From: a virus | Taxonomy: Duplodnaviria > Caudoviricetes | Length of the DNA: 64,000 nucleotides | Virus record (IMG/VR): IMGVR_UViG_3300016478_000063 | Span: 1-64,000 of that record | Reading direction: 5' to 3' (one strand) | Shown: in pieces, positions 1 through 64,000 of the stretch | Layout of the letters: every line of letters begins with the position of its first letter | How positions within the stretch are numbered: position 1 is the stretch's first letter | Translations under genes and position numbers: made by a program | The notes under the pieces: model-generated | What the model was told of the DNA's origin: nothing | Databases searched by the model: none | Seen by the model: only the letters and a program-made list of their open reading frames with translations

Positions 1-333
1 CAAGAACTTGAAATTCCAAAACTAAGCTTTGAGGATGCTCTTGACGTGGTTACAGTTGCTACTCACGACAAGACGGATTTCCTACTTCAGGTTCAGAAGT
101 ACATTCTCTCAGGTTGGCGAATTGATCTAAATAGTATTTACTTCGATATTATTGGAACTAAATCTTGTAAACTTGTTCATCCCGAGCATCCAGCAAGTAA
201 GGTGTATTCCAAGGAAGAGCTTGATAATATGGACTACGAAACCCTTAAATATGTTGGCAAGATGCGTAAATGCTTTAATCGGAGTCGTTCAGTGATGCAA
301 GAACAGATTCTACGTTTTCAACAGAGGGATTAA
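1..333 (+). CDS. Hypothetical protein, 5'-partial (frame open from base 1)
   Basis: Frame of ORF 46..333 has no stop back to position 1; TAA at 331-333. Confidence 0.75.
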   Translation, partial: QELEIPKLSFEDALDVVTVATHDKTDFLLQVQKYILSGWRIDLNSIYFDIIGTKSCKLVHPEHPASKVYSKEELDNMDYETLKYVGKMRKCFNRSRSVMQEQILRFQQRD

Positions 334-335
334 AT

Positions 336-620
336 ATGAGACGTTCAATCTTGAAGAATAGCCTTAAAATGCTGTATGCTGATTCTCCAGAAATTCTTGA
401 AATGTTTGAGCTTGTTAGCTTTGATGAGCTGGACTACAAGTTTTATAAAGAGCTGTTCCACCACATTGACGAAAAATTGTTTTATGAAGTTGATGATTAT
501 TTGAACGGAGAAGATGTTAAGTTGTATCAATACGCTGTCAGTAAAGCAGCTATCAGTGTAACAAGGGAGTTGTATGATCTTATTGAATTGGCTTTCACTC
601 CAAAAAACACTAAACATTGA
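336..620 (+). CDS. Hypothetical protein
   Basis: ORF tightly packed between neighbours, AGGGA upstream. Confidence 0.75.
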   Translation: MRRSILKNSLKMLYADSPEILEMFELVSFDELDYKFYKELFHHIDEKLFYEVDDYLNGEDVKLYQYAVSKAAISVTRELYDLIELAFTPKNTKH

Positions 621-637
621 AGAAGGAGATTTAAATA

Positions 638-1414
638 ATGACTAAACGAAACCAGCGCCAAGTAGTTGATGACCGTTGGACTAAAAAAGCTGATCGGGGT
701 CGTGAGATTAACCCTAAATTTGAAGAAGAGCGTGCTGTACGTGTACTGCCATTGCAGGCTAAGAGTGATGCTCAACGGGATGCACTGAAAGCATTTACCG
801 AGAAGCAACTAGTAGTTCTTTCTGGGACTGCCGGGAGTGGAAAATCCGAGTTGATGTGTTGGTGGGCGAGCAAACTTTGGATTGAAGGTGTGATTGATAA
901 TATCGTTATCTGCCGACCACACACAGCTCTTGGTAATGACTATGGTGCGGTAACAGGTAATGATACACTTAAGCTTCTACCATTCTGCATGAGTATGATG
1001 ATGAAGTTCAAGAAATACCTTGGTTACGGTATTCTAAAGAACAACTTCCGAATGGAAGTAACTGAAGGTCTTTTCCAAGAAGCTTCAGGTATCCAAATTG
1101 TACCAATCGAGAAGATACAGGGCCTGTCTTTTAGCAGCAAGACAATTATTTTGGCTGACGAGCTTCAGAACGCCACCGGGGCACAGATTAAAGCCCTTGT
1201 TACTCGGGCTGAAGAGGGGTGCCAACTGATCGGAGCAGGAGACGCAAAACAGAGTGCCTTGAGTGGTGACAACGGTTTGGTTATTCTTGAACGTGCTCTT
1301 AAACTACACCCTCACGAAGACGCACAGGTTATCAAGTTTACACCAAAAGATAACTGTCGCAGCGGTATTTCTGGACACCTTGCTAACATCTTTGAGCAAG
1401 AAGGGGGTTGGTAG
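638..1414 (+). CDS. phoH: PhoH-family ATPase
   Basis: Walker A GTAGSGKS, ILADELQN, GDAKQS motif; AAGGAG RBS. Confidence 0.92.
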   Translation: MTKRNQRQVVDDRWTKKADRGREINPKFEEERAVRVLPLQAKSDAQRDALKAFTEKQLVVLSGTAGSGKSELMCWWASKLWIEGVIDNIVICRPHTALGNDYGAVTGNDTLKLLPFCMSMMMKFKKYLGYGILKNNFRMEVTEGLFQEASGIQIVPIEKIQGLSFSSKTIILADELQNATGAQIKALVTRAEEGCQLIGAGDAKQSALSGDNGLVILERALKLHPHEDAQVIKFTPKDNCRSGISGHLANIFEQEGGW

Positions 1415-1454
1415 TATGATTGGTAAAAGATGTAATTCACACCTATGATAATGA

Positions 1455-2144
1455 ATGAGGACAAGAATGGTCAAACGAAAAGAGTTTCTAATAGTTGAAG
1501 ACTACAAAGAAAATAATTTATGGGTGAAAACCCGTACTGAAACCTTCAGTGATCACTATAAATACAAAGTAACCAGATCCTACCAGCTTTGGAACAGTAT
1601 CAATAAAAGGTGCAATAAAGTTACAGAGGTTAGGAAAAATCGCCCTTGGTATCTCAACAGTAGTAACTTGTTCTCAGATTTCCAGTCGTTTGCTGATTGG
1701 TGTCAACTACAGCATGGTTACAACAGCAAGGATGAGAATGGAAATTTCTGGCAACTGGATAAGGATTTACTGGTATTCGGAAACAAAGACTACTCCCCAG
1801 AAACTTGTCTATTTGTACCAAGTAAAATAAATTCTATCCTGCTCTCAAGCAGTACAATTCGCGGAGAATACCCAATAGGTGTAACATTTAATAGGCGGTC
1901 TGGTAGGTTCGTTGCACAATCAAATGATACATCGTACAAAAGAAAGCACTTGGGATATTTTGATTGTCCACTAGAGGCTCACAGAGCATGGCAAAAGTTT
2001 AAAATGGGGAGACTTCTTGATGAGGCTAAGAACGAGGAGTACGGTATTAGACTTGTTGAGGCTTTGCTTCAAAAGGCTGAAGAAATTAACCAAGACATTA
2101 TAGAGAATAAAGAAACCATCCTCGGAGGTACTTATGAGCGATAA
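1455..2144 (+). CDS. Free-standing HNH-type homing endonuclease (LDKD...YSPETC family)
   Basis: WQLDKDLLVFGNKDYSPETCLFVP followed by YPIGV...HLGYF...AHRAW AP2-like tail; start may be ATG 1467. Confidence 0.85.
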   Translation: MRTRMVKRKEFLIVEDYKENNLWVKTRTETFSDHYKYKVTRSYQLWNSINKRCNKVTEVRKNRPWYLNSSNLFSDFQSFADWCQLQHGYNSKDENGNFWQLDKDLLVFGNKDYSPETCLFVPSKINSILLSSSTIRGEYPIGVTFNRRSGRFVAQSNDTSYKRKHLGYFDCPLEAHRAWQKFKMGRLLDEAKNEEYGIRLVEALLQKAEEINQDIIENKETILGGTYER

Positions 2145-2937
2145 AGAAGATTTGCTATTTCCTGTACAACAGTGTGAAGTTATCCAGTCTAGCTTTACAG
2201 AAACATATAACATGTATGACATTGTTCTAGATGAGAACATCCGAGAACCTGCTTACTACCGCCAAGCATTCCATGTGCTACGGACAGCCAAGGAGGGGGA
2301 TCGGATCAATATGATCCTGAATAACTCGGGTGGGCGGATTGACAGCGCCATCTGTTTCCGTAATCTTATTCAAGAAACTCAAGCAGAAGTTCTTGCTGTC
2401 CTTGAAGGTGAGACTCATTCAGCAGCTTCAATGATCGCCTTGAGTTGTCATGGTGTACACGTAAAGCCATACGCATCTATGATGATCCATCATGCCTCTT
2501 TTGGTTCAGGCGGGACTGTACAGAACGTAATGGATCACGTAAACTTCACTAGTAAGCAGACAGAACGACTAATTCGTGACGTGTATCAACACTTCCTCAG
2601 TGAAAGTGAGCTAGACGAAGTAGTGCGTAATAGGGAAATCTGGTTAACTGATGAGGAAATTGGTGAACGTCTCGATCGAATGTATGAGGCACGAAGAGAA
2701 CAAGAAATGGAATGCTCCTGTGGTGAATGTGGACTTGACAATGAAGAACCTATTGACCTAATGTCTTTAATTGAAGATAAAGTAGCCCAAGGTGTAGAAA
2801 AATCTCTTGACAACCTACTTAAAAAGTACGATATTACACCAAAGCCCAAGAAAGCAGCTAAAGCAAAGGAGCCTAAAGTATCAGAAGCTGTTGTTGAGAA
2901 TGTAAAAGAGTTCAACAAGGGTGATTTTCTAAAGTAG
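2134..2937 (+). CDS. ClpP-like (S14) protease
   Basis: NNSGG oxyanion motif, HSAASMI catalytic Ser, MIHH His motif. Confidence 0.85.
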   Translation: MSDKEDLLFPVQQCEVIQSSFTETYNMYDIVLDENIREPAYYRQAFHVLRTAKEGDRINMILNNSGGRIDSAICFRNLIQETQAEVLAVLEGETHSAASMIALSCHGVHVKPYASMMIHHASFGSGGTVQNVMDHVNFTSKQTERLIRDVYQHFLSESELDEVVRNREIWLTDEEIGERLDRMYEARREQEMECSCGECGLDNEEPIDLMSLIEDKVAQGVEKSLDNLLKKYDITPKPKKAAKAKEPKVSEAVVENVKEFNKGDFLK

Positions 2938-2941
2938 GTGG

Positions 2942-2970
2942 TTGACAACGATATGTGGGGTGCTTATACT
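2942..2970 (+). promoter_or_regulatory. sigma70-like promoter
   Basis: TTGACA-17-TATACT; -10 flanked by an imperfect inverted repeat (2954-2960/2974-2980). Confidence 0.8.
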
Positions 2971-2999
2971 AGGCTCCACATTTAAACAAAGGAGTATTT

Positions 3000-3299
3000 A
3001 TGAAACTTAAAGAGCAAGTGTCGTTGAAAAAGTTTATCCGTATTCAACAACACCCTAAAGCAATGATTGCAAAAGCTTGTTATCGTAATCCACGCGAATA
3101 CTGGGAGTTCTTGGAAGCTCAAGAAGCCTATGTGGTAGGAGATGACCTTTACTGTAAAGTGCTATGTAAAAAACCAAAACAATCCACTGGTGCTTATGTT
3201 CAAGAGCAATTCACCTATGTTCGATACCGTGTTGCAGAAGGTGTTGCAAGAAAAGATGATGTGATGTATTATGCCGTAAGTAAAGTAAATATTTTCTAA
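3000..3299 (+). CDS. Hypothetical protein
   Basis: AAGGAG RBS, downstream of promoter. Confidence 0.8.
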   Translation: MKLKEQVSLKKFIRIQQHPKAMIAKACYRNPREYWEFLEAQEAYVVGDDLYCKVLCKKPKQSTGAYVQEQFTYVRYRVAEGVARKDDVMYYAVSKVNIF

Positions 3300-3309
3300 G
3301 GAGTTTTTG

Positions 3310-3453
3310 ATGCAAGAATCCTACATTGTATATTCTGTCCAATCTACAGAATACGATTTTGATGAAATGTGGAATAAACAAGAAGCATTTGCAGAAAGTG
3401 AACTTGGAGATAACACGTACTGGGCAATTAGACAGGAGCTGGAGGATGACTAA
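3310..3453 (+). CDS. Small acidic hypothetical protein (47 aa, not in ORF track)
   Basis: AAGGAG RBS, ATG 3310, MQESYIVYSVQ...ELEDD; overlaps next start. Confidence 0.6.
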   Translation: MQESYIVYSVQSTEYDFDEMWNKQEAFAESELGDNTYWAIRQELEDD

Positions 3454-3742
3454 ACCAATTAAAACTACTCTGGTTAAAGAGTCTGAGATTGAAGTGTGGG
3501 ATCAGGAGTCTGAAAGTTTTATTCTCAACCAACCAAGTAAGTTTTATGTAACACTGGCTACAGGAGATTTACTTTTCATTCACACTCGTGATAGGCTTGC
3601 TGCACAGCAGCATGTTGACTCGTTGTACGGAAAGGGGTTTTACACAGTGAAGCAATGCAAGCAAGGGAGTGGTAGTGGGGAATATACAGCGTCAGGCTCT
3701 ACGACTAGGAAATGCGTTGGAAGCTGGTTGAAGAGGAGCTAG
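3446..3742 (+). CDS. Hypothetical protein (start moved to ATG 3446)
   Basis: GGAGG RBS directly before ATG 3446, in frame with ORF 3326..3742. Confidence 0.7.
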   Translation: MTKPIKTTLVKESEIEVWDQESESFILNQPSKFYVTLATGDLLFIHTRDRLAAQQHVDSLYGKGFYTVKQCKQGSGSGEYTASGSTTRKCVGSWLKRS

Positions 3743-3750
3743 GAGGAATT

Positions 3751-4200
3751 ATGAATTACCGAGTAAAAAAGATTTATGATACATTTCGTTATGACATTCC
3801 ACGATTCCTAAAGAATCTGGTTGTCTACCGTAAAGTGCTATGGAATACTTATAACTTCGATTACTCTGGCAGTTTGTATTTCATGAGGGAGCACTTCAAA
3901 CAACTGGAGAAGTCTATTCGCTACGGGCATCATCTCCATGGAGATAAGACAGCAGATAAAGTGAAAGTTTGTATTCTATTGCTGGATAGAATCTTAGATA
4001 GTAGCGAGCAATATACTCTAAGCGAACTTGATATTGACTTCTCTGATAACCGTATTACTATCAAACATGAACCAAAGAACACTGAACATCCACGACACGG
4101 CACCAAGACATACTGGGAAGTGACTAAGAACAAAGAAAGACAAGATTGGGAGTTGCTGATGAAAATGCTGAATAAACATATGCGTGGGTTTTGGGATTAA
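3751..4200 (+). CDS. Hypothetical protein
   Basis: AGGAGG RBS before ATG 3751, in frame with ORF 3712..4200. Confidence 0.75.
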   Translation: MNYRVKKIYDTFRYDIPRFLKNLVVYRKVLWNTYNFDYSGSLYFMREHFKQLEKSIRYGHHLHGDKTADKVKVCILLLDRILDSSEQYTLSELDIDFSDNRITIKHEPKNTEHPRHGTKTYWEVTKNKERQDWELLMKMLNKHMRGFWD

Positions 4201-4227
4201 GATGAAACAGAAGTTAGGGAGAAAAGT

Positions 4228-4830
4228 TTGAAGACAGATATACATGTAGAATTTGATTTACATCTTCTTAATGAATTGTTTTATGTAAATCAAAACAGCA
4301 AGACAGGTTTATCTTATACCAAAGACAGGTATTCCGGAAACGGAAGATTAATGGCAAAGAAGGGTTCTGATGCTGGGGGCAGTTTACCTAGTAAATCCCA
4401 CGGATATTATGTGGTAAACGTAAATGGAAAACCGAGGTTAGTTCATAGAATAATTTATACCATGATCTATGGCCAGATTCCAAAAGGAGTGTTTGTAGAT
4501 CATATAAATGGTAACAGGACAGATAACACCTTATCTAACCTAAGGCTTGTAGATAGAAAAACAAACCAAAGAAACAGAAAGATGTCTTCAAATAACACAA
4601 CTGGTTTTGTTGGGGTATCTAGAGTTAATAGGAAGTCTTCCCCGTATTACTGTGCTCAGTGGACAAATGAGTACGGAGATGTTGAAACGAAAGTATTTAC
4701 AATTACGAAATACGGAGAGGATGAGGCACTTAGGCTTGCCATTGAGTTCCGTAAGTCAAAAATTATGGAAATGAACATTTTAGGCGAAAATTATACCGAG
4801 CGCCATTTCTTAGGAGAAATTCAAAATTAA
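4228..4830 (+). CDS. HNH homing endonuclease with AP2-like C-terminus
   Basis: LVHRIIY...VDHINGNRTDNTLSNLR HNH motif; NNTTGFVGV and KYGEDEALRLAIEFR AP2-like motifs. Confidence 0.9.
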   Translation: MKTDIHVEFDLHLLNELFYVNQNSKTGLSYTKDRYSGNGRLMAKKGSDAGGSLPSKSHGYYVVNVNGKPRLVHRIIYTMIYGQIPKGVFVDHINGNRTDNTLSNLRLVDRKTNQRNRKMSSNNTTGFVGVSRVNRKSSPYYCAQWTNEYGDVETKVFTITKYGEDEALRLAIEFRKSKIMEMNILGENYTERHFLGEIQN

Positions 4831-4852
4831 ATCTAAATATCTAGAAGCCTTC

Positions 4853-5239
4853 ATGAAAATGACGGAGGTTTTTGCGGAGACTTCAGAGGCTCAGAGATTG
4901 AAAGTTGGTGCCTGTTTGATCAAAAATGGGAATCCAATCGCATTTGGTGTAAATGGTACTATCCCAGGATGGGAAACAAACAAATGTGAAGATGAACACG
5001 GAAACACCAAATCTGATGTTGTCCTTCATGCAGAAATCCAAGCTTTAAACAAGCTCAGGAAGATTAATGAGTCGTCAGTTGGTGCAACATTACTTGTGAC
5101 ACATTCGTGCTGTTTGAGATGTGCTCATGAAGTGGTGGATTCTGGTATCACTTCCGTATATTATAGACATGACTACCGCTGTTCAGAAGGGATTGAGCAT
5201 CTAAAGAAGAGTGGTGTGAAAGTGTATAAACTGGATTAG
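4853..5239 (+). CDS. dcd: dCMP deaminase
   Basis: HAEIQAL and SCCLRC zinc motifs, KVGACLIK, FGVNG; true start may lie upstream (see findings). Confidence 0.88.
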   Translation: MKMTEVFAETSEAQRLKVGACLIKNGNPIAFGVNGTIPGWETNKCEDEHGNTKSDVVLHAEIQALNKLRKINESSVGATLLVTHSCCLRCAHEVVDSGITSVYYRHDYRCSEGIEHLKKSGVKVYKLD

Positions 5240-5309
5240 TTTACAAAATGCAAGAAACAGTCACTATTAGTGAGTCATTTAAGTAAAAGATAAACTGTAA
5301 GGGGGTGAA

Positions 5310-6413
5310 ATGATTTTTCCAACACTATACGGTAAAGATAGTTCAGGTGGATTGAAGCTTTGGGAGGTATTTACACAAAACGATGTAATTGTTGTACGCC
5401 ACGGAAAACTTGGTGGTAAAATTCAAGAAAAACGGACAACTGCTATTCCTATGAATGTTGGACGTAGTAATGCCACTACAGCATCAGAGCAAGCTGACAC
5501 AGAAGCTCTTGCCAAGTGGACAAAACAGAAAAAGAAAGGTTACTTTGAAGATAAAGAGGAGGCTCTTGGTTTTGTAACACGTACACCAATGAAGGCTCAA
5601 AACTTTAACGACTATGCTCACAAAGTGAAGTATCCTTGTTACATCCAACCTAAACTCAATGGTCAACGTATGATGATTGATTCAGAGGGTAATTGCCAGA
5701 GTAAGCAAGGTGAGAGTATTAAGCTTCCTGAACACTGGAAGGAAGATATTAAGAAACTTGTTGCAAGTGGTGTGATGAAAGATGGTATTGATGGTGAAAT
5801 CTTCGCAGGTCATGTAAAACAAGGCGGTCTAAGTCTACAACAGATTATCAGTGCTTTCCGTAAACCAAATGAGAACACTCATCGTCTTTTCTTTGCTATG
5901 TACGACACTTGTAGTGATAGTATACAAGAAGAACGATTTGCTGATATGCAAAACATTCAGAGGCTGGAACTTGCAAGTGTTGTGGCTGTGCCTACTATAT
6001 TAGTCTATAATGAATGTGAAGCTGATATTTGGTATACTAAGTGGCTTGAGCAAGGTGCTGAAGGCATGGTCTACCGCAACCTTACTGGTAAATATGACTA
6101 TGGTAAGCGTAGTTACAACCTAATTAAACGTAAACCTCGTCTTGATGCTGAAGCTAAAGTAATAGATTGTATACCGGACAAGAACAACGCAGGTCTACTG
6201 TCTTGTGTACTACAAAACGGTGTTCACTTTAAGTGTCTCATGCGTGTTGATAGTCACCCTGATATTGATTACCGCAAGTTTGACAACGCAAATACACTTG
6301 TAGGTACGTTCATCACGTTTGAATATGAAGAGCTTAGTGATGATGGTGTTCCAACCAAGCCTGTAGGTGTAGGATTGCGTAAAATGAACTCAAACTGGGA
6401 ACCACTAGAATAG
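5310..6413 (+). CDS. lig: ATP-dependent DNA ligase
   Basis: Motif I QPKLNGQR, DGEI, GAEGMVYR, LIKRK; OB-fold tail FEYEELSDDGVP. Confidence 0.9.
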   Translation: MIFPTLYGKDSSGGLKLWEVFTQNDVIVVRHGKLGGKIQEKRTTAIPMNVGRSNATTASEQADTEALAKWTKQKKKGYFEDKEEALGFVTRTPMKAQNFNDYAHKVKYPCYIQPKLNGQRMMIDSEGNCQSKQGESIKLPEHWKEDIKKLVASGVMKDGIDGEIFAGHVKQGGLSLQQIISAFRKPNENTHRLFFAMYDTCSDSIQEERFADMQNIQRLELASVVAVPTILVYNECEADIWYTKWLEQGAEGMVYRNLTGKYDYGKRSYNLIKRKPRLDAEAKVIDCIPDKNNAGLLSCVLQNGVHFKCLMRVDSHPDIDYRKFDNANTLVGTFITFEYEELSDDGVPTKPVGVGLRKMNSNWEPLE

Positions 6414-6421
6414 GAGGAGTC

Positions 6422-6838
6422 ATGACAGCAAATCCCACTCTCGTTAAACTGCGAGGAATTGACGAAGAATCTGTAAGACAAATCAATCTTTTACATGAGA
6501 AGCTGGATAAACTTATGTCTCGTGCAAATCTTGGTGTATACAGTCAATCCGTTTATGACGAAATTGAGAAAATAGAAGAACAGATTCAATTTCTCTGGAA
6601 ATTTGGGATTGATAAGTCCATGCACAAGCACAAACATTTATACAAATTTCGTTGTCATTGGATTGGGAAGAAATTCCAATGTAAAACAACAGGAGAGATA
6701 TTCACAATTCCAGAAAATGTTAAAGAACGTGATTTCTTTCGCGTGGGTGAAGGGTTTGTTGATACAGGAGTTCTTGACGGATACTCACGATTCTCTAACG
6801 TAATAGAAATTAGCAATGGAAACATTGCCCTTGATTGA
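6422..6838 (+). CDS. Hypothetical protein
   Basis: AGGAGG RBS, operon packing. Confidence 0.8.
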   Translation: MTANPTLVKLRGIDEESVRQINLLHEKLDKLMSRANLGVYSQSVYDEIEKIEEQIQFLWKFGIDKSMHKHKHLYKFRCHWIGKKFQCKTTGEIFTIPENVKERDFFRVGEGFVDTGVLDGYSRFSNVIEISNGNIALD

Positions 6839-6921
6839 AATATTTATAAGCCACTACTCTTGCATGGGTGGTGGCTTTTGTTGTTTAATAGGCTTACGTT
6901 TTTAATTAAGAGGAGAACTAG

Positions 6922-7293
6922 ATGGGAGACATTCAAAACACAGCACGCATACAGATTCAAAGCGTTATCAATTTCCTTCAAGAACTCGGATACTCATTCT
7001 ATCCGAATGAGAAGGTATTTGAGAGCGTATCTTACGAAACTAATAATGCTCGCAAGGTGGTTAGCTTCAATACTGCCATTCGTCTGCACAATGGTGGTTT
7101 TACGGAATGCCATGGTAAATATTTTAACCCACCGTTTGATAACATTCCTGTAGAGTGGTTTGCTGCTGCCCATAAGGCTAAGATTGTCCATACTGCAAAG
7201 CTACAGCACAGCAAGAAACATAATGCTATCATTGTTCAAAATCAGATGGTTAAGTTCGTGGAACCTGAAAACGTATCACTGTTTATCAAATGA
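6922..7293 (+). CDS. Hypothetical protein
   Basis: GAGGAG RBS. Confidence 0.8.
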   Translation: MGDIQNTARIQIQSVINFLQELGYSFYPNEKVFESVSYETNNARKVVSFNTAIRLHNGGFTECHGKYFNPPFDNIPVEWFAAAHKAKIVHTAKLQHSKKHNAIIVQNQMVKFVEPENVSLFIK

Positions 7294-7308
7294 TAGAAAA
7301 CCTTTATA

Positions 7309-7340
7309 AGGGATTCTCTGGACAAAGGAGTCCCTTTCTT
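7309..7340 (+). terminator. Rho-independent terminator overlapping a promoter
   Basis: AGGGATTC/GAGTCCCT stem plus TTTCTT; overlaps TGGACA-17-TATTCT (7319-7347). Confidence 0.65.
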
Positions 7341-7376
7341 GTATTCTGAGTTTACTAATTTGAACTAGGGGGCTGT

Positions 7377-7703
7377 GTGAAAAAGATTAAAGTCTGGAGG
7401 ATCGAGGACTCTGAGGGGAACGGGCCTTATCGGAGTAAGTATAGAGAGTTTAGCAGACCACTTATGGGTTATTGTGAAGCTCCGTATATGTATGCACTCA
7501 CTGAAGAACGATCTTTTAATGAAAGACGTTTTAAAAGTATGTGTAAGAAGGGTTGGAGATTCGCGTGGGTCAGTGAAGAATTGGCAACCACTCACTGTAA
7601 TCAGAATCTTGACAAACTCAAGGAACTTGGTTTTACCCTGCACTGGAAACTGGTTGACCGTTACAGAATTTTTCCTGATGGTCAAGTAATGTATTTTGAA
7701 TAG
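7377..7703 (+). CDS. Hypothetical protein
   Basis: GTG start after GGGGG; VWRIEDSEGNGPY N-terminus. Confidence 0.7.
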   Translation: MKKIKVWRIEDSEGNGPYRSKYREFSRPLMGYCEAPYMYALTEERSFNERRFKSMCKKGWRFAWVSEELATTHCNQNLDKLKELGFTLHWKLVDRYRIFPDGQVMYFE

Positions 7704-7711
7704 GAGGATTT

Positions 7712-7948
7712 ATGGAAAAAGGCAAACTAACTTGGTCTGAATTTATGACCAAAGTAGAACAATACGCTCGTTATCTGTGTGAGCGAAAGGGTGAAGACCC
7801 TGATTCTTACTATGAAGAATTTAATCGTGAAGCTGCTATATGGGGACAACCGGACGAATATGTATTCCCAAAAGTGTACGCTTGGAAAGAATATGAAGAC
7901 GAAGCATATGTAGCTGTTGCATTTTTCTTTGGAGAGCCAAGTGAATGA
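7712..7948 (+). CDS. Hypothetical protein
   Basis: AGGAGG RBS; ATGA overlap with next gene. Confidence 0.75.
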   Translation: MEKGKLTWSEFMTKVEQYARYLCERKGEDPDSYYEEFNREAAIWGQPDEYVFPKVYAWKEYEDEAYVAVAFFFGEPSE

Positions 7949-8289
7949 GCTATTGCAGATGGTCGTCAGATGATTTCAAATGTGATATTTATTGTTATGA
8001 AAGTGAGACTGGTTATGAAGTACGTGTTGCCACTAAACGTGTTGTAGGGAATATTCCAGCAATTGACTGGAGCAGTCATGAGGCAATGTTTAAAACCTAC
8101 AAAGAACAGATGGAGTTTTTAGAAACAACAGAAAGACAAGATATTGGATTGCCCTATGATGGAAAATCTTTTTCTTTTTCTGAAGCAGGAGAGGCTGCTA
8201 CACTGCTTGAACACCTAAAAGGTCTAGGATACAATGTACCTCAATATGCAATTGATGCCTTGTGGGAGGATAATAATGAAAAAGATTAG
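7945..8289 (+). CDS. Hypothetical protein (MSYCRWSSD family)
   Basis: ATGA coupling to upstream gene. Confidence 0.75.
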   Translation: MSYCRWSSDDFKCDIYCYESETGYEVRVATKRVVGNIPAIDWSSHEAMFKTYKEQMEFLETTERQDIGLPYDGKSFSFSEAGEAATLLEHLKGLGYNVPQYAIDALWEDNNEKD

Positions 8290-8397
8290 AATTGTACCAT
8301 ACCGAGGGAAATATCTTGTTATGTACGGTAAAGAATGCTTGAGTGGGCCTTGGAATACAGATAAAGAAGCTGTAGCAGCTAAACAGGAGTGGATCGT

Positions 8398-8928
8398 ATG
8401 AGTCTTGTAGAAAAAGCATATATCTTTGCAATGGCAGCTCACGCTGCTGTAGGACAAAAACGTAAATATACAGGAGAAGATTATATAGTCCATCCTGTAG
8501 AAGTGTGCAATCTTATCGAGAAGAGTACGATTGTTAACGATGAAATGCGGGCAGCAGCTTTGCTTCATGATGTTGTAGAGGATACTCAAGTATCCATTGA
8601 ATTGATTAAGAGAGAATTTGGTAAATGTGTAGCAACTCTCGTTGAAGGGCTTACTGATGTTAGCAAAGCAGAGGACGGAAATCGTGCAAAGCGTAAAGAG
8701 ATTGACAGACAGCATATAGCGAAGCAATCTGCTGCTTGTAAGACAATCAAGCTGACTGATCTAATCAGTAACAGCAGAAGCATCTTGCAACATGACAAAG
8801 ATTTTGCTAAGGTGTACCTGAAAGAGAAGAAAGCTTTGCTTGAAGTGCTAAAAGAAGGAGATTCTTGTCTGTGGCTGCAAGCTAATCAAATTGTTGAGCA
8901 AGGATTAAAGGAGATTGAGAATGACTAA
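8398..8928 (+). CDS. HD-domain hydrolase, RelA/SpoT-hydrolase (SAH/Mesh1)-like
   Basis: AAHAAVGQKRK..GEDYIVHP, AALLHDVVEDT, IKLTDLISN motifs; AGGAG RBS. Confidence 0.85.
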   Translation: MSLVEKAYIFAMAAHAAVGQKRKYTGEDYIVHPVEVCNLIEKSTIVNDEMRAAALLHDVVEDTQVSIELIKREFGKCVATLVEGLTDVSKAEDGNRAKRKEIDRQHIAKQSAACKTIKLTDLISNSRSILQHDKDFAKVYLKEKKALLEVLKEGDSCLWLQANQIVEQGLKEIEND

Positions 8929-9148
8929 TCAAATTGAAAACGAAAACAAAGATGGATTTGATGAACAAATCCTCATCGGACAAGTGGATATTCCTAATCG
9001 TAGAGTACATATCTTCCGATCTATGCAAGCAATGACAGATTTTATGAATACATTTAAGCTTTCCAGTGGTCAATGGCGTACAGGGACTACATCTGACGGT
9101 GTGTGGGCTGTAGAACTCGTGTATGATGTTGCTAAGGAGAATATGTGA
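8921..9148 (+). CDS. Hypothetical protein
   Basis: AAGGAG RBS, overlaps upstream stop. Confidence 0.65.
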   Translation: MTNQIENENKDGFDEQILIGQVDIPNRRVHIFRSMQAMTDFMNTFKLSSGQWRTGTTSDGVWAVELVYDVAKENM

Positions 9149-9309
9149 TGGATAAATTTAAAGAAGACATTCTAAAAGAATACCTCAAGTGGGTAGATGA
9201 AGTGACAGAAGACTGTGACTGGAAGACCCATTTCACCCCGGAAGAGATTGTCAGTAAAGTGGTGGATATTGTTCTAGATAAGCTTAATATAGAGGAAGAT
9301 AACGAATGA
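9148..9309 (+). CDS. Small hypothetical protein (53 aa, not in ORF track)
   Basis: TGATG overlap; MDKFKEDILKEYLKWVDEV...; ATGA overlap with 9306. Confidence 0.6.
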   Translation: MDKFKEDILKEYLKWVDEVTEDCDWKTHFTPEEIVSKVVDIVLDKLNIEEDNE

Positions 9310-9515
9310 ATAAGATCACTTGCTGGGAATGTTCAAGAGAGTCTGGTAATCACAAAATGGGTTGCGGTAGTAAGAGTCGTGTCGATGATCTACAATGGCT
9401 TATGGATTCCCTGCACAATGTTCCACAAGACGTATTGGACTACGTTTCACACAGGATTTATGTAGAATCGTTAGAGCGCAAACTAAATTTTGATGAGGAG
9501 AATACAAATGACTAA
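9306..9515 (+). CDS. Hypothetical protein
   Basis: ATGA overlap, operon packing. Confidence 0.65.
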   Translation: MNKITCWECSRESGNHKMGCGSKSRVDDLQWLMDSLHNVPQDVLDYVSHRIYVESLERKLNFDEENTND

Positions 9516-9849
9516 CCCAAGAGATATGACACAATACCGAGAACAAGCTCTGGAAGCTCGCCTAGCTAAACAAGAAGCAGCTAAGAATCTACAGCAAAGC
9601 TGGAGTGACCTCCCTCATTGGAAAGAGTTAGCTTCTAAATATGGTGTACGGCTTCCTAGCTATGTACATCCAAACACAGAGACAAAATATCTGCGTAGGC
9701 TGTTCAACAAAGTGGATATGGACATTAAAGATTATTTGGAGTATTGTGGCGTATCAACTCTCAAGAAATTGGTAGCCCTAAATCCAAATTATCCTGCTTT
9801 CGCTGAAGTGGGGTTTGCACTTGAGTATATTGATGAACAAAAGCAATAA
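9508..9849 (+). CDS. Hypothetical protein
   Basis: GAGGAG RBS before ATG 9508. Confidence 0.75.
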   Translation: MTNPRDMTQYREQALEARLAKQEAAKNLQQSWSDLPHWKELASKYGVRLPSYVHPNTETKYLRRLFNKVDMDIKDYLEYCGVSTLKKLVALNPNYPAFAEVGFALEYIDEQKQ

Positions 9850-9965
9850 ATCCTTATACTTTTGATAGGGTAAATGCCCTTATCTTTAGTTAGGTAGGGC
9901 ATTATACAGGTATAGGATTAAACACTGTTTATATAGCTAAAATCATAAGGATTTAAGGAGAAATT

Positions 9966-10661
9966 GTGGAACACATTAGAACACTGGATTTAAGAAAACA
10001 CAAAGGAAGATGTTTCTTCAGCACCGACCTACACGGACATTATGACCTCCTACATGAGAAACTGAAGGAAGTAGCGTTTGACTCTACAAAAGATATTCTT
10101 ATTCTTGGAGGTGATTGTTGCGACAGAGGCCCAGACAGCCAATATGTCTTAGATTATCTAAACGAGCCTTGGATTTATTGTGTACAAGGCAACCATGAAC
10201 GAATGGTGATTGATTTTATTGAAGCTCTCGCTACAGGAGATGAGCGGGAAGTAAGACAACCTTATCAAATGCTCTTCCATAATGGAGGTGAGTGGTTCTT
10301 CGATCTTAGTAATAAGCAACAGATGGATGTTTATCAATCCTTTAAGTCTCTCCCTCTCGCTATCGAATTGTTGACTCCAACAGAGAAGATTGGTATTGTT
10401 CATGCTCAGTGTCCCTACAACAACTGGGAGGAGTTTAAGAAAATGCCAAAGCTAGAGCTTGAATTTAATGGCTATGCTACAGCACAATGGGCTAGAACCA
10501 ATTACGACAGGCAATGGCAAGAAACTGTTAAAGACGTTGATAGGCTTCTTGTTGGTCATACACCAACAAACAGTGGAGATGTGGAAATTCTTGGGAATGT
10601 GTGGTATTGTGATTTAGGTTCATTCTTTAGGAATAAGATTAGTTTTATTCAGATTATGTAG
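9966..10661 (+). CDS. Ser/Thr protein phosphatase, lambda NinI-like metallophosphoesterase
   Basis: DLHGH, GDCCDRG, GNHE, GHTP motifs. Confidence 0.9.
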   Translation: MEHIRTLDLRKHKGRCFFSTDLHGHYDLLHEKLKEVAFDSTKDILILGGDCCDRGPDSQYVLDYLNEPWIYCVQGNHERMVIDFIEALATGDEREVRQPYQMLFHNGGEWFFDLSNKQQMDVYQSFKSLPLAIELLTPTEKIGIVHAQCPYNNWEEFKKMPKLELEFNGYATAQWARTNYDRQWQETVKDVDRLLVGHTPTNSGDVEILGNVWYCDLGSFFRNKISFIQIM

Positions 10662-10669
10662 GAGGGGTT

Positions 10670-10918
10670 ATGAAATCACTTATGTGGGTTGCTGTAATTC
10701 TAATGTTGTCAGGGTGTAGTCTTGATCCTGAATATCAGAAAGCAGTGAATAACTACGCAAAAGATAACTGCAAAGGAAAGCTTTTGGAAGTCTCTACAAA
10801 AACTGGGGATGGAACCCTTGACTCCCGAATGGCTTATTGGTGCATTGAAGATTCTGGGGTTAAGACATACTGGGTTACTGTAAAAGAGATTCCACAAAAG
10901 TATCGGGAGATAGAATGA
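10670..10918 (+). CDS. Putative lipoprotein
   Basis: Hydrophobic N-terminus with lipobox LSGC. Confidence 0.75.
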   Translation: MKSLMWVAVILMLSGCSLDPEYQKAVNNYAKDNCKGKLLEVSTKTGDGTLDSRMAYWCIEDSGVKTYWVTVKEIPQKYREIE

Positions 10919-11042
10919 AAGTAAATTGTATTATGGACTCAGTGAAGTGGGAGTTATGTGGTTATTGTGAGTACGGGTATAGGTTATTCAGGACAGAGAC
11001 AGGAGTTGTAAAGAGATTTCCTGTTCCTTTGTCGGAGGTGTA

Positions 11043-11234
11043 TTGATGAAAACTTTACTGGGTTTGGTTCTACTGGTAGTGTTAGGTTTTATTGTATTCG
11101 TTACACTATCAGCTCTCGGTCTTATGATTGCTTTGATTGGGGCAGCATATGCTTGGTGGCAGATTGTCTTAGGTACTATTCTTGGTATGATTATTGTCCT
11201 TGTACATATGTTGGACGAGGAGAAATCAGAATGA
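11043..11234 (+). CDS. Small membrane protein
   Basis: Almost entirely hydrophobic, two TM-like segments; GGAGG RBS. Confidence 0.7.
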   Translation: MMKTLLGLVLLVVLGFIVFVTLSALGLMIALIGAAYAWWQIVLGTILGMIIVLVHMLDEEKSE

Positions 11235-11497
11235 CTAAGAAATATACATACTACGATGATAGTTGGTGGGATTGGCCTCCGTGTGATTGTTGCCAAGGCG
11301 GTCTAATGGAGTGTTACAATAGCTCTGATACAGAAAGCAACTTAGGCTCTGCCCATAGCGAAGAACATTGCTATATACAAGCAATCATTACAGAGTGTGA
11401 CGCCTACAAAGAAGATGAAGGGCTTTGGGAATTAGATTTAGACAGCTTGAAGAAAATAGCTAAAGAGATTTGTATTGAAGTGGAGATTATTTCTTGA
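11231..11497 (+). CDS. Hypothetical protein
   Basis: GAGGAG RBS, ATGA overlap; in frame with ORF 11153..11497. Confidence 0.7.
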   Translation: MTKKYTYYDDSWWDWPPCDCCQGGLMECYNSSDTESNLGSAHSEEHCYIQAIITECDAYKEDEGLWELDLDSLKKIAKEICIEVEIIS

Positions 11498-11685
11498 AAG
11501 AAGAGAAGATTCTTATTCTTGAACAAAGAGTTAGAGAGTTAACCAATAAACTTTCATACCTCGACCAACTACGTCCTCTTGTTAAATCAGATACAGAAGG
11601 GTGGATGAGGAAAATATCGTTTGAACAGATGAGTGAATATGCTGTCATGTGGATGAAACGAGAGGGGAAGTGTAATGAACTATAA
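11494..11685 (+). CDS. Hypothetical protein
   Basis: TTGA overlap, GGAG RBS. Confidence 0.55.
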   Translation: MKEEKILILEQRVRELTNKLSYLDQLRPLVKSDTEGWMRKISFEQMSEYAVMWMKREGKCNEL

Positions 11686-11893
11686 TTATAATTCTTACAA
11701 CGACTTCTGGATGGAACGTATGTCACGAACAGCCATGGAGAACGGAACAAACACGTTTACAAAAGAAGAGATTGAATGGGCGCTCAGTATGACTGATTAT
11801 AAGTATTTTGGACACTACGAGCTAGACGATAAACAGAAGATGGCTGTAGACATTCTTGTGTGGGCTTCACAGAGATATTTGGAGGGTGAATGA
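11675..11893 (+). CDS. Hypothetical protein
   Basis: GAGGGG RBS, operon packing. Confidence 0.65.
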   Translation: MNYNYNSYNDFWMERMSRTAMENGTNTFTKEEIEWALSMTDYKYFGHYELDDKQKMAVDILVWASQRYLEGE

Positions 11894-12072
11894 CGAATTG
11901 TCCAATATGTAAAAGAATTCTGAAGGAACGAATCAAAGAACGTAGACTGTGTACGCAATACACTAATGACAGTAAGAACTATATGACTTCTTGCTTCAGT
12001 TGCTTTGAAGAACGTAATAGGATTTATAAAGAAATGTGGGATGAGTATAAGAGTAGTCAGGGAGTGTGGTGA
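11890..12072 (+). CDS. Small Cys-rich hypothetical protein
   Basis: CPIC...CFSC; ATGA overlap. Confidence 0.65.
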   Translation: MTNCPICKRILKERIKERRLCTQYTNDSKNYMTSCFSCFEERNRIYKEMWDEYKSSQGVW

Positions 12073-12764
12073 TGAATAAAGATTACAAAGACGACAACAT
12101 TTGGCTAATGTTTGGTGATTGCCTTGAAAGGATGAAAGAAATTCTAGATGGAAGTGTTGATTTGGTGTTGACTGACCCTCCGTATAACATTGCACGAGAA
12201 AATAACTTCCATACAATGGGCAGGGCAGGTATTGACTTTGGTGAATGGGATAAAGGGGCTGACATTTTTACATACATACATGAAGTTTCTCGTGTACTCA
12301 ACGGAAACGGAAGCTTCGTCGTGTTCAACGATTGGAAGAATTTAGGTGATATTGTCAAGTTTGCTGAGAGTTGCGGGTTTGAAACTAAAGATATGCTTCG
12401 ATTGGAAAAGTCAAACCCAATGCCGCGAAATAGGGATCGTCGATATATTACCGATTTTGAGTGTGCAATTTGGTTCACTAAGAAAGGTGCGAAGTGGGTG
12501 TTTAATCGTCAAGATGAGAAATATCAACGCCCTAAGTTCGTTCATAGTATTGACAAGGGCTTACATCCGACACAAAAATCCCTGAAACTTATGGAAGATA
12601 TTGTTAAAATTCACACCAACCAAAATCAGTTGATTTTAGATTGTTTCATGGGTAGTGGTACTACTGGCGTAGCTTGTAAAAACCTTAATCGTAAATTTAT
12701 TGGTATCGAGATGGATGCAAGTTACTTTGGAATAGCAAAAGATAGGATTGTAAATGACAACTGA
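12066..12764 (+). CDS. Orphan N6-adenine/N4-cytosine DNA methyltransferase (beta class)
   Basis: Motif IV TDPPY before HPTQKS and motif I LDCFMGSGTT. Confidence 0.92.
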   Translation: MVMNKDYKDDNIWLMFGDCLERMKEILDGSVDLVLTDPPYNIARENNFHTMGRAGIDFGEWDKGADIFTYIHEVSRVLNGNGSFVVFNDWKNLGDIVKFAESCGFETKDMLRLEKSNPMPRNRDRRYITDFECAIWFTKKGAKWVFNRQDEKYQRPKFVHSIDKGLHPTQKSLKLMEDIVKIHTNQNQLILDCFMGSGTTGVACKNLNRKFIGIEMDASYFGIAKDRIVNDN

Positions 12765-12831
12765 AGGACGTACATCTATCGAAGTGCTAGATGCAATCAT
12801 GGGGAGTGGGAAGACAGAAGGGATTGAATAA
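12754..12831 (+). pseudogene. Truncated N-terminus of a P-loop helicase-like gene (25 aa)
   Basis: MTTEGRTSIEVLDAIMGSGKTEGIE*: Walker A (GSGKT) then an immediate stop; GATAGG RBS, overlaps methylase stop. Confidence 0.65.
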
Positions 12832-12849
12832 AATATTTTTCAAATAAAT

Positions 12850-12879
12850 GTGACTTTTGTTAATCTCGGAGCGTATAAT
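12850..12879 (+). promoter_or_regulatory. sigma70-like promoter
   Basis: GTGACT-18-TATAAT right after the truncated gene. Confidence 0.55.
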
Positions 12880-13185
12880 GCATGAAAGAACAAATATCTT
12901 GTTCTGCACGTAGGAAGTAAAAACATGAAAGACACTTTTGAAAGCAATCTCAAGGAAGATTTTGATAAATTAGAAAAGGATTATTATGGATTGCAATCAG
13001 TTCTGGACAGTATTAAAGACAACTACGTCTGCGACTGTACGAAGAACTATGGCAAGGTTTGTAAATATCCAGATAAATATAGAAGTGGAGGGTGTAAATG
13101 ATTTTCTGTGCAAACCTAAAGCAAGTGATGGCAATGAAACAGGCATTCATAGCTAAGTGGGGTATTAATAAACTAAGAGAAGATT

Positions 13186-13758
13186 ATGAAAGATCAACAA
13201 AGAGTTAAAGTTCTTACTGATAAATATGATGACACCCTAATCTTCTCAGAGGACACAGGAGAGATTATTCAAATAATCAAGAACGATAAACCTAAGAAGA
13301 AAGTAAACTCAATAGATAAATATGTCGGTGTGGATGTTAGATACCCTAAAGAGTGTCTGACTGAAGATCAGCTCTTAGAAACACTATCAGTTCTGGACGC
13401 ATATGTAAAAGACAAACCAAAGATCAACACCAGATACCTTGTTGAATCTATGTCTGCTGGATACCTTACAGGACAACAACAAACTTTCCTGTTCAACCTT
13501 TGTGAAAACCTTACAGGGTGGAATATCTTTATTGGTACAAGAGAACAACTCTGTACATTTGGTGTAGATAGTAAGAGTCTAAAGAGAGTCCTAACATCCT
13601 TGTCTCTAAAATATCTCCAAGTGGTATCAGAGAACACCCCATACAAGGGGTGTGTAATTATTCAGGTAAATCCACTAATAGGGTGGAAAGGAGACAACCA
13701 GATACGAGAACAAAAGAAGCTTGATTGGTATGGTGTTGGTACTGATAGCAGTGTTTAG
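13186..13758 (+). CDS. Hypothetical protein, possible RepL-like winged-helix DNA-binding protein
   Basis: C-terminal HTH-like SKSLKRVLTSL followed by IQVNPLIGWKG, resembling the NP..xKG signature of RepL-type proteins (recall, unverified). Confidence 0.5.
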   Translation: MKDQQRVKVLTDKYDDTLIFSEDTGEIIQIIKNDKPKKKVNSIDKYVGVDVRYPKECLTEDQLLETLSVLDAYVKDKPKINTRYLVESMSAGYLTGQQQTFLFNLCENLTGWNIFIGTREQLCTFGVDSKSLKRVLTSLSLKYLQVVSENTPYKGCVIIQVNPLIGWKGDNQIREQKKLDWYGVGTDSSV

Positions 13759-13781
13759 CGCATTAATGCGCAGAATTAACA

Positions 13782-13839
13782 CCTAAACCCTTATGTGCCA
13801 AGGACTCTTAAACCTTATTAATATATAAAGGGTAAGGTG
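13782..13839 (+). repeat. Left copy of imperfect inverted repeat (partner 23351-23429)
   Basis: CCTAAACCCTTATGTGCCAAGGACT...ACCTTA..ATATAT..GGGTAAGGTG matches the reverse complement of 23351-23429. Confidence 0.6.
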
Positions 13840-14130
13840 AAAATATCCCAACCCCTATTTTCAAGGGCTACCTTTTTGGATAGTCCTTTCTTTTGCCTAT
13901 AGAAAATATCATAAGTGTTGTATTCATTAGTAGCATTACATTTCTCGAAATACTGGCTCTATATTTGAGGGTCTTAACTGCCCATAACGCAGGCCTATTA
14001 AATACAGCTATTTGTTGGAAATATCAGAGCCTTATCATCATTGGACTATATATATAGGGTACCTTTAGTGTTGCTTCTTAATAGTAGCTTAGTGTTGCTG
14101 GGGGTATTAAGAGGGTGGCTTGTTAGTGGT

Positions 14131-14210
14131 GCTTTATATGGGCTTTATATGGGCTTTATAGAGAGTTTAATGGGGATTAAGAGGGGGCTTTAATGAGGGA
14201 TTGATGAGGG
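14131..14210. repeat. ~11-bp-periodic degenerate tandem repeat in a 670-bp non-coding region
   Basis: GCTTTATATGG x2 then GCTTTATAGAG, AGTTTAATGGG, GATTAAGAGGG...; CTTTA at 14132, 14143, 14154. Confidence 0.75.
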
Positions 14211-14489
14211 AGTTGAAAGTAGAGGAGTAAATAGGCTTAACACTTAATGATCCCCAAATGGCCTTCAATCGACAGTAAAGGAGCATCAGAGGCACACTAA
14301 TAGGATAGCTATAGTCTGCCGTTAGACTGATGCCATAAAGGGTTCACAGCTACTGTTTCTGTGGCTTATGGTGCTTTATAGGCTGCACTGAGGACTATGC
14401 TTTAAGCGGCCCGTAAAGCCCTGGAAAGGGCTTTGATTGTTCCCTATAGGGTAGGCAAGGGTGCTGCTGTATCGTTTGTTGTAGGCATG

Positions 14490-14512
14490 AAAAAGCCCGC
14501 TTTAAGCGGGCT
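14490..14512 (-). terminator. Rho-independent terminator
   Basis: AGCCCGC-TTAAA-GCGGGCT plus TTTT on the minus strand, after ORF 14532..14936. Confidence 0.8.
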
Positions 14513-14531
14513 CCTTTTGTGTGTTTGTTGT

Positions 14532-14936
14532 TTAGTACTCGTTTCGCCATGCTTCATACTGGGCATCTTGCTCTGCCTGGGAATCGAGGCGCTCCCAGAC
14601 TTCCCAGATAGCGGCCTCGATTTCTGGTTCTTCTTGTGAGGCATGGGCCACCTCGCAATGGGTAACATAGTGGCGCACCGATTGTTCGATCTCTTCCACT
14701 ATGTCAGAGGGTAGACGAAACTCGACAAAAGCCATGAAGGCATTAAACAGAGCCATGTCAGATTGTTCTCTTTCCTTCTCTGTGCCGTTGCAAGACGTGA
14801 AAAGCAGGGCATCCATTTGAGCATCACGCTTCACAGAGGCCCAGAATCCGTCTACCACGAAAGGGGCAAATTGATTGGCAATGGCCTGAGCATGAGCCAA
14901 GCGATCAGAGAAGGAAACGAAAGGCATGGTAATCAT
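14532..14936 (-). CDS. Early-type hypothetical protein
   Basis: AGGAGAG RBS, own promoter and terminator. Confidence 0.75.
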   Translation of the reverse strand: MITMPFVSFSDRLAHAQAIANQFAPFVVDGFWASVKRDAQMDALLFTSCNGTEKEREQSDMALFNAFMAFVEFRLPSDIVEEIEQSVRHYVTHCEVAHASQEEPEIEAAIWEVWERLDSQAEQDAQYEAWRNEY

Positions 14937-15002
14937 GGTAACTCTCCTGGCCGTGGTATCAGGTGGCCTACCTGTTGGGGCTTGCTTGCCTCCGATGACT
15001 AA

Positions 15003-15030
15003 AGATTAACACAGTCTAGCCAGGATGCAA
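15003..15030 (-). promoter_or_regulatory. sigma70-like promoter
   Basis: TTGCAT-16-TAATCT with A-rich UP element. Confidence 0.6.
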
Positions 15031-15170
15031 GCCCTTTTTTAAATTATTTTTAGATAGCCATGAAAGCCCTGGGAAGTGCTTGTGTTGCGTCTTCCTGGCA
15101 TAGCCTGCCTATGCACTAGATGGAAGAGAAAAGCGATTCTGGGGCTTTTCCATGGGGCTGTGTACTGAAT

Positions 15171-15200
15171 AAAAAGAAAAAGCCCGGAATCGTCCGGGCT
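15171..15200 (-). terminator. Rho-independent terminator
   Basis: AGCCCGGA-CGAT-TCCGGGCT plus TTTTCTTTTT. Confidence 0.85.
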
Positions 15201-15218
15201 TGTGTGCTGCTGTTGTTC

Positions 15219-15491
15219 TTACTCCTCCATCCATTCAATCTCGCTGTCGTCTTCATTCTCGATAGCTTCTTCAAGCTCGGCCTGGATTTCGCTTTCATAA
15301 TCGCCAAGCCCTACGCGGAATGCTACTGGGTCGATGGCTTCAAGGGCTGTGCCAGCATCATAGCTCAGGCCACAGATTGTAACAGGATCATAGACATCAT
15401 TAAGAAACTCCAAGTACTCATCCTTGCTAATGTCCACTTGGCCACGGGTAACAGTGAAACCACGGAAGAAAGCGACGTTCTGAATGTTCAT
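15219..15491 (-). CDS. Acidic early-type hypothetical protein
   Basis: AAGGA RBS; own promoter and terminator. Confidence 0.8.
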   Translation of the reverse strand: MNIQNVAFFRGFTVTRGQVDISKDEYLEFLNDVYDPVTICGLSYDAGTALEAIDPVAFRVGLGDYESEIQAELEEAIENEDDSEIEWMEE

Positions 15492-15539
15492 AATGTTTTT
15501 CCTTTTGGTTTGAAAGGCTTTATTGCCTTTGTCGTGTGT

Positions 15540-15568
15540 ATTGTGCGCCCTTTTCGGGGCGCAGTCAA
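15540..15568 (-). promoter_or_regulatory. sigma70-like promoter with 7-bp hairpin filling the spacer
   Basis: TTGACT-17-CACAAT; TGCGCCC/GGGCGCA at 15544-15563. Confidence 0.75.
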
Positions 15569-15573
15569 GTTTT

Positions 15574-15801
15574 TTATTTGTGTTTTTGGACGATCATTTT
15601 GCCGCTGTTGTGCTCGATTACCTTTGCTTTGCCAGTCTTCTCGATATCGGAGAACACCAGCATAGCCTTAATGTCGGCCACAGTATCTTCATACACTACA
15701 GCAAAAGTCTTGCGCACAAGGTTAAGTGCAGCGTGCTCGTCTAGAATCTTTTGACCAACAATAGCATCATTCTTTTTGATGGTTACGAGATAATTTTTCA
15801 T
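15574..15801 (-). CDS. Early-type hypothetical protein
   Basis: GGAG RBS, own promoter. Confidence 0.75.
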   Translation of the reverse strand: MKNYLVTIKKNDAIVGQKILDEHAALNLVRKTFAVVYEDTVADIKAMLVFSDIEKTGKAKVIEHNSGKMIVQKHK

Positions 15802-15836
15802 GGTTGGTGCTCCAGTGGTTTGACTTTCTTGTGCTC

Positions 15837-15865
15837 ATTATCGTCTATGCTCGATGCCTTGTCAA
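15837..15865 (-). promoter_or_regulatory. sigma70-like promoter
   Basis: TTGACA-17-GATAAT. Confidence 0.8.
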
Positions 15866-15911
15866 TACCCAAAGCAAAATAATTTTTATACGGGTGAAGA
15901 AAGCTTTCTTG

Positions 15912-15946
15912 AAAAATAAAAAGCCCCAGCTATAATACCAGGGCTT
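15912..15946 (-). terminator. Rho-independent terminator
   Basis: AAGCCC...GGGCTT stem plus TTTATTTTT. Confidence 0.75.
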
Positions 15947-15965
15947 TGTCAGTCTGTAGATATGC

Positions 15966-16229
15966 TCAGGCGGGCATCAGGTCGATAATGTATGCGTTTC
16001 CTTTGCCGTCTGGCATTACACCTGCTGCGATAATTTGCCACTTGTAAGAGTCACCGCCACGCTTTGCGTTCAATTCATCAACCAAAGATTGAGCTGCTGC
16101 CTTGTGGTTTGCTTCGCTATTTAGAGCATGATCCCATGCCACGCTTTTACTTTTGAGCCAGCTTTTTGCCAGGATGCGCGAGCCTTTGGTATTGGTCGGG
16201 CCTTTATATTGAGTGGTGATCGTTTGCAT
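15966..16229 (-). CDS. Conserved phage hypothetical protein (YKGPTNTKGSRI motif)
   Basis: AGGA RBS, own promoter; motif recalled from phage early proteins. Confidence 0.8.
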   Translation of the reverse strand: MQTITTQYKGPTNTKGSRILAKSWLKSKSVAWDHALNSEANHKAAAQSLVDELNAKRGGDSYKWQIIAAGVMPDGKGNAYIIDLMPA

Positions 16230-16280
16230 TTTCTTAATTCCTATCTAGTCGCCTTCGCTTTATTGCTTGGGCTTGTGTCT

Positions 16281-16309
16281 ATTATGGCACCATCCTAAGA
16301 CAGTGCCAA
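16281..16309 (-). promoter_or_regulatory. sigma70-like promoter with inverted repeat linking -35 and -10
   Basis: TTGGCA-17-CATAAT; TGGCAC/GTGCCA at 16285-16308. Confidence 0.7.
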
Positions 16310-16462
16310 TTGATATTTTCTATGGCTACTGTCCTGCTTGATTATCCTTTTCTATTGTAAATCTCTTTGGCAATCATAAGCGCAAAAACTGGGCTGTATT
16401 TAACAGCGATTCGCTCTGCCTTTAGTAATTCAGCCATGCTGGCTTGTTTTAAGATATTCATT

Positions 16463-16693
16463 TTAGCTCTCCAGCTCTTTTAATAGTTCGTCGTCTGTCA
16501 TGCTATCGACTTCACTTTCTACAGTCAAGCCTTTTGACAACAAAAATTCCTTTTCTTTTTCAATTTCTTTTTCTAGTTGCTTCACCCAGACAATGCGCAA
16601 TTCTTTTTCTTTGTCAGTCTTTGCATTGTCTAGCCTTTCCTTTTCATTGTCAAGCCGATGGCACAGGCTAAAATAGTGGTCGAGATTGTACAT
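16463..16693 (-). CDS. Early-type hypothetical coiled-coil protein
   Basis: Start reassigned to MYNLDH (ATG 16693), in frame with ORF 16463..16747. Confidence 0.65.
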   Translation of the reverse strand: MYNLDHYFSLCHRLDNEKERLDNAKTDKEKELRIVWVKQLEKEIEKEKEFLLSKGLTVESEVDSMTDDELLKELES

Positions 16694-16870
16694 GATGTCA
16701 GCCCTTTGTTTCGTTCTTAGCTGAAAGAAGTTTAATCGAAGCGCCATTTACAGTGATAAGAATGTCACAATCCTCATCCGAAGCAACAATGTAGCCATAT
16801 TCCATAACTTCGTGAATGTTCATCTTCTTTATTCCTTAGCGCTTATGCGCTTCTCTGTTGTGTTGAGCTA

Positions 16871-16899
16871 ATTATTGCACTGCCTTTTGAGCTGGTCAA
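16871..16899 (-). promoter_or_regulatory. sigma70-like promoter
   Basis: TTGACC-17-AATAAT. Confidence 0.75.
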
Positions 16900-16921
16900 G
16901 CTTTTTGTTAATTGAATTTTT

Positions 16922-17227
16922 CTATGAGCGCAAGCTTTTCAATACAGTCTCTGTACACTCTCCACCATGCCCATAAAAACGAAAGCCAGACAAACATTCT
17001 CGATCATAGGAAACACGCAGGAAATTCTGGCCCTTTTTGTTGGCAATGTACACTGTAGCACGCCCTTGTCCTGGCGCTACTTGAAATTTGCCTTTCTGGC
17101 AATGCTTATACATGCCATTGCTGGCGTTTACAGCCAGACGCATTGCGGCATAAGTTCGTGCCTGTGTGTTGGGGTGATTCTGGGCGCTAATGTTCAACGT
17201 GATGAAGTTTCCTTTGTTTGTGTACAT
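16922..17227 (-). CDS. Early-type hypothetical protein
   Basis: ORF downstream of a TTGACG promoter-like site. Confidence 0.65.
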   Translation of the reverse strand: MYTNKGNFITLNISAQNHPNTQARTYAAMRLAVNASNGMYKHCQKGKFQVAPGQGRATVYIANKKGQNFLRVSYDRECLSGFRFYGHGGECTETVLKSLRS

Positions 17228-17268
17228 GTTTTGTCTATGTGTTCGTTTTATAGCTTTTCATCGACACG

Positions 17269-17535
17269 TCAAGCAATTTTTGTAATGAAAAATGAAATTG
17301 TATCTCCGTTCACTTTCTCTTTCCACGTCATAACGCCAGAAACATGATAAAACCCTTCTTTCTCGCTTTCGTTTTCGATCAATTCATATTCCAGAATTGA
17401 AAGCAATTCTTTCTCGCCTTGCTGGTCTACATACTCCCGCATAAGGCACCCGACTTCTTTTCTTGCGCTGTTCCATTTGTATTTGGTTACATTGTGGCCT
17501 TTTGTGCTGGTGATTAAAAACTCTTCACGCTTCAT
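17269..17535 (-). CDS. Early-type hypothetical protein
   Basis: GGAG RBS, own promoter. Confidence 0.75.
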   Translation of the reverse strand: MKREEFLITSTKGHNVTKYKWNSARKEVGCLMREYVDQQGEKELLSILEYELIENESEKEGFYHVSGVMTWKEKVNGDTISFFITKIA

Positions 17536-17569
17536 AGTAGACGCTCCGTGGTTTGTCTTAATGTTTGCT

Positions 17570-17597
17570 ATTCTACAGCAAACAAAAACCCTGTCAA
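17570..17597 (-). promoter_or_regulatory. sigma70-like promoter with inverted repeat centred on -10
   Basis: TTGACA-16-TAGAAT; TGTTTGCT/AGCAAACA at 17562-17584. Confidence 0.75.
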
Positions 17598-17642
17598 TTG
17601 ATTATTCTAATCCTCCAACAGGGCTTGATAGATTTTGTTGAT

Positions 17643-17984
17643 TTAGATGTTCAGTTCTAATCCTTTCTTAATCCATGTCACAATCTGTTTTGTGGCTCTT
17701 TCCTGTGCATCCTTAAAACCCTTTGCATCAAATTTGATTTTGTCCTGATCCTCGCCATATTGCCCAGCGTTTACTTCCAGACGCCAAACGTCGCTGCCTT
17801 TGTATTTCCAAAGTTTTACTTGGTTATTGTGTGGGCTTGTATCTTCATGCAATCCTTTCAGCATATAAATAATTTTATCTTTTGTTTGCTTTGTTTCTTC
17901 TTCTTTATACCATTCTGCTTTGAAACAGAGAAATTCAACAGTTTTGTACAGCATCAAAAATTTCATAAGAATAGTCTGCATCAT
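17643..17984 (-). CDS. Early-type hypothetical protein
   Basis: ORF in co-oriented island; start uncertain. Confidence 0.65.
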   Translation of the reverse strand: MMQTILMKFLMLYKTVEFLCFKAEWYKEEETKQTKDKIIYMLKGLHEDTSPHNNQVKLWKYKGSDVWRLEVNAGQYGEDQDKIKFDAKGFKDAQERATKQIVTWIKKGLELNI

Positions 17985-18114
17985 TCTTTGTTGTTGCCTG
18001 TTCTACAGCCTCTTCTATTTCCTCTTCCATTTTATTGAGAATAATCAAAGCTAATTCATTGTCTTCAATTCGTGCCTTATATTCAAGTTGGGATAGGCTG
18101 AGAAGATTATTCAT
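17935..18114 (-). CDS. Early-type hypothetical protein
   Basis: GAGG RBS before ATG 18114, downstream of promoter 18149-18177. Confidence 0.6.
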   Translation of the reverse strand: MNNLLSLSQLEYKARIEDNELALIILNKMEEEIEEAVEQATTKNDADYSYEIFDAVQNC

Positions 18115-18148
18115 TTTTGAAGCCTCTGTGTTTTGTGTTCGTGTTGGT

Positions 18149-18177
18149 ATTGTTGCCCATCCTTGGGCTTGTGTCAA
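18149..18177 (-). promoter_or_regulatory. sigma70-like promoter with hairpin in spacer
   Basis: TTGACA-17-AACAAT; GCCCA-AGGA-TGGGC at 18155-18168. Confidence 0.75.
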
Positions 18178-18444
18178 CTAAATTTCTTCAATTTTCCAAA
18201 GTTTTTTGATTCTGGTCACTTCCCCGTTACGCATACGAATAAACCATTCAAACCCCTGCCATTCTACAAAGAAAACAGATCGAAAGCCTCTATCGTCTTC
18301 TTTATCCATGCGCTCCAGAATCTTGCCTTCCCTACGGATGATCTTAGCTTGCTGGTTCAATTCGTCCTGTGTGCTGTTCTTCAAATTCATCTCAGTCATG
18401 GCGTTTGTTCCTGTGCTTTGTTTGTATGTGCTCAGTATAGACAA
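18178..18444 (-). CDS. Early-type hypothetical protein
   Basis: ORF in island; start probably one of the internal ATGs. Confidence 0.65.
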   Translation of the reverse strand: MSILSTYKQSTGTNAMTEMNLKNSTQDELNQQAKIIRREGKILERMDKEDDRGFRSVFFVEWQGFEWFIRMRNGEVTRIKKLWKIEEI

Positions 18445-18446
18445 AC

Positions 18447-18494
18447 AAAAAAGAGCCTTGCTAATTGAATATTTTAATTCGTTTGCAAGGCTCT
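18447..18494 (-). terminator. Rho-independent terminator
   Basis: AGAGCCTTGC/GCAAGGCTCT 10-bp stem plus T-tract on minus strand. Confidence 0.75.
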
Positions 18495-18510
18495 GATAGA
18501 GATTTTCTAT

Positions 18511-18819
18511 TTAGTTTTTATCAGCACATTTTGCTGCAACTCGACCTGCTAGCTCAAGAATATTAAGCCCTTTAGTTTCAATTTGTCCTGAATATTCGTT
18601 CTTTTCTAGAGGTACACCAACAAAAGACGCAAGCATTACACATGCCGCACGTTCATTTGTTGCGTTTTCGTTAATTTGTTTTTGTAGCTTGTCGGCTTCG
18701 TTTTTGTAGTGATTTGGATAAAAGTTATTATGTCGGATAGCTGCGACAAGTTCAGCCTTTGTCAGCTTGTTAAGTTCCGTTTCTGACATTGTGGAAAGCT
18801 TCATAATATCAATAGTCAT
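18511..18819 (-). CDS. Early-type hypothetical protein
   Basis: AAGGAG RBS. Confidence 0.8.
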   Translation of the reverse strand: MTIDIMKLSTMSETELNKLTKAELVAAIRHNNFYPNHYKNEADKLQKQINENATNERAACVMLASFVGVPLEKNEYSGQIETKGLNILELAGRVAAKCADKN

Positions 18820-18981
18820 TTTAGATTCTCCTTAATTATTCAGCAATTTGCCAAGTGTTCTTGCGACTCTTTCGGATGTTACGAAAAACCTTGTGTTCTT
18901 TCTTTTGCTGTTGCATTTGCTGCATATCTTGCCATGCTTGATTGTTATCAAGGCCGTTTGCTTTTGCTTTAATGGTTTTCA

Positions 18982-19725
18982 TCACAATAATCCCTCTTCA
19001 ACAATTTGTTTAACCACTGTGTACATCTTAGCTACGTTTCGTTTGGCTGTCAACAGTTTTACAGCAAAAACCTTAAAAATGTTTCCATCTGAAAGCTTAG
19101 AGAACACACTACCTTCAGACAGGATGCTGTAATCGATTGCAATAGCCTGTTTTAACAATGATTTTCCGCTGTTGTAAGCGTTTTCTCCGTACAATGTTGT
19201 CATGCCCTTGCTGTGGCTTGTCGCACGATTTACATGCTCAAAATCATTACCTAACTTCCTGTCTTCAGCCTCCCAAAATGGTTTATTCTCTTTTTCTAAT
19301 CTTTGCCAGGCGGCAATAAGCCGTTTATCTAACTTGTAGCGTAACAGTTCATAGCGTTCTTCGTCAATCTCTCCCGCGAAGTATTCTTCATCGAGGGCAA
19401 TAGACATTGCCTCCATACGTTGAAAATGCTTTTCTGCAAGGTCAATGCTATCTGCAACAGACTTCTTTTTCTTGTCTTTTGATTTTTGCTCTGGCTCAGC
19501 GAATCCTGCAATGTTAGCTTTCCCGTTCACCCAAACTTCTGGCTCTTGTTTAGGGCAGTCAGCCTTTCGAGCAAACCAGTATGCAGCACCAGAAAGATTC
19601 CTAGTTTCTCCAGTGATAGCATTTCTGTATTGCCGACCATTGGGAGAAAGCCCGTCCCAGTCTTCCCATGTTCCTTGAATGCTTACGTCGCCAATGCCTG
19701 AACGGCCCTTACCACCCCAAACCAT
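18982..19725 (-). CDS. Hypothetical protein (247 aa)
   Basis: GAGGTG RBS, own promoter; no family recognised. Confidence 0.85.
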   Translation of the reverse strand: MVWGGKGRSGIGDVSIQGTWEDWDGLSPNGRQYRNAITGETRNLSGAAYWFARKADCPKQEPEVWVNGKANIAGFAEPEQKSKDKKKKSVADSIDLAEKHFQRMEAMSIALDEEYFAGEIDEERYELLRYKLDKRLIAAWQRLEKENKPFWEAEDRKLGNDFEHVNRATSHSKGMTTLYGENAYNSGKSLLKQAIAIDYSILSEGSVFSKLSDGNIFKVFAVKLLTAKRNVAKMYTVVKQIVEEGLL

Positions 19726-19777
19726 AAATCACCTCAATTTCTGGACAAAGAGAAGGCACCAAGCCTTCATGTGTCAT

Positions 19778-19807
19778 ATGGTAGGACAGAGCGCCTTGTG
19801 CTGTCAA
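19778..19807 (-). promoter_or_regulatory. sigma70-like promoter
   Basis: TTGACA-18-TACCAT; GACAG/CTGTC inverted repeat overlapping -35. Confidence 0.65.
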
Positions 19808-19977
19808 GAGGGTTTTAAATTATTTTACAAATTCTGCTGGGCGGCTGTATTGCCAGACAATTTCCCCTGTGTCATCCGGGGCTTGAACTACAGCAAATTG
19901 CACAGGTGATTCTTTCTTGCATTGCTTCAAAAGCTCTGACAATGTTTCAAATGTTTCTGTCACCATGCTACTATCCT

Positions 19978-20214
19978 TTAAATAATTAGCTTAATTTTCA
20001 ATTCTTTTTCTTTTTCAGACATTAGTTGTTCAACAAAATCGTTAAGCACTTTCATTTGTTCTGCGCTAATATCTCCCTTTGCAAACATACCTGTTGTTCT
20101 TCCAAACATTGACCCACACGTAAGGTAAAGATTTTTTAAACAACCGGCATTGCAAATCCACGTTAACTGCTCAAAAAGAAAGACGTTCTCACATTGCGTA
20201 TTTAAATGAAGCAT
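19978..20214 (-). CDS. Hypothetical protein
   Basis: AAGGAG RBS. Confidence 0.7.
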   Translation of the reverse strand: MLHLNTQCENVFLFEQLTWICNAGCLKNLYLTCGSMFGRTTGMFAKGDISAEQMKVLNDFVEQLMSEKEKELKIKLII

Positions 20215-20241
20215 TTGTTCATTCTCCTTTGTTACTTTGTT

Positions 20242-20269
20242 TGGCGCGGGCAGTAGAACTCGAATCTAC
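20242..20269 (-). pseudogene. Orphan tRNA 3' segment (T-arm, acceptor 3' strand, CCA)
   Basis: GTAGA-TTCGAGT-TCTAC-TGCCCGC-G-CCA; no matching 5' half at tRNA distance. Confidence 0.6.
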
Positions 20270-20279
20270 ATGTGTCCAG

Positions 20280-20714
20280 TTACACTAAATTGTTTATATT
20301 TGGAAGCTTTAACATACCGTGGTCGAACTCCCAGTGACAATTGGGACACAATGCCAGAAGATTTTCTTCTGAGTTTATTTCAGAAATCATCGTATCTTCT
20401 GAAAATTCGCTTATTGCCACGATATGGCAGACCTCAACATGCTTATTATACCCGCAGTTCATACAAGAGTTCAGCTTACCAGCCTCTCTCATCTTAGTTC
20501 TGGCGCGACTTCTTACAAGCGCAAACGCACTAGACTTGTGCAATTTTTCGTAAATTGCATCTTTTAGTGTTTTATCAACTTGTCCGCGCAAGATTGCAGA
20601 GCAGCTTCTGCAATACTTACTTTCAGGATATATCTGTGCATTGTTACAGTTTGTACAGAGTTTTAGATTTTTCAGTCTCCATTCTCTGACACGTTGTGTA
20701 TCTTTACTGCTCAT
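20280..20714 (-). CDS. HNH endonuclease with Zn-finger motifs
   Basis: CTNC...CRSC, CMNCGY, CHIVAI, NLLALCPNCHWEFD; start moved to ATG 20714 so it does not overlap the tRNA. Confidence 0.85.
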   Translation of the reverse strand: MSSKDTQRVREWRLKNLKLCTNCNNAQIYPESKYCRSCSAILRGQVDKTLKDAIYEKLHKSSAFALVRSRARTKMREAGKLNSCMNCGYNKHVEVCHIVAISEFSEDTMISEINSEENLLALCPNCHWEFDHGMLKLPNINNLV

Positions 20715-20733
20715 ATATTCTCTCTCTCTTATT

Positions 20734-20809
20734 TGGCAGCCCCGCCGTGACTCAAACACGGAACTCAAGCTTAGAAGGCAAGCGGTATATTCAGTTTACC
20801 TACAGGGCC
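20734..20809 (-). tRNA. tRNA-Arg(UCU), atypical
   Basis: 76 nt, GGCCCTG/CGGGGCT acceptor, GGTA/TACC D-stem, CT-TCT-AA loop, CCGTG/CACGG T-stem, encoded CCA; two U-U mismatches in the anticodon stem and TTT instead of TTC in the T-loop. Confidence 0.75.
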
Positions 20810-20828
20810 AAATTCTTTCTTAACACCA

Positions 20829-20856
20829 ATTCTACAGCATTCTAAACCCTTGTCAA
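20829..20856 (-). promoter_or_regulatory. sigma70-like promoter for tRNA/HNH unit
   Basis: TTGACA-16-TAGAAT about 20 nt upstream of the tRNA. Confidence 0.75.
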
Positions 20857-20860
20857 CCCA

Positions 20861-21211
20861 TCAAACAGAAAATTCTACAACTTTTATTCCAGCTTCTTTA
20901 ATCAACACTGCGCAAATCGGGCATGGCGCACTATAGCAAGCATTGTTCTTAGCGTCAACTCTGGCTATATAGATTTTATGCCCCTTGCCCCTTGCACGCA
21001 AGATAGCCAAACACTCTGCGTGACAATATTCTTTTTCCAGCCCTAAACGCTTAGACGTTTTAGCCATAATTGTGTGGGTTTTGGTATACGAATTAGCTGC
21101 TTCACTAATCAGTCTACCTCTCTTACCTACAACTACTGAGTAATGCCTTTGTTCCCCACGTTTATAAGGGATTTCTCTGCACTTTTGCAAACAGTATTCA
21201 AGACTACTCAT
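20861..21211 (-). CDS. Cytidine-deaminase-superfamily protein (second deaminase)
   Basis: CHAECLAI and APCPIC zinc motifs. Confidence 0.8.
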   Translation of the reverse strand: MSSLEYCLQKCREIPYKRGEQRHYSVVVGKRGRLISEAANSYTKTHTIMAKTSKRLGLEKEYCHAECLAILRARGKGHKIYIARVDAKNNACYSAPCPICAVLIKEAGIKVVEFSV

Positions 21212-21393
21212 CTTTTCATCTCACACACTTTAACAAGCACTGTAGCAGGTTGATATTTCACAGGATGTCTACCCAACCTCTTTTCTTCCCAACACACAGG
21301 CTCGTTATACCCAATCAAGTATACAGCAGATACAATCCCTACGTTAAAGAAGATGTAGAAGAAAAGCAACCATCCTGCAAAGAAATTTATCAT
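21208..21393 (-). CDS. Small membrane protein
   Basis: Hydrophobic N-terminal helix; ATGA overlap. Confidence 0.6.
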   Translation of the reverse strand: MINFFAGWLLFFYIFFNVGIVSAVYLIGYNEPVCWEEKRLGRHPVKYQPATVLVKVCEMKR

Positions 21394-21423
21394 TTTATTT
21401 TACAATCCACCCTGCTTTAATGT

Positions 21424-21764
21424 TTATTTGGCAAACTCATTCCAAAGATTAACAATTTTGTCTTCATACCCTACAATATCTTCCATCAACTTGTCAACAG
21501 GAATTGAATAAATTTTCAAATCACACCAGTCTCCATTTTTATTCTCATGAATCATGTAAATGCTACAGCTTTCAGAAGCAATACCGTTAATTTCAAAACG
21601 CCAATAATCAATGTTAATAAATAGTTTATCATTGCATTCACACAGGGAGCATCTTTATATTTATGCAGAGTATCTAAACGCTTCTGGTACTTCTGACTAA
21701 TTGACATTTCGTCTTTGTCTTCTTTCCACAGCTTATAACCATTCTGTTCAAGAAACTCTTTCAT
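21424..21764 (-). pseudogene. Hypothetical gene with 1-nt frameshift at ~21645-21647
   Basis: Adding one C to CCC gives a continuous 113-aa ORF (...APLCECNDKLFINIDYW...NEFAK*). Confidence 0.6.
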
Positions 21765-21943
21765 AGAATATACACCTCCACAATTGGTTTATCATTAACA
21801 TCATCCCAGCCTGTAGGTTCCTGTTGCAACTCTGTAACATAGTTGTAGAAGTTGCCGTAGTCTGGGTCATAACCACCATGCACATTCACCTTAGCATCCT
21901 GTGGCATTTTCTGCAAGGCTTCAATTAGTTCTGATACTGTCAT
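21761..21943 (-). CDS. Hypothetical protein (MTVSELIEALQKMPQDA family)
   Basis: GGAGG RBS, ATGA overlap. Confidence 0.7.
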   Translation of the reverse strand: MTVSELIEALQKMPQDAKVNVHGGYDPDYGNFYNYVTELQQEPTGWDDVNDKPIVEVYIL

Positions 21944-22096
21944 TTACCATCCTCCCACTTGTCCAAACATTCAATAAAATGTTCCCAACTTCCTACATGG
22001 TCATGGGTGAAATCCTCCTGACAGAGGCCACAGATTTTATAAACCTGTTCCCAATTATATTTGATTCCGTTGTGAGTGATCATTTTGCCTAATCTC

Positions 22097-23353
22097 CTAT
22101 GCCAGTAGCCGATATTTATGCACTACACCGTCTTCTTTAGAGCTTACACTTAGTGGTACAAGATTGTCAACTCCAAATCGAGCACGGAAACAATCAGCCA
22201 TGGTCTGAATCAAAAGATTCTCATGCTCCCTTGCTGTCAAAAAGCTGTCATGCACTGGTAGGCAAGGAATCCCCTTCTTAATGAATACAGATAAAATGTC
22301 AGATGCTAAGTTACTATCATCATTCTGCAAGATACGCCCATAGCTATCGTTTTCACAGAACAGGTCACAGAACTCTGGATAATTCTCAAAAATAAGGTTC
22401 ATCACTGACCTTGCCTTTCCGAGATTATAGATTAACTTTTCATCTTTAGTTAGTTTGTTAATCTCTTGCTGAATAGCTTGTTGGGCTGTTTCTTCGCTTT
22501 TGCTGTTAAACATGATATTAACCGCCAGTTTAACAATTTCCCGATCTACATAATTATTTTCATCATCAATGATTCCAGAATAAATATCCAGCGGGATGTC
22601 ATCGAACGGTAAACCTTCCTTAGCTGCTGCAATACGGAAATGTAGATTGGAAAAATCTACTTCGATCACAGGACTACCATCAATTGTAACACCAAGACGA
22701 GATTTAGTTTTCTTGTTTTTCAATTGGAGAATGTCGGCTTTGTAGAAACGTCCACCATAATTAAAATTCTCGTTGAAAATACGACAATAGAAGTTAGTTA
22801 ACACTTGTCCATGTTCATCACAAATCACGGCTTGTTCATTGATTTTGTTAAGTTTTCGCACCAAATCTTCCATCTCTTTCACAGTCTGATTACTCCTAAA
22901 ATTTGTTGGGAGTTTGTTTGTATCTCTCAGTTCAACCACTCGGAACCCTTCTTGATATGCTTGTTCACACTTTGTCATAAACTCCTCACACTTGAACATC
23001 TGAATAAATTTATCTGTTGGTGTTATGAAGCTTATCTTGCGTTTCTCTTTGTCTGCATGGGCTGTACCTTTGAAATTAGTGACAAACCCTTCTTTCTCAA
23101 GGAAATCAACACATTTCATCACTTTCTTAGCGTTAACACCCTTCTTACTGTTCCCGAACCCTGCTGTGCTTCGGCTATAGGCTAACACGCTACCCTTACG
23201 AAGGCAAGAGATGAGATTTGCACACACAACGTTAAGAGTAGTGCTATCATCATAACCCAACCACTTAGTCTTATTTCGTATATCCAATCCTACCTTTAAG
23301 TCGTAAGTTAGCAATCTACTATTTATTAGTACACATCCATCCTCCATTACCAC
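22097..23353 (-). CDS. PolA/T7-RNAP-superfamily polymerase core (TV-Pol-like)
   Basis: GGRFY; motif A EVDFSNLHFRI; motif B REIVKLAVNIMFN; LQNDDS; motif C LPVHDSF; no exonuclease domain. Confidence 0.7.
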   Translation of the reverse strand: MVMEDGCVLINSRLLTYDLKVGLDIRNKTKWLGYDDSTTLNVVCANLISCLRKGSVLAYSRSTAGFGNSKKGVNAKKVMKCVDFLEKEGFVTNFKGTAHADKEKRKISFITPTDKFIQMFKCEEFMTKCEQAYQEGFRVVELRDTNKLPTNFRSNQTVKEMEDLVRKLNKINEQAVICDEHGQVLTNFYCRIFNENFNYGGRFYKADILQLKNKKTKSRLGVTIDGSPVIEVDFSNLHFRIAAAKEGLPFDDIPLDIYSGIIDDENNYVDREIVKLAVNIMFNSKSEETAQQAIQQEINKLTKDEKLIYNLGKARSVMNLIFENYPEFCDLFCENDSYGRILQNDDSNLASDILSVFIKKGIPCLPVHDSFLTAREHENLLIQTMADCFRARFGVDNLVPLSVSSKEDGVVHKYRLLA

Positions 23354-23429
23354 CTACCCCTCCTCTATCATATAAATTCTTTTTAAGGTAAATAAACCCC
23401 TACAGCCCTTGTGGCACTAAGGGTTGAGG
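23351..23429 (-). repeat. Right copy of imperfect inverted repeat (partner 13782-13839)
   Basis: Reverse complement reads CCTCAACCCTTAGTGCCACAAGGGCT...ACCTTA...TATAT...GGGTAGGTG. Confidence 0.6.
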
Positions 23430-23480
23430 TCAAATCACCAGAAGTAAAATCGACCCCACAGGGCAAAACCAATAGGGAGC

Positions 23481-23508
23481 ATTAAACCACATTCGGAACA
23501 GAATGCAA
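23481..23508 (-). promoter_or_regulatory. sigma70-like promoter (leftward, divergent)
   Basis: TTGCAT-16-TTTAAT; CATTC/GAATG hairpin in spacer. Confidence 0.55.
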
Positions 23509-23541
23509 GCATTCCTTGAAAATATTTTCTTGTTCTGGTTG

Positions 23542-23570
23542 TTGACAGAGGGGATGAACGGGTGTAGATT
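23542..23570 (+). promoter_or_regulatory. sigma70-like promoter (rightward, divergent)
   Basis: TTGACA-17-TAGATT. Confidence 0.75.
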
Positions 23571-23652
23571 GTGTATCCCATAGGCCACTAAAACAGCCTA
23601 AACACATGAAATTGTAGCCCTTGTGCGTCTAAACAAACGGAGGGGGAATGCC

Positions 23653-23868
23653 ATGAAAGCTAAAGTGTATGTCGTTACTATGCACCGATGGGGTGACAGC
23701 GAAACCCACAATTATGTTCAAGGTGTGTTTACAGATAAAGCTCAGGCTGATAAATGTGGAGATGCTGAGAAAGCTTGGCGTGGAGGTAAGTACGAACCAA
23801 AGATCACAGAGCTGATCCTTGACGAGCATGACCAAGATTCTATGAATTACCTGAAGCTTCTTGATTAA
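23653..23868 (+). CDS. Hypothetical protein
   Basis: GGAGGGGG RBS before ATG 23653. Confidence 0.7.
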   Translation: MKAKVYVVTMHRWGDSETHNYVQGVFTDKAQADKCGDAEKAWRGGKYEPKITELILDEHDQDSMNYLKLLD

Positions 23869-23953
23869 GAAATTCAATTATACATTCTCAGAAAATGATG
23901 TAGAATGTGATTATGTTGAACAGTAAAGCCACAGATGCTTAAGGAGAGATGAG

Positions 23954-24151
23954 ATGATTAAGTTTACTAAGATTGGTTTTGGAACCCCGTTGAACGAAAC
24001 AATCCTGTTATTTTGGGAAAAGTCTAAGCATATTGAAGACGGTATGCTATCTTATAATGAAGATGGTGAGTTAACCCACATGCTATTTGATGGAGAGCAA
24101 TTAAATGATCAACCTACGCATTGGATGTATATTCCAGAGATTCTAAAATGA
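23954..24151 (+). CDS. Hypothetical protein (PTHWMYIP, DUF551-like tail)
   Basis: AAGGAG RBS; THWM.lP motif. Confidence 0.65.
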   Translation: MIKFTKIGFGTPLNETILLFWEKSKHIEDGMLSYNEDGELTHMLFDGEQLNDQPTHWMYIPEILK

Positions 24152-24369
24152 GAAGCCCTGTAGCTAAATTCATGCACAAAGCTAACAATCGTTATGCTGT
24201 ACATGCAAATAAACGTGAATCTCTGTTAACTAATACCCTTAGTAGGGAGCTTGACGAATCGTTGTTTAATGAGCTAAAATCCCAAGGAAATGAGGGTTTT
24301 GATTTGGGTGATTTTCATCTTGCAGATATTGGTTGTTCAAGTATTTCTATTTCAGATGTGGAGGATTAG
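24148..24369 (+). CDS. Hypothetical protein
   Basis: ATGA overlap, in frame with ORF 24121..24369. Confidence 0.6.
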   Translation: MRSPVAKFMHKANNRYAVHANKRESLLTNTLSRELDESLFNELKSQGNEGFDLGDFHLADIGCSSISISDVED

Positions 24370-24806
24370 TTGTGGATAAAGTAGAATTTCTAAAAGCCTT
24401 TGCTAAAAAGATTGGTTGTGAACTAGTTGTCAAAGGTGAGGTTGGTTTTTGTCGGCCTTGTGTGGGGATCATCGAACCGAATATTGAACATTATGTAGAC
24501 ATTAACCCTTACGCCTATGGTGATACGCTCGATGATGAGGATGATGGTTTTATTTTCCCAGAGAATAAAGACCTTTACCCAGACGATGATGTAGCACCAA
24601 ACGCCTACCATAAGCATTCTTGTCTGGCTGTTTTGGTATTTGACGATGATTATGATGGTGCTATCAATCAACTGTATGATTGGGTGGTTCGGATTTTGTC
24701 TAAAGGTAATGTGGAATGTCTGCGACACTCAGAAGTAGATAACCCATTTGACAACCCTTTCTCGCCACCTTACAAAGTGGCTCTTGTTTACACAGGTAAG
24801 GATTGA
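24333..24806 (+). CDS. Hypothetical protein
   Basis: Long ORF; start likely GTG ~24372 after GGAGGA. Confidence 0.7.
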   Translation: MFKYFYFRCGGLVVDKVEFLKAFAKKIGCELVVKGEVGFCRPCVGIIEPNIEHYVDINPYAYGDTLDDEDDGFIFPENKDLYPDDDVAPNAYHKHSCLAVLVFDDDYDGAINQLYDWVVRILSKGNVECLRHSEVDNPFDNPFSPPYKVALVYTGKD

Positions 24807-25057
24807 TTATGAATTGGGTATCTGTCAAAGAAAGGTTGCCGTTTAAAGCAAGTCCTGATGTAACATTTGAGTCTGTAGAAGTTTTGGTTACAGATGGAAA
24901 ACACGTGCAAGTCGCGGATTTTGCAAGAGGTGGAGGTCACATTGGAAATCCTTGGGCATCGTGGAGCCAATACTCAAGCATTCCCGCACAGTGGATTACT
25001 CACTGGATGCCTCTACCGGAACCACCAATTATGGAAAATGATCCAGGAAGGGCGTAA
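24803..25057 (+). CDS. DUF551-like protein
   Basis: NWVSVKERLP...ITHWMPLPEPP. Confidence 0.75.
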   Translation: MIMNWVSVKERLPFKASPDVTFESVEVLVTDGKHVQVADFARGGGHIGNPWASWSQYSSIPAQWITHWMPLPEPPIMENDPGRA

Positions 25058-25129
25058 CATTCATGCGTCTGTGTATTGTAAGAATGGTGCAGTATTTGAT
25101 TATAACCCCGCTAAATTAATGGAGAAGAA

Positions 25130-25453
25130 ATGAAAGAAATCTCTGTATATCTTGACGACTATGAATTTAACTGTACAATTACCTATTATTCAGCAGGCTG
25201 CCCAGCTAAGACGTGGGCACTACCAGAACACTGCTGTCCAGAAGAACCAGAGGAAGTGGAGTTTGACGTAGACTCTGTATTTGTCTATAATGAGAATGGT
25301 GATCTTGTAGAAGTTGTTGACAAAGGAGAGAAAGACTCTATTATCAGTGAGTATGTAGATAGAATTGAAGATAAGATTTTGGAAGAGATTCGTGAAGAGG
25401 TGGAAGAGGATATTGATTATCCCGAGCCTCTAGATTATTATGATGGTTATTGA
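25130..25453 (+). CDS. Acidic hypothetical protein
   Basis: GGAG RBS; very acidic composition. Confidence 0.75.
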   Translation: MKEISVYLDDYEFNCTITYYSAGCPAKTWALPEHCCPEEPEEVEFDVDSVFVYNENGDLVEVVDKGEKDSIISEYVDRIEDKILEEIREEVEEDIDYPEPLDYYDGY

Positions 25454-25459
25454 CGAGAG

Positions 25460-26053
25460 GTGCGTATGACCAGGCTTTATAAAAGAAAGCTAGTCTATAG
25501 CGTTGGTATTAATGACGCCAATTATGATTTCTACATTAGAAACGGGAGTAAGATAGTTTGGTATTGTCCCTATTATGAAAAGTGGAGAGGGATGTTACGC
25601 AGATGTTACTCAGAAAAATACATAACTAAGAATCCTTCATATAAAGGTTGCTCTGTTTGCGAAGAATGGTTAACTTTTTCAAACTTCAAAGCTTGGATGG
25701 AGAATCAAGATTGGCAAGAGAAAGAACTAGATAAGGATATTCTTGGAAATGGAAAGCTATATTCGGTTGAAACTTGCTGTTTTGTATCTAAAAAGTTGAA
25801 CAGTTTTGTAGCATTTAATAGATTGAGCAACTGTGAATTGCCAGTTGGAGTATCTTTTCATAAAATATATAAGAAGTTTTCCTCGTCTGTGGATGGGAAA
25901 CTGATAGGCTTCTTTGAGACAAAGGAAGAAGCACATGACGCTTGGATTGCGACTAAGATAAATTTAGCAAAAGATTTGTTGCTACAAGAGAAAGTGAGTC
26001 TTAATATTTATGAAAAAGTTTTGTATAAAATAAGGAATGCTAATAATGTATAG
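25460..26053 (+). CDS. Free-standing HNH-type homing endonuclease
   Basis: VYSVGINDA...CEEWLTFSNFKAWM...ELDKDIL...YSVETCCFVS; overlaps primase start. Confidence 0.88.
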   Translation: MRMTRLYKRKLVYSVGINDANYDFYIRNGSKIVWYCPYYEKWRGMLRRCYSEKYITKNPSYKGCSVCEEWLTFSNFKAWMENQDWQEKELDKDILGNGKLYSVETCCFVSKKLNSFVAFNRLSNCELPVGVSFHKIYKKFSSSVDGKLIGFFETKEEAHDAWIATKINLAKDLLLQEKVSLNIYEKVLYKIRNANNV

Positions 26054-27788
26054 TGTTGGTAAAAACCCTTGTCCGAGGTGTAGAGAAGATGGCGGGGACA
26101 AATCTGGGGATAATTTTTATTACTATGGTGAGGATAAAGGAGGTTATTGTTTTTCTTGCTCCTTTACTATCCCATCTAAAGAATATTCAGAGAATGAAAA
26201 TGATAATTTTAAATGGGAGGATATTGTGGGAAAACATTTTGATAAAGAAGTGAATGAGAAGATCAAAGAACAAACAGGAGTTGATAGCAAGGGTTATCGT
26301 GGGATTCGTACTGATGTGAGTAAACCGTTCGGTGTGCGTTATGAATATGATGATAACGGTGAAGTGAAAGCTACCTACTACCCTTGCACTCAAGATGGGC
26401 AACTGACAGGTTATAAAATTCGTCGTCATCCGAAAGATTTCACCAATCCTTATGGTGAGACTGGGAAAGATTGTGACTTGTTCATGCAATTTAAGTTTAT
26501 GAACACTCAGTCTGATACAGTTGTTATTTGCTCAGGAGAACATGACGCTTTGGCAACTTACCAAATGTTGAATGACTACATGACTTCAAAAGGTTACAAA
26601 GAAGTTCCTGTGGTTTCTTCCACTATTGGTGAAGGTGGTCTACATAAACAACTTCAGCTACAATATGAGTGGCTGAATAGATTCAACAAGATTATTTTTC
26701 TGCCAGATCAAGACAAGGCAGGAATGAAAGCCCTTGAAGAAGTTTCAAAAGTTGTACCGAAGCGTAAACTATTTGTTATGAGCATTTCTGAAAAAGATGC
26801 GAATGACGCTCTGCTTGCTGGAAAAGAACGTGAGGTCGTGAATGCTTACTACAAGGCTCGTGAGTATTCTCCTGTCGGTATCGTTGGTAGCTCTGAACTA
26901 CCTGATAAGATTATGGAAAGTGCTCTTGTAGAGAAGATTCCACTTCCACCGTTTATGCACAAAGCACAGAAACTCATGGCCGGTGGCATCCCTCTTGGAC
27001 GAATTGTAAATCTTGGCTCAATGAGCGGTGCCGGTAAGAGTACAATTATCGATGAATGTATTTACTACTGGATTTTTAATAGTCCATACAAAATTGGCGT
27101 TGTAAGTCTTGAGTCAGATAGCGGAGAATATGGTATCAAACTGCTGTCCCGCCATGTGGGATACAAGATTGATCTAATTGAAACCGTAGAACAGAAACGG
27201 GATTTTCTACTTCAAGAACATATTCAGAAAAAAGAATTTGAGCTTTTCTGTAACGAAGACGGTTCTGATCGCTTTAAACTTGTAGATGAGCGTGACGGTA
27301 GCGTTGAAGACTTGCAAGAACAAGTAAATCGTCTTGTAATTGAGTGTGAGTGTAAAATTATTATTCTTGATCCACTACAAGACGTTCTAGATGGTCTTTC
27401 GACTGAAGGTCAAGCTGTTTTTATGAAGTGGATGAAAGGTTTTACTAAGAGTCATAAAGTAACTTTTGTGAACATTAACCATGTTCGTAAGAACAGCGGT
27501 GGCACACAAGCTAACTCTACGGGTGCGGAACTTTATGAAGAGGACTTTTTAGGCTCATCCTCGATCTTCAAGAGTGCGGCTTGTAATATGTTGTTCATGC
27601 GTAATAAAGAAGCAGAAGACCACGTAGAGCGCAATACAACGCGAATGAAGATCACTAAGTGTCGCTGGTCTGGTCGTACCGCGCCTGATGCTGGTCGCTA
27701 CTATTACTGTAACGAAACTCACCGTCTGCATGATCTTGAGGATTGGCTTGATAAGAACCCAAGAAGTGTGGATAATATAGATTTTTAA
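26046..27788 (+). CDS. DNA primase-helicase (T7 gp4-like)
   Basis: Zn-finger CPRC...CFSC, TOPRIM ICSGEHDA and PDQD, Walker A SMSGAGKS, IILDPL, HVRK. Confidence 0.92.
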   Translation: MYSVGKNPCPRCREDGGDKSGDNFYYYGEDKGGYCFSCSFTIPSKEYSENENDNFKWEDIVGKHFDKEVNEKIKEQTGVDSKGYRGIRTDVSKPFGVRYEYDDNGEVKATYYPCTQDGQLTGYKIRRHPKDFTNPYGETGKDCDLFMQFKFMNTQSDTVVICSGEHDALATYQMLNDYMTSKGYKEVPVVSSTIGEGGLHKQLQLQYEWLNRFNKIIFLPDQDKAGMKALEEVSKVVPKRKLFVMSISEKDANDALLAGKEREVVNAYYKAREYSPVGIVGSSELPDKIMESALVEKIPLPPFMHKAQKLMAGGIPLGRIVNLGSMSGAGKSTIIDECIYYWIFNSPYKIGVVSLESDSGEYGIKLLSRHVGYKIDLIETVEQKRDFLLQEHIQKKEFELFCNEDGSDRFKLVDERDGSVEDLQEQVNRLVIECECKIIILDPLQDVLDGLSTEGQAVFMKWMKGFTKSHKVTFVNINHVRKNSGGTQANSTGAELYEEDFLGSSSIFKSAACNMLFMRNKEAEDHVERNTTRMKITKCRWSGRTAPDAGRYYYCNETHRLHDLEDWLDKNPRSVDNIDF

Positions 27789-27797
27789 GGAGATGCT

Positions 27798-28448
27798 ATG
27801 ATTTACGGTGTTGCTGTAAACGATTTACCTGATCACAAAACGCAAATAGTTGAAAAACATATCAATTCATTCGGGAAGGTTACTAGAAAGGTGGTGTGGC
27901 AATGTCCATTTTATACTAAATGGTTTAACATGTTATCTAGATGCTATAAAAAGAGCGAGTTGACAAGACATCCTACTTATGAAAATAAAACTGTTTGTGA
28001 GGAATGGCTTAAATTCTCCAACTTCAAGAAATGGATGGAGCAACAAGATTGGGAAAATAAAGAGTTAGATAAAGATATTCTTTTCTCTGGAAACAGTATT
28101 TATTCTCCAAGCACTTGTGTTTTTGTGAGTAAAGAAATAAATAAATTCATACTTGAGAAGACGAAAATTAGGGATTTTCCAATTGGTGTGTCTTTCCATA
28201 AAAAGAAGAGCAAGTTCATCGCATCGATCAGCTTAGGCAGAAACGGTAAAATTCAGCATTTGGGGACTTTCGACAACCAATATGAAGCTCACCTGTATTG
28301 GGCTGAAAGAAAGCTGAGTCTTGTGATTGAATTAGTAAAATCTGAAGACGAGAGGGTTGCAAATGCTCTTGTAGATAGATATACTTCGATGTATTATAAT
28401 GCTAAACGTAGATATGAGGAGTTTATCAATGGGGAAAAATTGGTCTGA
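27798..28448 (+). CDS. Free-standing HNH-type homing endonuclease
   Basis: YGVAVND...CEEWLKFSNFKKWM...ELDKDIL...YSPSTCVFVS; overlaps polymerase start. Confidence 0.88.
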   Translation: MIYGVAVNDLPDHKTQIVEKHINSFGKVTRKVVWQCPFYTKWFNMLSRCYKKSELTRHPTYENKTVCEEWLKFSNFKKWMEQQDWENKELDKDILFSGNSIYSPSTCVFVSKEINKFILEKTKIRDFPIGVSFHKKKSKFIASISLGRNGKIQHLGTFDNQYEAHLYWAERKLSLVIELVKSEDERVANALVDRYTSMYYNAKRRYEEFINGEKLV

Positions 28449-30633
28449 CGGAGATTGGATTTGGGATGAAGAGGTGTATCCAAACGTCTATACTTGTGCA
28501 GTAGTTCATTCAAGTGGTCAGAACTTCCAAGTTTTTGAAATAAGTGACAGAAAGAATGATGTGCAAGAGCTTCTTGAATTTATGCGAGACATTAAGCGAA
28601 AAAATCATAGGCTTGTAGGTTTCAACTCGGTAAACTTTGACTATCCTGTACTTCATTATATTTTGAATAAATCAAAAGAATCGAAAAAGTCAAAAATCCA
28701 TTTAAAAATTTCAGCAAAGGAAATCTATGATGTTGGTATGAATCTTATTAAATCTCAGGATGACGAAGAGTCTAAGTCTAGGGCAATTAAGGAGTCAGAG
28801 GTTATAATTCCGCAACTTGATCTTTTTCTTGTACATCATTTTAACAATCGTGCAAGAGCAACATCTTTGAAGATGCTTGAGTTCAACATGAGGTCTGATC
28901 AAATTGAAGACCTACCTTTCCCTGTTGGGAAACACCTGACCTCTGATGAAATTGATGTTTTGATTAAATACAACAAACATGATGTTCTGGAAACTTTAAA
29001 ATTTTACAATGAATCAAGAGAAGCTATTGAGCTGCGTAACGAGCTTACTAAGCAGTTCGGTTTCGATTGCACAAACTATAATGATACCAAGATTGGCAAG
29101 CAACTTTTCATTGATCGTTTGGAGAAGGAGAACCCAGGATGCTGCTACAGTTACGGTAAATTTGGACGTAAAATCAATCAGACAAAGCGCGATAAAATCG
29201 TAATCAAGGACTGTTTGTTTGACTACATTGATTTCTCTAAGAATCGTCCAGAATTTCAAGCTGTACACCAATGGTTCAAACGTCAAATCATCACTGAAAC
29301 AAAAGGTGTGTTTACTGATCTTCTTGAACACAATCTTGGTGATGTTGCAAAATATGCTGAGATGAAAGTTAAGAAGATCAAGTTCAAAGCTGAACCGAGC
29401 CAACAGGAAATTGATGAAGTAAAGAAAGAGTTTCCTATGGGTTGGGTTGAGGTTACAGAACTAAAAGCAATGGAGGTTGTCAAAGACTCAGAAGGTAAAC
29501 CGATCAAAGAAGCCTATATTGACGAAAACGGTAAACAGAAACAGCGCAATGTGAAAGTTCCAAAGAAATCCTATCATTGGTGCTACAATATCGCTGAAAC
29601 TCTAAACGTAGTTATCAACGGTTTTCGATATGATTTTGGTGTTGGTGGTATTCATGGTGCTAAACAAGGGACTCACAAGTCTACAGAGAAACGTAAGCTA
29701 CGAACATTGGATGTTGCCAGCTACTATCCGAACATGGCAATCAGCAACAATGTTTATCCGAAGCACCTTGGGATGACATTTTGCAAAGTGTACAAGGATT
29801 TGTACGTTGAACGTAAGAAACACGATAAAAAGTCAGCAGCAAACAAGGCTCTGAAGCTAGCTCTCAATGGGGTGTATGGCGATAGCAATAACGAGTTTAG
29901 TCCACTGTATGATCCAGCATATACCATGAGCATTACGATTGGTGGGCAGCTTTCACTTTGTATGCTGATGGGTGCTCTTGTGGATCACTGTGATGCTGAA
30001 ATCATTATGTGTAACACTGATGGCTTTGAATATTTTGTTGATGTTGACAAGATTGAAAAAGCTGATAAGATTGTCAAACGATGGGAACAAGTGACTGGTC
30101 TTGAGATGGAAGGAGACACTTACTCTGTTATGTATGTTAGGGACGTAAATAATTACACTAGCATTACAGAATCAGGGAAGGTAAAGACCAAAGGTGCTTA
30201 TGAAGTGCTGCCTTACCGTGAGCTTGGATGGCATAAGAACCACTCAGCAATGGTTATTGCAATGGCTGTGCAAAAGGAGTTGCTTGGTGAATGTTCGGCA
30301 GAAGAGTTCATTCGTTCCCACAAAGATGCCTATGATTTTGTACTCAGAACAAAAGTACCTCGATCATCCAAGCTTTATCTGTGTTACGATGATGGACGTG
30401 AGGAACAGCAACAGAACATCTGTCGCTATTATCCAGCTTCAGAAGGTGGTAAGCTTGTTAAGCTAATGCCTCCACTTGAGGGTAGTGATGAATGGCGTAG
30501 ACTTGGAATTGATACGGAGTGGGATGTTCTCACATGCAACAATATGAAGGATTTCAACTGGTCAAAGCTAAACTACGACTATTACATCACAGAAGCTCAG
30601 AAACTGATTGAAGGGGTGAAGAATGTATCATGA
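28429..30633 (+). CDS. DNA polymerase, B-family-like motifs, with N-terminal 3'-5' exonuclease
   Basis: ExoI WDEEVY, ExoII GFNSVNFD, ExoIII YNKHDV; LDVASYYPN, KLALNGVYG, CNTDG. Confidence 0.9.
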   Translation: MGKNWSDGDWIWDEEVYPNVYTCAVVHSSGQNFQVFEISDRKNDVQELLEFMRDIKRKNHRLVGFNSVNFDYPVLHYILNKSKESKKSKIHLKISAKEIYDVGMNLIKSQDDEESKSRAIKESEVIIPQLDLFLVHHFNNRARATSLKMLEFNMRSDQIEDLPFPVGKHLTSDEIDVLIKYNKHDVLETLKFYNESREAIELRNELTKQFGFDCTNYNDTKIGKQLFIDRLEKENPGCCYSYGKFGRKINQTKRDKIVIKDCLFDYIDFSKNRPEFQAVHQWFKRQIITETKGVFTDLLEHNLGDVAKYAEMKVKKIKFKAEPSQQEIDEVKKEFPMGWVEVTELKAMEVVKDSEGKPIKEAYIDENGKQKQRNVKVPKKSYHWCYNIAETLNVVINGFRYDFGVGGIHGAKQGTHKSTEKRKLRTLDVASYYPNMAISNNVYPKHLGMTFCKVYKDLYVERKKHDKKSAANKALKLALNGVYGDSNNEFSPLYDPAYTMSITIGGQLSLCMLMGALVDHCDAEIIMCNTDGFEYFVDVDKIEKADKIVKRWEQVTGLEMEGDTYSVMYVRDVNNYTSITESGKVKTKGAYEVLPYRELGWHKNHSAMVIAMAVQKELLGECSAEEFIRSHKDAYDFVLRTKVPRSSKLYLCYDDGREEQQQNICRYYPASEGGKLVKLMPPLEGSDEWRRLGIDTEWDVLTCNNMKDFNWSKLNYDYYITEAQKLIEGVKNVS

Positions 30634-30651
30634 AAATATTTCAGAAAACAT

Positions 30652-30680
30652 TTGACAACCCCTGAAAATCGTGATTTAAT
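30652..30680 (+). promoter_or_regulatory. sigma70-like promoter
   Basis: TTGACA-17-TTTAAT. Confidence 0.7.
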
Positions 30681-30728
30681 AGATGCCAAGCTTGATAGAC
30701 AAGCTTTAAATAAACAGAAGAGAGGAGA

Positions 30729-30941
30729 ATGATAATGAATATTGAAAATCTATCGGACATTGATGTTCTTGAGCTGTATAAGAAGAAGGCTTCTAGCCTA
30801 TCTTTTTACAATGCAGCAGAAGGGCAATCTTGGTACGAAGAACGACCTGCTCGTGAGCAATGTAAGAAGGAATTTACAGAGGTTGCGGCAGAGATTGATA
30901 AGCGTGGTTTGGAAACCCCATCTGGTGATTATCTTATTTAA
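30729..30941 (+). CDS. Hypothetical protein
   Basis: GAGGAG RBS. Confidence 0.75.
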   Translation: MIMNIENLSDIDVLELYKKKASSLSFYNAAEGQSWYEERPAREQCKKEFTEVAAEIDKRGLETPSGDYLI

Positions 30942-30951
30942 GGAGAAATAA

Positions 30952-31305
30952 ATGGGAAGCGTAACTGCAACAGTAAGCAACGCTGTTAACGAGATATTCC
31001 AAACACAAAGTCTTCATTTTGAGTCTTATGAAGATTTTGTTAAATATGAAAATGCGGCAACTTCACCTGCACAGTCAGAGAACAACGTCCACCTGACAGA
31101 CCAACAAATCTACAAGCTTCGTATCCTACTTGGTCATGTTCTTGGCGATAAAGATTGTGATAATCTTAACGAACAGCTTGACTATCTCTATGACAATGAG
31201 CTAGAATGTGAGGACTACGACAAGATGTTCTTTACTTTTATCGTAAATGATCTTCCTGTGGTCTTGGAAGATGGTGACAAAGAAGCTACAATTCAATTTA
31301 AATAG
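30952..31305 (+). CDS. Hypothetical protein
   Basis: AAGGAG RBS. Confidence 0.75.
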   Translation: MGSVTATVSNAVNEIFQTQSLHFESYEDFVKYENAATSPAQSENNVHLTDQQIYKLRILLGHVLGDKDCDNLNEQLDYLYDNELECEDYDKMFFTFIVNDLPVVLEDGDKEATIQFK

Positions 31306-31315
31306 GAGAAATAAA

Positions 31316-31483
31316 ATGAGTAACAAATTTGTATATGTTCTACAACAAAAATCTACTGGCATTCCTGTACAAGATGTATTCCTATCTCGACAAGAAGCCC
31401 GTAGCGCAAAGAATGTCTATGAGCAACGTGATGGAACTAAATACTCTATCATGCGTTATGAACAAAATGGTGTGATTCGTTAA
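31316..31483 (+). CDS. Hypothetical protein
   Basis: AGGAG RBS before ATG 31316. Confidence 0.7.
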   Translation: MSNKFVYVLQQKSTGIPVQDVFLSRQEARSAKNVYEQRDGTKYSIMRYEQNGVIR

Positions 31484-31495
31484 GGAGAAATAAAT

Positions 31496-31714
31496 ATGAA
31501 CGCTAAACAAAGTAAACGTCTACGCCGACAGGCTCTCATCCAAGCTGTAGAACAAGGTCTTCCATATGTTCAATATGGTTTCAAGCAATATCGCAAAGCT
31601 TTTACAAAACTAACAGGTGAGGTTGTTCCATATTCTGTATATACTGCTTATCTGGAAGATTCACAACGCAAGCTGTATAAGCGGCTTAAGAAAGAATTTA
31701 AGCAGAACGCTTAA
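31496..31714 (+). CDS. Basic hypothetical protein (MNAKQSKRLRR)
   Basis: AAGGAG RBS. Confidence 0.75.
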   Translation: MNAKQSKRLRRQALIQAVEQGLPYVQYGFKQYRKAFTKLTGEVVPYSVYTAYLEDSQRKLYKRLKKEFKQNA

Positions 31715-31790
31715 ATAATGCCATTAAGGCATAAATTGCAACAAATGGCATATTGCCAAGTGCATTCAAATAACTAAGAGGAAATAAAAT

Positions 31791-32441
31791 ATGACTACCC
31801 TAAACGCTGTGTTCGGCTACACCAAAATTCAACAAGCTGACTTCAAATATGGCAGCACCACTGATAAAGAGTGGAGTGTTGATTGTATTGTTGATAAAGC
31901 TACTGCTAAGGCTTGGAATAAGCAGTTCCCTAAGCAGAAAGCCAAGGAGATTGATAATGATGATTTTGAAAAGATTTTCAAGGTTGCTCCTCCTTATCCA
32001 GAGCAAGATGAACAATATGTGGTGAAGCTGAAGAAGCCAGCTCAATATAAGAAAGATGGTGAGACTCATCCTGTACCAGATCAATACCGTCCACGAGTGT
32101 TTGAGAAAGGTGCTGACGGTAAGCTTGTAGATATTACCAAGGATAAGCTGGTTGCTAATGGTTCCAAAGGTGTTGCTAGTTACGAGGTTAATAGTAATGA
32201 CTACGGTACTTTTGCTCGCCTGAAAGCTATTCGTGTAGATGAACTCATTGAGTACAAGCAAGCGTCTAAGGGTAATAACTTTGACGAGCTTGGTGAGGTA
32301 TCTAGCCTTGCAGATGATTTCTCTGATCTCCCTGAACGGGAGATGAGTGAAGTTCAGAAAGAGCAACGTAAACCAGAGAAACCGAAAGCAAAACCTGCGC
32401 CAGAGCCTGAGTTTGATGACTCTGAAGAATTACCGTTCTGA
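31791..32441 (+). CDS. Single-stranded DNA-binding protein (gp2.5-like)
   Basis: Located in replication module; acidic tail ending EELPF; ANGSKGVA motif. Confidence 0.75.
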   Translation: MTTLNAVFGYTKIQQADFKYGSTTDKEWSVDCIVDKATAKAWNKQFPKQKAKEIDNDDFEKIFKVAPPYPEQDEQYVVKLKKPAQYKKDGETHPVPDQYRPRVFEKGADGKLVDITKDKLVANGSKGVASYEVNSNDYGTFARLKAIRVDELIEYKQASKGNNFDELGEVSSLADDFSDLPEREMSEVQKEQRKPEKPKAKPAPEPEFDDSEELPF

Positions 32442-32460
32442 TGTAGTTTAAGCAATATAC

Positions 32461-32500
32461 TGCCGGTTGTTGAGAATATTTCCCGATAACCGGCATTTTA
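32461..32500 (+). terminator. Rho-independent terminator
   Basis: TGCCGGTT/AACCGGCA plus TTTT. Confidence 0.7.
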
Positions 32501-32529
32501 ATTCCTATTCATAAGCAAGGAGATAAATA

Positions 32530-32778
32530 ATGAAAGAACGTAGCGACCTATACAAACGAGCATATCAACTATCCCAAGAGATTATTATGCTCCAAGAAGA
32601 CCTAAAAGAGCTTGCTGGTGAGTTTACTTACCACAAGGAGTACAACACTGAGGGCTTTGAGAAAAGCGAAGTGAAGAAGCTAATTAAGGCCGCTCAGGCG
32701 ATGGCTAAACAAGATGATCTAAAATCTAAGGCTGAAGAGCTAGAAGAGCTTCAAGAAATTCAAGAGACTTACTCGTAA
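32530..32778 (+). CDS. Small coiled-coil DNA-binding-like protein (DsbA/GapR-like)
   Basis: EIIMLQEDLKEL...GFEKSEVKKLIK pattern (recall, unverified). Confidence 0.55.
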   Translation: MKERSDLYKRAYQLSQEIIMLQEDLKELAGEFTYHKEYNTEGFEKSEVKKLIKAAQAMAKQDDLKSKAEELEELQEIQETYS

Positions 32779-32787
32779 GGAGATATA

Positions 32788-33048
32788 ATGAAAACTCTAT
32801 ATGTTCTTGTTACAGATTGTGGGGATGGTTCTAGCAGCGCAAACTACACGTTTGATGGTGAGCTAATCAAGAAACTTGAAGATTTGGCAGAAAAAGATTT
32901 ACTGGACTATGATTCTGGTTTGATTGACGGTGATGGGTTTCACTATGACGAGCTTTATGTTCCTGATGAATGCACTTATGAAAGTCTTGGTATCAGCTAT
33001 CCGTTTGAGATTGACTTGGAAGATATAGTTCAGGACGAAGAAGAGTAA
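32788..33048 (+). CDS. Acidic hypothetical protein
   Basis: AAGGAG RBS. Confidence 0.75.
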   Translation: MKTLYVLVTDCGDGSSSANYTFDGELIKKLEDLAEKDLLDYDSGLIDGDGFHYDELYVPDECTYESLGISYPFEIDLEDIVQDEEE

Positions 33049-33057
33049 TCAACAAAC

Positions 33058-33090
33058 AAGCCCTGCCGTAACAAGTGGGGCTTACTTACT
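33058..33090 (+). terminator. Rho-independent terminator
   Basis: AAGCCC...GGGCTT plus T-rich tail. Confidence 0.6.
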
Positions 33091-33106
33091 TATTTATGAG
33101 GATGTT

Positions 33107-33307
33107 ATGACTAAGAAATTAGTATGGATTGTTGAGGATATTGAAACTGGTCAAGTGCGTTCTAATTGGTCAACAGGGACACGAATCTATTCACGAAAGA
33201 AGAATGCAGAAGCTGCTTTGAAGAAAGCTTGGTGGCGTACTGATATTCCTTCACCATATCGTATTGTAGAATATGAGCTTGTTCCTACGGAAAAGGAGAA
33301 GGAATGA
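33107..33307 (+). CDS. Hypothetical protein
   Basis: GAGGA RBS. Confidence 0.7.
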   Translation: MTKKLVWIVEDIETGQVRSNWSTGTRIYSRKKNAEAALKKAWWRTDIPSPYRIVEYELVPTEKEKE

Positions 33308-33360
33308 CTAAGCAATACACAGCACTGATTGATATTAGGTTTAGGGGTACATATGGGTAG
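33304..33360 (+). pseudogene. Stranded former N-terminus of the 5'-3' exonuclease (MTKQYTALID...)
   Basis: GGAG RBS and ATGA coupling; ALID resembles the first strand plus catalytic Asp of FEN-like nucleases; stop after 18 aa inside the HNH start. Confidence 0.55.
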
Positions 33361-34048
33361 GAAACTAGATTTAGCAGGTAAAAAATTTGGTAGACTTCTA
33401 GTTATTTCAGAAGCGCCTAAGCACATAATGCCTTCAGGCTACAAAGCTAGGAAGTGGAATTGTATTTGTGACTGTGGTGCAGAAAGAGAAGTTTTTCAGA
33501 ATTCACTAACGACAGGTGTCACTCAGTCTTGTGGCTGTTTCCGTATTGAGCAACTTCCAAGCAATCGTGATTCTGCAAAAGGTTTGAGAACAGGTTGTGA
33601 CCGAAGCGACCCTCGGTATAATGTTTGGAGCATGATGATTCAGAGGTGTTATGAAAAGAATCATGACTCATATGAAATATATGGAGGTGTTGGTAAACTG
33701 GTCTGCGAACGCTGGTTGGAGAAGTATGCTGTTGGTTTTAAGAATTTTTGTGAAGATATGGGTGAACGTCCAGAAGGGTTCAAATTGGATCGTATAAACA
33801 ATGATCTTGGATATTCCCCTGAAAACTGTCGCTGGGTCGCAGACAAAACTTCTGTAATAAACAGGGGATTGAGTCGCAATAACACGTCTGGAGTTAAAGG
33901 TGTGACATGGCACGAGCATTGCGGTCGTTGGTGTGCTCAGATTGGTGTTGACTATTCAAACGTAGTTTTAGGATACTACGAAGATTGGTTTGAAGCCGTG
34001 TGTGCCAGAAAATCTGGAGAATTGGTTTATTTCAAGGGGTTGCTATGA
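33353..34048 (+). CDS. HNH homing endonuclease with AP2-like C-terminus
   Basis: GKKFGRLLVI, WNCICDCG, TQSCGC, LDRINNDLGYSPENCRW, NNTSGVKGV. Confidence 0.9.
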   Translation: MGRKLDLAGKKFGRLLVISEAPKHIMPSGYKARKWNCICDCGAEREVFQNSLTTGVTQSCGCFRIEQLPSNRDSAKGLRTGCDRSDPRYNVWSMMIQRCYEKNHDSYEIYGGVGKLVCERWLEKYAVGFKNFCEDMGERPEGFKLDRINNDLGYSPENCRWVADKTSVINRGLSRNNTSGVKGVTWHEHCGRWCAQIGVDYSNVVLGYYEDWFEAVCARKSGELVYFKGLL

Positions 34049-35001
34049 AAAAACTATTAGTTGTTGATGCGGATACGATATTACATGCTTCATCAGCCCA
34101 ACAGCAGCTCAATAAATGTCTAGCTACAAACATTGAATACGGCTCACAACGTCTATTTGAATCTAAGACAGCCTTTAATGATTGGGCTAAGGAGAATAAC
34201 AGAGACAAAGCAAACTACTCATTTGAAACAGTATCAGAAATCAAACCAGATGCAGAACCACGATTTGCTTTTCAAGCGATCAAGCAGAAGGTGGACAAGA
34301 TTGTTGAAGCTGCTAAGTGTGATGATTATGTTCTCTGCATCGAAGGTGAAGGGAACTTTCGTAAAGACTTCAAGTCTAGGTTCGTAGACTACAAAGGACA
34401 ACGTAGTGAAAAACCAATTCTGTTTGAAGAATGCAGAGAGTTCTTTCTGAAGAAATACAAAAAGAAAGTGATCCTTTCTGAAGGGCGAGAAACTGACGAC
34501 ACTTGTAACATCATGGCTTGGGAAAGCTACAACAAAGGTGTTAGTTCTAAGGATAAGAGTAAGTGTAATGTTGTTCTGGCATACTGTGATAAAGACCTAA
34601 AAGCCAACAGTCGTGGCTGGATGCTCAACTACAACAAGCTGGAAGAGGGAATCTTCTGGAATGATGCTTTCACACAGTCCTATAACTTTGCTACACAGCT
34701 TCTGATTGGAGACAGTGCAGATAACATTCCGGGCATTGAAAAGCTTTCCAAGATTACGAAAGAGCGATTCAATATCAAAGTGGAAGGTGTTGGCCCTGCT
34801 ACGGCTAAGAAGATTCTTGCTGATTGCAAGACAGAAGTTGATTTAGCCAGTAGGGTGTATGAGTGCTATTCTGCAATGTATGGTGATGAAGAAGGTTGGG
34901 AAGAACGTCTGTATGAAAATGGATTCTTCTTGTATTTGCTTAGATATGAAAATGATAAGTGGGATTTGGATAGGTATCTGAGAGGGACAATTTATGAATA
35001 A
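34045..35001 (+). CDS. 5'-3' exonuclease (FEN/T7 gp6-like)
   Basis: VVDADT, NFRK, DYKGQR, ETDD, DKDL, GDSADNIPG; ATGA overlap with HNH stop. Confidence 0.9.
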   Translation: MKKLLVVDADTILHASSAQQQLNKCLATNIEYGSQRLFESKTAFNDWAKENNRDKANYSFETVSEIKPDAEPRFAFQAIKQKVDKIVEAAKCDDYVLCIEGEGNFRKDFKSRFVDYKGQRSEKPILFEECREFFLKKYKKKVILSEGRETDDTCNIMAWESYNKGVSSKDKSKCNVVLAYCDKDLKANSRGWMLNYNKLEEGIFWNDAFTQSYNFATQLLIGDSADNIPGIEKLSKITKERFNIKVEGVGPATAKKILADCKTEVDLASRVYECYSAMYGDEEGWEERLYENGFFLYLLRYENDKWDLDRYLRGTIYE

Positions 35002-35203
35002 GGTTGCAGGTTATTGCATTATTGACACAGAAACTGGTGAACGCTGGGGTGATCTTTATGAATCTCAAGCAGGTGCTAAGTCTAGTTTTAATAGTTGGGT
35101 AAAACAGCGAAACTATTACAGAGATAACGTGCAACCCAAGTTCAATGAGCAAACTCAGTATGTAATCAAACCAGTATGGTTGCTAGATGACAGTCCCAAC
35201 TAA
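34994..35203 (+). CDS. Hypothetical protein
   Basis: Operon packing, GAGGG RBS. Confidence 0.65.
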   Translation: MNKVAGYCIIDTETGERWGDLYESQAGAKSSFNSWVKQRNYYRDNVQPKFNEQTQYVIKPVWLLDDSPN

Positions 35204-35768
35204 AGCAGACTTAGACAAACGAGAGAAGAAACTAAAAGAGTTCTTGAAAAATCTAGATCAATCTGGTAAAGGCAAGGAAGCCAAGATCATTGGAGTTGTT
35301 CGTAGTGCTATTCGCAGTGCTTGGCTAAAATCCGACACTAAGTTGGCCTATCTCTATATGAACACAATCCCAGATATGGATGATTCAACAAGAACTAAAT
35401 GGCTTTGGAAGTGTGAGATTTGTGGAGAACTATTTCAACTAAAAGACATTAACGTAGACCACAAGTGGGGCAACCATGCTTTCACAAAGCTTGAAGACTT
35501 CCCTAATTATTTCAAAAATATTCTTATGGTTGGGTTTGACGATCTTCAGATTCTGTGTAAGAATGACCATGATATCAAAACGCTGGGGGAGTCTATGGGA
35601 GTTTCTTTTGAGATTGCTTCTTATCACAAAATAGCGATTGATTTACAACGTAAAAAGCTTGATAAAGAATGGTTAGCATCTAAAGGTGTTGTTGCAGCTA
35701 AAACTAAAGATGCTCGACGTGAACAGATTGTTGAAATATTGAAAGAGGAGAAAGAGAATGTGGAGTAG
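35187..35768 (+). CDS. Zn-binding HNH-fold endonuclease (possible resolvase)
   Basis: CEICG...NVDH...LQILCKNDH; core position after exonuclease. Confidence 0.7.
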   Translation: MTVPTKADLDKREKKLKEFLKNLDQSGKGKEAKIIGVVRSAIRSAWLKSDTKLAYLYMNTIPDMDDSTRTKWLWKCEICGELFQLKDINVDHKWGNHAFTKLEDFPNYFKNILMVGFDDLQILCKNDHDIKTLGESMGVSFEIASYHKIAIDLQRKKLDKEWLASKGVVAAKTKDARREQIVEILKEEKENVE

Positions 35769-35837
35769 GTTTGAAAAATATATGATGTTTAGCATCGGGT
35801 ATGGCGATTGGACTTCTGTAGGAATTGAGGTGATTCA

Positions 35838-36050
35838 ATGAGTTTAACAGACATTGACTTTTTAATCTTGAAAAAGAAACTTGATCTTCTGGAAGATAGA
35901 TTATTTTCTTTAGAGCAAGAGTATAATCGACTCAATTATTATACAGAGCAAGACATTAAGAAAAGCTCAAACTATGTACTTGAACAAGGGACGTTAGATG
36001 ATGCGGGAAGTGATCAAGTGTGGAAACGAAGTGAAGGAGGAGAGAAATGA
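35838..36050 (+). CDS. Hypothetical protein
   Basis: GAGGTG RBS. Confidence 0.65.
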   Translation: MSLTDIDFLILKKKLDLLEDRLFSLEQEYNRLNYYTEQDIKKSSNYVLEQGTLDDAGSDQVWKRSEGGEK

Positions 36051-36111
36051 ACCACTATTTTGATTGGATGCTTTATGGGAAACTTGTAGAATCTGCTGTG
36101 TTTTCTGAGAT

Positions 36112-36348
36112 TTGGTTACGACAAGTGGGTTATTTCCTTTGAGTATTCTATCATTCAACAAGCCTAAGAAAACACGGCTACAAGAAATCTTGGAAGATGT
36201 TAATAAATATGAAGAAGTTGTGTTGAAAAGTGTTATGGATTTTCATACATACTCTCCATATCAGAAGCAAGAGCTATACAATTCTCTTGCACAGTTTAAC
36301 ATCAGCATTCTGAAGCAGTTGGTTGCTTATAAACAAGAGGAGAATTGA
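36112..36348 (+). CDS. Hypothetical protein
   Basis: ORF overlapping next start; start uncertain. Confidence 0.55.
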   Translation: MVTTSGLFPLSILSFNKPKKTRLQEILEDVNKYEEVVLKSVMDFHTYSPYQKQELYNSLAQFNISILKQLVAYKQEEN

Positions 36349-37271
36349 TTTTGAATGATTGGCAACTAGAAGCACTAAAACTACGGGCGCTAGGTTGGAG
36401 TAGTCGTAAGATTGGGGACACCCTGAAGAAAGGTAAATCTACAGTCAATGATCTGTTTAAGCGTCTGGATTCAAAACCAGAAGTAACTCATTTTAATTTT
36501 CTTGGTAATCAAGAACAAAACAAAGCAAAGATTCTTGTTCTAGATATTGAAACTAAATACATGCTTATGGAAGGTTGGGGGCTGTTCAATCAGAACTTCT
36601 CTGTAGATCAGATTGCAGAAGATTGGAGTATTTTGTCTTATTCAGCTAAGTGGTATGATTCTGACGAAGTGATGTACTCTGACGTTACAGAGAAAACTGA
36701 GGATGGTTTGCTTCAAGAGCTACACGATCTTTTAGACAAAGCTGACTTTGCGATTGCCCACAACGGCAGACGCTTCGACTTGAAAAAGATTCGAGCGAGA
36801 ATGGTTACTCGTGGATTCAAGCCTTACAGTCCCGTGCGTGTGATTGATACCCTTGAGATTGCTAAGACAGAGTTTGCCTTTACAAGTAACAAGCTTCTAT
36901 ACCTAACTCGTTTGCTATGTCGTAAGCATCAGAAGTCAAGCCATGCTAAGTTTGCAGGCCATTCCTTGTGGAAAGAGTTTGTCAAGGGGAATCCTGAAGC
37001 GATTCAAGAGATGCGTGAATACAACATTATTGACGTTGTGTCTCTGCAAGAGCTTTACGATATTATCGCTCCGTGGAGTAGTAAACTGCCTGTGTTTGAG
37101 ATGTACAATGATGAAATTAACCTTGACAACTGGGAACAAGATGGGTATCATTATTCTAATCTAGGCAAGTATGTTCGTTACCGTCATAAAGTCACTGGAC
37201 AATATCGACGTGGACGTACTAATCTTCTAGATAAAGATCAGAAGGTTAACCTGTTGGCTAATATTGTGTAA
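36345..37271 (+). CDS. DnaQ/RNase H-like 3'-5' exonuclease with N-terminal HTH
   Basis: LVLDIET, AHNGRRFD, IDTLE, YNIIDV; N-terminal LRALGWSSRKIG...GKSTV HTH. Confidence 0.82.
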   Translation: MILNDWQLEALKLRALGWSSRKIGDTLKKGKSTVNDLFKRLDSKPEVTHFNFLGNQEQNKAKILVLDIETKYMLMEGWGLFNQNFSVDQIAEDWSILSYSAKWYDSDEVMYSDVTEKTEDGLLQELHDLLDKADFAIAHNGRRFDLKKIRARMVTRGFKPYSPVRVIDTLEIAKTEFAFTSNKLLYLTRLLCRKHQKSSHAKFAGHSLWKEFVKGNPEAIQEMREYNIIDVVSLQELYDIIAPWSSKLPVFEMYNDEINLDNWEQDGYHYSNLGKYVRYRHKVTGQYRRGRTNLLDKDQKVNLLANIV

Positions 37272-37860
37272 GGAGGAAGATATGGAAGAAGAACTAGATG
37301 CTAATTTTGAATGCGACTATTCCCTTGAAATTGGCGATGTAGTGCTCATTCAAAATTCAGGGCACGGTTTTATCAAACGAGATGTTGGTAAATATGTTGA
37401 GGTGATTGGGGAAGGTAGCTACTTTGGTGAAGATGGTGTGATGGTGACAGCATACGATAAGCCGCTTGAAACTGTTGAATACGGAGATGTCGATGGTGTT
37501 GTAGGTTATGGCACCTTCGGTACTAAGCCAATGATTCTTCTGAATACCAATGAGGAGCATGTAGTAGACCCAGAGCATGTAGCTGTAGCTAAGGGAAGTA
37601 AGGAAGAAGTAGACAAGGCTCTGGGGATTGATAGACTAGTACATAAACCAAAACACTACTCCCTTTTTGAAGATGTAGAAGCGATTGAAGTGATTGCTCG
37701 TAGCCTCACTAAAGAACAGTTCCGTGGGTATTGCTTTGGCAATCTGCTCAAATATCGGCTTCGTTGCGGTAAAAAGGATAGTGTAGAGCAGGAGTTGGCT
37801 AAGGCTGATAAGTATAAGGAGTTATACGAAAAGTATAAAGGTCTTTGTCACAATGAATAA
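37264..37860 (+). CDS. DUF3310-domain protein
   Basis: VHKPKHY...EAIEVI...GYCFGNLLKYRLRCGKK. Confidence 0.8.
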   Translation: MCKEEDMEEELDANFECDYSLEIGDVVLIQNSGHGFIKRDVGKYVEVIGEGSYFGEDGVMVTAYDKPLETVEYGDVDGVVGYGTFGTKPMILLNTNEEHVVDPEHVAVAKGSKEEVDKALGIDRLVHKPKHYSLFEDVEAIEVIARSLTKEQFRGYCFGNLLKYRLRCGKKDSVEQELAKADKYKELYEKYKGLCHNE

Positions 37861-38377
37861 GATTGTTGCAATAGATGTTGATGAAACAGTGGTGGATGTA
37901 CTTCCGGTCTGGAATAGGTGGTGTTCAGCATTCTTTGGTAAGATTTACATCGGAGATGAATATGACCTCTGTAAGATTTATGGGGAGGAGGCTATGACAT
38001 TCTGGTCTACTCCTTTCCTATACCAGAAGTTGACACCAAAGCCTGATGCTGTAGAATACATAACTAAACTTCACAACGAAGGATTTGAAATTGGGTTTGT
38101 CACTTACTGCAAGAAGGCCCACTTGTCTTCCAAATGTAAGATGATTAAGAAGTATTTTCCCTTCTACAAATTCATCCAAGCAACAAAAGAGAAGCATTAT
38201 ACAAGGTGCGATTATTTTATTGATGATCGTATCAAGTACCTGTTTAAACAACCAGAAAATGTTAAGTGTATTAGGATTGACACACCGTATACACAAGACT
38301 ATTATGAAACCGAAAGGGAGATTCTGGTAGCAAAAGATTGGAAAGAAATTTACAATATTATTAAGGAGACAAAGTGA
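37853..38377 (+). CDS. 5'(3')-deoxyribonucleotidase (HAD/NT5C-like)
   Basis: AIDVDET motif I; FIDD motif IV. Confidence 0.8.
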   Translation: MNKIVAIDVDETVVDVLPVWNRWCSAFFGKIYIGDEYDLCKIYGEEAMTFWSTPFLYQKLTPKPDAVEYITKLHNEGFEIGFVTYCKKAHLSSKCKMIKKYFPFYKFIQATKEKHYTRCDYFIDDRIKYLFKQPENVKCIRIDTPYTQDYYETEREILVAKDWKEIYNIIKETK

Positions 38378-38850
38378 GTAAAGAAAGTGTAAAGCGTTTT
38401 AATTGTGTAGCCGGTAATCCACCCTCTCAAGGCGATCTTTGGGAAGTATGGAAACAACTGAAAATGCAAGCAAAACTTATTCGTGAAGAGGGACTTGAGA
38501 TTTTTGAAGCTACAGAAAATGAAGACTTTGAAAATCTAATCAAGGAAACAATGGATGTTAAATATGTCCTCACTTACATGGAACAACTGCTTGAAGCATT
38601 TGGTGTAAATGTTGTTGAAGCATTCAATCAAGTGTGTAACAATAATGACCAGAAACTGACACAAAGTTATCTGTACGCTTCTGATAGCAAAGAAGCTCTT
38701 GAAGATAAAGGAATCACTTGCTATGTAGAAGAAACCAATTATAATGGTGAAACGTGGTACACAGTGCGAGACGACAGCGGTAAAGTTCGTAAACTAAAGC
38801 ATTACCAGTCTTGTGATCTGTCCCATCTTGTACCGCAAGAATTCCGTTAG
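38374..38850 (+). CDS. MazG-like NTP pyrophosphohydrolase
   Basis: IREEGLE...LIKETMDVKYV ExxE/ExxD pattern; VCNNND.K. Confidence 0.7.
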   Translation: MSKESVKRFNCVAGNPPSQGDLWEVWKQLKMQAKLIREEGLEIFEATENEDFENLIKETMDVKYVLTYMEQLLEAFGVNVVEAFNQVCNNNDQKLTQSYLYASDSKEALEDKGITCYVEETNYNGETWYTVRDDSGKVRKLKHYQSCDLSHLVPQEFR

Positions 38851-38867
38851 TTTGTAAGGAGGAAAGA

Positions 38868-39050
38868 ATGCTAACAGGTATCGTGCCTACAGGACGCACC
38901 AAAGAAGATTGGCGTCCTTACATTAAAACAGAGCGTGACTTCAAGTTGGCAGTAGACAGTGGGTTGGCTTGGGTGGTGTTCAAAGACTTCCCTTTTAGCT
39001 GGGCAGATTGTAAGAAAATCATTGAAGAGGAGAAAGAGAAAAGTGAGTAA
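38868..39050 (+). CDS. Hypothetical protein
   Basis: AAGGAGG RBS. Confidence 0.7.
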   Translation: MLTGIVPTGRTKEDWRPYIKTERDFKLAVDSGLAWVVFKDFPFSWADCKKIIEEEKEKSE

Positions 39051-39140
39051 AGAGTTTGGTGTACGTTCTCTACCAACAAGCCTTATCGTTAGTATGGTTG
39101 TTGGGGATAAATATAAAGAAATTAAGGAGGCTTTGGAATA

Positions 39141-40013
39141 ATGGGTATTAGTGCAAAAGTTATCGCTGACAGTAAATATCGTGATACACGACTGATTACT
39201 CTGGAGATTGAGCTACACCGCTTCATTCTTCCTGAAGCAAACACTCACAAAGCTCTTAGCCGTAATTATCAAAGCAGCCGAGCGATTCCGATTCTTCGTC
39301 AGCTAGAGCAGATTGCAAATGATCCAGCTATGCCCGTATATTATGGGAAAGATCAAGCAGGAATGATTGCAGGTGAAGAACTGGAAGGTCGTGATCTTGA
39401 GCTTGCGAAGATGATTATTCTTGGTATGCGTGACGCCTGCTTGAACGGGGTTAAGCAGCTTCATAAGCTTGGTCTGCACAAGCAAGTGAGTAATCGCTAT
39501 GTTGAACCTTGGATGTGGACGAAAGGTGTTATTACAGCTACACACGAACACTTTAAAGCTATGTTCAGGCTCCGCAGACACTTTGCAGCACAACCAGAGA
39601 TTAAAGCTATTTTTGATGCAATTTACGAAGCTGTTAAAGCAAGTAAGCCTGTAGAACTTAAAGCTGGTGAATGGCATACCCCTTATTATGATCTAGGGTT
39701 TTGGCTTAAGGATTCTATTTACACAAAGAATGCACTAAAAGAGGCAATTCAAATCAGTGCGAGCTGTGTAGCACAAGTGAGCTACCGCAAGCTAGACGAT
39801 TCTCTTGAGAAAGCTACAAAGGTTTATGATATGCTAAATCTTCCTGTAGATGGTGTATATCCCGATGATCCTCCACATTTTAGCCCAACAGAGCATATTG
39901 CTAAAGCTGGTGATTGTGACATTGAAATGAGTGGTAACTTCCACAGTAATGACTTTATTCAGTACCGTAAGGTGCTTGAGAAAGGTCTTGAGAAAAAGTA
40001 TATTGGAGGGTAG
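39141..40013 (+). CDS. thyX: Flavin-dependent thymidylate synthase (ThyX-like)
   Basis: EANTHKALSRNYQSSRAIP, HKQVSNRYVEPW, AQPEI, HFSPTEH. Confidence 0.75.
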   Translation: MGISAKVIADSKYRDTRLITLEIELHRFILPEANTHKALSRNYQSSRAIPILRQLEQIANDPAMPVYYGKDQAGMIAGEELEGRDLELAKMIILGMRDACLNGVKQLHKLGLHKQVSNRYVEPWMWTKGVITATHEHFKAMFRLRRHFAAQPEIKAIFDAIYEAVKASKPVELKAGEWHTPYYDLGFWLKDSIYTKNALKEAIQISASCVAQVSYRKLDDSLEKATKVYDMLNLPVDGVYPDDPPHFSPTEHIAKAGDCDIEMSGNFHSNDFIQYRKVLEKGLEKKYIGG

Positions 40014-40014
40014 T

Positions 40015-40197
40015 ATGATTACAAATGAACGGAAAGGTGAGCTGATGGCTGAGTTTGAGTACAGTGTTAATCGCTACCTAGACAAACAGTGGGTTATTTC
40101 CGACATAATTTCTAATATTGCCGAGGACGAAGAGGAAACTCGTTTCATGAACAATCTGAATTATTATTTCGCTGTACTTTTGCCGGAGGAGAACTAA
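40015..40197 (+). CDS. Hypothetical protein
   Basis: GGAGG RBS before ATG 40015. Confidence 0.6.
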   Translation: MITNERKGELMAEFEYSVNRYLDKQWVISDIISNIAEDEEETRFMNNLNYYFAVLLPEEN

Positions 40198-40379
40198 AAT
40201 GTACGACAAATCGGCATGGTTGTTTGATCTTCACAACATGTTTAAAGTTAGAGATAAACTCACTAGTGAGCAATCTTATCGTCGTATTATTGATGGCATC
40301 CTAGAGTTTGAAGAGATTTTTGATGAAGGGCTTTCGGCACAAGAGGCTTATGATGAGTTTTGGAATTAAGGAGTAAAAT

Positions 40380-40781
40380 ATGACACCAAGGAATCTAAGT
40401 TTCCGGGATTTGGCGAAAGTGCCAAACGCTGTAAAAATTATGCAAAATGGTAACAAAGATGAGCTTGATAATCTTCTGTATCAGTATGGTTATGATGTTC
40501 GTGTTGGATACGAGATTGAAAATAAATACCATCGCCCTCTGACAAGCAACGAAGTTGTATTTGGGCCTTATATTATGGGGTTTGAGCGTCAAGATAAAGA
40601 GTGGATTGAAAGTGGATTTGCCAGCCTTGAAGCTAAGATTGAAGCTATTAAAGACCCCCATCTTCGGGAGGATTTGGTTCAGATGAATCGTACAGGCAGC
40701 AGTGATAAGACATTCCAAAATGAAGACACAGCAAAGGCTGTTCTTCGTAACGAAACAAGTAAGCACCAGAAAACGCAATAA
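40380..40781 (+). CDS. Hypothetical protein
   Basis: AAGGAG RBS. Confidence 0.75.
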   Translation: MTPRNLSFRDLAKVPNAVKIMQNGNKDELDNLLYQYGYDVRVGYEIENKYHRPLTSNEVVFGPYIMGFERQDKEWIESGFASLEAKIEAIKDPHLREDLVQMNRTGSSDKTFQNEDTAKAVLRNETSKHQKTQ

Positions 40782-40798
40782 GAAAGAGGAGACAGAAA

Positions 40799-42979
40799 TT
40801 GCTATCAAGTGTAGTTAAAAATGATGGAACGGTTGAAGATTTTAGTGCAGAAAAACTAAATAAGTGGGCGCAGTATGCAACTAAGACTGGAGGCAACTGG
40901 TCTGAAATTGCGATGGAGACTTACAAACGTCTTCCACAAATAGCTAAAGCGTCTGATATTCATCAAATGATGATTAACGTCTGTCTGGATAAAGAAGATA
41001 TTAACTATTCTCGTATTGCAGCCCGCTTGGAACAAGCCAGTCTGCGTAAAAATATGGAGAGGCTTCTCGGTGTAAGTGATCGTGGAAGTTTTAAGGATAT
41101 TTTTAACGCGATGATTGAATCTGGGATTTGGTGTAAAAACACCCTTCCAGAGTATAACCCAGAGTGGGAAAAGTGGTATGAGGTTATCTACCCAACTAAG
41201 CTTGAGTATTGGCAGATCGTTCAGTGGGGTGATAAGTATTCTCTGCGGTATAAAGGGCTACCGATTGAAACCCCTCACGTTGGGGTGATGGGGATTGGTC
41301 TTGGTTTGCACGGAGACACCAAAGATGCTCGTGATCTGATTGAAGCTGTAATTACAGGGAAGGTAAATCTACCCACGCCAGCCCTTAATGGGATACGTAA
41401 CGGAGATTTTGATACCATTAGTTGTTGTATTATCACAGGAGGGGATTCTGTAGACAGCATTGGTGTGGCAGAACACATTGCTTATAAGATGACTGCAAAG
41501 AAAGCCGGTATTGGAATTGAGTTTGATACTCGGTCTAAGGGTTCTCCCGTTAAAGGTGGTGCCGTGGATCATCTTGGTAAGCACAGCATCTACAGCACCC
41601 TAGACAAAGCAGTAAAGATGTTCACGCAAGTAACGAGGGGTGGGAGTGCTACTGTTACTTTCAAGTGTATTGATCCTGAAGTTGAAAGTATTGTTATGTG
41701 GAAAACCCAACGTGTAGATATTGAAACTCGTTTGGATAAGATGGACTACAGCTTTGCTTACAACAACGCTTTCCTCCAAGCTGTTATCAAGGACGAAGAT
41801 TGGTATTTGTTTGATTTAATTGAAAGTCCAAAAATTCATGAGGCTTTCTACACAGCCAAGGCAGAAGAATATAATGCTTTGGTGAAACATGAACTACAAT
41901 CAGGTAAAAAGAGCAAGAAGGTAAAGGCTCGTGATGTTCTGCGTAGTGTGTTGATTGCCCGAAACGAAACAGGCCGTGTTTACTCCATTAACGTAACTCG
42001 TGTGAATGAACATACTCCATTTATTGACATTGTGCGTCTGTCAAATTTATGTCAGGAAGTGACGCTGCCAACAAAACCTTACGTCAATATGCCGGATTTG
42101 TATTCTGAGCAAAGCGAGGGAGAGACAGCTTTTTGTAGTTTAGCTGCCTGTAACGTAGGGAAGCTGGAGCTAACTGAATATCCACATTATACTGAAGTGG
42201 CTCTTAGGGCTGTGGATAAGATGATTGATCTTGCTCCTGCGATGACACCTTCAATGAAGAAGTCAATCACATCCCGGCGATCTGCTGGTATTGGTATTAT
42301 GGGTTTGGCCGGGGCTTTGTACAATAATGGGATGGATTATGATGGGTCAGAGGAGAGCTTGGCGTTTGTAAGTAAAATTGCAGAACACCACTACTTCTAC
42401 TTGCTCAAGGCTTCACAAAAGCTTGCTGATGAAAGTGGGTACTGTCCTGAAGGTATTGATTTAAACTGGCTTCCTATTGACACACGGATCAATAAATATA
42501 GCCTGACTCTGGACTGGGAATCCCTACGGGGTAAGAAACGCAAGAACTCTGTGCTTGTTGCTCACATGCCAACAGAATCCAGTGCTCTGTTTTCTGACGG
42601 TGCTAACTCTTTGTACCCACCACGTCAAGCGGTGATTAACAAGAAGTCCCGTAAAGGTGTTGTGCAATATATTTGTAAGGAGTGGGATAGCAGCAAGAAG
42701 TTTGCTTGGGATGTTGACAACGTAACACTAAGTCGTTATTATTCTGCCGTACAGGATATGACAGATCAAGCAATCAGTGCTGACTACTACTTTGATCCTA
42801 GCAAGTATGCAGATGAAAAGAAGCCTCTGAGTGAACTCATGAAGGAGTGGGTGGCTCAGGCCAAGTTAGGTAACAAAACGATGTACTACATGAACACACG
42901 TGACTACAATGGTGGTGGTGTTCAAGATGCAATGAAGGCCGAACAATCTGTTGATGATTGCGAAGCTTGTAAGCTTTAA
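40799..42979 (+). CDS. nrdA: Ribonucleotide reductase class Ia alpha subunit
   Basis: ATP-cone-like N-terminus, PTPALNG, SCC, SNLCQE, AHMPTESS, C-terminal CEAC; TTG start after GAGGAG. Confidence 0.93.
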   Translation: MLSSVVKNDGTVEDFSAEKLNKWAQYATKTGGNWSEIAMETYKRLPQIAKASDIHQMMINVCLDKEDINYSRIAARLEQASLRKNMERLLGVSDRGSFKDIFNAMIESGIWCKNTLPEYNPEWEKWYEVIYPTKLEYWQIVQWGDKYSLRYKGLPIETPHVGVMGIGLGLHGDTKDARDLIEAVITGKVNLPTPALNGIRNGDFDTISCCIITGGDSVDSIGVAEHIAYKMTAKKAGIGIEFDTRSKGSPVKGGAVDHLGKHSIYSTLDKAVKMFTQVTRGGSATVTFKCIDPEVESIVMWKTQRVDIETRLDKMDYSFAYNNAFLQAVIKDEDWYLFDLIESPKIHEAFYTAKAEEYNALVKHELQSGKKSKKVKARDVLRSVLIARNETGRVYSINVTRVNEHTPFIDIVRLSNLCQEVTLPTKPYVNMPDLYSEQSEGETAFCSLAACNVGKLELTEYPHYTEVALRAVDKMIDLAPAMTPSMKKSITSRRSAGIGIMGLAGALYNNGMDYDGSEESLAFVSKIAEHHYFYLLKASQKLADESGYCPEGIDLNWLPIDTRINKYSLTLDWESLRGKKRKNSVLVAHMPTESSALFSDGANSLYPPRQAVINKKSRKGVVQYICKEWDSSKKFAWDVDNVTLSRYYSAVQDMTDQAISADYYFDPSKYADEKKPLSELMKEWVAQAKLGNKTMYYMNTRDYNGGGVQDAMKAEQSVDDCEACKL

Positions 42980-42986
42980 TCTTAAC

Positions 42987-43011
42987 GGGGGCTGAAATAT
43001 GCCCCTTTCTT
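42987..43011 (+). terminator. Hairpin/terminator between nrdA and nrdB
   Basis: GGGGC/GCCCC plus TTTCTT. Confidence 0.5.
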
Positions 43012-43021
43012 AATAAAGGAG

Positions 43022-44101
43022 ATGTTTATGGCAGTATTTAATCCGAACAACAAAGGTTATGAAACAAGCAAGTATCCCCTATTTCTTGGGGAAGATTTGG
43101 GACTGTTTGATACAGTTAATTGCGTATACCCAGTGCTTGAAGATTTGTATCAAAAACAAATAAGTCAGATTTGGAACGAGAATGAAATCTCGCTTGTACA
43201 AGATAAGCAAGACATGCTAACTTTGCCGAAAGATACTGTTGATCTGATGGTGAAGACAATCTCATGGCAACACCTTGCTGATTCAGTAGCATCTAAATCT
43301 ATCTCAGGACTTTTGATGCGCTATGTAAGCAACTCAGAGCTTGAGGGGCTGTTGAACTCTTGGTCGTTTTTTGAAACTATCCACGCTCGTGCTTACAGTC
43401 ACATTGTAAAGCAAACCTTTGTAAATCCCAATCAAATGCTGCGAGACACTTATAACAGTGTAGAAACTATTATTCGTAGCGAAGCTATTGTTGCGGCATT
43501 TAATAACCTTGAACAGCTGCCCGTTAATGCAAGCAAAGAGGATAAGCGGGAAGCTATTGCGTTGGCCTTTACAGCCTTGTTTGCACTTGAAGCTATTGCA
43601 TTCATGAGTAGTTTTGCTGTTACGTTCGCAATCACTGAGACTGGCGCATTTCAGGGGATTGGTCAGGAAGTCACTCTTATCGCAAGGGATGAGCTTTTAC
43701 ATACTCGCATGGACTACGCTATTCTTAACATTTTAAAGCAAGACCTAGAGTGGGTAGATTCTTTTACTAAACTTGCACCTAATATCAAGACGGTATTGGA
43801 CAGCGTAGTAAATCAGGAACTTAAATGGGCAGAATACCTTTTTAGCGAGGGTCGTCAAGTAATCGGACTAACTTCTACTCTTCTTAAAGAGTATACACTG
43901 TACATGGCCAAGCCTCTTTATGATGCCCTTGGTATTCAATTTGATTTTGAATCCGTAACAAAGAATCCTTGTCCTTACATGGATAAGTATATTGACAGCA
44001 CTAAAATCCAAGTAGCACCACAAGAACTGCAAATTACATCTTATAAGATTGGTTCTGTTAAAGATGATACAGAAAACCTCGATCTTGATTTTGATCTATA
44101 G
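43022..44101 (+). CDS. nrdB: Ribonucleotide reductase class Ia beta subunit
   Basis: ETIHARAY, LEAIAFMSSF, IARDELLH, PQELQITSY. Confidence 0.93.
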   Translation: MFMAVFNPNNKGYETSKYPLFLGEDLGLFDTVNCVYPVLEDLYQKQISQIWNENEISLVQDKQDMLTLPKDTVDLMVKTISWQHLADSVASKSISGLLMRYVSNSELEGLLNSWSFFETIHARAYSHIVKQTFVNPNQMLRDTYNSVETIIRSEAIVAAFNNLEQLPVNASKEDKREAIALAFTALFALEAIAFMSSFAVTFAITETGAFQGIGQEVTLIARDELLHTRMDYAILNILKQDLEWVDSFTKLAPNIKTVLDSVVNQELKWAEYLFSEGRQVIGLTSTLLKEYTLYMAKPLYDALGIQFDFESVTKNPCPYMDKYIDSTKIQVAPQELQITSYKIGSVKDDTENLDLDFDL

Positions 44102-44106
44102 GGGCA

Positions 44107-44370
44107 ATGATGAGTTTTATTATCTACAGTAAAGACAACTGCACATACTGCGTGCAAGCAAAGAACCTCCTTTCACAAAAAGGGTTGATGTTTGAAGAGA
44201 TGAAAATAGGGCAAGATATTTCACGGGACGACTTCTTCTTGCTATACCAAGAACGTGACTTGCCGGTTCCTCGTACAGTACCTCAAATCTTTTTTGAAGA
44301 TGAGAACGGTGTAACGTATGTTGGTGGGTTTGATCAACTGAAGAAATATTTGCTTGACAAGACAACCTGA
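44107..44370 (+). CDS. Glutaredoxin
   Basis: CTYC, TVPQIF, VGGFDQL. Confidence 0.92.
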   Translation: MMSFIIYSKDNCTYCVQAKNLLSQKGLMFEEMKIGQDISRDDFFLLYQERDLPVPRTVPQIFFEDENGVTYVGGFDQLKKYLLDKTT

Positions 44371-44384
44371 CTAACCTATTCTGA

Positions 44385-44423
44385 CCCCACTAGCGCAGGA
44401 ATGTGTTGGTGGGGCTTTTCTTT
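44385..44423 (+). terminator. Rho-independent terminator
   Basis: CCCCAC/GTGGGG plus CTTTTCTTT; preceded by TTGACA-17-TATTCT (44354-44382). Confidence 0.6.
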
Positions 44424-44589
44424 ATCTGGAGGGTTCATGTACAATCTAAGCGACTACATTCCCTACACCGGACAAACCATCTCAGGTACTCACAAAGTGC
44501 TTGCATGGAATAAACAAACGGGGTACTATTTCACAGAAGCCGGATTTTGTATTCTGGACACTAAATTGATTGCTATGGAGGATAAATAA
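44401..44589 (+). CDS. Small hypothetical protein (start probably MYNL)
   Basis: GGAGG RBS before the internal ATG. Confidence 0.55.
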   Translation: MCWWGFSLSGGFMYNLSDYIPYTGQTISGTHKVLAWNKQTGYYFTEAGFCILDTKLIAMEDK

Positions 44590-44877
44590 ATGAAACCACT
44601 AATCGCTGCCCTTGCTCTTGTATCTTTCTCTGTAATGGCTGAAGAAGATATTTGCCTTGAGCGGGCTTATAAACCTGCTTATCGTATTATGCAAGCCCGT
44701 CAAGTTGGAATCCCTATGCCAGAAGTAATGGCTACTGCCCCTACTGATCTGTGGAAGCAAATCATTATCCGTGCTTATCAGCAAGCACAGTATATGGGAG
44801 ATGAATACCGTGAACGTGTAAGTAAAGAGTTTGCTAATGAAATCTACATGCTTTGTCTTACTTATAAAGAAGCATAA
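44590..44877 (+). CDS. Putative exported protein
   Basis: Sec-type signal MKPLIAALALVSFSVMA; GGAGG RBS. Confidence 0.7.
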   Translation: MKPLIAALALVSFSVMAEEDICLERAYKPAYRIMQARQVGIPMPEVMATAPTDLWKQIIIRAYQQAQYMGDEYRERVSKEFANEIYMLCLTYKEA

Positions 44878-44890
44878 ATCTTAGACAACA

Positions 44891-44932
44891 AAAAGCCCCA
44901 AGGACTACCTATTAAGGCTTTCCAAGGGGCTT
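44891..44932. terminator. Terminator at the convergence of the two large operons
   Basis: AAGCCCC/GGGGCTT stem with A-run on the left (U-tract for minus-strand transcription). Confidence 0.65.
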
Positions 44933-45002
44933 AGTCTCTGAGGAATGTTGGAGCACTTAGTTGTGCCCTCTTATTGTTGTTCTTTATTTAATAGGATAAA
45001 TT

Positions 45003-45596
45003 ATGATTCGTGGTAAAAAGTTAGTTTATGGGGTTGGGATAAACGATGCGGATTATCCCGTAACCAAGTATAGCTTACATGAAGGAAAGAAAGTACAAAC
45101 ATGGGTGTGTCCATTCTATAAAAAGTGGAGAAGTATGTTACAGCGTTGTTATGACCCAAAGAATATCAACAGGCAGCCAGCGTACATCAGTTGCTTTGTA
45201 TGGGAAGGGTGGCACACTTTCTCTAGCTTCAAATCTTGGATGGAACAGCAGGATTGGGAAGGGAAAGAGCTAGACAAAGATTTGCTAGGAGATGGAAAGC
45301 TATACTCCCCTATCAACTGTTGCTTTCTTTCCCCGGATTTGAACAAGTTCTTATTAGATAGATTCGCTGCTAGAGGAGAATATCCGATAGGCGTTTCGTG
45401 GCATAAAAGGAGAAACAAGTTTCAAGCCAGTTGTAAAAATCCTCTTACAAAGTCTCAAGATTATCTCGGACTGTTTTCTTGCCCTAATGAGGCTCACCTT
45501 GCATGGAAGAAGAGAAAAAGAGAGTTAGCTCTTATACTTGCAGACCAACAAAATGATATTAAAATAGCCAATGCACTCCGCTCTTTATTCCTTTAA
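45003..45596 (+). CDS. Free-standing HNH-type homing endonuclease
   Basis: VYGVGINDADY...WEGKELDKDLL...YSPINCCFLS...YPIGV. Confidence 0.88.
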   Translation: MIRGKKLVYGVGINDADYPVTKYSLHEGKKVQTWVCPFYKKWRSMLQRCYDPKNINRQPAYISCFVWEGWHTFSSFKSWMEQQDWEGKELDKDLLGDGKLYSPINCCFLSPDLNKFLLDRFAARGEYPIGVSWHKRRNKFQASCKNPLTKSQDYLGLFSCPNEAHLAWKKRKRELALILADQQNDIKIANALRSLFL

Positions 45597-45950
45597 TTTA
45601 CTTTCTTGACTACTCCCGTTTACTACAGCAGAATTGTTATTTATAATTCTGCTGTTTTCCCTTTTCCTATTTTCTAGGTTTTGTTGTCTAACTTCTAATA
45701 CTTCAATACGTCTAGTTGTGTTCACTTGGTATGAGTCTTGATTACTGGCTACGCGGTTAATCTTATCTTCCAAGTACATAAAATTTGACTGATTAGCTTT
45801 GTTTACTTCCTGCCTTAAATCTTGCAGAGCTATTTCATAGTTTGAAAAATCTGTTCTATAATTGTCATTCTTCAAAAGAATTGTCATTATAGTGACGGCA
45901 AGGAGAAGGAAGGTGCAGTTTACAACTAGGTTTAATGTCTTCCAAAACAA
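45585..45950 (-). CDS. Membrane-anchored coiled-coil protein (lysis cluster)
   Basis: N-terminal TM helix, then coiled coil. Confidence 0.7.
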   Translation of the reverse strand: MFWKTLNLVVNCTFLLLAVTIMTILLKNDNYRTDFSNYEIALQDLRQEVNKANQSNFMYLEDKINRVASNQDSYQVNTTRRIEVLEVRQQNLENRKRENSRIINNNSAVVNGSSQESKLKE

Positions 45951-45977
45951 TTCGCCTTTCCTTCTTTCAATGATTGT

Positions 45978-46292
45978 TTACTTCTTCTCTAGGTAGAATG
46001 TAAGAATCTGTCTAACGTCTGCTCTAACAGCCTCTGTCTGATTTTTTACATCGGCACGGAGGGCTTCATTACCAGCGGTAAGTCTAGTCTCTAGTTCTTT
46101 AAGCTCTTGTTTAGTTACAGAAGTGCGATAAAGCTCTAAAACTTTAGTATTCAGGTCTTTAATTTCTGTTTTATATTCTGCCTTGTCTGCCCAATATTGT
46201 GTTTGGGCAAGAGCCAGCAAGAGCATTAGAAGACCAATAGCAGCCCTCTCAAATAAATTGTTAATGCGGTGATTCGCGTTTTCAATCGCCAT
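45978..46292 (-). CDS. Single-TM protein, possible holin/antiholin
   Basis: TM AAIGLLMLLLALA plus coiled coil; next to spanins. Confidence 0.6.
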   Translation of the reverse strand: MAIENANHRINNLFERAAIGLLMLLLALAQTQYWADKAEYKTEIKDLNTKVLELYRTSVTKQELKELETRLTAGNEALRADVKNQTEAVRADVRQILTFYLEKK

Positions 46293-46395
46293 CTTTAAAC
46301 AGAGCCTCTATCTTTTGGTTATAATCTTTTTGTTTTTCCAATAGAAGCCTATACTCCCCAACACAGGATGTGTTCTTTACATATCCCCGAGCTAA
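46282..46395 (-). pseudogene. Displaced former 3' end of the o-spanin gene
   Basis: LARGYVKNTSCVGEYRLLLEKQKDYNQKIEALFKDGD* is 20/35 identical to the current o-spanin C-terminus; its stop overlaps the next ATG. Confidence 0.85.
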
Positions 46396-46401
46396 CAAGT
46401 C

Positions 46402-46429
46402 TTGACAACCATGTATGTTTTCGAATAAT
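46402..46429 (+). promoter_or_regulatory. sigma70-like promoter for the antisense HNH
   Basis: TTGACA-16-AATAAT, RBS AGAGGA at 46451. Confidence 0.55.
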
Positions 46430-46463
46430 ATAGTTTTTTTTTCATAACACAGAGGATTCCTAA

Positions 46464-47129
46464 ATGAAAATTGTTCAAACTGTCGGCATAAACGATGCTG
46501 ATTACCCAGTAAGCCAATCAGTGAACGGAAAGAGGCAGATTTGCCCATTTTATAAGGTATGGACGGGTATGCTTACTAGGTGCTATAATCTAAAATTTAA
46601 AGAAAGGCGGCCGACCTATAAAGATTGTACCGTGTGTGAGGAGTGGTTGACATTCTCCACATTCCGTTCATGGATGGAGTCTCAGCCTTGGCAAGGTATG
46701 CGACTTGACAAGGATTTGACGTTTATGGGCAACACCCACTACAGTCCACACACCTGTGCATTTATCCCAAACTGCATAAATTGTATTTTGGGAACCTGTA
46801 AAGCATCTCGCGGGGAACACCCTGTGGGTGTTTCTAAGGAAAAAATTGCCAAAGATATGGTGAACTACCTCAAAAATCCTTTCAGAGCGGAAGTACAAAC
46901 CTTGAATGGAAAACGAAAGCACTTGGGTATGTACTCCACAGCAGCAGAGGCACACGCTGCATGGCAAAAGGGAAAAATAGATGTTATCCGAGAGTATATT
47001 TTGTGGTGGGAGTTTGATCCATCTGTTAATCAAACTTTTAATACAACAATCGCTGATAATCTATTAGCTATCGCAGAGAAAATAGAACAAGATTTACGAA
47101 AAGGCGTGGAGACATTATCCTACTTTTGA
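46464..47129 (+). CDS. Free-standing HNH-type homing endonuclease, antisense inside the lysis cluster
   Basis: TVGINDADY...CEEWLTFSTFRSWM...LDKDL...YSPHTCAFIP. Confidence 0.9.
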   Translation: MKIVQTVGINDADYPVSQSVNGKRQICPFYKVWTGMLTRCYNLKFKERRPTYKDCTVCEEWLTFSTFRSWMESQPWQGMRLDKDLTFMGNTHYSPHTCAFIPNCINCILGTCKASRGEHPVGVSKEKIAKDMVNYLKNPFRAEVQTLNGKRKHLGMYSTAAEAHAAWQKGKIDVIREYILWWEFDPSVNQTFNTTIADNLLAIAEKIEQDLRKGVETLSYF

Positions 47130-47392
47130 TACAAGTTTAAAACTTTTTCGTTGTACTGTCTCTGCTTTTCTAACAAAAGCCTATATTGTAATATACAAGA
47201 TGTGTTTATAACATAGGCTTTCGCTAACCTACGCACAGTATCCCCTGCACCTATTGCTTCACAAGGGATAACTAAAAGACTATTAGGGATTTGTACAGGC
47301 ACGTCCTTTTGAATGTAAACAACTTTCGGAGAGCATCCTAACAAGATCATCAGGCAACTTACGATCAAGGATGCTTTGAGAATGCAATTCAT
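47120..47392 (-). CDS. o-spanin (Rz1-like outer-membrane lipoprotein)
   Basis: Lipobox LLGC, Pro-rich segment, overlaps the 3' end of the i-spanin. Confidence 0.85.
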   Translation of the reverse strand: MNCILKASLIVSCLMILLGCSPKVVYIQKDVPVQIPNSLLVIPCEAIGAGDTVRRLAKAYVINTSCILQYRLLLEKQRQYNEKVLNLYQK

Positions 47393-47681
47393 GTTGTTCC
47401 TCTTTATGAGACATTCTGTCCAACTTATCTAAGTAGTCTTGTGTCTTGTCTCTATGCTCTTTTTGTTCTTCTTTGTAATCAGACACTACAGCATCTTGAA
47501 TTTTACAAAGAGATTGTTGTCTTTTCACGCTATTCTCTAAGGTTTTATTCGCTTCTTGACAGAGGGATAAGGATTGCTCTGCCTTAACTTTTTGCCCATA
47601 AAAAGCATAAGAAACATAACCAAATAAGCCATTTAGAGATAGACTGACAATGAGGAATGTAATTAGTGTACGATTAACCAT
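47283..47681 (-). CDS. i-spanin (Rz-like)
   Basis: N-terminal TM, periplasmic coiled coil, LDRKLPDDLVRML, C-terminal Cys. Confidence 0.85.
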   Translation of the reverse strand: MVNRTLITFLIVSLSLNGLFGYVSYAFYGQKVKAEQSLSLCQEANKTLENSVKRQQSLCKIQDAVVSDYKEEQKEHRDKTQDYLDKLDRMSHKEEQHELHSQSILDRKLPDDLVRMLSESCLHSKGRACTNP

Positions 47682-47934
47682 CTTTATGTTCTTCCCTTTT
47701 ACAACTACCTTCTCTTACATCATCTAATCCTTGGTCAATAACCCTCCCGATTAAACCTAATACCCCAAGAGGAATGCCAATAATCAGAATGGTGGTAAGG
47801 GCAAACTCAGAAGTGAGAATGCCCAATACCGATAGACCAGAAATAGAGAGAGCAATGAGAATGTTGGAAAGAATAGAAAGACTTGAATAAGATTTAATTA
47901 AACGAGATTTCCAGTTCTTTGCAAGTCTTTTCAT
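47674..47934 (-). CDS. Holin-like two-TM protein (start moved to MKRLAKNW)
   Basis: ACGGAG RBS; two hydrophobic helices and charged C-terminus; directly upstream of spanins. Confidence 0.7.
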   Translation of the reverse strand: MKRLAKNWKSRLIKSYSSLSILSNILIALSISGLSVLGILTSEFALTTILIIGIPLGVLGLIGRVIDQGLDDVREGSCKREEHKDG

Positions 47935-47937
47935 AGG

Positions 47938-47997
47938 TGCTCCGTTAATTGGTATCTGCGCTGCGTCGCGGCCACCCGCGTTTTGGGAGAGGGTGGC
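47938..47997 (-). repeat. Conserved structured element, copy 1 (3' of tailspike 2)
   Basis: TGCTCCGTTAATTGGT..CTGCGCT.CGTCG.GGCCACCC.CG.TTTGGGAG, shared with 52289-52343. Confidence 0.85.
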
Positions 47998-48013
47998 GTC
48001 AGGACGCATGCCT

Positions 48014-50527
48014 CTAGTATGACACGTTGTTTGCAACAACTTTATTTGCACTTGGCGTAGGGTAGGTAGCAGTACCATCAATCACATTCCCTGTAACAGT
48101 AGCGTTTGTGATTTCGGCGTCAGTAAGGGTTACTACGCCCTTGATAAAATTATTTGCAAATACGCACGCTTTGATCAGATTGCTCGATGCAATTACGAAG
48201 CTACTTGTGGCGTCGGTTGCTTGCTGGATCAAATTTCCGACCGCAACCAACGTGCCGGTAAAACCGACTGCATTAAATACCCTAACAGCACCCCCTGTAA
48301 CACCAGCCAGATTATTCCAACTGAATTGGCAGTCATTCACTGTCGATAAAAGCTGGAAGCGCACCTCTCCTGTGTTCCCGTTAAAAACAACTTTTGCAGC
48401 CTGTGGGCGGAATAATTGATTATTTGGGTCAACTCTGAAGTTGCATCCAACAAAGCTGTTTACTGCGCCGTAAAAATCACGTGTCCCGGATGCAGCCGCG
48501 CCCGGATCAAAACTACAGTCGTTGAAGTAGAACGATCCGGTATTTGATGTCGTTCCCGTAAAAGCGAAATACTGCGTATTCCCTGGCTTAATCACAAAAC
48601 GAGAACCGACAGCGTACAGCGAGCCGTTTGCGAATTGCGCTAACCCGACAACTGTGCAGTTGTGCAGATGCACACGGTAGCCGTCCAAAATGTTTAATGA
48701 GCGCTGACTGTCCTGAGCAACAAGAATACAGTTGCTAACACGAATATCACCAGAGTCAAAAGCACCGTTTGTAACGTCAGATTCTGTCAGGATACCGCCG
48801 AACAACTGGCAGTTTTCAACCAGCACGTCTGCGTTGCCGACCGCTATTGCATATGCGACAACCGATGGCCGCATCTGGACAAGCGTGTTGCTGACGCGCA
48901 GCCCGCTCCCCTTGTTTCTAAAGGCGATCCCCCGGGGTGCAGCGCAATCGACCACAGAGCAGTTGGAGATTGTGATCTGGTCGGTGGTATCACCAAAACC
49001 TGTATTAACCCGACCTAGCACAAACGCGCCGTCAAAGGCCGCACTTTGCGATACGCATCGGTCATAAACAATGTCGTATTCAAAGGCGGTGTGTAGTGTG
49101 TAAGACGCGCTCAACGTATTGCTATCGACGCAATCCGAGGCCGTGATATGCCATGCGACAGTGAAGTCCAAAGTGTGTCGGCATCGCGCACCAATGACAC
49201 GCTTTGCAGTCGAGTTGTAAACGTACTCAAACTGTAAAGCATATCCTTCACCACCGCCTGTTGCAGCAGGGTTTCTGCAATAAATGTCAGATACATGTGC
49301 GTTAAGAGCAAATTGAAATTTCACACCCTTAAACCAAAACCCGACAAAGGTGCAGTTTCTGGCGAAGCAGTTTGCTGTGTATTGGAAAAACACACCACCC
49401 ATGCCGTTTGCGCGTGAAGTCTGCCCCGTAGCTACAAACTTGCAGTTTTCAATGCCCGACCCTTCAACTGCGTTGAGTTTAGTAACACTGACCGTTTCAG
49501 AGGCCGTAAGCGCCAAGCGGCGCGTCACATCAGTGGTAATCGTTGCGCCAGAGATCGCAGTAATACGTGCAGTGACGTTTACATAGAGTCCGGGCAGCGC
49601 GGCAGAAGCCGAATCAATCTGCACCACGTCACCAACAGCAAAACCGGCTGCGCTGGCAACAACCATGGCACTTGTGTACTCGGCAGCGTCGGCAGCAACT
49701 GTCGTAGCGGTCGCTGACAAAGTACCCTTGAACTCAAAAACTCCAGTGTTCAGGCTGTCAAGCCCCGCCCCAGCCCAAATAATCGTGGCACCCTCGCCGT
49801 CGATTGTGAATCCTGAAATGTCTACATTGACCCGAGAAGTTAGCTTATAGGTTCGCCCAGCAAGTTTCAGGCCACGTTTACCACTCGCCTTGCAGTCGGC
49901 AATGGCAGCCACAAATTCCGCTGTGTCATCAGCAACGCCGTCACCAACGGCACCGTAATCCATAACGGAGGCCCAATCGTCGAGTTTTTCCGCGACAGTG
50001 CGCCCCATGTACCCCACCAACCCAGCCCCCTTCGATGGGTCGGTGGCGTTGGCAAGGTCATTCCTTAAAACATCTGTATAACCTTGAGCTTGACCTTCTA
50101 CAATGTCCAACTCCGCTTGTGTAGCAAAATCTTCTACATTCTGGAAGGCAGCAGTACCAAGAGAGGATAGAGTAAGTTCTACGGCATCTAAGCGAGAATC
50201 AATCTCTGATGGGTTGTCAATTTTTACGGCAGATACGCCATTAAACTGATAGAAATCCCCGTTGCTTTTAATCTTAAAGATAAAAGACTTAGGACAAGGA
50301 GAGCTATACCAAACACTGTCAACACCGAAATAAAATCTATTATCTGCACTATTGAAGTGGGCAGCACCGTTAGACACTGGGGGTAAAGAAGCTACAATGC
50401 TGTCTACATTACCATCAAACATGAAAGAGAACTTTAGTAAGTTCTCATCCATGCCGGTATTCCAATTGTTCTCTCCGTAATTCCACCCGTATTTCCCTTC
50501 AAGAAAAGGGCTTTGTTGTTGAGGCAT
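48014..50527 (-). CDS. Tailspike/depolymerase with right-handed beta-helix
   Basis: Phage N-terminal anchor, DLANATDPSKGA linker, SVMDYGAVGDGVADDT pectate-lyase-3-like start, beta-helix repeats. Confidence 0.88.
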   Translation of the reverse strand: MPQQQSPFLEGKYGWNYGENNWNTGMDENLLKFSFMFDGNVDSIVASLPPVSNGAAHFNSADNRFYFGVDSVWYSSPCPKSFIFKIKSNGDFYQFNGVSAVKIDNPSEIDSRLDAVELTLSSLGTAAFQNVEDFATQAELDIVEGQAQGYTDVLRNDLANATDPSKGAGLVGYMGRTVAEKLDDWASVMDYGAVGDGVADDTAEFVAAIADCKASGKRGLKLAGRTYKLTSRVNVDISGFTIDGEGATIIWAGAGLDSLNTGVFEFKGTLSATATTVAADAAEYTSAMVVASAAGFAVGDVVQIDSASAALPGLYVNVTARITAISGATITTDVTRRLALTASETVSVTKLNAVEGSGIENCKFVATGQTSRANGMGGVFFQYTANCFARNCTFVGFWFKGVKFQFALNAHVSDIYCRNPAATGGGEGYALQFEYVYNSTAKRVIGARCRHTLDFTVAWHITASDCVDSNTLSASYTLHTAFEYDIVYDRCVSQSAAFDGAFVLGRVNTGFGDTTDQITISNCSVVDCAAPRGIAFRNKGSGLRVSNTLVQMRPSVVAYAIAVGNADVLVENCQLFGGILTESDVTNGAFDSGDIRVSNCILVAQDSQRSLNILDGYRVHLHNCTVVGLAQFANGSLYAVGSRFVIKPGNTQYFAFTGTTSNTGSFYFNDCSFDPGAAASGTRDFYGAVNSFVGCNFRVDPNNQLFRPQAAKVVFNGNTGEVRFQLLSTVNDCQFSWNNLAGVTGGAVRVFNAVGFTGTLVAVGNLIQQATDATSSFVIASSNLIKACVFANNFIKGVVTLTDAEITNATVTGNVIDGTATYPTPSANKVVANNVSY

Positions 50528-50537
50528 ATACCACTCC

Positions 50538-50873
50538 TTATGCGTCTGGTGCTACTGGACGCTTATCTTTATTCGGGAAACCCTCAGACTCAGGATAACT
50601 TCTCAGAGCCTTTCTATATTCACGCCATTGTGCTACAGAACCAACAGCTTTGGGGTCACTGTCCTGAACTTTATAAAGTTCAATATCAGCACGAAGAAGC
50701 TCTTTATCCCTCCACATCCGCTCTTGAACTTCTAAGTTTGTACTTACCATGTTGAGATGCTTAGTGACAGCATCTGCATCCATCGCTACAAGGTCATGCT
50801 TGCCGTACTTATTACGGTCTTTTTCTGTTTCATAGGCGAAAACTTCGCCTTTTGCGTTCTTGAAGTAGATCAT
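50538..50873 (-). CDS. Tail fibre assembly chaperone-like protein
   Basis: ERMWRDKELLRAD...WREYRKALRSYP...FP...RP motif; TAATG coupling. Confidence 0.8.
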   Translation of the reverse strand: MIYFKNAKGEVFAYETEKDRNKYGKHDLVAMDADAVTKHLNMVSTNLEVQERMWRDKELLRADIELYKVQDSDPKAVGSVAQWREYRKALRSYPESEGFPNKDKRPVAPDA

Positions 50874-51742
50874 TAGCGTAGCTCCAACCATTTACGAAGA
50901 TTGACACCACCGCTTGAGGCGAGTCTATAAGTATTGTTAGCAGGGATAATCGGGGAAAATAGTATAGGTGTCCCGTCCCCACCAACAAGGTCAGTGACTG
51001 TCCAAGTTATCCCATTGATGTCGAACGTAAGGCTCCCAACACTCCCGGAGTCCCGCACATCAACCATTAACTGAATGGGGCGGTCAGTTGTATTTGTATA
51101 AGTTGTGTTAAGAGCACGACTTGCTGTTAAGTCTTGCCATGTTTGATTGATCCCTAATACTTTAGAATCCGCCCACTCCTTTGTACGTAATGGCGTCATC
51201 AGTGTATTATTAACTACACCCGCTTGGGCTTGAGCTGTGGACGCTACTGTAGTACGGGCGTCCACTTCTGCTTTAGTGTAAGTCTGTGCTTGAGAATATA
51301 CACTGATGTTATTACGGAATGTAGCAGCATTAGCAATATCACTACCATTAGCTGCTTTACTTAGGAAAGCCCCATTCACTTCTGCTTTAGTGTAGAAGTC
51401 TCCAGCAGAAGCAAATGCAATAATCCAATAAGTATTGCTTAGGTCTGTTTCTGGGTTCTGGTTGGTATGTGTTTGTACACAGCGGTACACAGTGCCGTTG
51501 GTTGGGCCTTGTACATAAGATTTATTAGCTTGGTATTCTGTTGTAGCATCCCACACAGCAACACCGTGTTGGTTGATGTGAGCGATTGCGGTATCCTGAC
51601 GATTATCAAGATAGTTGAACCATTGACGAGGTGGAATTTCAACAGTCCAGCCTGTAGCATATTTCGTATTACCTGGGTCAAGTACATCCCCACCAGAAGC
51701 CCAAGTCAGGCTAAGGTTGGAGGGTTTTAGAATTTGTGGCAT
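50873..51742 (-). CDS. Tail fibre protein
   Basis: PPRQWFNYL baseplate-binding N-terminus, WDATTEY..Y CBM-like repeat, QTWQDLTASRALNTTYTN C-terminus. Confidence 0.8.
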   Translation of the reverse strand: MPQILKPSNLSLTWASGGDVLDPGNTKYATGWTVEIPPRQWFNYLDNRQDTAIAHINQHGVAVWDATTEYQANKSYVQGPTNGTVYRCVQTHTNQNPETDLSNTYWIIAFASAGDFYTKAEVNGAFLSKAANGSDIANAATFRNNISVYSQAQTYTKAEVDARTTVASTAQAQAGVVNNTLMTPLRTKEWADSKVLGINQTWQDLTASRALNTTYTNTTDRPIQLMVDVRDSGSVGSLTFDINGITWTVTDLVGGDGTPILFSPIIPANNTYRLASSGGVNLRKWLELR

Positions 51743-51763
51743 ATTTATTTCCTCAGAATTTAA

Positions 51764-52240
51764 TTATTTAAGACCAGAAAGGCAAAGTTCTTTTTCTTGT
51801 TCACGTCTTTTGGCAAGGCCACGGAGTTCTTTACCTTTTGCAAATCTCCACCTTGGAAGTTCATTACAAGCCCCAACCCTGTCCCCGGTGTTTAGTTTAC
51901 GGAGTAGGGTGGAACTTCTTAGATTTCCGCTCCCTACGTTGTATACAAAAGAAAGGTAAGCTGCGTGTTCTTGTTCAGATAAAGGTACTTTAACAAGACG
52001 CATTAGTTCTTTATTGTGTTTACTAAGGTCTTCAGCTAATTGCTCTAAGCACTCATCTTCTGTGAACTTCTGACCTATGCGTAAAGACTTATCTACATGT
52101 CCATAACAGGATGTAATGATTCCTACAGGATCAACATAAGTACCCAAGACAAGTCCTTCGTGTGTTGCAATCCCTACACCCGCTGTTGCAAGAGATGCGG
52201 ATAAACCAAGAGCTAAAAGTTTTTGTTTAATCTTGTTCAT
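51764..52240 (-). CDS. SAR-type endolysin (GH24 lysozyme)
   Basis: HEG...VDPVG..T.CYGH E-8-D-5-T triad; weakly hydrophobic G/A/S-rich N-terminus; RREQEKELC. Confidence 0.9.
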   Translation of the reverse strand: MNKIKQKLLALGLSASLATAGVGIATHEGLVLGTYVDPVGIITSCYGHVDKSLRIGQKFTEDECLEQLAEDLSKHNKELMRLVKVPLSEQEHAAYLSFVYNVGSGNLRSSTLLRKLNTGDRVGACNELPRWRFAKGKELRGLAKRREQEKELCLSGLK

Positions 52241-52288
52241 GTAAGACCTTTAGAAAAGCGTAGGAGATGAACACGGTGGTCAATGCTT

Positions 52289-52343
52289 TGCTCCGTTAAT
52301 TGGTGCTGCGCTACGTCGAGGCCACCCTCGTTTGGGAGGGCGG
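52289..52343 (-). repeat. Conserved structured element, copy 2 (3' of tailspike 1)
   Basis: Near copy of 47938-47997 with substitutions that keep the hairpin. Confidence 0.85.
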
Positions 52344-52360
52344 TGTTCTGGGATTTATTG

Positions 52361-54358
52361 CTAAATCCAGCTAACAGATGCGGTTAGTGCCGCAAAGGCC
52401 CCTGTATAGCCCGAGCCTGTTACAGACAGCCCCGCCCCGCCTGGGGCAGCTGCGACAGTCAGTGTAAGGGGAAGCCCGCCTGTTGTGTCTGTACCTATTT
52501 GCGTTGCTCTAGTGAGAGTAAACGCGCCAGTGCTACTTAACGTACCCAGCACGATGTATTCGCGCATAGTGTATTGAGCACTGCTGTCTACAGCATTGCG
52601 CGCAGTTACGCGCAAATGCAGAGATACTTCTGCGTTTTTCTTTTGAGCAGCGAGATATTTGCCGGGGATAACGCACACCGCCCCAGACGCTGCAAGGCTC
52701 CCATAAATCGAACGGAAGTACCTCCCGTTTGCAAAAGCCACCGGCCCCATGTAAACGCCTGCCGCGTTTTTCGGGAACAACGGCGACCTGTTGTAGCCAG
52801 ATGACGGGTCTAGTCGCAGCAGCTCGTGATTGGGGGATGGTGTGTAGACCTGTATAGGGACATCCAAGAGCGCGACATTCGGGCCTGGCAGCACTGCGAT
52901 GCCAATGTTGGATGTAAGCATGGTTTTCTCGACAGTATAAAGGCGGCCTTCGTTGTCGTAAGCGCCAACTCTGGCGATTGGTTGGCTCGCCGGCAGGTTG
53001 CTGCCAAGTGCGTCGAATGAACAGGTTATATCGATATTGATGTACTTTCCAGTGCCATCAGCTACCGGCTGGTCGGCGATTACAACAGGGCCATTTAACT
53101 CACCAAACGACGCTGTGCATTTTATGTTTTGCGTTGCAGGAAACCCAGTCCCGCTATTGGAAAGCAAAAGCGCTGCGGAAGCGGGGTCTGAAATGTCAGA
53201 GTGACATCGCACGTCCACGCCATCCACGCCGTAGACAAATAATGCGCGGAGACTGCGAGTCAGTGAGTATGTTCCCGACACATTGTCGCCGTTATTAGCG
53301 AGGTTCAGCCCGTAGTAAACATTGCCACCGGTACAGTCCCCAATAAGTGCAATCCCGCTGCTGCGGTAGCTCATTGGCGAACTTGATGCACAAGTCAAAA
53401 GAGACTGTCCACGGGCAACGTGCATTGGGCCTATACCGTGGCCGGATGTATTTTTAGCAACGGCCAGGATTACAACCGGAGCTACCCCCCTGCTTGGCCC
53501 TGCCATTGTGAAATTGATGTCGTCAAATATATAGTTGGACATTCGTGCGCGGCAGTCGGTAAAACGGAAAAGCGCTGCGTCTGTCCCCGACTGACTATTG
53601 TCACAGGCACATACCAAGGTAGAGCCATTCCAATCAATAACAACGTCCCTGCTCACGTCATAGACTGTCGAGTTTACAGCGACATCTCCGAACCAGTACG
53701 CACCACCTGCGCCTAAAATTTTGCTCACGGTCACATCAGCCAGCAGCGCTGCCACACTGGCGCGACAGGATGTGCCTGTTGCCCCGTTCCAGTCTGCAAC
53801 AGCGCCAGCCATTTCTGGAGTGGCTGCCCCGTCAAAAACCCTTACCCAGCACCCGTTACCTGGGCCACCTGCCGCTGACAAATAGGCGGAAATCCCCACA
53901 GGGTCGCCTGACCAAGGGATGCCTGGGTCAATTACACGCCAGCCGTTGTGTTCGGTCTTTGGGCGAGAAGGCTCCCAGCGAAACACACCGCCACCGATCC
54001 CCCGCCCTGAATAAAAAGATGCAACCACGATCATCTGACTAGCGTCTTGACGCGCCAGCCGCATGTCAGCGATTGATGCAACAGAGACGCAACCACGGCC
54101 TAAAATGGCCGCCCCCTTCGCCGGGTCTGTAGAGTTGGCAAGGTCTTGTTCCAGCGTTGTAATATCATCGAATGCTGCATCTACTTGCGTTTTAAGGTAG
54201 GCTGTTCTGTCAGCAAGCTGTTTGATAGGAGCATTGGAATAACCAGTGGTGGGATTACCGGCCATATCAAATTCTGGTGTCCCTCCCAACACAGGATCGT
54301 TCAAATCTAACTGGTAGATATTTGGACTGTATGTTGCTGTTTCATTAATGTTTGCCAT
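52361..54358 (-). CDS. Tail fibre/tailspike receptor-binding protein
   Basis: MANINE...YQLDLNDPVLGG N-terminus, DLANSTDPAKGA linker, GGGVFRW...GCWVR head, beta-rich GC-rich payload. Confidence 0.85.
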   Translation of the reverse strand: MANINETATYSPNIYQLDLNDPVLGGTPEFDMAGNPTTGYSNAPIKQLADRTAYLKTQVDAAFDDITTLEQDLANSTDPAKGAAILGRGCVSVASIADMRLARQDASQMIVVASFYSGRGIGGGVFRWEPSRPKTEHNGWRVIDPGIPWSGDPVGISAYLSAAGGPGNGCWVRVFDGAATPEMAGAVADWNGATGTSCRASVAALLADVTVSKILGAGGAYWFGDVAVNSTVYDVSRDVVIDWNGSTLVCACDNSQSGTDAALFRFTDCRARMSNYIFDDINFTMAGPSRGVAPVVILAVAKNTSGHGIGPMHVARGQSLLTCASSSPMSYRSSGIALIGDCTGGNVYYGLNLANNGDNVSGTYSLTRSLRALFVYGVDGVDVRCHSDISDPASAALLLSNSGTGFPATQNIKCTASFGELNGPVVIADQPVADGTGKYINIDITCSFDALGSNLPASQPIARVGAYDNEGRLYTVEKTMLTSNIGIAVLPGPNVALLDVPIQVYTPSPNHELLRLDPSSGYNRSPLFPKNAAGVYMGPVAFANGRYFRSIYGSLAASGAVCVIPGKYLAAQKKNAEVSLHLRVTARNAVDSSAQYTMREYIVLGTLSSTGAFTLTRATQIGTDTTGGLPLTLTVAAAPGGAGLSVTGSGYTGAFAALTASVSWI

Positions 54359-54366
54359 GTAATCTC

Positions 54367-55236
54367 CTACAGAAGCGTAGCAAAGTAGCCGCCCTGTGTT
54401 GTAGTTGTTCCGCCTGAAACTGGTGAATAGAATACATCACCATCATAATCTACGCTTCCATCGTGTTCCGCTTGGGGGATTGTGTCTGCACCACCCCATT
54501 TAAGACCATAAACCCTACCATAACCAACTGTCTTACTGATGTCACCAAAACCCTTAGCGTTCGGTACGCCTTGAAAGCCAAAATAACTGTCAGCATCAAA
54601 GTAACCAAAATTGATTCTTACACCAACAGTTTTAGGAATTAAGCGAGAGGGATAACCAGACGATGTACTAACATAATTAAGAAGGGTTTGTTCTAATGTG
54701 GATAGCTCTCTTCCAAACATCACAGTGTACTGAGCATTGCCTTCGGCAAGAATTGCTGTAACATTTGTACCAAACAAGAAGTTAATAAACGATAAGAACT
54801 CTTCTGGTGTAGATGCTGTCCTATTCTTTAGAATTTTTGCTTTAATGAATAGGCGGTAGGTGTTATCATCAAGCAGGACATTACCACCAAGAGGTTGTCC
54901 GAAGTCATACCATCTGCTACCTACTGTTGGTCTGCCAAAGTCCCCAAAGGTGTCTGCTTTTAGAGCACCTTGAAAACCAAAGAAGTTAAATAGGTCTGCG
55001 CTAATGAGTTCTCTTGGTTGACCAACAATCTCTCCAATAACATCCAGCGCAGCACCTTCAGCCTCATCAATACTTCTTTTCTGAATCAAGTCAGCAAACA
55101 TTTGCTGAGTTTCTGCTTGTCCGTCAATAAGCAGTTGCAAGTATTTATCAACAACTACTTTATCTTCAAACTGAGAAGTAATTCTTTCCCTTGCTTCTTT
55201 TAGGTAGTCTACAGAATTAACAGGAACTAAAGCCAT
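54367..55236 (-). CDS. Baseplate wedge protein (DUF2612-like)
   Basis: GAALDVIGEIVG, FFGFQG repeats, YRLFIKAKI. Confidence 0.8.
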   Translation of the reverse strand: MALVPVNSVDYLKEARERITSQFEDKVVVDKYLQLLIDGQAETQQMFADLIQKRSIDEAEGAALDVIGEIVGQPRELISADLFNFFGFQGALKADTFGDFGRPTVGSRWYDFGQPLGGNVLLDDNTYRLFIKAKILKNRTASTPEEFLSFINFLFGTNVTAILAEGNAQYTVMFGRELSTLEQTLLNYVSTSSGYPSRLIPKTVGVRINFGYFDADSYFGFQGVPNAKGFGDISKTVGYGRVYGLKWGGADTIPQAEHDGSVDYDGDVFYSPVSGGTTTTQGGYFATLL

Positions 55237-55246
55237 TCTGTTCTCC

Positions 55247-56716
55247 TTATACTACCGTTACATTGATGTTTACTGACTCGAAAGAACCAATCTCATTGAA
55301 AGCTACAGGAATGTTGCTTGTACCCAAAGGTGCTGGGGAAGTACCAATAAACAAACTATCTACTTGATGCCCAGCCACTTTGTTGATTGGAGTGAATAGG
55401 CGAGAATAGATAATGTCCCTGCCTACACCAAAATTAGCCTTAGCGTAGCTAATAATCTCTGCTTTAATTTGATCTGCACCATCGCCGGGGAATGGTGTCA
55501 AAGATTCTGCATCAAGGCTTAGTGTAATATCAATATACACAGTGACTGGGTTTGGCCTTTCAAATCCAATGTCATGTGTGAAGCCTTGACTATCTGTGAT
55601 AGTTACAACAGTATTCCCTTCACTGGAAATACCCATTGGCTTATTACGCCAGATTGTTTCAGCAATTACTTGACTTGACCCGCCAAGAACTACAGGGAAG
55701 AAGCTGTGAGGAGATACACCATTAGCATCTACAACATCTGTATCGTTCTCATAGATTGCTACTTCTTCTACATTTGGTATATTAAGAAGAGCTGAGTACA
55801 AGGAATCCAAGATGTTAGAAGATCGCTCTAACTTCGTGTTACGGAAGCGGATACGAAGTTCTTCATCTGTTTCTGTCAATCTTCCAGGGGAGGCTGCTAC
55901 AGGGTTTGTAACAAAATCCCAACCCAATACAGGAGTAAGGATAGTATTGAGCGTGTTCGCTTCTTGTTCTACAGCACCATTGACACTGCATGTTAGTTGT
56001 CCAAGTTTACCAACTTTGTTAATTAACAATCCTGCACCAACCGCAAAATTACTAACTTGAAAAACATCTACACGCCAGATAGCAAGCTCATCTCCAAAAG
56101 GAATAGTTGCTGTAAGCAGTGGGTGACTCAAATCAATAACAGCCTTTAATCCGTTCAAGATTTCTGAAGCTGTTGCACTTACAGAGGATGTGTAGCTTAC
56201 TGTGTTTGTAAGTCCATTAGCTGTTGTATAAGTGATTGTATACTGTGTGCTGTTTAGAACATTAACAACAGTTACGTTGATACCACTTGCTTGAGAAGGT
56301 GAAAGTGCTACACTACCTTGAACAGAGAATTGATTATTAGTGTTTACATCTGAAACAGCACTTCCCGAAGGGATGAGTACGCCGTTGTTGCCTACAAAAA
56401 GCCCCGTTGCTGTGGAAGGAGCAGCATTAAATCGTGAAATACCCGAATACTGTACCAAATTATCTAAAGAGATTCCTGTAGCAGAATTGGGGTCAAATGA
56501 ACTCCAACAATCCTGCCCAAGTTCCCAAAGATCAGCATCCCCAACAACATCCAAAGCAATTAGCCGACCAAGGAGAGAGGATTCGCTTGTGTCTACAACG
56601 TCTCCCTCTTGTACTAAATCTTGGAACAGTTGAACAGCACGTTGTCGCTTTTCTCGTAACAGATCATCCAAACGCTTTAATACAAAGCCTGCATCTGTTA
56701 CACCATAGTTAGCCAT
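55247..56716 (-). CDS. Baseplate J-like protein
   Basis: ATGISLDNL, GRLTETDEELRIR, VAIYENDT, KPMGI. Confidence 0.88.
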   Translation of the reverse strand: MANYGVTDAGFVLKRLDDLLREKRQRAVQLFQDLVQEGDVVDTSESSLLGRLIALDVVGDADLWELGQDCWSSFDPNSATGISLDNLVQYSGISRFNAAPSTATGLFVGNNGVLIPSGSAVSDVNTNNQFSVQGSVALSPSQASGINVTVVNVLNSTQYTITYTTANGLTNTVSYTSSVSATASEILNGLKAVIDLSHPLLTATIPFGDELAIWRVDVFQVSNFAVGAGLLINKVGKLGQLTCSVNGAVEQEANTLNTILTPVLGWDFVTNPVAASPGRLTETDEELRIRFRNTKLERSSNILDSLYSALLNIPNVEEVAIYENDTDVVDANGVSPHSFFPVVLGGSSQVIAETIWRNKPMGISSEGNTVVTITDSQGFTHDIGFERPNPVTVYIDITLSLDAESLTPFPGDGADQIKAEIISYAKANFGVGRDIIYSRLFTPINKVAGHQVDSLFIGTSPAPLGTSNIPVAFNEIGSFESVNINVTVV

Positions 56717-56726
56717 CAGCTACTCC

Positions 56727-57113
56727 TTATAAATTGGTATTTATTGAAATAGTTTCTGTAAGGCTTCCGTCTAATACACGAACAACGAAACTCATTTCAT
56801 ATTGTCTGTTTTGAAACGTAGAAGAAAAAGAAACCAGCTCTCTAACTCCACGCTCTGAAAGAATCTGTTGTTGAAAGATTCGATCTACTGCAACTTTTGT
56901 TGTTTTCTTAGCAAGGATTTGTTGGTAGTAAGGGACACCATATCCAACATCTAAAAACCACTCTCCGAGGTATGTCTTGAGTCGGATTGATAACCTTTGT
57001 GCAACAACCTCTGCGGACTCTTGTGTAATACCAGAAGAACTCAAAGGGCCATTAACAAAAATTGCATCCCCAAAGTCTAAGGATGTTCTGTCATTGTTTA
57101 GTAGAATATCCAT
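56727..57113 (-). CDS. Baseplate wedge subunit (gp25/DUF2634-like)
   Basis: VAQRLSIRLKTYLGEWFLD..YGVPY. Confidence 0.8.
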   Translation of the reverse strand: MDILLNNDRTSLDFGDAIFVNGPLSSSGITQESAEVVAQRLSIRLKTYLGEWFLDVGYGVPYYQQILAKKTTKVAVDRIFQQQILSERGVRELVSFSSTFQNRQYEMSFVVRVLDGSLTETISINTNL

Positions 57114-57126
57114 TCATTTACCTTTA

Positions 57127-57846
57127 TTAACTTGGAGGAGGGGATGCACCATGGACGTGAGAATTAAATACAATGCCGTTGAATGTCTGAACACCTGTAC
57201 CTGTATAATTACCAAAGTGCGTAATGTTACCTGCCCATACTGTTTCATCAATGTTGAAAGACGCTGAAGCAGCATTTAGTTCTATTTCATTCTGTGCATT
57301 TACTGTGGCGTTATTACAGTTGACTTCTACATTCTGGTTCGTGTTGATTACAACATCGCCATTCTTTTTAAGTCTTACTTCGTTCTCAACAGAGCCAATG
57401 TTATTTGCTACAACAACATCCCCTGTATCATGTTGCCAAACTCTAATCTGAGGGTTGTTGATTGACTCAGAGAACGGCCAAATGCCGGGAATGGCAATGC
57501 AATCCCGCTTATCAAACTTACGGAAGTCTGAAGGCGTGGTGTTAGCACCCTTACCACGCTTCCACGTATCCAAACCCCTCATTGTGTAGATAAGTAGGAC
57601 AGGATCACCAACATTTACAGGGTATGTAATTGCTGCCGTGCGTGAGGAAGGCATCTGTACAGGGACGTTCAATACAACGGGGCGTTCTTTAGTTGTATCA
57701 TCTTTATTACGAATATTGATAGTAGGCTGAACGTCTACAGATAATGCGTTTAAATTATCTCTTACAGATACTACAATGCCGGGGAGGGCTGTGTACATGT
57801 TATTAGTTTGATAATCAAAAGATGCGTTCATTAGTTCTTCAAACAT
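57127..57846 (-). CDS. Baseplate spike (Gp138-like)
   Basis: VDVQPTI, VGDPVLL OB-fold; C-terminal HVH metal tip. Confidence 0.85.
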   Translation of the reverse strand: MFEELMNASFDYQTNNMYTALPGIVVSVRDNLNALSVDVQPTINIRNKDDTTKERPVVLNVPVQMPSSRTAAITYPVNVGDPVLLIYTMRGLDTWKRGKGANTTPSDFRKFDKRDCIAIPGIWPFSESINNPQIRVWQHDTGDVVVANNIGSVENEVRLKKNGDVVINTNQNVEVNCNNATVNAQNEIELNAASASFNIDETVWAGNITHFGNYTGTGVQTFNGIVFNSHVHGASPPPS

Positions 57847-57849
57847 TTA

Positions 57850-58731
57850 TTACACCTTTATCTTATCTTCAAGTCTTAGTTCTGTGTACCAGTTACTTCC
57901 CCTGTACTCCCCATAAGAGCGTAGGGAAGCAACTTTATAGTAACCATCGTAATCTTCGTCTTCAATCTTGACGATTGAACCACAGACAATATCGGGGTTT
58001 AGTAGCAGCTTTACTTGTACACCGCCTTTCTTTGCCTTATCCTTTGCTGTACGCCTTAGATCACCAGACACAGCGTAAGGGCGCTCAATCATGCCAGTGG
58101 TTCTACTAATTACATAGGCTGTATTTAGATCGTCTGTGTGTGTGCCACCCGCATCTGCCACATACATTACATCGTCATCAATGCTTATTTCAACATCAAT
58201 AGCTCTTGCAATCTCATCAAGCATTTCTCGGGGAGTACCAGATAGCGGATACCCATCAATCACCTGAGACTGAATGTTAGTGCCATTAAAAGCTACACGA
58301 CTAATACCTGGGATATCTTTAGCCAACTGCCCAATAACATATTTGTAGTCTTTTCCCGGAGGGATAAGTTTACTGAGTGTTTCGTGGTTAAGCTCTTTAT
58401 AAGCCGTACCCATTTGAATTTGTGTTATTGTATCAGTACCGCTCTTTCTTGTTGTTGCAGATGTTACTTGCCCTGCAAACAACCTTTTAACTTGAGTATC
58501 TACATATCCGGCAGAAAGAACACAAGCTATGTAATCTTGTTCAAGAAGTCTTTGTTTCTCTTTAGACAAATTGTATATCTCAATTACACAACTGTTTTGT
58601 CCTTTCTTACTATCGCTGGATTTGTTTACATCGAAGTTGATATTCAAATCCCTTACTTCAAACCCATCTCCTGTATTGGCATCACCAAACACAACGGAAT
58701 AGGCTCTGTTCTTTTGGTAGATAATTGCCAT
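57850..58731 (-). CDS. Baseplate hub / tail protein
   Basis: IEIYNLS, LSAGY, LLNPDI..GS.V, G..RG.NWYTEL pattern and position. Confidence 0.75.
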   Translation of the reverse strand: MAIIYQKNRAYSVVFGDANTGDGFEVRDLNINFDVNKSSDSKKGQNSCVIEIYNLSKEKQRLLEQDYIACVLSAGYVDTQVKRLFAGQVTSATTRKSGTDTITQIQMGTAYKELNHETLSKLIPPGKDYKYVIGQLAKDIPGISRVAFNGTNIQSQVIDGYPLSGTPREMLDEIARAIDVEISIDDDVMYVADAGGTHTDDLNTAYVISRTTGMIERPYAVSGDLRRTAKDKAKKGGVQVKLLLNPDIVCGSIVKIEDEDYDGYYKVASLRSYGEYRGSNWYTELRLEDKIKV

Positions 58732-58736
58732 ACTTA

Positions 58737-59489
58737 TTACTCTTGATCGTAGTGTGGTTTAACTTCATAATTAAGGATGGAGTTATATGTAGTTTCTTTT
58801 AAATATGGCTTGTATTCGAAAGCAATGAGTTTGATCTTGTCCTCAACAAACATTTTAACTGCCATCCACGCATCATCGGGGTTACTATAGACCCCGAGAT
58901 AGGTATTCTTACCCCTAATAGAAGAAACAGCTTGAAACGATCCACCGGGAAGTAATGACACACCTCTTGGGTATTTTGAGTTTGATACTCTCTTCTTCCT
59001 TAGAATAACATTTAACTCTTTTGGGAGGTAGCAGCAAGTTTGCGGGGAATATAGTTTACCGTTCCCTAATAAATCCTTGTCAAGCTCCCAACCCTCTATA
59101 AAATTTTCGGAGTGCCATTTAGCAAAATTCTGAAAGTTATGCCACTCTTGACAAACAATTACATTTTCATAAGACTTCTGTTTATTTTTACCATAACACC
59201 TGTTCATCATTGCAGACCAAGCGTTATAACACTGTGTGATTTTACCACCTGAAACAGAAGAACTGTGCGGCCCCTGTCCAATAAAGCCTACGCCGAAAAC
59301 CGAGGGGAAGTTAGGATTCTTAACAGACCCTAATTTAAAATCAGATGCCCGTGTCCTAACTTTCGTACCATCTTCAAACGTAACCTCAACGTCTAAAGCC
59401 CCTGTATAGAGAGATACGGTACATGTTCCTGTACTGGTAGTAACAGTATCCCCAACAAAAACAGACTGTTTCGGGCCTTTCTTATTCAA
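58737..59489 (-). CDS. Free-standing HNH-type homing endonuclease in the baseplate operon
   Basis: VCQEWHNFQNFAKW...ELDKDLL...YSPQTCCYLP; TTG start after AGGAGA. Confidence 0.88.
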   Translation of the reverse strand: MNKKGPKQSVFVGDTVTTSTGTCTVSLYTGALDVEVTFEDGTKVRTRASDFKLGSVKNPNFPSVFGVGFIGQGPHSSSVSGGKITQCYNAWSAMMNRCYGKNKQKSYENVIVCQEWHNFQNFAKWHSENFIEGWELDKDLLGNGKLYSPQTCCYLPKELNVILRKKRVSNSKYPRGVSLLPGGSFQAVSSIRGKNTYLGVYSNPDDAWMAVKMFVEDKIKLIAFEYKPYLKETTYNSILNYEVKPHYDQE

Positions 59490-59520
59490 AAGATTTCTCC
59501 TTCTGCAAATGTGAGGACTA

Positions 59521-59549
59521 ATTATACAGGTTTTAATATAAGAAGTCAA
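59521..59549 (-). promoter_or_regulatory. Near-consensus sigma70 promoter for the HNH
   Basis: TTGACT-17-TATAAT; -35 uses the TGA stop of the upstream structural gene. Confidence 0.75.
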
Positions 59550-59878
59550 TCTTCTGATTCAAAAATATAGAACAGCCTGAAATACTTAGCAAGTAGTGTA
59601 GGGTCAGTTCTATATCGTTCAATACTTTTACCGATAGGTTCTAAGAATAGATAACCAGTTAGGTTAGGTAGAGCGTAGTCAATAAGGATTGGGTAATTAG
59701 CCACCAACCTTTCACCAACTACAACATCAACACCATCCTCAGTCTTTAAGCCAAAAAACCACCCTTCTGCACGTTCATTATAGTACGCACTGAAGATATA
59801 AGACCTTCCCTCCAATGAAACACGATAAAAGTAACTTGCATCTTCATAAAGAGGCAAAGAAACATATTGTAAAGCCAT
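59546..59878 (-). CDS. Virion structural protein (baseplate region)
   Basis: VSLEGRSY...YNER..GWF motif; position. Confidence 0.75.
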   Translation of the reverse strand: MALQYVSLPLYEDASYFYRVSLEGRSYIFSAYYNERAEGWFFGLKTEDGVDVVVGERLVANYPILIDYALPNLTGYLFLEPIGKSIERYRTDPTLLAKYFRLFYIFESED

Positions 59879-59888
59879 TCTTCACCTC

Positions 59889-60716
59889 TTAATTCGTTCC
59901 GAACTTATCAGCGTCTGTTGGTAGCTGATCTGCCGGGGTACTTGGAGCAGTGGAATCCCCTGCGGCTTGAGCAGCTTCGCAATTCTTTGGGGTGCTATTA
60001 GCGTTAGTCTTTTTCTTTGTTGGTTCTACTTTCTTTTTAACAGCATCCGCCACATCTTTAGGAATTTCTGTTTTCTCTAAAAGAGCAAATGTAACTTGTT
60101 CTAAAGTAAGATTAAGAAAAAGAGCATCCCCTGTGTCGGGATTCTCATCTATTCTAAAACTTGTAATAACAAGGTCAGAAATAATATCCCTGATGTTTGT
60201 TCCGTCAAACTCATAAAGCTCTACAAGCTGAATATGACTCTCTGATCTATCTGTTTTGGGGTTGTACTTTAACCCCTTAAGGACGCCTTTCAGAATATCC
60301 TTAACAACTACCTCATTAGATAAGTCTGTACGCTGATTACCAAAAAACTCAACCTTTGGTTTTGACGTACCTAAAAACTGTCCAATGGTGGCAGGGAGAT
60401 ACTGTAACAACTTACTTCCTTGTAAGTTGATTGAGATTGGCTCTGGTTGTTCCTGCGCATTCAATGGACGTTGCTGATTTTCATCTAAAAGCTGCCAAGG
60501 GATGTGAGACAAATCTGTTCCGCTTACTACACCAGATATAGTGAATATAGGATTCTCTTTGATAAAGTGGTCTGTAATAGAAGCCCCTGCGTCTACAGGG
60601 TGCTTCGTAACTTGTCCACGATAATCTTGAGAATAGCTTGTAACAGCATCAAGATATATGTATCCACTTGGTTCTTCTGGGTTGTCCAAACTCCCCCACT
60701 TAATCGCTAATGACAT
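59889..60716 (-). CDS. Distal tail / baseplate hub-associated protein
   Basis: VTKHPVDAGASITDH motif; immediately after tape measure. Confidence 0.75.
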   Translation of the reverse strand: MSLAIKWGSLDNPEEPSGYIYLDAVTSYSQDYRGQVTKHPVDAGASITDHFIKENPIFTISGVVSGTDLSHIPWQLLDENQQRPLNAQEQPEPISINLQGSKLLQYLPATIGQFLGTSKPKVEFFGNQRTDLSNEVVVKDILKGVLKGLKYNPKTDRSESHIQLVELYEFDGTNIRDIISDLVITSFRIDENPDTGDALFLNLTLEQVTFALLEKTEIPKDVADAVKKKVEPTKKKTNANSTPKNCEAAQAAGDSTAPSTPADQLPTDADKFGTN

Positions 60717-61807
60717 TATTGTCCTCCAGAATATCCGTAAGATGTGAGGGTTTGCTGTAGTTTGTCATCCAGCATTTTTACAAAGCTGTTAGCAACATCC
60801 TCTGTCTTCTCTGCTGTAATGTTAGCGTCAAGTTTAACTTCAACCTTCATAACACCAGGAAGTTTTGTACCATAAGCATCCATGTTCCGCTGCATCATAG
60901 ACTCCTGAGCCATGTTTTTAGCATTCTCATCGTACATCTCAGGTGTCCAGCCATACATCCCGCTGGAAGGATTATTAAGAGCATTACGCTTCTTTTGTTC
61001 TTGATCAAAAGGTTTTAACCCGGTACTAGCTGTATTCGCTAAAGGATCATAACCCAAGCCTCTGCCGATCATTCCAGCAGGACCGTTACGAATACCAATA
61101 GAAAGGGCTTGCTTTAACCCTTCGCCCGCACCAGAAAAATCCCCACTGGCCAGTTTGTTTATAGACTGTAAGGTGATCAGAAGGGAGGTTTGTATCTCTT
61201 TGAGTGTATTCAGTACAGTCTGGAGTGCTCCTGATTCTTTGAAAAGATCGAAAAGCATCTTCCATCCTTCATAGGATTTGACCCTAAGCTCTCCAACTTC
61301 TTTAAGAATATCTCTGATGTTAAACATCATTTGCATGATTGTTTCACCAGTCTCTCCTTGACCAAACAACCACTTCTGAAAGTTGCTATCCCTCCCATCA
61401 AACATACGTCCAATAGATTGAGGTAAAAGAACCATCTGCCTAAAGAAGTAAGTTCCTTTATCAAACATCTCTCCGAGATTAGGCATTATTCTATCCATTT
61501 CTCGCATAGCGTCAGTTGCTGTACGCCACAAACGAGCAAAGCCTGTTTCACCACCAGCTTTAGAAAAGCTCTCTAACATCTGAGTTTGCATATTCTGTGA
61601 ACGGGCTTGTTCCGCGATAGATGATTTCTTCATAACATCAATCTTGGGCGCTGCGCGTTCACTTAGGATTCTTGCAACAATAGGGAGAATTTTAGCTGAT
61701 TCAATGTTCCCTTTTTCAATATCCTCATAGAATTTGGCATGAGCTTCTTGTCCAACCAACCCGCTACCTGTCATTTCTGCATAGGACTCTGCGAATACGT
61801 CCATCGT
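60716..61807 (-). CDS. Tape measure protein, exon 3 (363 aa)
   Basis: Begins ACG ATG GAC right after the terminal G of intron 2; continues the TMP motif. Confidence 0.88.
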   Translation of the reverse strand, partial: TMDVFAESYAEMTGSGLVGQEAHAKFYEDIEKGNIESAKILPIVARILSERAAPKIDVMKKSSIAEQARSQNMQTQMLESFSKAGGETGFARLWRTATDAMREMDRIMPNLGEMFDKGTYFFRQMVLLPQSIGRMFDGRDSNFQKWLFGQGETGETIMQMMFNIRDILKEVGELRVKSYEGWKMLFDLFKESGALQTVLNTLKEIQTSLLITLQSINKLASGDFSGAGEGLKQALSIGIRNGPAGMIGRGLGYDPLANTASTGLKPFDQEQKKRNALNNPSSGMYGWTPEMYDENAKNMAQESMMQRNMDAYGTKLPGVMKVEVKLDANITAEKTEDVANSFVKMLDDKLQQTLTSYGYSGGQ

Positions 61808-62792
61808 CGTTTATGTTCAGGGAGGGGCGTTAATCCCTCCCCCGCTTTATTCAAGCTGCTTATGCTTTCACATAAGACCAGATCATATCACAATCCTAAA
61901 ATATAGGATTCCTACCGTTTCGCTTCACTTGAAGCTACGTCCGAAGACTGATCGTTGAACGTTACCCTTAAATGTTTAAAAGTCTTCCCAGCTTTGATAT
62001 TACTTACAGTGTGTCTATTAACACGTGGATGATTCATGCAGTCAACAATATCTGTTATCGAAAGGTTGTTCTCGATAAGTTCTAATATTTTAAGAACAAG
62101 ATCATCAGTAATTTTAGGCTTAGTTTTACTAAAATTAAAATCTTTTGAAACCTCTTGCCACGTTCTGCGAGATTTAACAGAATAAACTACAGAAAGATTT
62201 ACACCAGTTTTTCTGGATATTTCTCTGCAATTAAAACCATCAACAAGCATTTGGCAGACAGTCATTATCTCACCATTGGTATAGGTTGAAACAAAAGCAT
62301 CTTCTGCTTTTGGGAAATTTCCTGCCTCTACCCCATGAGTTGAGTTTTCTTGTGCTGTAACCCATTCTAAGTTACCAATAGAATTGTTAGTTCTATTAGA
62401 ATCTATGTGATTCACGAAAGGTTTGTTTGAGGGGTTTGGTACAAAGACCAGTGCTACAGCCCTGTGGACATATATTCCACGAAGCTTAGAACCATCCCAA
62501 ACTTTACAACGAAAATAACCGTCTTTATCTTTAAAAGGTTTATAAATACTTTTAGTAAAGCTACTACGAATCTGCCCAAGCTCATTCACTTCTGCAAATT
62601 CATAATTTGGAACAACATAAAACATTTCGACCTCCTTGGTTAAAGAAGATCGGGTCTTCGCTGCGGATTACCCAATCTTGATTTCTTAAATCGCAAGTGT
62701 ACCACACTTTTAAGAAAATGCAAGCTCTAAGGGCTTTCCCGCAATTAGATAGGTTTGCTATCACCATTACTGGCGAAAGGGGCTACAAATTA
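61808..62792 (-). ncRNA. Group I intron 2 (985 nt, IA2-like, contains HNH ORF)
   Basis: 5' exon ends in U with GGGU/GCCC P1; P4 UGCGG/CCGCA; P7 GAUCA/UGAUC; GAAA-capped P9; ends in G. Confidence 0.9.
61912..62625 (-). CDS. Intron-encoded NUMOD4/HNH homing endonuclease
   Basis: VHRAVALVF...VNHIDSNRTNN..NLEWVT..EN; AAGGAGG RBS; its 3' end runs through the ribozyme P7 region. Confidence 0.92.
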   Translation of the reverse strand: MFYVVPNYEFAEVNELGQIRSSFTKSIYKPFKDKDGYFRCKVWDGSKLRGIYVHRAVALVFVPNPSNKPFVNHIDSNRTNNSIGNLEWVTAQENSTHGVEAGNFPKAEDAFVSTYTNGEIMTVCQMLVDGFNCREISRKTGVNLSVVYSVKSRRTWQEVSKDFNFSKTKPKITDDLVLKILELIENNLSITDIVDCMNHPRVNRHTVSNIKAGKTFKHLRVTFNDQSSDVASSEAKR

Positions 62793-62849
62793 ACCCGGCA
62801 TTGATTCGGCCATCTGCCGCCGCACTTCCTCCATACTAAGGACACCTTT
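62793..62849 (-). CDS. Tape measure protein, exon 2 (57-nt micro-exon, KGVLSMEEVRRQMAESMPG)
   Basis: Restores the TMP motif QMxxKGxxxxEExxxQxxExxPG in frame with both flanking exons. Confidence 0.9.
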
Positions 62850-63144
62850 CGTTTATGTTCAAGGGTGGTCGTTAATCACCCCCCGCTTTATTCAAGCTGC
62901 TACATGTTTCCATGCAGACCAGACCATATCTTCACTTAAAATCAGTGCCTACCGTTTCGCTTCACTTGAAGCTACTCTACTCCATTCAGATAAATCTGTG
63001 TTTCGATGGTCGTTGGGGGCGAGGCGTTTTATGCCTATCCCTGCTGATTGCCCAATTCTTCCGATTGTTACTGCCTTTAGGCTAGTACGAAAGACTCTAA
63101 GGGGTTTCCAGCATATTGTAGGTTTTAGTTGAGCTGTTATGTTA
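62850..63144 (-). ncRNA. Group I intron 1 (295 nt, IA2-like, no ORF)
   Basis: P1 UUGGGU/GCUCAA with U.G at the splice site; P4 UGCUG/CAGCA; P7 GACCA/UGGUC; GAAA P9; ends in G. Confidence 0.9.
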
Positions 63145-63957
63145 ACCCAACATCTGCGAGAGGGCGTTTTGTACTAACTTACGTCTTGCTGGAGTTACAC
63201 CCATTGCAGTTTGGTACTCAGAGAAGCCTTTAAAAATATCTTGACTCTGCTCTACACCAAGACCCGCACCCAGTGAGTTTGAAAGGAATTGGTTGTAATC
63301 TGGCAAGGCTTCCATGTAGTTGAAACCAACGTCATTAGCCAAACCAAACAACCACTTATTAGCATCAACACCTTGCTGCGTACTGTACCCCTTAGCTGCT
63401 AACACAGCTTGAGTTGTAAGTTGTCCAGAGATTAGTTCTTGGTTTGCTGTGTTCAATGAACCAAGACCATAAACACCACCAACAAAAGGAAGGCTTGCTA
63501 CACCATAACGAGCAAGAGCACCGCCAGCACCGCCAGCATGTAGGAAATTAGCTCTTGAAAAAGAAGAATCACTTCTTGTTTGTTTTGTTGTAGCCGAGCC
63601 TACTGCTTGCTTCACTGGTGCCATTCGGGGTGTCAAGCTGACTTGCTTATTAGCTTGGTTAATTGCTTGCCTGATTGCGGAAGAGACTTGACCGGCGAGA
63701 TTCTGCTTATTTACAACAAAATTATCAACAGGGAACCTAACTCTACGACTTACTTCATTAAACGCTCTCTGAACATCGAATTGAAGTCTGTTAGTGTTGA
63801 ATGTGAAGTTTATGTTTAACTTCCCACTCTTTGCCATCCTTTTCTGGAAGTCCATTAGGCGTTTTTCAATAGACTTCAGATAGGTATCAACTTGTTTAAT
63901 CTGACCTTTATCTACTCGCAGGGCAACGCGTGCGAAATAGCTGGAAATAGCTACCAT
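63145..63957 (-). CDS. Tape measure protein, exon 1 (271 aa); spliced product ~653 aa
   Basis: Ends ...VQNALSQMLG; Ala/Gly-rich helical sequence; position upstream of distal tail genes. Confidence 0.88.
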
Positions 63958-63961
63958 TCAA

Positions 63962-64000
63962 CTATCCTTTATTGTTTGCACTCTTTTGTGCTTGTTTGGA
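63962..64000 (-). CDS. 3' end of the upstream gene (possibly tail assembly chaperone), partial
   Basis: ...SKQAQKSANNKG* just before the TMP start; function from position only. Confidence 0.4.
   Translation of the reverse strand, partial: SKQAQKSANNKG

Follow-up and report, generated by a model that had tools for sequence, protein, structure and literature searches.

A probable homing-endonuclease cassette that brings its own gene end into a phage o-spanin gene

The lysis locus

The o-spanin gene, an outer-membrane lysis gene, is interrupted by a selfish endonuclease gene in the 88.8-kb phage genome described here (Table 1). The window, the whole stretch of 64,000 nucleotides that was analysed, had been the subject of an earlier note, and the coordinates given there for the i-spanin, the o-spanin, the HNH gene, the second copy of the o-spanin end and the next gene have all been borne out. 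The o-spanin matches an Rz-like spanin family (phrog_456, E 6.8e-5) and, under the model's cut-off, Pfam LysC (E 0.0048). Its lipobox, LLGC, meets the criterion for a spanin lipoprotein, a signal peptidase II lipobox (LLGC/LSGC) whose Cys is invariant in seven aligned homologs, and its start at 47392, within the i-spanin gene and in a different frame, meets the criterion for a two-component spanin. A lysozyme gene lies upstream of the spanins in relatives, which marks a lysis cluster. The i-spanin gene has 97% nucleotide identity to that of an endonuclease-free relative, L012.

In endonuclease-free relatives the o-spanin stop overlaps the start of the next gene, and the same kind of stop/ATG overlap, of 8 nt, is found in the distant endonuclease-free Pseudomonas phages M1, SYP and phiPMW. 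Here the overlap was formerly held by the native end of the gene and, as had been claimed, the stop of the stranded copy (46282-46284) still overlaps the next gene at its ATG (46290-46292). No match was found to the locus among GenBank phages by megablast, to the next gene by tblastn, or to the i-spanin in a single-protein scan of viral contigs. The relatives with L numbers are all metagenomic contigs; the query for the metagenome scan was an alignment of six closer sequences.

Table 1. Features of the interrupted o-spanin locus (positions in the window)
Feature	Coordinates	Strand	Size	Basis and remarks
i-spanin	47283..47681	-	132 aa	ORF; PHROG Rz-like spanin families, best E 1.3e-5; left untouched by the insertion
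Hybrid o-spanin	47120..47392	-	90 aa	5' part (47228..47392) native, 3' end (47120..47227) replaced
Putative mobile cassette	46396..47227		832 bp	Replacement end, antisense endonuclease gene, promoter/leader
Replacement o-spanin end	47120..47227	-	35 codons + stop	Always terminates LNLYQK*; adjoins the HNH gene only
Hairpin specific to the replacement end	47170..47227	-		Core AAAGCCTAT ... ATAGGCTTT; begins at the left edge of the cassette
Probable HNH-AP2 (IPA-HNH-type) homing endonuclease gene	46464..47129	+	221 aa	PHROG phrog_953 'HNH endonuclease', E 2.6e-81
RBS, GAGGA	46452-46456	+		Precedes the endonuclease ATG
Predicted sigma-70-like promoter of the endonuclease gene	46402..46431	+		Motif scan; no transcript data
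Stranded native o-spanin end	46282..46395	-	37 codons + stop	Frame intact
Next gene, membrane protein of unknown function	45978..46292	-	104 aa	ORF; PHROG phrog_5345, E 2.6e-6

Two ends for one gene

The second copy of the o-spanin end across the HNH gene is real: the two ends share 20 of 35 residues and 64 of 105 nucleotides, and a tblastx comparison of the sequences on either side of the HNH gene returns E = 7e-12. The genome has seven further HNH paralogs, all of them without a flank repeat of this kind. The new end had been described in the earlier note as recoded, a term that goes too far, as it is a diverged, homologous, foreign allele with 57% amino acid identity to the native end. Deliberate synonymous recoding finds no support, 10 of the 20 shared residues keeping their codon; the very high Nei-Gojobori pS values reflect saturation.

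The insertion lies between o-spanin codons 55 and 56, in the most conserved motif of the protein (GDTVR-S|LA). The first 108 nt of the cassette are a full substitute for the remainder of the o-spanin gene, and splicing is therefore unnecessary; the stops of the o-spanin and HNH genes overlap tail-to-tail by 10 nt. The resulting protein is a hybrid. Its N-terminal part has 92% amino acid identity to L012, while its C-terminal part has 86% to L013, a carrier of the cassette, and 60% to L012. The complete LNLYQK end occurs in four lineages, solely beside the HNH gene. N-terminal parts and stranded ends agree with each other in their relationships, whereas the new ends share those of the HNH gene. 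Among cassette copies the replacement ends are under purifying selection (dN/dS 0.09–0.21).

Occupied and empty loci

It had been proposed as a check that the o-spanin end of HNH-free relatives should match the downstream, stranded copy rather than the upstream one, and it does. L012 and L026, which lack the endonuclease, are about 95% identical to the window upstream and have one contiguous o-spanin gene, the end of which is 97% identical in nucleotides to 46291..46395 and 66% to the new end. The proposal would have been refuted had such relatives already carried both copies; the second copy is absent from 25 of 25 endonuclease-free loci, none of which has a replacement-type end, all being native-type.

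Presence/absence polymorphism, one criterion for a homing gene, is met by three carrier/non-carrier pairs that are 90–95% identical upstream. For the window and its cassette-free sisters L012/L026 the upstream regions are 95% and the ends 97% identical; the corresponding values are 90% and 78% for carrier L015 and its sister L041, and 95/90% and 81/86% for carrier L037 and its sisters L049/L050. A second criterion, that the element be more alike than its flanks, is met as well. Between L015 and L037 the cassettes are 93% identical, compared with 64% upstream, 60% in the stranded end and 58% downstream. Between the window and L013 the new end and HNH gene are 87% identical in nucleotides, compared with 56% for the i-spanin and 50% for the next gene, and identity reaches 0.8–0.9 only between about 47250 and 46430. 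L015 and L037 represent other phage backgrounds with the cassette at the same codon, each having a stranded end that matches its own lineage; the cassette thus occupies the identical codon in at least three phage backgrounds.

The boundaries are well defined. At the left edge native-type bases give way to cassette-type bases at 47233-47237. The right edge is sharp: in L015 (cassette of 832 nt) and L037 (831 nt) identity is perfect as far as the final base of the cassette and is lost abruptly from the stranded Leu codon onward. No transposon-like terminal inverted repeats were found at the cassette termini. The last bases of the cassette (ACTGTCAAG-like) briefly resemble the native T-V-K/R codons, a resemblance indistinguishable from chance. 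The phage genomes here are mosaic, with an additional breakpoint at the ATG of the next gene.

An ancestral cassette and duplicate, from which repeated, precise deletions gave rise to the endonuclease-free relatives, has to be weighed against these data. Deletion between homologous ends is mechanically possible, and L013 shows that a stranded end can be lost. It would, however, leave new-type or chimeric ends, and the cassette-free loci are purely native-type; vertical descent cannot give cassettes that are 87–93% alike in backgrounds that are 50–64% alike; and the stranded ends have diverged under purifying selection. Repeated deletion is accordingly regarded as highly improbable.

The hairpin and the question of splicing

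In L013, which has the cassette and the new end, no more than about 10 nt of the native end remain before the next gene. Since its native end is nearly gone, the replacement end must be the working end and must suffice, and since it has only the new end, splicing is excluded. The central proposal of the earlier note, that the HNH gene entered the o-spanin gene without splicing by bringing its own replacement end, is supported both by the relatives and by L013.

The replacement end folds into a strong predicted hairpin, with a minimum free energy of -28.7 kcal/mol and a z-score of -4.8 for a 91-nt stretch. Stretches of 78 nt give z of -3.7 to -8.9 in all five cassette copies, whereas 22 ends of native or stranded type range from -2.5 to +1.1. 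Of the 23 pairs in the consensus fold, one is compensatory. Such a hairpin at the left edge, together with the fact that excising exactly 46396..47227 rejoins the o-spanin gene in frame, would suit a self-splicing intron of 832 bp in which the stranded end is the true second exon and the new end is incidental read-through. No group I or group II model in Rfam matches at E <= 1, however, and the endonuclease gene runs antisense behind a predicted promoter of its own. The supposed read-through is homologous to the native o-spanin end and evolves under purifying selection, the last cassette base is G in the window and T in L015 and L037, leaving no conserved terminal G, and L013, without a second exon, has an intact o-spanin with the new end. 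An intron can be given practically no credence.

The endonuclease and its promoter

The HNH gene is full length in five loci and is under purifying selection (dN/dS 0.09–0.19). Its nuclease domain has no match in Pfam or NCBIfam, although phrog_2081, a PHROG family that carries an HNH label, matches residues 27-111 (E 2.4e-24). There is no obvious His-Asn-His triad; D82-K83-D84 and N106 are invariant. When aligned by hhalign to a canonical HNH_3-AP2 protein, only the AP2 part is aligned. For a model of the N-terminal domain (pLDDT 88), the HNH enzyme PacI came first with two aligners, weakly (Z 4.6; Foldseek E 3.5). The C-terminal AP2 fold is supported by a Foldseek match to 1gcc, the AtERF1 GCC-box domain (prob 0.99, TM 0.67 on target), an hhalign match of 91% to the AP2 part of L015:209-718, and PF00847 in homologs. 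Searching PDB sequences with the endonuclease gave spurious antibody matches only. In a whole-protein VIA-align search the C-terminal helices dominated the result, which said nothing about the nuclease domain.

The protein resembles the IPA-HNH (ICP1-like phage AP2-associated HNH) endonucleases in having an N-terminal domain too divergent for Pfam HNH_3 and a C-terminal AP2 (PMC10448857). The study of this class names Flaumdraviruses, Barbaviruses and ICP1, and its members are abundant in Pseudomonas KIL-type, Rheinheimera and Vibrio phages (PMC10448857), which agrees with tblastn here: 46% identity (E 2e-47) to proteins of Pseudomonas KIL1-3, and matches in 115 Rheinheimera and 814 Vibrio phage records. 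The HNH-AP2 family itself is credited to Magnani et al. (2004), as cited in PMC10448857.

A promoter and RBS for the HNH gene had been placed in a decayed part of the stranded copy. The signals are present, TTGACA at 46402-46407 being followed by AATAAT after a 16-nt spacer or, alternatively, by TAATAT after 18 nt, and then by the RBS; the location is not in a decayed fossil. The 68-nt leader that holds them (46396..46463) has no significant similarity to native o-spanin (shuffle p 0.2–1.0) and shows no sign of being a degraded continuation of the old end. The window, L017, L013, L015 and L037 all keep the -35 hexamer and a -10 of TAATAT or TAGTAT. As the leader is conserved among cassettes of four lineages, the promoter DNA belongs to the cassette.

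With catalytic residues unverified and genomes that are mosaic, including the breakpoint at the next gene, it may be asked if the block was moved by ordinary mosaic or illegitimate recombination with the HNH-AP2 protein as a passenger, inactive or domesticated and without site-specific cleavage. This is unlikely in view of the recurrence of the same codon, the same 831–832-bp length and the sharp right edge in three backgrounds, the position in the most conserved o-spanin motif, the purifying selection on the protein, and its membership in a class of homing endonucleases found at recombination boundaries (PMC10448857).

The stranded end

The frame of the stranded end is intact in all three lineages that possess one. 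Those of the window and L015 differ mainly at synonymous sites (pN 0.23, pS 0.84); they therefore diverged while functional and were stranded separately. Their intactness fits recent invasion, and could also mean that selection acts on them.

Selection might preserve the initiation context of the next gene, or an 88-codon ORF (46282..46548) that restores coupling, and neither is exclusive of a mobile cassette. Besides the intact frames, the stop/ATG overlap is retained, the frame is open through the spacer, and in L013 the part retained is the final ~10 nt in front of the ATG. That same contig nevertheless does without a stranded end, the copy lacks both a signal sequence and a lipobox, and recent, repeated invasion explains its intactness equally well. 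The copy in the window is only 3% from a functional allele, which leaves no power to detect decay. Such selection is considered unlikely.

Proposed mechanism

The segment 46396..47227 is very probably a mobile homing-endonuclease cassette in the o-spanin gene; cleavage, any resistance of the new end to it, and homing are inferred from sequence comparison, and no transcript has been observed. The hybrid o-spanin ends within the cassette, leaving the native end untranslated downstream. On co-infection the endonuclease would cut the uninterrupted site in a cassette-free relative, and repair of the break would use the carrier genome, the 5' part of the o-spanin gene providing homology on the left and the stranded end on the right. 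By splitting the recognition site, the insertion would make carriers immune; this site is inferred from the insertion point only. The new end most likely stems from the flank of an earlier carrier. It may have been the original native o-spanin end of the first lineage in which the element settled, carried along as a co-converted flank. Right-hand homology between lineages falls to 60%, a level at which homology-directed repair would be inefficient; to avoid this, donors and recipients would have to be closer than the pairs sampled.

A further possibility, put forward tentatively and held to be somewhat less than an even chance, is that cassette and stranded end together constitute an intron-like homing unit without splicing. 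The stranded end would be the right arm, renewed from the recipient at every invasion and for that reason always fresh in appearance, and the hairpin would be a working part. The hairpin could prevent self-cleavage, or could terminate or process the convergent transcript of the endonuclease gene and so keep it from extending antisense into the lysis genes. If this is true, gene-end replacement cassettes would be a distinct class of phage mobile element, exchanging C-termini between lineages as they spread.

Relation to known systems

Homing endonuclease genes in coding DNA are usually said to hide in introns or inteins, split genes or lie between genes (PMC10448857). The closest parallel to the cassette is in fungal mitochondria, where mobile endonuclease ORFs (mORFs) create gene hybrids in atp6 of Allomyces macrogynus and in atp6, atp9, cox2 and nad3 of Glomus (PMC3630166, and Paquin et al., 1994, as summarised there). 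In both, an endonuclease ORF inserts in a coding gene, supplies a foreign in-frame C-terminal part and leaves the native C-terminus downstream; of the two copies, the native one groups with close relatives and the inserted one elsewhere. The two copies in Glomus atp6 have 63.5% nucleotide identity (PMC3630166), compared with 61% here. The locus meets the criteria for an mORF-type gene hybrid, namely an inserted end that is in frame and functional, a native end downstream and differing relationships of the two, and in L013 the inserted end suffices. It differs in lying in a lysis gene of a tailed phage, in having an HNH-AP2 rather than a LAGLIDADG or GIY-YIG endonuclease, in an ORF that is antisense with its own promoter instead of in phase or co-oriented with the host gene, and in the occurrence of the same cassette with exact boundaries in several backgrounds.

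Intronless homing by SegF, SegG and MobE of T4 (PMC2790892; PMC2988022) shares the lack of an intron or intein, the presence/absence pattern, the co-transfer of flanking DNA and the proximity to important genes. The genes for those free-standing endonucleases are intergenic, and co-conversion overwrites the markers around them, whereas here the element interrupts a reading frame, and the flank from the donor survives as an additional, working gene end next to that of the recipient. In the T5-like phages Shivani and phiR201 a GIY-YIG endonuclease gene lies between the i- and o-spanin genes (PMC6139136). There too a homing endonuclease gene lies in a spanin locus, one in which relatives have overlapping genes, and the gene ends next to the insertion differ; but that insertion separates two genes with no leftover duplicate reported, while this one is within the o-spanin gene and the displaced end is present. 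The IPA-HNH study describes intron, intein, split-gene and free-standing configurations, and no replacement end with a stranded original (PMC10448857). A full-text literature search found no description of a replacement-end cassette in a phage.

Implications

The replacement-end route is already documented in fungal mitochondria. To hiding, splitting and intergenic residence the locus adds a fourth route in phage, with population-level evidence, in which the invader brings a spare gene end. Annotation pipelines will overlook or miscall the stranded ends. The exact insertion point, with its occupied and empty alleles, lends itself directly to measurements of how the little-studied IPA-HNH/AP2 endonucleases recognise their targets. 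A foreign o-spanin C-terminal region must still work with the resident i-spanin, and because the cassettes make hybrid proteins, selfish elements can drive modular exchange within lysis genes.

The lysis locus and its duplicated o-spanin end

The lysis cluster on the minus strand of the window is listed below with the elements found in and around it. The stops of the endonuclease and o-spanin genes overlap by 10 nt, tail to tail, and the stranded copy of the o-spanin end has 20/35 residues and 64/105 nt in common with the working end. The flanks of the endonuclease gene match each other in tblastx (E = 7e-12), and no such flank repeat is present at any of the other seven endonuclease paralogs of the 88.8-kb virus genome. 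The duplication of the o-spanin end around the HNH gene, as described in an earlier note, is therefore real and specific.

Features of the lysis locus and its surroundings (positions in the window)
Feature	Position	Strand	Remarks
Small membrane protein	47674..48081	-	
i-spanin	47283..47681	-	PHROG spanin family match
o-spanin	47120..47392	-	Start inside i-spanin; lipobox LLGC; PHROG spanin family match
Cassette	46396..47227		832 nt; equivalent of the unit shared by L015 and L037
New (working) o-spanin end	47120..47227	-	
Hairpin	47170..47227	-	Core AAAGCCTAT...ATAGGCTTT; starts at the cassette's first base
Endonuclease gene	46464..47129	+	221 codons; PHROG 'HNH endonuclease' families (phrog_953, E 2.6e-81)
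Stranded o-spanin end	46282..46395	-	Second copy of the last 35-37 o-spanin codons, beyond the endonuclease gene
Open frame	46282-46548	-	88 codons; begins within the endonuclease gene on the opposite strand, crosses the spacer and finishes with the stranded o-spanin end
Next gene	45978..46292	-	ATG overlapped by the stop of the stranded o-spanin end
Gene near a paralog	45585-45950	-	
Endonuclease paralog	45003-45596	+	49% identical; 12-nt overlap with the 3' end of 45585-45950

Similar counterparts of the 88-codon open frame occur in L015 and L016 (L-numbers denote related loci on metagenomic contigs). If translated, it would restore the stop/ATG coupling to the next gene; the frame and its counterparts may be fortuitous. 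In L013 (Logan ERR1301225_766) the frame antisense to the 5' end of the endonuclease gene continues in frame into the next gene.

The 88,799-bp genome holding the window (G000) has eight HNH-AP2 paralogs, which share 30-52% identity with the copy at o-spanin; six lie within the window. The paralog in the table has the same tail-to-tail geometry as that at o-spanin, and no duplicated flank was found there. A paralog 0.8-1.5 kb downstream of o-spanin is also present in L024, L032, L042 and L045; L013 and L015 apparently lack one.

Relatives without the endonuclease gene

A protein search with the o-spanin yielded one relative, L012 (an 826-nt contig), in which i-spanin and o-spanin are contiguous and the endonuclease gene is absent. 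Its i-spanin gene is 97% identical to that of the window, and its o-spanin end matches the stranded copy at 102/105 nt (97%) and the working end at 63-66%. The same pattern is seen in L026, an independent 4.4-kb contig in which the 1.6 kb downstream of o-spanin contain neither an endonuclease gene nor a second copy of the end. With scans of viral and metagenome contigs the endonuclease-free loci reached 25, some of them redundant. All have a single native-type end (L-A/S-x-G-Y...), and the working end type of the window (...K-A-Y...LNLYQK-stop) occurs in 0/25. The expectation that HNH-free relatives would match the downstream copy was met in L012 and L026, and the two outcomes that would have refuted it, an HNH-free locus with both copies or one matching the upstream copy, were sought in these 25 loci and not found.

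L051 (Ga0307413_10004313) is the sole cassette-free lineage whose native end starts L-A-K-A-Y like the replacement ends; its tail differs and the hairpin of those ends is absent (z -0.2). L051 might be related to the donor lineage of the replacement end, or carry an allele that is naturally resistant. The L012 contig has GTTTCCCAGTCACGATC at both ends and that of L027, a truncated carrier, ends in Illumina adapter sequence, so that the terminal bases of both, including the apparent o-spanin stop of L027, are artefacts.

The cassette as a discrete mobile unit

Orthologs of the endonuclease are found at the same position in four lineages: the window with L017 (97% aa) and L027; L013/L014 (endonuclease 86%); L015/L016/L023 (69%); and L037 (67%). 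In 4/4 the o-spanin ends in LNLYQK-stop, interlocked with the endonuclease stop. When the window is compared with L013, nucleotide identity is 87% for the endonuclease gene and new end, 56% for the i-spanin gene and 50% for the next gene, and a sliding comparison gives high identity only at about 47250-46430. The clearest pair is L015 and L037, whose cassettes, taken between the Leu codons of the new and stranded ends, measure 832 and 831 nt and are 93% identical; identity is 64% in the 600 nt upstream, 60% in the stranded ends and 58% in the downstream DNA. At the right edge the match is perfect up to the final cassette base and breaks down with the first codon of the stranded end. Scored at the positions that distinguish L012 from L013, the change from native-type to cassette-type bases falls at 47233-47237 in the window and three bases later in L017. 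No terminal inverted repeats were found on the cassette.

Function of the new end

Among cassette copies the new end is under purifying selection (dN/dS 0.09-0.21), and it retains the invariant N-T-x-C and the hydrophobic pattern of the family. In L013 the cassette and new end are present and the native end is reduced to about 10 nt directly before the ATG of the next gene (TTGTATAAAG before the ATG, compared with TTGTTTAAAG in L012). Judged from these sequences, the new end is the working o-spanin end. Splicing, which would join the o-spanin to its native end, is excluded because L013 has almost none of that end, no intron model matched the cassette, the endonuclease gene is antisense, and the terminal base is unconserved; insertion without splicing, as previously inferred, is borne out. 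The description of the new end as "recoded" did not survive: synonymous recoding is not supported, with a protein identity of 57% to the old end and half of the conserved residues keeping their codon. The new end appears to be the natural o-spanin end of a different lineage, brought along with the endonuclease gene.

Origin of the stranded ends

A cassette-free sister exists for each carrier lineage (window, L015, L037). Those of the window, L012 and L026, are 95% identical to it upstream, and their native end is 97% identical to its stranded end and 66% to its new end. The corresponding values are 90%, 78% and 62% for L015 and its sister L041, and for L037 95%, 81% and 55% with L049 and 90%, 86% and 57% with L050. 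In identity matrices the N-terminal part of the o-spanin and the stranded end share one pattern of relationship, and the new end agrees with the endonuclease in its pattern. On sequence evidence the stranded ends are native ends that were stranded separately. The window and L015 stranded ends differ mostly by synonymous changes (pN 0.23, pS 0.84); this divergence therefore arose while they were working gene ends. Instead of one old accident, there must have been three or more separate entries at this codon, or else the stranded ends are continually renewed as carriers recombine with cassette-free phages.

A second mosaic breakpoint lies where the next gene begins, at about 46288/46289 in the window, 646 in L012 and 1872 in L026. 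Here the similarity of L012 and L026 to the window is lost; they carry a next gene of the L013 type, the window one of the L015 type (80% nt).

Hairpin, endonuclease and promoter motif

A strong hairpin lies in the replacement end, whose K-A-Y codons are reverse-complementary to the Y-R-L codons some 30 nt further downstream. For the 91-nt stretch containing the hairpin the folding energy is -28.7 kcal/mol (z -4.8). It is present in 5/5 cassette copies (window, L013, L015, L017, L037; z -3.7 to -8.9 for 78-nt stretches) and only in the replacement end, with 22 native or stranded ends giving z -2.5 to +1.1. Of the 23 pairs in the consensus fold, one shows a compensatory change. The hairpin may serve to protect against self-cleavage, or to end or process the convergent endonuclease transcript.

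Five loci have the endonuclease gene at full length, and it is under purifying selection (dN/dS 0.09-0.19). An AP2 DNA-binding domain makes up the C-terminal part of the protein (Foldseek 1gcc, prob 0.99; hhalign 91%). The N-terminal domain, with invariant D82-K83-D84, N106 and two cysteines (C27, C98), has no match in Pfam or NCBIfam, and its confident model (pLDDT 88) has the HNH restriction enzyme PacI as nearest neighbour with two aligners, weakly (Z 4.6; Foldseek E 3.5). IPA-HNH homing endonucleases are too divergent for the Pfam model and are paired with AP2, and Pseudomonas KIL-type, Rheinheimera and Vibrio phages are rich in them (Barth et al.; PMC10448857); tblastn with the endonuclease gave matches in the same phage groups. 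The endonuclease fits this profile and is filed with the IPA-HNH group, its catalytic mechanism being left open.

The promoter motif and RBS of the endonuclease gene, which the earlier note had placed in a decayed part of the native end, do exist and are conserved in all cassette lineages. The fossil origin was not upheld: the 68 nt containing them have no significant similarity to native o-spanin sequence and belong to the cassette.

Known systems and the proposed mechanism

In phages, the closest published parallels are free-standing endonuclease genes whose flanks are co-converted (PMC2790892, PMC2988022) and, in T5-like phages, a GIY-YIG gene lying between the spanin genes (PMC6139136). 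No account of a replacement-end cassette in a phage came up in a full-text literature search. In fungal mitochondria the design is well described, as in Allomyces atp6 and Glomus atp6, atp9, cox2 and nad3: an endonuclease ORF brings a foreign C-terminus and the native one remains behind it (PMC3630166). The window shows the same design.

The insertion point lies in the best-conserved motif of the o-spanin (GDTVR-S|LA), a typical homing target. A mechanism may be inferred, none of whose steps has been observed. In a mixed infection, at least ecologically possible since the carrier L037 and the cassette-free L048 come from one metagenome (Ga0209300), the endonuclease would cut the uninterrupted site. 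(Upstream the identity of these two is only about 79%, an estimate taken from L047, whose end type L048 shares.) The break would be repaired from the carrier genome, with the 5' part of the o-spanin as left homology and the stranded end as right homology, and the recipient's own o-spanin end would become the new stranded copy. Carriers would be immune because the cassette splits the site.

Follow-up and report, generated by a model that had tools for sequence, protein, structure and literature searches.

In Staphylococcus phage Twort, orf142 contains three introns, of which I2 and I3 are similar IA2 introns that flank a skippable exon of 23 nt (Landthaler & Shub 1999, PMC22036; PMC10136302, PMC11878797); this gene has since been identified as that of the tail tube (PMC10136302, PMC11878797). 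In the 23S rRNA gene of Coxiella burnetii, the introns Cbu.L1917 and Cbu.L1951 flank an exon of 34 nt, and exon skipping was observed, as far as the account in PMC10136302 goes (Hicks et al. 2011). Tape-measure (TMP) genes, too, are known as hosts of group I introns. According to Tourasse & Kolsto (2008, PMC2504315), prophages of the Bacillus cereus group carry them at three TMP sites (TMP-IVS1, TMP-IVS2, TMP-IVS3), with two per gene in several strains; two related IA2 introns at neighbouring sites are 80% identical and have a re-adapted P1. In cluster J mycobacteriophages, introns are known in capsid and minor tail genes.

The window analysed here is a stretch of 64,000 nt from an 88,799-nt IMG/VR record that is rated 100% complete; the genome is a metagenome assembly and not an isolate. 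Two of the listed ORFs, one of 271 aa at 63142..63957 (-) and one of 362 aa without a family match of its own at 60716..61804 (-), had been claimed in a sequence-only reading of this DNA to be two parts of one TMP gene, interrupted by twin group I introns. When both inserts (62850-63144 and 61808-62792) are taken out, 813, 57 and 1092 nt join to one open frame of 653 codons without a stop. It reads ..ALSQMLG, then KGVLSMEEVRRQMAESMPG, then TMDVFAE.., with both joints in phase 0. The features of the locus and the insertion sites discussed below are compiled in the table.

Table. Features of the interrupted tape-measure gene, insertion sites in the TMP motif and their occupancy in the window and in related loci.
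Feature	Position (strand)	Description
TMP exon 1	63145..63957 (-)	271 codons; 3' end ..CAG ATG TTG GGT; last U is in the U.G pair of P1
IVS1, group I intron, no ORF	62850..63144 (-)	295 nt; site A, between G271 and K272, phase 0
IVS1 internal guide sequence GCUCAAC	63128..63134 (-)	pairs with exon 1 end GUUGGGU (63151-63145), 7-bp P1
28-nt segment of IVS1	62948..62975 (-)	P7.2 hairpin, J7.2/3, P3 3' strand; equals 61911-61938 exactly
Micro-exon	62793..62849 (-)	57 nt; encodes KGVLSMEEVRRQMAESMPG
IVS2, group I intron with ORF	61808..62792 (-)	985 nt; site D, between G290 and T291, phase 0
HNH homing endonuclease ORF (predicted) inside IVS2	61912..62625 (-)	237 aa; AAGGAGG Shine-Dalgarno upstream
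Same 28-nt segment in IVS2	61911..61938 (-)	also contains the HNH ORF stop codon
TMP exon 3	60716..61807 (-)	363 codons and stop; start ACG ATG GAC (T M D V F A E..)
Site E		between NA and LSQ
Site A		between LG and KG; window IVS1
Site F		KGVV^S, phase 2
Site B		EE(V/L)^RR, phase 2
Site C		between MA and ES
Site D		between PG and T; window IVS2
Window		sites A+D; 57-nt exon between
L034		sites A+B; 26-nt exon; protein 93-97% identical
L035		sites B+D; 31-nt exon
L039	1117-1411, 1430-1734, 1746-2019, 2066 to contig end	introns at sites E+A+F+D; exons 18, 11, 46 nt

The 271-aa ORF matched Pfam TMP_3 (PF20155) weakly, with 20.2 bits and thus below the cut-off of 41, because the motif is cut in exon 1 alone. 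It also had a weak match to phrog_20644, a TMP family, and the TMP matches ended at its last residue. A search for longer relatives of the 362-aa piece yielded seven uninterrupted proteins of 638-1000 aa (P0001-P0007), which align over their full length and all have PF20155; exon 1 aligns to their N-terminal halves and exon 3 to their C-terminal halves. In a MAFFT alignment of the 653-aa product with uninterrupted relatives there was no gap at either joint, and the joined product equalled P0001 and P0002 letter for letter, from ..TPARRKLVQNALSQMLG through KGVLSMEEVRRQMAESMPG into TMDVFA. The 19 residues encoded by the micro-exon are the most conserved stretch of the TMP; this KGVLS..MPG segment is kept in 9/9 aligned relatives and identical in P0001 and P0002. 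The proposed in-frame join to one TMP of 653 aa was thus borne out across both joints.

In the tail module, a TMP gene follows the sheath, tube and chaperone genes and precedes the distal tail and baseplate genes. Here the sheath gene lies upstream and a Dit-like tail gene directly downstream. The same gene order is seen in the tail modules of Pseudomonas phages M1 and Bitten, and their TMPs, as annotated for Bitten and vB_PsaM_M1, align over the joint region. Among GenBank phages, megablast with the 3.4-kb region gave no match, and tblastn matched only two distant Pseudomonas phage TMPs. By its sequence, 63957..60716 (-) is one TMP gene, and it belongs to a freshwater myophage that is uncultured and has a genome of 88.8 kb.

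As the sequence-only reading had stated, each insert is preceded by an exon T (U in the RNA), starts with TAA and has ..GAACATAAACG (RNA ..AUAAACG) at its end. The TAA is in frame, and the last nucleotide is a G. A terminal G was found in 14/14 related introns examined. The assignment of the inserts to group I agrees with the Rfam model, although both window introns score below its cut-off. In a permissive search (the search of the whole window at the gathering threshold found no intron) IVS1 matched RF00028 (Intron_gpI) with 49.6 bits and an E value of 3e-11, i. e. 0.4 bit below the curated cut-off of 50. IVS2 gave 30.4 bits for its 5' half (E 2e-5) and 14.8 bits for its 3' half; it scores as two partial matches because its ORF splits the core. 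Same-site homologues in relatives reached 56-89 bits, above the cut-off, among them the site-A introns of L034 (63.2 bits) and L039 (58.5 bits). Judged by the two E values, the similarity of both inserts to group I introns is far beyond chance.

For both introns P1, P3, P4, P5, P5a/b, P7, P7.1, P7.2, P8, a GAAA-closed P9, P9.1 and P9.2 can be written, and the unconstrained centroid fold of IVS1 recovers P4-P6, P7.1, P7.2, P8, P9, P9.1 and P9.2. The P1 of IVS1 closes with a U.G pair at the 5' splice site; that of IVS2 (GGGU/GCCC) has only 4 bp and also closes with U.G. A P10 pairing was sought for both introns, and none was convincing. P7.1 and P7.2 between the P7 5' strand and the P3 3' strand are the mark of the IA type. 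These hairpins are CAGA..UCUG and GCUUC..GAAGC in IVS1, and GUC(UUCG)GAC and GCUUC..GAAGC in IVS2. From P7.1 and P7.2 we read both introns as probable IA2 members, a choice over IA1 and IA3 that was made by eye and not by a classifier.

The compensatory changes that had been pointed out between the two introns, i. e. P7 GACCA/UGGUC versus GAUCA/UGAUC, P4 UGCUGG/UCAGCA versus UGCGGG/UCCGCA, and those in P9, all form Watson-Crick or wobble pairs. P3 and P4 covary as well: as read from the alignments, P3 occurs among homologues as CCUAUC/GGUAGG, UCUCUU/AGGAGA, CUCCUU/GGGGAG and CUUAUU/AAUAAG, and the fourth P4 pair as U-A, G-C and C-G. For a formal count, the 3' halves of related TMP introns and of the sheath intron of the same genome (7 sequences) were aligned from the J6/7 anchor. 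The count comprised 23 pairs of P7, P9, P9.1 and P9.2; P7.1, P7.2 and P8, whose length or register differs between subfamilies, were left out and compared by eye only. Paired cells amounted to 98.6%, compared with 78% in shuffles and 34-48% with slid partners. Double-sided changes were present in 15/23 pairs, and 0/500 shuffles reached the observed covariation. Such compensatory changes relative to the homologues indicate continuing selection for the structure.

The ORF inside IVS2 begins after P6, runs through P7, P7.1 and P7.2 and stops in the 3' strand of P3. Because of this overlap, its translation could compete with folding of the ribozyme. Its product matches Pfam HNH_3 (1e-9; 38.4 bits, above the cut-off of 24.8), phrog_59 (7e-46) and, over residues 12-105, I-HmuI (PDB 1U3E, E 5e-9); in addition there is a weak match to HTH_23. 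It is predicted to be an I-HmuI-like HNH homing endonuclease. One relative, L019, has an intron at the same site between PG and T. This intron and IVS2 share 87-88% identity in the ribozyme parts and 71% in the HNH protein, whereas the TMP exons of L019 have diverged from those of the window to 54% identity at the nucleotide level and 36-38% at the protein level. Seen from these identities, the contrast between like introns and divergent exons is the signature expected of homing into a conserved target.

To see whether the boundaries also exist in nature as empty sites, contigs of four other runs (Logan: X2, X3, X4, X20) were compared with positions 60500-64000. In X2 (biochar) and X3 (estuary), which are independent DNA metagenomes, one contig each is about 98% identical to the window through exon 3, IVS2 and the micro-exon. 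Both jump from 62849 to 63151, and the six letters between recode Leu-Gly synonymously; therefore exactly 62850-63144 is absent, and these are IVS2-only alleles. A further such allele is P0009: at 97% identity to exon 1, it continues past site A without a break and ends at site D with ..ESMPG. X20 contains a divergent relative with 1191 unlike letters in exon 3 and conservative substitutions in the micro-exon; in it exactly 61808-62792 is absent with one synonymous change at the joint, and IVS1 is absent too. X20 is a compost metatranscriptome, but its joined contigs were not counted as a sign of splicing, since in this divergent relative spliced RNA would look the same as an intron-less gene or contaminating DNA. 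The natural empty sites fix the boundaries of the introns. In X4, a soil sample of another study, one contig (record 22) comprises exon 3, IVS2, the micro-exon and the first 22 nt of the IVS1 3' end, and a second contig supplies the remainder of IVS1, with a single mismatch. Probably, then, the form with both introns (A+D) exists elsewhere, namely in the X4 sample.

The best explanation of the locus, to which we assign a probability of about 0.9, is one TMP gene with two group I introns that would be excised from the transcript, and with homing driven by the HNH enzyme. Anatomy, family membership, covariation, exact boundaries and the presence/absence polymorphism are established at the level of the DNA; the steps that follow are proposed on this basis. 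In the late transcript of the window phage, each ribozyme would fold and its guide would pair with the exon end (GUUGGGU/GCUCAAC in IVS1, GGGU/GCCC in IVS2). As in established group I chemistry, there would follow an attack by an external guanosine behind the exon U and then one by the released exon behind the terminal G. The three exons would be joined in phase 0 to an mRNA for the 653-aa TMP, and the TAA that opens each intron would stop ribosomes on unspliced RNA. The HNH enzyme, if active, would cause IVS2 to home into TMP alleles that are still empty. For IVS1, 57 nt away, the probable means of spread are co-conversion or an endonuclease that acts in trans. The same intron family appears to have colonised at least six adjacent sites of the motif in related phages.

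One could object that ribozyme activity is lost in one intron or in both, which would make the TMP a pseudogene of a genome that is defective or a dead end, or that splicing needs a host or phage protein cofactor. The Rfam score of IVS1 just under the cut-off, the low score of IVS2, its short P1 and the unsuccessful search for a P10 pairing fit this view. Yet every core helix is intact in both introns and the changes relative to the homologues are compensatory. Also, the A+D arrangement appears in a soil metagenome of independent origin, there are numerous alleles with an intron at site A or site D, and the genome is rated 100% complete; we therefore regard this explanation as improbable.

Even less credible is a fission of the gene, in which the 271-aa and 362-aa ORFs would be two separate tail proteins and the intervening DNA nothing but a homing-endonuclease cassette. 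Both ORFs do begin with a start codon, and a gene caller would accept them, but the ATG of the 362-aa ORF corresponds to the internal Met of ..PGTMDVF.. in relatives, and the break lies inside the most conserved and always contiguous motif of the TMP. The middle piece of 19 codons, which has no start codon of its own, is nevertheless conserved to the letter, and the inserts have group I cores, a preceding exon U and a terminal G. The metagenomic source and the existence of IVS2-only variants could also raise the suspicion that introns of different phage variants were stitched into one contig. Against this stands X4, where a single contig links exon 3, IVS2, the micro-exon and the IVS1 3' end, and a second one supplies the rest of IVS1. 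The probable source sample X1, which is not independent, contains 98% of the words of the stretch. Moreover, in the multi-intron contigs of L034, L035 and L039 the k-mers have to bridge micro-exons of 11-31 nt. Such an artefact is very hard to reconcile with these contigs. We thus retain the reading as one TMP gene with two introns.

The two introns had been called twins. The word suggests duplicates, but they are not duplicates of each other. In the 3' half, the identity of IVS1 to IVS2 is no more than 61%, whereas the site-A introns of L034 and L039 reach 87% and 75%, respectively. In a tree of the 3' halves the introns group by insertion site, with a support of 0.99 for the site-A clade and 0.87 for the site-D clade. 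An origin of IVS1 as a recent local duplicate of IVS2 was discarded in view of the identity matrix and the tree. By the same comparisons, IVS1 and IVS2 are paralogues: both come from one intron family, but each from a lineage specific to its own site. The perfect 28-bp core that had been noted in both (61911-61938 and 62948-62975) proved exact, and an exact search of IMG/VR with this 28-mer found nothing outside this genome. The segment, from P7.2 to the P3 3' strand, is nearly invariant in both intron lineages, and hence gene conversion is not required to explain it; local gene conversion is possible.

A map of insertion sites was drawn from the breaks in 59 TMP loci. There are at least six sites within residues 265-291, i. 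e. in about 26 codons or about 78 nt, and the introns at all six follow an exon U and end in G. Many TMP loci have one intron or none, and more distant TMPs have none. At the other extreme, L039 has four introns within 75 coding bases; three separate introns of this locus (88.8, 58.5 and 67.6 bits) and two of L034 (63.2 and 56.4 bits) are above the Rfam cut-off. In the protein collection, 34 clusters of truncated N-terminal TMP ORFs end in about 16 cases at site A, in 10 at B, in 1 at C and in 5 at D. From these sites, it appears largely established that the motif ..NALSQMLGKGVLSMEEVRRQMAESMPGT.. of this uncultured myophage clade is an intron landing pad, used by one IA family in at least six site-specific lineages.

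A further possibility is that the 5' half of IVS1 and the 3' half of IVS2 could pair to a hybrid ribozyme that skips the in-frame 57-nt exon, as in Twort. This is conceivable because both introns have the 28-nt P7.2/P3' segment in common. If true, there would be a second TMP form without the 19 motif residues. The landing pad with up to four side-by-side introns and this exon skipping, taken jointly, is a tentative and rather doubtful proposal.

The tail sheath gene, a short way beyond the window, is split by a third intron of this family (Rfam 99.3 bits). This intron ends in the same GAACATAAACG and carries a different homing endonuclease, placed in the P9.1 region. With this intron removed, the sheath is a protein of 428 aa that aligns without a break to its relatives. 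To assemble its tail, this phage should therefore need three splicing events, of which one concerns the sheath transcript and two the TMP transcript.

It had been supposed that a double intron in a TMP gene is rare or undescribed. Neither is supported: two per gene have been on record for Bacillus cereus-group prophages since 2008 (PMC2504315), and about 33 clusters of truncated TMP N-terminal ORFs in the protein collection end at the sites described here. Given this number of clusters, the arrangement is common in nature. Standard gene callers would split this TMP into two truncated genes and an HNH gene. The dozens of truncated TMP ORFs in the protein collection imply that annotations of uncultured phages routinely get an essential tail gene wrong. 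The clade also offers a natural series of empty, single, double and quadruple occupancy by site-specific lineages of one ribozyme family. This series could be used to study the retargeting of guide sequences, ORF-less introns beside endonuclease-bearing neighbours, and the minimal exon between ribozymes (11 nt in L039).

The known principles of group I introns are unchanged by these findings. Elements of this kind have been described before, also in TMP genes, and so have micro-exons that separate two introns; new are this clade, the density of insertion sites and the natural occupancy series. With the DNA-polymerase intron of Bacillus phage SPO1 and its enzyme I-HmuI (PDB 1U3E), IVS2 has in common that a group I intron carries a homing endonuclease of the HNH family. 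The host gene is a different one, and the window ORF resembles I-HmuI only weakly and nowhere but in the N-terminal and HNH region. Coxiella burnetii resembles the window in having two group I introns around a short exon, but there, by the account in PMC10136302, the host is a bacterial rRNA gene and the introns are of different subgroups (IB2 and IA3).

The introns of the Bacillus cereus group are similar in that group I introns (IA1 and IA2) reside in the TMP gene and some copies have no complete endonuclease gene (PMC2504315). In contrast to the window phage, these are prophages of temperate siphophages of Firmicutes with TMPs of more than 1200 aa, and the consulted part of PMC2504315 contains neither a micro-exon of tens of bases nor a cluster of six sites in about 26 codons. 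The comparison with Twort, which the sequence-only reading had also drawn, is apt and indeed closer than it had claimed, since the Twort gene is the tail tube gene and its two similar IA2 introns enclose an exon of 23 nt. Both are late tail genes of myophages, both have two similar IA2 introns around a very short exon, and both genomes contain several introns. They differ in the host gene, the tail tube in Twort and the tape measure in the window, and in the exon, which is in frame and 57 nt long in the window. In Twort, splicing and exon skipping were demonstrated by experiment, whereas the window introns are known from DNA sequence alone. Unlike the Twort pair, the pair in the window has an HNH gene in one of its two introns.

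The tape-measure protein (TMP) genes of relatives carry further combinations of group I introns in the same conserved motif (residues 265-291), in which six insertion sites (E, A, F, B, C and D) are distinguished. In the metagenome locus L039, 75 nt of TMP coding sequence holds four group I introns, and the micro-exons between them measure 18, 11 and 46 nt. The curated Rfam cut-off (Intron_gpI, RF00028; 50 bits) is exceeded by three of these introns, and the 11-nt exon has a boundary that can be slid across a 6-nt repeat. Two other loci, L034, the TMP of which is a close relative of the window TMP, and L035, harbor intron pairs that differ from the A+D pair of the window.

Truncated N-terminal TMP ORFs (P0013, P0015 and P0031) were found in the M1-like clade. 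They terminate with ..(S/A)QMGA, where the homologous position to site A lies; this suggests that occupation of site A extends to this more distant group of phages. In Pseudomonas phage vB_PsaM_M1 itself, the product annotated as 'nucleotide kinase' can be aligned with tape-measure proteins and its gene occupies the place of the TMP gene within the tail module; the label looks like a mis-annotation.

Within the window, a free-standing HNH endonuclease ORF is inserted between two baseplate genes which adjoin each other in phage M1. No intron signal was detected around this ORF, and in BLASTP it was unrelated to the HNH endonuclease encoded in IVS2. The window also contains a single tRNA-Arg gene.

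Beyond the window limits, the same genome has an intron in the tail sheath gene, which is split after ..GAPID. The intron ends (3') in GAACATAAACG, and its P9.1 region houses the gene for a homing endonuclease of 256 aa (phrog_655). After its removal the sheath protein comprises 428 aa and its alignment with relatives is unbroken. In the upstream flank of two related loci, L018 and L037, the sheath matches start at residues 324-326, i. e. at the junction of this intron; hence the sheath site may be occupied in these phages too.

Features of the window, its genome and related loci (L-numbers)
Feature	Position	Strand	Details
Four TMP group I introns	L039:1117-2920 (Ga0209075_1032181)		sites E, A, F, D
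Two-intron TMP	L034:3918-4997 (OGVH01000024.1)		sites A+B, 26-nt exon between
Two-intron TMP	L035:4532-6659 (Ga0209300_1000353)		sites B+D, 31-nt exon between
Gene annotated 'nucleotide kinase'	L001:2149-4227 (vB_PsaM_M1, GenBank OP714164.2)		
Free-standing HNH endonuclease ORF	window 58737-59549	(-)	phrog_953, 5e-53
tRNA-Arg gene	window 20734-20809	(-)	anticodon TCT
Third group I intron (sheath gene), IVS1/IVS2 family	G000:C1:67558-68642 = L003 1777..693	(-)	Rfam 99.3 bits
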